A stretch of 541 nucleotides of DNA. Source: a phage. The notes beneath the pieces are model-generated. The model was not told where the DNA came from, searched no databases, and saw only the letters and a list, made by a program, of their open reading frames with translations. Below are positions 1 to 541 of this stretch, piece by piece (position 1 is the stretch's first letter; each line of letters begins with the position of its first letter). Position numbers and translations under genes: made by a program. Where the stretch lies: the sequence record EF517045.1; one strand, written 5' to 3'.

Positions 1-292
1 TACTGTGGAGGCAGGACGAGATGAGATGGCTGTAGGCTCTCACGCTAAGGGTTACAACCACAACTCTATCGGCGTCTGCCTTGTTGGTGGTATCAACGAT
101 AAAGGTAAGTTCGACGCTAACTTTACGCCAGCCCAAATGCAATCCCTTCGCTCACTGCTTGTCACACTGCTGGCTAAGTACGAAGGCGCTGTGCTTCGCG
201 CCCATCATGAGATAGCGCCGAAGGCTTGCCCTTCGTTCGACCTTAAGCGTTGGTGGGAGAAGAACGAACTGGTCACTTCTGATCGTGGATAA
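1..292 (+). CDS. 3.5: T7-type lysozyme / N-acetylmuramoyl-L-alanine amidase (gp3.5), C-terminal part; 5' end lies upstream of the window
   Basis: ORF track 5..292 (95 aa); the frame is open back to position 2, so the GTG at 5 is an internal Val codon, not a start. The translation ...EAGRDEMAVGSHAKGYNHNSIGVCLVGG...LRAHHEIAPKACPSFDLKRWWEKNELVTSDRG is near-identical to my recollection of the C-terminal two thirds of phage T7 lysozyme (Amidase_2/PGRP fold). The AHHE..PKAC segment carries the equivalents of zinc ligand His122 (203-205), catalytic Lys128 (221-223) and zinc ligand Cys130 (227-229). TAA stop at 290-292. Confidence 0.93.
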   Translation, partial: TVEAGRDEMAVGSHAKGYNHNSIGVCLVGGINDKGKFDANFTPAQMQSLRSLLVTLLAKYEGAVLRAHHEIAPKACPSFDLKRWWEKNELVTSDRG

Positions 293-293
293 T

Positions 294-316
294 TAATTGA
301 ACTCACTAAAGGGAGA
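294..316 (+). promoter_or_regulatory. T7 RNA polymerase promoter, class II (phi3.8-type); predicted transcription start at G311
   Basis: TAATTGAACTCACTAAAGGGAGA aligns without gaps to the 23-nt T7 consensus TAATACGACTCACTATAGGGAGA (-17 to +6), with mismatches only at -13, -12, -11 and -2. The -9 to -3 core CTCACTA and the +1 to +6 GGGAGA are intact. It starts 2 nt after the gene 3.5 stop, and +1 is 45 nt upstream of the next ATG, which fits the phi3.8 arrangement in T7 as I recall it. Confidence 0.85.
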
Positions 317-331
317 CCACAGCGGTTTCCC
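311..331 (+). other. Predicted RNA stem-loop at the 5' end of the phi3.8 transcript (8-bp stem, 5-nt loop)
   Basis: GGGAGACC (311-318) can pair with GGTTTCCC (324-331) around loop ACAGC (319-323): three G-C pairs at the base, then A-U, G-U, A-U, C-G, C-G. Hand-folded only; no energy was computed. Confidence 0.4.
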
Positions 332-343
332 TTTGTTCGCATT

Positions 344-349
344 GAAGGT
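344..349 (+). promoter_or_regulatory. Shine-Dalgarno / ribosome-binding site for gene 3.8
   Basis: GAAGGT at 344-349, followed by a 6-nt spacer (CAAATA) and the ATG at 356-358; purine-rich and complementary to the 16S rRNA 3' end at canonical spacing. Confidence 0.6.
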
Positions 350-355
350 CAAATA

Positions 356-541
356 ATGCGCAAGTCTTATAAACAATTCTATAAGGCTTCGAGGAGACAT
401 ATCCAAGTGTGAAAGGCAGCCAATGGACCTATACCAAAAGGTTATTATATAGACCACATTGACGGCAATCCACTCAACGACGCCTTAGACAATCTCCATC
501 TGGCTCTCCCAAAAGAAAACTCATGGAATATGAAGACTCCA
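356..541 (+). pseudogene. 3.8: Gene 3.8 homologue (small HNH-endonuclease-like protein) interrupted by an in-frame TGA at 410-412; HNH motif still encoded downstream in the same frame; 3' end beyond the window
   Basis: ATG 356 with SD, then MRKSYKQFYKASRRHIQV followed by TGA (410-412). The same frame continues without further stops to position 541 as KAANGPIPKGYYIDHIDGNPLNDALDNLHLALPKENSWNMKTP, which contains the HNH signature (His 455-457 in DHIDGN, Asn 467-469, NL 491-496, EN 515-520). Both other + frames hit stops soon after 410. HNH_3-type phage proteins normally have Trp-Glu where this sequence has stop-Lys. The pseudogene call assumes the TGA is real and not a sequencing error. Confidence 0.6.

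Follow-up and report, generated by a model that had tools for sequence, protein, structure and literature searches.

The stretch of phage DNA analysed here (sequence record EF517045.1; 541 nt in all, hereafter 'the window') aligns over its entire length, ungapped, to positions 10870-11410 of the bacteriophage T7 genome (NC_001604.1), with 97.8% identity, 12 substitutions, and 0 indels; the other 529 positions are those of the Dunn-Studier T7 sequence (V01146/NC_001604). The gene order under the window, taken from the T7 annotation, is colinear: gene 3.5, promoter phi3.8, and gene 3.8 (Table 1). The promoter contains 0 substitutions and is the same as in T7. Pfam assigns the T7 proteins to Amidase_2 (gp3.5) and HNH_3 (gp3.8), and comparison of the lysozyme fragment in the window with the T7 lysozyme structures (PDB 1LBA/1ARO) shows identity at 94 of 96 residues, the exceptions being one D>N and one V>I replacement. 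We conclude that the window is a segment of the Escherichia phage T7 genome spanning gene 3.5, phi3.8, and gene 3.8.

Table 1. Features of the window and substitutions relative to T7 (5' neighbours are those of the mutated G, read on its own strand).
Feature	Position in window	Position in T7	Strand	5' neighbour of G	Basis
T7 gene 3.5, 3' part (lysozyme / N-acetylmuramoyl-L-alanine amidase), codons 56-151 and TAA stop (290-292)	2..292		+		T7 annotation
T7 RNA polymerase promoter phi3.8, TAATTGAACTCACTAAAGGGAGA, +1 at 311	294..316	+1 at 11180	+		T7 annotation
Gene 3.8 ribosome-binding site, GGAGG to GAAGG by G345A	343..347		+		Comparison with T7
T7 gene 3.8, 5' part (HNH_3 endonuclease homologue), first 62 codons	356..541		+		Annotation, Pfam
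G>A, gp3.5 D87N (GAC>AAC)	95	10964	+	C	Alignment
G>A, gp3.5 codon 126, first base (GTG>ATA, V126I together with 214)	212	11081	+	G	Alignment
G>A, gp3.5 codon 126, third base	214	11083	+	T	Alignment
C>T (G>A on - strand), gp3.5 D149D, silent	283	11152	+	G	Alignment
G>A, intergenic, in gene 3.8 ribosome-binding site	345	11214	+	G	Alignment
C>T (G>A on - strand), gp3.8 P12S	389	11258	+	G	Alignment
G>A, gp3.8 R14R, silent	397	11266	+	G	Alignment
G>A, gp3.8 W19stop (TGG>TGA), stop codon 410-412	412	11281	+	G	Alignment
G>A, gp3.8 E20K (GAG>AAG), same GGG run as 412	413	11282	+	G	Alignment
G>A, gp3.8 G24G, silent	427	11296	+	G	Alignment
G>A, gp3.8 R48H (CGT>CAT), within HNH_3 domain	498	11367	+	C	Alignment
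C>T (G>A on - strand), gp3.8 N58N, silent	529	11398	+	T	Alignment

All 12 differences from T7 are G:C>A:T transitions, nine of them appearing as G>A and three as C>T on the + strand, and comparison with NC_001604 reveals no transversion and no indel across all 541 nt. Changes are present at 12 of 269 G:C sites vs. 0 of 272 A:T sites (Fisher P = 2e-4); overall, about 2% of sites are changed (2.2%), corresponding to 4.5% of G:C pairs. A preliminary description of the window had claimed that its differences from T7 are G:C>A:T transitions only, and the pairwise alignment bears this out. The six codon deviations on which that description relied (D87N, V126I, P12S, W19stop, E20K, and R48H) are all real and were placed correctly, and the T7 reference does not carry the Asn, Ile, Ser, His, and stop in question. 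The valine codon had been given as GTA; T7 has GTG, and the V126I codon carries two G>A changes. The affected span had been given as 95-499, of which the start stands and the end does not, the span being 95-529. The description had listed 6 of the 12 changes and had missed those at 214, 283, 345, 397, 427, and 529, all of which are silent or non-coding; since these six are also all G:C>A:T, the transition-only claim is strengthened.

The outgroup alignment used to assign polarity comprised T7, a second T7 record (AY264774), NC-A, YpsP-G, C5, IME390, Salmonella phage C2, T3, and a Klebsiella phage. G or C is present at all 12 sites in T7 and the phages closest to it; departures from the T7 base occur only in T3 and the Klebsiella phage, both distant, at third-codon positions 214 and 397. 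Relative to these eight outgroup records, the A/T states are derived and are private to the window. Over the same window, natural relatives (NC-A, YpsP-G, C2, C5, IME390, and T3) differ from T7 by 17-37 substitutions each; transitions and transversions are about equally frequent (1:1), and changes occur in all directions. Read from T7, the G:C>A:T share among these natural differences is 33-39% (pooled, 50/136 = 0.37), and at a share of 0.37 the chance of observing 12 of 12 G:C>A:T changes is P ~6e-6. Approximately 100 laboratory T7 records do not differ from one another over the window; each is 97.8% identical to it, and none of the 12 variants is present in any of them. Searched against 50,697 INPHARED phage records, a 50-nt query covering the densest cluster of changes (383-432) finds as its best match, at 90% identity, wild-type T7. 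Exact-pattern scans with three variant-bearing stretches show these to be absent from IMG/VR, GTDB genomes, and JGI metagenomes; as a positive control for the IMG/VR scan, the wild-type pattern recovered T7. The preliminary description had proposed that the DNA is a mutagenised laboratory derivative and not a natural isolate. This proposal is supported: a laboratory derivative is favoured over a natural isolate because 529 positions are identical to T7, because the states at the other positions are derived, and because the spectrum of natural relatives is mixed.

The two genes in the window differ in what the substitutions do to them. The gp3.5 frame is open; D87N and V126I affect residues that are invariant in every relative examined, and the changes at 214 and 283, both of silent type, also lie in this frame. 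Gene 3.8 is truncated to 18 residues by TGG>TGA at codon 19, and its coding part contains six changes besides the stop: P12S, R14R, E20K, G24G, R48H, and N58N. Upstream of it, the ribosome-binding site is GGAGG in T7 and NC-A, GGAGA in YpsP-G, and GAAGG in the window. Gene 3.8 is thus inactivated in the window, through the combination of W19stop and a weakened ribosome-binding site. Gene 3.8 has been described as non-essential (PMC6042481), and many laboratory-evolved T7 genomes lack all or part of it, their matches stopping at window position 321, 384, or 396 and being followed by the primase gene. The consequences for the genes are consistent with relaxed selection on a dispensable gene 3.8. 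The proportion of G:C sites changed is 4/157 in the lysozyme part vs. 8/112 in the rest of the window, a difference in the direction expected under selection that is not significant (P = 0.08). The counts of synonymous, missense, and nonsense changes are too few for a test.

For the analysis of flanking context, each mutated G was read on its own strand, and all 269 G:C sites served as background. The 5' neighbour of the mutated G is G at 8 of 12 sites vs. 67 of 269 sites (25%) in the background (Fisher P = 0.002); the remaining 5' neighbours are C at two sites, T at two sites, and A at none. The 5'-A class accordingly accounts for 0/12 vs. 27% of the background, and, with n = 12 only, 5' purines combined give P = 0.23. 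The 3' neighbour of the mutated G is flat (A 4, T 4, G 2, C 2). On the C strand, the bias falls 3' of C (CpC), the bases 5' of the mutated C being T 4, A 4, C 2, and G 2 (background about 25% each), and a TC, CC, or WRC preference at the mutated C is absent among the 12 sites. In C>T mutagenesis by SN1 methylating agents, which is driven by O6-methylguanine, the characteristic contexts are CpC and CpT; that is, 5'-purine-G (PMC12556801). The 5'-G flank bias points to an SN1 methylator such as MNNG over a deaminating agent or enzyme, and we grade this flank context as suggestive rather than decisive because the CpT half of the SN1 rule is absent (0/12). Of the two classes of mutagen named in the preliminary description, alkylating and deaminating, the bias (8/12, P = 0.002) favours the former (MNNG) and disfavours the latter.

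The mutated bases, in order along the + strand, are G, G, G, C, G, C, G, G, G, G, G, C, with the two types interleaved; lesions thus fall on both strands, runs coordinated by strand are absent, and the 9:3 split between strands is not significant (P = 0.09). The adjacent pair at 412-413 has a chance probability of P = 0.2-0.3. Clustering of substitutions, of the kind produced by MNNG co-mutation, is likewise not significant (two pairs within 2 nt; P ~0.08).

Taken together, the results make it probable that the phage behind the window was a laboratory derivative of standard T7, carried through many rounds of lytic growth in the presence of a chemical mutagen specific for G:C>A:T. The spectrum, its polarity, the flank bias, and the effects on the genes are shown by the data; the mutagen, the history of passage, and the experiment concerned are inferred, the mutagen being most likely of the nitrosoguanidine (MNNG) type. 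According to this hypothesis, MNNG would methylate guanine at O6, most readily where the preceding base is also a purine. The polymerase replicating T7 would then pair O6-methylguanine with T, and one more round of copying would make the G:C>A:T change permanent; depending on the strand that was methylated, it would be seen on the + strand as G>A or as C>T. Over repeated cycles, probably involving bottlenecks, about 2% of sites would have changed. Selection would hold the lysozyme frame open, and the non-essential gene 3.8 would be free to gain a stop codon, a weaker ribosome-binding site, and missense changes. Counting against this reading, the Springman nitrosoguanidine population of 2010 reportedly carries about 245 mutations per genome, and the density in the window, 2.2%, is roughly 3-4 times higher.

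The same spectrum might have been produced by a different G:C>A:T-specific laboratory treatment: hydroxylamine on free virions, EMS, bisulfite- or nitrous-type deamination, or repeated heat. Hydroxylamine yields N4-hydroxycytosine, which pairs with A; EMS yields O6-ethylguanine; and heat deaminates cytosine. All of these treatments give mainly G:C>A:T, and the spectrum alone does not separate the agents. The 5'-G enrichment (P = 0.002), however, is the flank effect of O6-methylguanine and SN1 methylators, and to our knowledge a 5'-G flank effect has not been described for hydroxylamine or for heat deamination. Hydroxylamine has been applied to T7, giving predominantly GC>AT and no more than 8 mutations per genome (Bull 2013, as cited in PMC6042481); at that ceiling per treatment, a 40-kb genome would need on the order of 100 treatments to reach a divergence of 2.2%. 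Heat raises G:C>A:T in phage T4 but also gives G:C>C:G transversions (PMC8923235), of which the window has none. We regard a treatment of this kind as unlikely, if still deserving of consideration.

An origin outside biology, either as a T7 sequence altered or simulated in silico or as a sequencing or assembly artefact, the template being T7 spike-in DNA that was damaged or had undergone partial bisulfite conversion, is very unlikely. The absence of an identical sequence from the four collections searched, the length of the source record (just 541 nt), and the C>T and G>A changes typical of damage or conversion would all agree with it. A 5'-G flank bias, however, would not be expected of a simple simulation, and a bisulfite or damage artefact on one read or one strand would give C>T only or G>A only, whereas the window has both, interleaved. 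Bisulfite, moreover, would convert most C, and the window shows conversion at 3 of 135; and an open lysozyme frame beside a disrupted dispensable gene resembles a viable phage.

A shade less probable again is enzymatic deamination of cytosine, whether by an APOBEC/AID-family or bacterial DNA deaminase acting in host defence or as a toxin, by an engineered enzyme (a base editor, or a deaminase fused to a polymerase), or in the course of transcription, on the non-template strand. Deaminases yield only C>T and G>A, as in the window; APOBEC/AID hypermutation of viral DNA is similarly exclusive and frequently creates TGG>TGA/TAG stops; and a TGG>TGA knockout is the type of change for which base editors serve. 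The window nevertheless differs from APOBEC/AID hypermutation in lacking TC, CC, or WRC preference and in having its bias on the 3' side of C, not the 5' side as for APOBEC/AID and the other DNA cytosine deaminases known, and a deaminase moving processively along one strand would not be expected to leave the G>A and C>T changes interleaved, as they are on the + strand. Deamination linked to transcription predicts C>T on the + (non-template) strand, whereas G>A predominates, 9:3, and 12 changes over 435 nt are a misfit to the editing window of a guide-RNA-directed base editor.

We give very little credence to a natural close relative of T7 with G:C>A:T differences by chance, or to a UV-mutagenised line. 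Natural Teseptimavirus relatives at 93-95% identity do exist, but the natural relatives compared have about 1:1 transitions to transversions and changes in both directions, which is the basis of the P ~6e-6 above, and the states in the window are all derived and unique. As for UV, 10 of the 12 sites are dipyrimidine sites, and the changes at 412-413 form a GG>AA (= CC>TT) tandem; the dipyrimidine share is, however, not above the 77% background (P = 0.45), the sites at 498 (ACG) and 529 (ACA) are non-dipyrimidine, and the lone tandem is explicable by chance (P = 0.2-0.3, as above). UV-evolved T7, furthermore, has few fixed changes, the rare mutations being mostly GC>TA (PMC6042481). Of similarly low probability is a spectrum generated by a cellular process during infection, such as host anti-phage alkylation or deamination or a dNTP-pool skew, with the window a surviving hypermutated escapee; the process might be a naturally occurring activity that alkylates guanine at O6 and shares the preference for a 5' G.

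Under the preferred reading, a T7 line grown in an MNNG-type mutagen, the window is an object of an already known kind: nitrosoguanidine-grown T7 lines have been published since 1992, and the window holds no new biology. It matters chiefly to annotation and quality control: it is best handled as a T7 derivative that was mutagenised artificially, and it should not serve as an instance of natural T7 diversity, of a natural gene 3.8 pseudogene, or of natural variation at lysozyme D87 or V126. It also provides a small, clean example of how spectrum, outgroup polarity, and flank context can, in combination, identify the class of a mutagen from 541 bases.

Precedents for such a history are well represented in work on T7, lysates of which are routinely diversified with MNNG (PMC3470554). 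On adaptation of T7 in nitrosoguanidine, 11 nonsense mutations arose, all GC>AT (Cunningham 1997, as summarised in PMC5850294). For T7 in high nitrosoguanidine, the rate given is ~4 viable mutations per genome per infection (Springman 2010, as cited in PMC6042481). After nitrosoguanidine or hydroxylamine, GC>AT dominates in T7 (Springman 2010 and Bull 2013, as cited in PMC6042481; also PMC8923235). The experimental T7 phylogeny comprises 63 variable sites in 1091 bp for 9 isolates (Hillis 1992; PMC1409768), a divergence similar in order of magnitude to that of the window. The preliminary description had called the spectrum of the window typical of published T7 mutation-accumulation lines, which agrees with the dominance of GC>AT that these accounts of nitrosoguanidine T7 lines describe (PMC5850294, PMC6042481).

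Compared with known mutational signatures, the window resembles that of SN1 agents (MNNG, MNU, temozolomide; COSMIC SBS11) in comprising C>T only and in being enriched for C followed by C (8/12); it differs from COSMIC SBS11 in that the CpT (5'-A-G) component is 0/12, although 12 sites do not suffice to fit a signature formally. The window also has none of the T>C changes that MNNG can cause instead in human cells (PMC10114081). Compared with known T7 material, the window resembles the Springman 2010 (MNNG) and Bull 2013 (hydroxylamine) populations in the pattern of mutagen-grown phage with GC>AT dominating, and differs from them in that those were large populations analysed as population sequence. 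The related deposited T7 genome GU071091, the only one in the phage collection, is wild type across the window. The closest likeness in kind is to the T7 nitrosoguanidine lines (Hillis 1992, Bull 1993, Cunningham 1997), with which the window shares a T7 ancestor, a near-pure G:C>A:T spectrum, divergence at the percent level in segments of about 1 kb, and GC>AT nonsense mutations in dispensable genes. Relative to the Hillis 1992 tree, the density in the window (2.2%) is somewhat above, at about twice, a rough per-tip-lineage estimate, and a stand-alone record of 541 nt would fit the partial sequences of the Hillis 1992 era.

Codon 24 of gene 3.8 is GGG (Gly) in T7, GGA in the window and TGG (Trp) in the natural T7 relative NC-A. 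Comparison of the codons shows that natural variation at this position is a transversion, in contrast to the change in the window.

Within gene 3.5, T7 record AY264774 carries a TG>GT swap at window positions 192-193 (T7 11061-11062). The swap is present in AY264774 alone: V01146/NC_001604 and every other T7 record compared have TG. The window agrees with V01146 at these positions, and therefore its ancestor had the standard sequence there. In AY264774 it could be explained either by a difference between strains or by a transposition introduced during sequencing.

Compared with T7, the phi3.8 promoter (window 294-316) contains no substitutions. The GGGAGA run inside this promoter is rich in the favoured context, a G preceded by a 5' G. 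With so few events, the intact promoter could reflect either chance or selection.

The phage collection includes many T7 genomes evolved in the laboratory that have lost gene 3.8 by deletion, such that primase/helicase directly adjoins lysozyme. The deletion breakpoints span window positions 321-396. One of them, at window 384, recurs in several MZ3752xx records, which suggests that the corresponding deletion is shared or repeat-mediated.

Breakpoints of gene 3.8 deletions in T7 records
Record	Window position at which match stops
PP384394	321
MZ375241 and relatives	384
PV223882	396

Klebsiella phage vB_Kpn24-P1 (L008), a distant relative, has an additional small annotated ORF at 356-475, between the amidase gene and the HNH endonuclease gene. 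The interval that in T7 contains only a promoter and a ribosome-binding site contains, in vB_Kpn24-P1, an ORF of about 39 aa.

Follow-up and report, generated by a model that had tools for sequence, protein, structure and literature searches.

An opal codon replaces Trp19 of gene 3.8 in a phage T7 sequence differing from the reference by GC→AT transitions

A stretch of phage DNA, 541 nucleotides of the record EF517045.1 read on one strand and called here the window, carries an opal codon at the nineteenth position of gene 3.8 of phage T7. Judged from the sequence, this stop codon is real and inactivates the gene. The explanation that we favour, with a probability of about 0.8, is a mutagen-induced null allele in a laboratory derivative of T7, tolerated under the relaxed selection of laboratory growth. 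That the phage was a laboratory line, and which mutagen it met, are points that we infer by analogy with mutagenised T7 genomes.

The gene 3.8 frame and its interruption

The window aligns without gaps to positions 10870-11410 of phage T7 with 97.8% identity (window position i is T7 position 10869+i of the reference NC_001604), and about 50 T7 records are its joint best match. In NC_001604 the corresponding stretch holds the 3'-terminal 97 codons of gene 3.5, then the promoter phi3.8, then codons 1-62 of gene 3.8, a gene annotated there as an HNH endonuclease (Table 1). Gene 3.8 is thereby placed behind an intact phi3.8 and the 3' end of gene 3.5, gene 4 being outside the window, and no difference from T7 is found between 284 and 344. 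When T7 gene 3.8 (NP_041974.1) is compared with the window, the locus, the flanks, the promoter and the reading frame are the same; the T7 gene differs in having TGG at codon 19, GGAGGT as its Shine-Dalgarno (SD) sequence and none of the changes E20K, P12S and R48H. Lysozyme clones of the pLysS/pLysE type, the insert of which presumably ends at T7 11296, were considered as a source of the sequence and ruled out on this limit, the window running to 11410.

Table 1. Features of the window and the basis of their assignment
Feature	Position	Strand	Basis
Gene 3.5, 3' part (lysozyme / N-acetylmuramoyl-L-alanine amidase)	1..292	+	NC_001604 annotation 10706-11161; TAA stop 290-292
T7 RNA polymerase promoter phi3.8, TAATTGAACTCACTAAAGGGAGA	294..316	+	+1 at 311 = T7 11180 annotation; same as reference T7
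Shine-Dalgarno of gene 3.8, GAAGGT (T7: GGAGGT)	344..349	+	G→A at 345
Truncated gene 3.8 frame: ATG (356-358), 18 sense codons, opal stop	356..412	+	Translation and comparison with T7
Opal TGA in place of Trp19 (TGG)	410..412	+	G→A at 412, 5'-GG context
AAG in place of GAG (E20K)	413..415	+	G→A at 413; residue variable in family
Remainder of gene 3.8 frame, codons 20-62, predicted to be now untranslated	413..541	+	HNH_3 core including D33-H34 still encoded

Positions 407-415 read GTG TGA AAG in frame with the ATG, and the frame translates as MRKSYKQFYKASRRHIQV, a stop, and then KAANGPIPKGYYIDHIDGNPL..., with recognisable gp3.8 sequence after the stop. At the same site T7 has TGG GAG (Trp19-Glu20), and the ungapped alignment with NC_001604 bears out the proposal of an earlier note on this DNA that two adjacent G→A transitions had occurred there: those at 412 and 413 convert Trp19 into a stop (hereafter W19stop) and give E20K. 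We then set the stop to Trp and compared the resulting read-through translation with the HNH_3 profile (PF13392). It matched over residues 14-56 with 54.4 bits, as compared with a cut-off of 24.8. Since the frame downstream reaches this score, the TGA is not a chance stop in an arbitrary frame. Most of the match, including the invariant D33-H34 pair, lies downstream of the stop, and the earlier note was right in having the frame end at codon 19 before the HNH motif; an uninterrupted frame through the catalytic Asp-His and the conserved Asn is absent. No in-frame ATG, GTG or TTG follows the stop before Met59, which is itself past D33-H34. The predicted product is therefore a peptide of 18 residues devoid of nuclease, an outcome that the note had also foreseen. 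With its frame broken at codon 19 and the next start at Met59, the allele is thus best described as a null allele or pseudogene of the HNH_3 family and not as a working member of it, and we infer that neither full-length gp3.8 nor an HNH endonuclease is made from it.

The stop is accompanied by other changes in the same gene. The ribosome binding site, which the earlier note had called a good one, turned out to be mutated (GGAGGT to GAAGGT), and the predicted energy of its duplex with the 3' end of 16S rRNA drops from −10.0 kcal/mol in T7 to −3.5 kcal/mol in the window. Gene 3.8 is therefore hit at translation initiation besides the stop. The gene 3.8 part differs from T7 at 7 of 186 nt; in addition to the two transitions described above, these are P12S (389), R48H (498) and three synonymous changes (397, 427 and 529). 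This extra damage, namely the weak SD, P12S and R48H, is consistent with an absence of purifying selection.

To place these changes in the family, we used an alignment of 28 gp3.8 homologues, in which D33, H34, N46, L49, A50 and N58 are invariant. H34 is the residue that was mutated for inactivating the gp3.8 enzyme (bioRxiv 10.1101/2025.09.07.674715). At position 19, Trp is found in 26 of the 28 homologues, Leu in one, Tyr in one and a stop in none. Position 20 is variable (E in 13, V in 6, L in 6, A in 2 and Y in 1), meaning that the Trp-Glu pair described as conserved in the earlier note is conserved for its Trp and not for its Glu. Arg48, inside the NLRLA motif, is present in all 27 homologues aligned at that column, and R48H, as read from this alignment, is likely to be a second inactivating hit in the gp3.8 frame. 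If H15, W19, D33, H34, N46, R48 and N58 are taken as the core set, two are lost in the window (W19 to a stop and R48 to His), and the codons of the others are present. A search of PDB sequences with gp3.8 returned spurious matches only, to a designed repeat protein and to antibody Fab chains.

We also looked for other carriers of the allele, as the earlier note had suggested for the reference homologues, and the same TGA was found neither in the 28 homologues nor in the database records searched. Megablast of window positions 390-440 against the phage collection gave no carrier of the TGA allele, and the exact 29-mer across TGAAAG had no match in IMG/VR, in GTDB genomes or in JGI metagenomes. 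A separate observation concerns two proteins in the databases, 87 and 82 amino acids long, that start with MWEA, the GTG of codon 18 having been called as a start, and whose C-terminal parts diverge into unrelated sequence. Both are possibly further gene 3.8 alleles, frameshifted or engineered, in public assemblies.

Substitution spectrum of the window and of mutagenised T7 lines

Relative to reference T7, the window has 12 substitutions (95, 212, 214, 283, 345, 389, 397, 412, 413, 427, 498 and 529), that is 2.2% of its 541 nt. All 12 are GC→AT changes, nine of which read as G→A and three as C→T in the coding strand; across the 541 nt, AT→GC transitions, transversions and indels relative to NC_001604 are absent. 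For comparison, the natural relative NC-A shows 18 mixed differences from T7 in the same region, of which 6 are GC→AT, and at this rate 12 GC→AT changes out of 12 would be expected with P ~2e-6. Eight of the changes fall in the gene 3.8 segment (197 nt) and four in gene 3.5 (292 nt); taken as a test for relaxed selection on gene 3.8, this difference is suggestive at most and not significant (P=0.06). In gene 3.5, the change at 95 converts codon 87 from GAC to AAC (Asp to Asn), that at 283 is a synonymous C→T, and those at 212 and 214, both G→A, lie in codon 126 (Met = 1) and convert GTG into ATA (Val to Ile). Codon 126 belongs to the AHHEVAPKAC segment, which we take to hold zinc ligands of T7 lysozyme; the Val to Ile change is conservative and was presumably tolerated.

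We then considered the nucleotides adjacent to the mutated G residues. In 8 of 12 cases the 5' neighbour is G, as compared with the 25% expected from the composition of the region (P=0.0027). The 3' neighbours (A 4, T 4, G 2, C 2) show no bias relative to a near-uniform background. No mutated G has a 5' A (0/12), while the context found in the mutagenised isolates K and P described below predicts about 36% (P=0.004; multinomial P ~0.01; post hoc and on 12 sites). This last result leaves room for a different mutagen, though it may be due to chance.

As a comparison set we used the T7 isolates K, K115, P and P82 (AY264775-AY264778), for which the differences from reference T7 were tabulated genome-wide. 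These are the nitrosoguanidine lineages of Bull et al. 2003, which came out of the Hillis experimental phylogeny. K (AY264775) has 409 substitutions, 94.6% of which are GC→AT, and P (AY264777) has 302, with 94.7% GC→AT. In the region of the window, K has 8 changes and P has 7 (compare with 12 in the window); genome-wide, the mean per 541-nt interval is 5.6 for K (maximum 13) and 4.1 for P (maximum 10). Intervals with at least 12 changes make up 2.1% of those of K, and the 12 changes of the window are thus inside the range of K. Like the window, the four isolates have a T7 backbone, with 90-95% of changes being GC→AT and a divergence of about 1-1.5% in the region. The likeness extends to the type of stop. 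K and P have five independent nonsense mutations between them, three in K (genes 4.7, 5.7 and 5.9) and two in P (genes 0.4 and 4.2). Each of the five is a TGG→TGA change in a small, non-essential gene, and W19stop in the window is likewise TGG→TGA in a non-essential gene.

Two differences have to be set against this likeness. Gene 3.8 is intact in K, K115, P and P82, which carry missense changes only, and about 40% of the mutated G residues in the four isolates have a 5' A, in contrast with none of 12 in the window. In K and P about 82% of the mutated G have a 5' purine, and AG was mutated almost as often as GG. Clustering of mutations on the same strand (comutation) gave a weak signal or none in a runs test (P=0.027 for isolate K and 0.41 for isolate P).

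Shared changes were few: the window has at most one in common with any of the four isolates, a synonymous C→T at 283 (T7 11152) that is found in K and K115 and not in P or P82. It may be inherited from a common ancestor within the experimental phylogeny, or the site may be a hotspot that was hit more than once. The chance of one shared site with K is about 0.41, and the shared site is therefore uninformative on kinship with K.

Two side observations were made on these records. Isolate P (AY264777) has two G→A changes within phi3.8, at T7 11180 (+1) and 11184 (+5), a promoter that is unchanged in the window; isolate P and the line of the window may have lowered gene 3.8 expression by different routes. 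Moreover, AY264774, the 'wild-type' of the Bull laboratory, has TG→GT relative to NC_001604 at T7 11061-11062 (window 192-193, in gene 3.5), where the window, K and P all have the NC_001604 version. This looks like a discrepancy of that record only.

Origin of the opal codon

SN1 methylating agents convert G, above all where a purine precedes it, into O6-methylguanine, which pairs with T and so gives G→A. If the opal codon is mutagen-induced, as we favour, a laboratory derivative of T7 would have been grown under a G:C→A:T mutagen. The agent would most likely be an SN1 alkylating one, for instance N-methyl-N'-nitro-N-nitrosoguanidine, as in the T7 lineages of Hillis and Bull. An O6-alkylated G with a 5' G would have paired with T at replication, changing the TGG of Trp19 into TGA; the second G of TGG is a favoured alkylation site, and Trp to opal would thus be the preferred path to a stop. 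The GGG run at 411-413 would have been hit twice, the change of the neighbouring G giving E20K. Ribosomes starting from the weakened SD and the ATG at 356 would then release the peptide of 18 residues. As gene 3.8 is not needed on ordinary laboratory hosts, the null allele would not have been purged by selection, and it could have been fixed during serial passage by drift, bottlenecks or hitch-hiking.

Published work on T7 points in the same direction. GC→AT changes are dominant after mutagenesis of T7 with nitrosoguanidine or hydroxylamine (PMC6042481). According to the summary in PMC5850294, Cunningham et al. 1997 recorded 11 nonsense codons, all of them GC→AT, in T7 adapted with nitrosoguanidine, and to that extent the two cases are alike, dispensable genes being lost through GC→AT nonsense codons under this mutagen. 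After GC→AT mutagenesis, a nonsense codon of this type in a dispensable gene of laboratory T7 is routine, and the phenomenon is already described for this phage.

Other origins must be weighed against this one. The TGA might be an artefact of a deaminated template, of low coverage or of base calling, the phage itself having TGG; deamination damage indeed yields exactly the C→T and G→A calls that we see. We nevertheless judge this improbable, as 12 consensus errors in 541 nt would be very high for an assembled sequence, and as deamination has no reason to favour a G that follows a G. In addition, both the spectrum and the TGG→TGA change are the same as those of mutagenised T7 genomes that were sequenced independently.

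A spectrum made of GC→AT changes only would also be expected from hypermutation by a cytosine deaminase. This might be a laboratory tool, such as a fusion to T7 RNA polymerase or a base editor, or else a bacterial enzyme acting as toxin or in defence, and T7 RNA polymerase does transcribe the region, starting at phi3.8. In the deaminases that have been characterised, the choice of C depends on the base before it, TC and CC being common targets; seen from the mutated G, the bias would be for A or G as its 3' neighbour. In the window the bias is instead on the 5' side of the G, as for alkylation, and the 3' side is near background. Moreover, with a deaminase tethered to the polymerase, C→T should predominate on the non-template (+) strand, where we count three C→T for nine G→A. 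A deaminase is for these reasons very improbable.

Just as improbable, in our opinion, is the idea that the gene is attenuated and not dead, tRNA-Trp reading through the UGA-A in a leaky or programmed way to give some full-length gp3.8. UGA is the leakiest stop codon of E. coli and tRNA-Trp is its near-cognate reader, and beyond the TGA no further stop interrupts the frame within the window, the HNH_3 score being that given above. However, the stop is conserved in no relative (0 of the 28 homologues), and no stable structure follows it: the folding energy of 410-500 is −11.6 kcal/mol, with z = 0.0 relative to shuffled sequences (the wild-type T7 equivalent has z = −0.39). Initiation is also weakened by the change in the SD, any product would bear R48H, and there is no sign of selection for such expression.

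We consider natural decay still less probable, that is, a wild T7-like phage losing a selfish and dispensable homing-endonuclease gene by spontaneous mutation. This was the cause proposed in the earlier note, and it has some appeal: relatives of gene 3.8 are annotated as homing endonucleases in the databases, the gene is dispensable, and its distribution is patchy, 180 phage records matching the gene 3.8 part, even with a more sensitive search, as compared with 368 matching the window. The sequence itself argues otherwise. The window is T7 with 12 GC→AT changes and nothing else, a pattern that the mixed spectrum of NC-A would produce only with the very low probability given above; gene 3.5, which is no selfish element, bears the same kind of changes; and the stop is absent from natural homologues. 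Being one of 12 GC→AT changes such as mutagenised T7 accumulates, W19stop is ordinary and is not a sign of natural gene decay. Finally, we give hardly any credence to the proposal that the hypermutation was a process acting on T7 DNA inside the cell, such as an alkylating or deaminating host defence likened to the APOBEC editing of retroviruses, the opal codon being one of its footprints.

Loss of gene 3.8 in T7 and its meaning

A mutagen-induced null allele of gene 3.8 would not be the only case in which T7 grows without this gene. Gene 3.8 is non-essential and was largely replaced by a foreign gene without detectable effect (PMC6042481). T7 lacking 2.8, 7.7 and 3.8 forms normal plaques and is outcompeted only on GAPS4 hosts; the same 2025 preprint credits gp3.8 with weakening the GAPS4 defence, an effect for which catalysis is not needed (bioRxiv 10.1101/2025.09.07.674715). 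Like the phage of the window, T7_130L, OL964741, JB14-37 and T7-delta-3HE are viable laboratory T7 without a working gp3.8, and the lesions of T7_130L and OL964741 arose independently. In T7_130L (MZ375257), from heat-adapted clones, Ser56 is changed from TCA to the ochre codon TAA by a C→A transversion; OL964741 has a deletion of gene 3.8 that leaves only its first 41 nt; and JB14-37 has T3 gene 1.2 in place of 3.8. The lesions of these four phages are thus a transversion, deletions and engineered replacements, whereas that of the window is a GC→AT opal codon at Trp19.

The biological weight of the finding is very small: it is one more case of T7 doing without gene 3.8. It also illustrates the main way in which GC→AT mutagens knock out dispensable genes, the change of Trp codons (TGG) into opal codons (TGA). 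For annotation, gene 3.8 should be treated here as a pseudogene, and the divergence of this genome from T7 should neither count as natural variation nor serve for inferring selection on homing endonucleases. If the claim of the GAPS4 preprint is true, a phage carrying W19stop should compete worse on GAPS4 hosts, and this existing allele would provide a simple test of that claim.

What the first reader, a model, noticed from the sequence alone, without database searches (positions are those of the whole stretch)
410..541. Coding constraint persists downstream of the stop: recent inactivation or UGA readthrough?
After the TGA only the gene 3.8 frame stays open to the window end (43 codons) and it encodes a clean HNH motif; the +1 and +2 frames terminate soon after. 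So the lesion is either very recent, with no secondary decay yet, or the TGA is partly decoded. UGA is the leakiest stop in E. coli and its natural near-cognate suppressor is tRNA-Trp, which would restore the ancestral Trp. The stop is followed by A (UGA-A), which to my knowledge is not the most efficient termination context. Reinitiation is unlikely to rescue the protein: the only in-frame start candidate downstream is the ATG at 530-532, which has no SD and lies after the HNH motif.
Basis: inference. Interest (0 to 1): 0.5.

Follow-up and report, generated by a model that had tools for sequence, protein, structure and literature searches.

The report
Mutagen-made stop codon in T7 gene 3.8
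The stop codon is an ordinary, very recent knockout of a dispensable phage T7 gene in a heavily (probably chemically) mutagenised lineage, and the open reading frame after it is inherited sequence, not a sign that the stop is being read through.

Summary
The window is phage T7 nt 10870-11410: the end of gene 3.5, promoter phi3.8 and the first 62 codons of gene 3.8, an HNH endonuclease. TGA at 410-412 replaces Trp19, and 43 codons stay open behind it. The interpretation "coding constraint persists" is not supported.

- **Mutation pattern:** all 12 differences from wild-type T7 are G>A or C>T. All are derived relative to natural relatives, and 8 of 12 lie at 5'-GG. This is a GC>AT mutagen signature.
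- **Precedent:** two T7 records, isolates K and P, show the same spectrum. All five of their inactivated genes carry the same lesion, TGG>TGA with the frame open behind it.
- **Chance:** with four hits downstream, the probability of no second stop is 0.87.
- **Other damage:** gene 3.8 also lost its Shine-Dalgarno (GGAGG>GAAGG). It carries P12S and R48H at residues invariant in 15 natural homologues.
- **Dispensability:** the literature calls gene 3.8 non-essential, and other lab T7 clones carry a different gene 3.8 nonsense mutation.

Background UGA leakage inserting Trp is possible, but nothing suggests it is selected. The finding is ordinary and of low interest.

The parts
1..292 (+). 3' part of T7 gene 3.5 (lysozyme/amidase), stop TAA at 290-292. 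It carries 4 GC>AT changes: position 95 gives D>N, positions 212 and 214 together give V>I, and position 283 is synonymous.
   Evidence: 97.8% identical to T7 NC_001604 10870-11410. Annotation, substitution list. N at the D>N site occurs in two natural homologues.
294..316 (+). T7 class II promoter phi3.8 (TAATTGAACTCACTAAAGGGAGA), +1 at 311. Unchanged in the window.
   Evidence: The promoter is annotated at T7 nt 11180, which is window position 311. No substitution falls inside it.
344..348 (+). Shine-Dalgarno of gene 3.8, GGAGG in wild type and GAAGG here (G>A at 345).
   Evidence: Substitution. The predicted duplex with the 16S 3' end weakens from -10.0 to -3.5 kcal/mol. 11 of 13 aligned natural relatives have G at this site, one has T and one has A.
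356..409 (+). Gene 3.8 codons 1-18, the only part that terminating ribosomes translate. It carries P12S (C>T at 389) and a synonymous change in Arg14 (G>A at 397).
   Evidence: P12 is invariant in 15 natural homologues.
410..412 (+). Premature opal stop TGA, TGG (Trp19) in wild type. The change is G>A at 412, T7 nt 11281. The next base, 413, is also mutated G>A (E20K).
   Evidence: W19 is invariant in 15 natural homologues, and G at 412 and 413 is invariant in 13 aligned relatives. The stop lies inside the HNH_3 domain, residues 14-56.
413..541 (+). Gene 3.8 codons 20-62, now untranslated apart from any leak. It holds the HNH_3 core including His34. It carries E20K (413), a synonymous change in Gly24 (427), R48H (498) and a synonymous change in Asn58 (529).
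   Evidence: His34 is described as the predicted active-site residue in bioRxiv 10.1101/2025.09.07.674715.

Best explanation
The window comes from a phage T7 lineage that has passed through heavy GC>AT mutagenesis. The pattern matches T7 records AY264775 and AY264777 (isolates K and P), which I recall to be the Hillis/Bull nitrosoguanidine lines. One of the induced G>A transitions turned Trp19 (TGG) of the dispensable HNH endonuclease gene 3.8 into TGA. Translation ends after 18 residues, before the HNH domain is made. The downstream 43 codons stay open and recognisable only because they were inherited intact a short time ago and few of their sites can mutate to a stop. Selection is not maintaining them. 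Gene 3.8 has taken several independent hits: its Shine-Dalgarno, P12S, W19stop, E20K and R48H. Shown here: the identity of the locus, the direction and spectrum of the changes, the identical lesions in K and P, and the chance calculation. Inferred: the nature of the mutagen and the laboratory origin, because the source record was not found.
For: - **Locus:** T7 nt 10870-11410, 97.8% identical.
- **Spectrum:** all 12 differences are G>A (9) or C>T (3). The closest natural relative, NC-A, has the T7 base at all 12 sites. Five sites (389, 412, 413, 427, 498) are invariant in all 13 aligned relatives.
- **Contrast with natural divergence:** between T7 and NC-A only 6 of 18 differences are GC>AT (Fisher p = 3e-4). 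In the window, 8 of 12 mutated G have a 5' G against a 25% baseline (p = 0.003).
- **Positive control:** T7 isolates K and P have 419 and 308 substitutions versus their ancestor. 93% are GC>AT, and the mutated G has a 5' G in 41-43% against a 22% baseline.
- **Same lesion in the controls:** their five inactivated genes (4.7, 5.7, 5.9, 0.4, 4.2) all carry TGG>TGA. The frame is open for 17-87 codons behind it, and three of the five are TGA-A.
- **Expected frequency:** at this mutation density the full gene 3.8 is expected to carry 0.71 nonsense hits, so P(at least one) = 0.52. P(no second stop in codons 20-62 | 4 hits) = 0.87.
- **No sign of constraint:** 2 of the 4 downstream changes are non-synonymous, against a neutral expectation of 67%. 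P12 and R48 are invariant in natural homologues. The Shine-Dalgarno duplex weakens from -10.0 to -3.5 kcal/mol.
- **Relaxed selection in other lab lines:** gp3.8 takes mostly missense changes in K (4 of 5) and P (3 of 4).
- **Dispensability:** gene 3.8 is called non-essential, and an insert in it has no detectable effect (PMC6042481). A T7 deletion of genes 2.8, 7.7 and 3.8 was constructed and isolated (bioRxiv 10.1101/2025.09.07.674715). Two lab T7 clones read here carry a different gene 3.8 nonsense, S56 TCA>TAA, with no other change in the 1,141 bases compared.
- **Mutagen spectrum in the literature:** GC>AT dominates after nitrosoguanidine or hydroxylamine treatment of T7 (PMC6042481).
Against: - The source record was not found in INPHARED, IMG/VR, GTDB genomes or JGI metagenomes, nor in the gene-position index. 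Laboratory origin is therefore inferred from the spectrum alone.
- The context differs in one respect from K and P. None of the 12 mutated G has a 5' A, whereas about 40% do in K and P. I estimate P of about 0.005 for zero of 12, from the rates. The agent may be a different GC>AT mutagen, a deaminase, or template damage.
- Only 541 bases are available. The genome-wide mutation load and the rest of gene 3.8 cannot be seen.
- Twelve changes give no statistical power to measure selection directly.
Confidence: 0.9

Rival explanations
1. Functional UGA readthrough. Near-cognate tRNA-Trp decodes the TGA often enough to supply working gp3.8 with the ancestral Trp, and selection therefore keeps the downstream frame intact.
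For: - UGA is the most read-through stop in E. coli K-12, and Trp is the main residue inserted.
- A base after the stop that is not T gives weaker termination. K-12 RF2 is a weak allele (PMC11126739; PMC5373646).
- The frame is open for 43 codons, and HNH_3 is still detected at E 9e-15.
Against: - The stop is a derived lesion, one of 12 GC>AT hits. It is absent from all 15 natural homologues and from every collection searched.
- The open frame is expected by chance (P = 0.87).
- The Shine-Dalgarno is destroyed, and the invariant residues P12 and R48 are replaced.
- There is no unusual RNA structure after the stop (z = -0.38).
- TGG>TGA is the universal nonsense lesion in isolates K and P.
- The gene is dispensable.
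- Extension products tested by Western blot were undetectable with the B-type RF2. From memory, E. coli B is a usual T7 host.
Confidence: 0.04
2. A natural T7 variant in which gene 3.8 has recently become a pseudogene. This would be ordinary decay of a homing-endonuclease-like gene in the wild.
For: - HNH homing-endonuclease genes are described as selfish elements. That they often decay is my own knowledge.
- One natural Klebsiella phage, IME205, carries TGG>TGA at codon 105 of its gp3.8 homologue.
Against: A strictly one-directional spectrum, 12 of 12 GC>AT and all derived, is unlike natural T7/NC-A divergence (6 of 18; p = 3e-4). It includes GG-context enrichment. No matching natural record was found.
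Confidence: 0.03
3. The GC>AT changes are not in a living phage at all. They would be template damage (cytosine deamination) or an error-rich, low-coverage read or assembly, or the product of an engineered deaminase system acting on T7 DNA.
For: - Cytosine deamination gives exactly GC>AT (established chemistry, from my own knowledge).
- The absence of 5'-AG targets differs from K and P.
- The source could not be traced.
Against: - The enrichment is on the 5' side of G, not the 5' side of C. The 5' neighbours of the mutated C are T 4, A 4, C 2 and G 2, counted by hand. From my own knowledge, this is not a TC or WRC deaminase motif.
- A 2.2% error rate in a consensus sequence is implausible.
- The same kind of genome exists as viable phage (isolates K and P).
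Confidence: 0.03

Closest known systems
Phage T7 gene 3.8 (NP_041974.1), an HNH_3 (PF13392) homing-endonuclease-like protein
   Same: Same locus and same neighbours: gene 3.5, promoter phi3.8, gene 3.8. It is 97.8% identical in DNA. The HNH_3 domain is still recognisable, and the predicted catalytic His34 codon is present.
   Different: The reading frame is broken at codon 19, the Shine-Dalgarno is weakened, and there are three missense changes. Two of them are at invariant residues.
T7 isolates K and P (GenBank AY264775 and AY264777). I recall these as the nitrosoguanidine lines of Hillis et al. 1992 and Bull et al. 2003; those papers were not read here.
   Same: A near-exclusive GC>AT spectrum, enrichment at 5'-GG, and non-essential genes knocked out by TGG>TGA with the frame open downstream.
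   Different: - The set of mutations is independent. The window does not carry the seven changes that isolate P has in this stretch, and no record in the phage collection scores above wild-type T7.
- The local density is higher, 12 per 541 nt against means of 5.6 and 4.1.
- No 5'-AG targets are hit.
- In K and P, gene 3.8 carries only missense changes.
Lab T7 mutant clones with gene 3.8 S56 ochre (MZ375257 and OL964739, read here)
   Same: A single nonsense mutation in gene 3.8, with the rest of the gene intact.
   Different: A different codon and a different kind of change: TCA>TAA, a transversion. There is no other change in the 1,141 bases compared. Three further records (MZ375259, MZ375263, MZ375264) show the same split annotation and identity but were not read.
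Programmed UGA readthrough, such as the phage Q-beta coat/A1 protein (from memory)
   Same: A UGA that tRNA-Trp can misread, with an open frame behind it.
   Different: There, the stop and the extension are conserved and the extension is needed. Here, the stop is a unique derived lesion in a dispensable gene, with no conservation, no stimulatory structure and damaged translation initiation.

Membership tests
T7 gene 3.8 / HNH_3 endonuclease gene | Orthologous position and sequence (between gene 3.5/promoter phi3.8 and gene 4) | tested here: met
   541 of 541 bases align to T7 10870-11410 at 97.8% identity. The annotation shows gene 3.5, phi3.8 and gene 3.8.
T7 gene 3.8 / HNH_3 endonuclease gene | HNH_3 domain detectable, with the catalytic His | tested here: met
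   PF13392 at E 9.4e-15, residues 14-56, when the stop is read as Trp. The His34 codon is present. His34 is given as the predicted active site.
T7 gene 3.8 / HNH_3 endonuclease gene | Intact open reading frame (a functional member) | tested here: not met
   TGA at codon 19, inside the domain. This is therefore a null or pseudogene allele of the family, not a functional member.
Programmed stop-codon readthrough | The stop codon is conserved at that position in relatives | tested here: not met
   All 15 natural homologues have Trp at codon 19, and the 13 aligned at the DNA level have G at positions 412 and 413. Exact-pattern scans of IMG/VR, GTDB genomes and JGI metagenomes found nothing.
Programmed stop-codon readthrough | Purifying selection on the sequence downstream of the stop | tested here: inconclusive
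   There are only 4 substitutions, 2 non-synonymous and 2 synonymous, against a neutral expectation of 67% non-synonymous. R48H hits an invariant residue. No evidence for constraint, but also no statistical power.
Programmed stop-codon readthrough | A stimulatory context or RNA structure 3' of the stop | tested here: not met
   Folding of 404-500 is no more stable than shuffled sequence (z = -0.38). The +4 base is A; in the reporter survey T after the stop strengthens termination and G weakens it (PMC11126739).
Programmed stop-codon readthrough | A readthrough product detected | not testable with these tools
   This needs a reporter assay, a Western blot or ribosome profiling.
GC>AT-mutagenised T7 lineage (like isolates K and P) | Substitutions almost exclusively GC>AT and derived relative to wild type and outgroups | tested here: met
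   12 of 12 are GC>AT. NC-A has the T7 base at all 12 sites. K and P show 93% GC>AT.
GC>AT-mutagenised T7 lineage (like isolates K and P) | Mutated G preceded by a purine (5'-GG and 5'-AG), as in K and P | tested here: inconclusive
   5'-GG accounts for 8 of 12 (p = 0.003). 5'-AG accounts for 0 of 12, although it makes up about 40% in K and P.
GC>AT-mutagenised T7 lineage (like isolates K and P) | Non-essential genes knocked out by TGG>TGA with otherwise intact frames | tested here: met
   5 of 5 inactivated genes in K and P show this. The window shows the same in gene 3.8.
GC>AT-mutagenised T7 lineage (like isolates K and P) | Genome-wide load of hundreds of such changes, and a documented provenance | not testable with these tools
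   Only 541 bases are available, and the source record was not found.

The most novel reading that the evidence does not exclude
Low-level misreading of the TGA by tRNA-Trp would regenerate a trickle of full-length gp3.8 carrying the ancestral Trp19, and that small amount would matter to the phage. A nuclease-independent role is one possibility, since catalytically dead gp3.8 H34A is reported to blunt the GAPS4 defence system. On this reading the opal allele is a down-tuned allele rather than a null.
Probability: 0.03. Interest if true: 0.3.

Novelty: already known. Interest (0 to 1): 0.07.

Why it matters
It matters mainly as a caution. An open, motif-bearing frame behind a premature stop is the default state of any recent nonsense mutation. 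A UGA at a former Trp codon is the expected product of GC>AT mutagenesis. Neither is evidence for recoding. The useful by-product is a quick diagnostic: a one-directional substitution spectrum against the nearest reference flags a mutagenised or damaged sequence from only 541 bases. If the readthrough idea were true it would add only a minor example of background UGA leakage.

Tried and rejected
- **Search for the source record.** I ran megablast against 50,697 phage records. I scanned IMG/VR once, and GTDB genomes and JGI metagenomes twice each, for exact patterns spanning the mutated sites. I also looked up the partial gp3.5 product in the gene-position index. All were negative.
- **A guessed accession.** GU071092 turned out to be a Prochlorococcus phage, and GU071091 is plain wild-type T7.
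- **Primary papers not held.** Springman et al. 2010 and Bull et al. 2013 are not in the library. Statements about them rest on what PMC6042481 and PMC8923235 say of them.
- **Solved structures.** The PDB sequence search with gp3.8 gave only a spurious repeat match to a designed Kelch-like protein, 7ONG, which I discarded.
- **RNA structure after the stop.** None was found beyond shuffled controls.
- **Clustering of mutations.** There are two pairs of sites at most 2 nt apart (212/214 and 412/413). This is not significant (P = 0.075), and K and P show no clustering either.
- **Strand bias.** 9 G>A against 3 C>T is not significant (p = 0.09).
- **Deaminase-type context.** The 5' neighbours of the mutated C show no preference (hand count).

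Full report
**What the window is.** The 541 bases align end to end with phage T7 nt 10870-11410 at 97.8% identity. The T7 annotation places four features here:
- the last 97 codons of gene 3.5 (lysozyme/amidase), with its stop at 290-292;
- the class II promoter phi3.8, with +1 at 311;
- a Shine-Dalgarno at 344-348;
- gene 3.8, starting at ATG 356.

Gene 3.8 is a 121-residue HNH endonuclease. Pfam HNH_3 matches residues 14-56.

**Checking the observation.** In the gene 3.8 frame the window reads MRKSYKQFYKASRRHIQV*KAANGPIPKGYYIDHIDGNPLNDALDNLHLALPKENSWNMKTP.
- The TGA is at 410-412 and the next base is A.
- 43 codons follow without a stop.
- The other two forward frames stop after 13 and 16 codons.
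- The only canonical in-frame start downstream is ATG 530-532, after the HNH_3 match.

One detail is off: the motif is not untouched, because R48H falls in the 'NLRLA' element.

**Where the stop came from.** A base-by-base comparison with wild-type T7 gives 12 differences. Nine are G>A and three are C>T, with nothing else.
- I aligned 13 natural relatives fetched from IMG/VR. The closest, phage NC-A, has the T7 base at all 12 sites. Five sites (389, 412, 413, 427, 498) are invariant in all 13. The window therefore carries the derived states.
- Natural divergence looks different. Between T7 and NC-A only 6 of 18 differences are GC>AT, a significant contrast (Fisher p = 3e-4). Eight of the 12 mutated G have a 5' G, against a 25% baseline (p = 0.003).

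As a positive control I compared whole genomes of two T7 records, isolates K and P (AY264775, AY264777), with their ancestor AY264774. From memory these are the nitrosoguanidine lines of the Hillis/Bull experiments; the records themselves give only the isolate names.
- They carry 419 and 308 substitutions, and 93% are GC>AT.
- The mutated G has a 5' G in 41-43% of cases, against a 22% baseline.
- PMC6042481 states that GC>AT mutations dominate after nitrosoguanidine or hydroxylamine mutagenesis of T7.

One discrepancy remains. In K and P about 40% of mutated G have a 5' A, and in the window none do. I therefore name the agent only as a GC>AT mutagen, not specifically nitrosoguanidine.

**Why the open frame and the Trp-to-UGA change carry no information.** In K and P the depositors demoted five non-essential genes to 'similar to gene X'.
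- All five carry TGG>TGA at a Trp codon.
- All five keep the frame open to the natural stop, 17 to 87 codons further on.
- Three of the five are TGA-A.

Under a GC>AT process only TGG, CAA, CAG and CGA codons can become stops. Gene 3.8 has 16 such targets among its 166 G:C sites.
- At the window's rate of 4.5% per G:C site, 0.71 nonsense hits are expected in the gene, so P(at least one) = 0.52.
- Codons 20-62 have only two stop-capable sites out of 60. With the four hits observed there, the chance of no second stop is 0.87.

**Is there constraint on the gene?** There is none that I can detect.
- Of the four substitutions after the stop, two are non-synonymous (E20K, R48H). The neutral expectation is 67%.
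- P12, W19 and R48 are invariant in 15 natural homologues.
- The G>A at 345 turns the Shine-Dalgarno GGAGG into GAAGG. The predicted pairing with the 16S 3' end weakens from -10.0 to -3.5 kcal/mol.
- Gene 3.5, by contrast, shows one D>N at a site where two natural homologues also have N, one conservative V>I and one synonymous change. The numbers are too small for a formal test.
- In isolates K and P, gene 3.8 accumulates mostly missense changes: 4 of 5 and 3 of 4.

**Dispensability.**
- PMC6042481 calls gene 3.8 non-essential and reports no detectable effect of an insert replacing most of it.
- A recent preprint constructed and isolated a T7 triple deletion of genes 2.8, 7.7 and 3.8. It names His34 as the predicted active site.
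- Two lab T7 clones that I read (MZ375257, OL964739) carry a different nonsense mutation in gene 3.8, S56 TCA>TAA. It is the only change in the 1,141 bases compared. Three more records show the same split annotation but were not read.

**The readthrough alternative.**
- In E. coli K-12, TGA is the stop most often read through, and Trp is the main residue inserted.
- T after the stop strengthens termination and G weakens it (PMC11126739).
- K-12 has a weak RF2 allele. The extension products that were checked by Western blot were undetectable with the B-type RF2 (PMC5373646).

Some ribosomes may therefore pass this TGA, as at any UGA. Nothing marks this site as special.
- The stop is unique to this lineage.
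- There is no RNA structure behind it (z = -0.38).
- Translation initiation is damaged.
- The product would carry substitutions at invariant residues.

**Verdict.** This is a known kind of event in a known gene. The one loose end is provenance, because the exact sequence is absent from every collection I could search.

Noticed in passing
L015:1813-1815 (Klebsiella phage vB_KpnP_IME205, KU183006 / NC_047761): A natural isolate carries TGG>TGA at codon 105 of its gp3.8 homologue. The stop is followed by A, and the frame is open to the normal stop. Close relatives have TGG. The record annotates the stretch as a homing or HNH endonuclease.
   Followed up: partly
window 344-348: The G>A at 345 changes the gene 3.8 Shine-Dalgarno from GGAGG to GAAGG. 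The predicted anti-SD duplex weakens from -10.0 to -3.5 kcal/mol.
   Followed up: yes
L030:820-822 and L031:820-822 (MZ375257 and OL964739; equivalent to window 520-522): Two lab T7 clones carry gene 3.8 S56 TCA>TAA as the only change in the 1,141 bases compared, and annotators split the gene in two. Three further records (MZ375259, MZ375263, MZ375264) show the same annotation pattern but were not read. Whether this allele arose once or recurrently, or is favoured in the laboratory, was not examined.
   Followed up: partly
L002:911 and L002:915 (AY264777, isolate P; equivalent to window 311 and 315): Isolate P has G>A at positions +1 and +5 of promoter phi3.8. It also has G37D, P39S and D45N inside the gp3.8 HNH motif. 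This is another route by which gene 3.8 expression or function decays in that lineage.
   Followed up: no
window, all 12 substituted sites: None of the 12 mutated G has a 5' A, although 5'-AG accounts for about 40% of hits in T7 isolates K and P. The mutagen or process behind this lineage may therefore differ from theirs.
   Followed up: partly
window 212-214 and 412-413: There are two pairs of GC>AT changes at most 2 nt apart. One turns GTG into ATA (V>I), and the other gives W19stop plus E20K. The clustering is not significant (P = 0.075), and K and P show none.
   Followed up: yes
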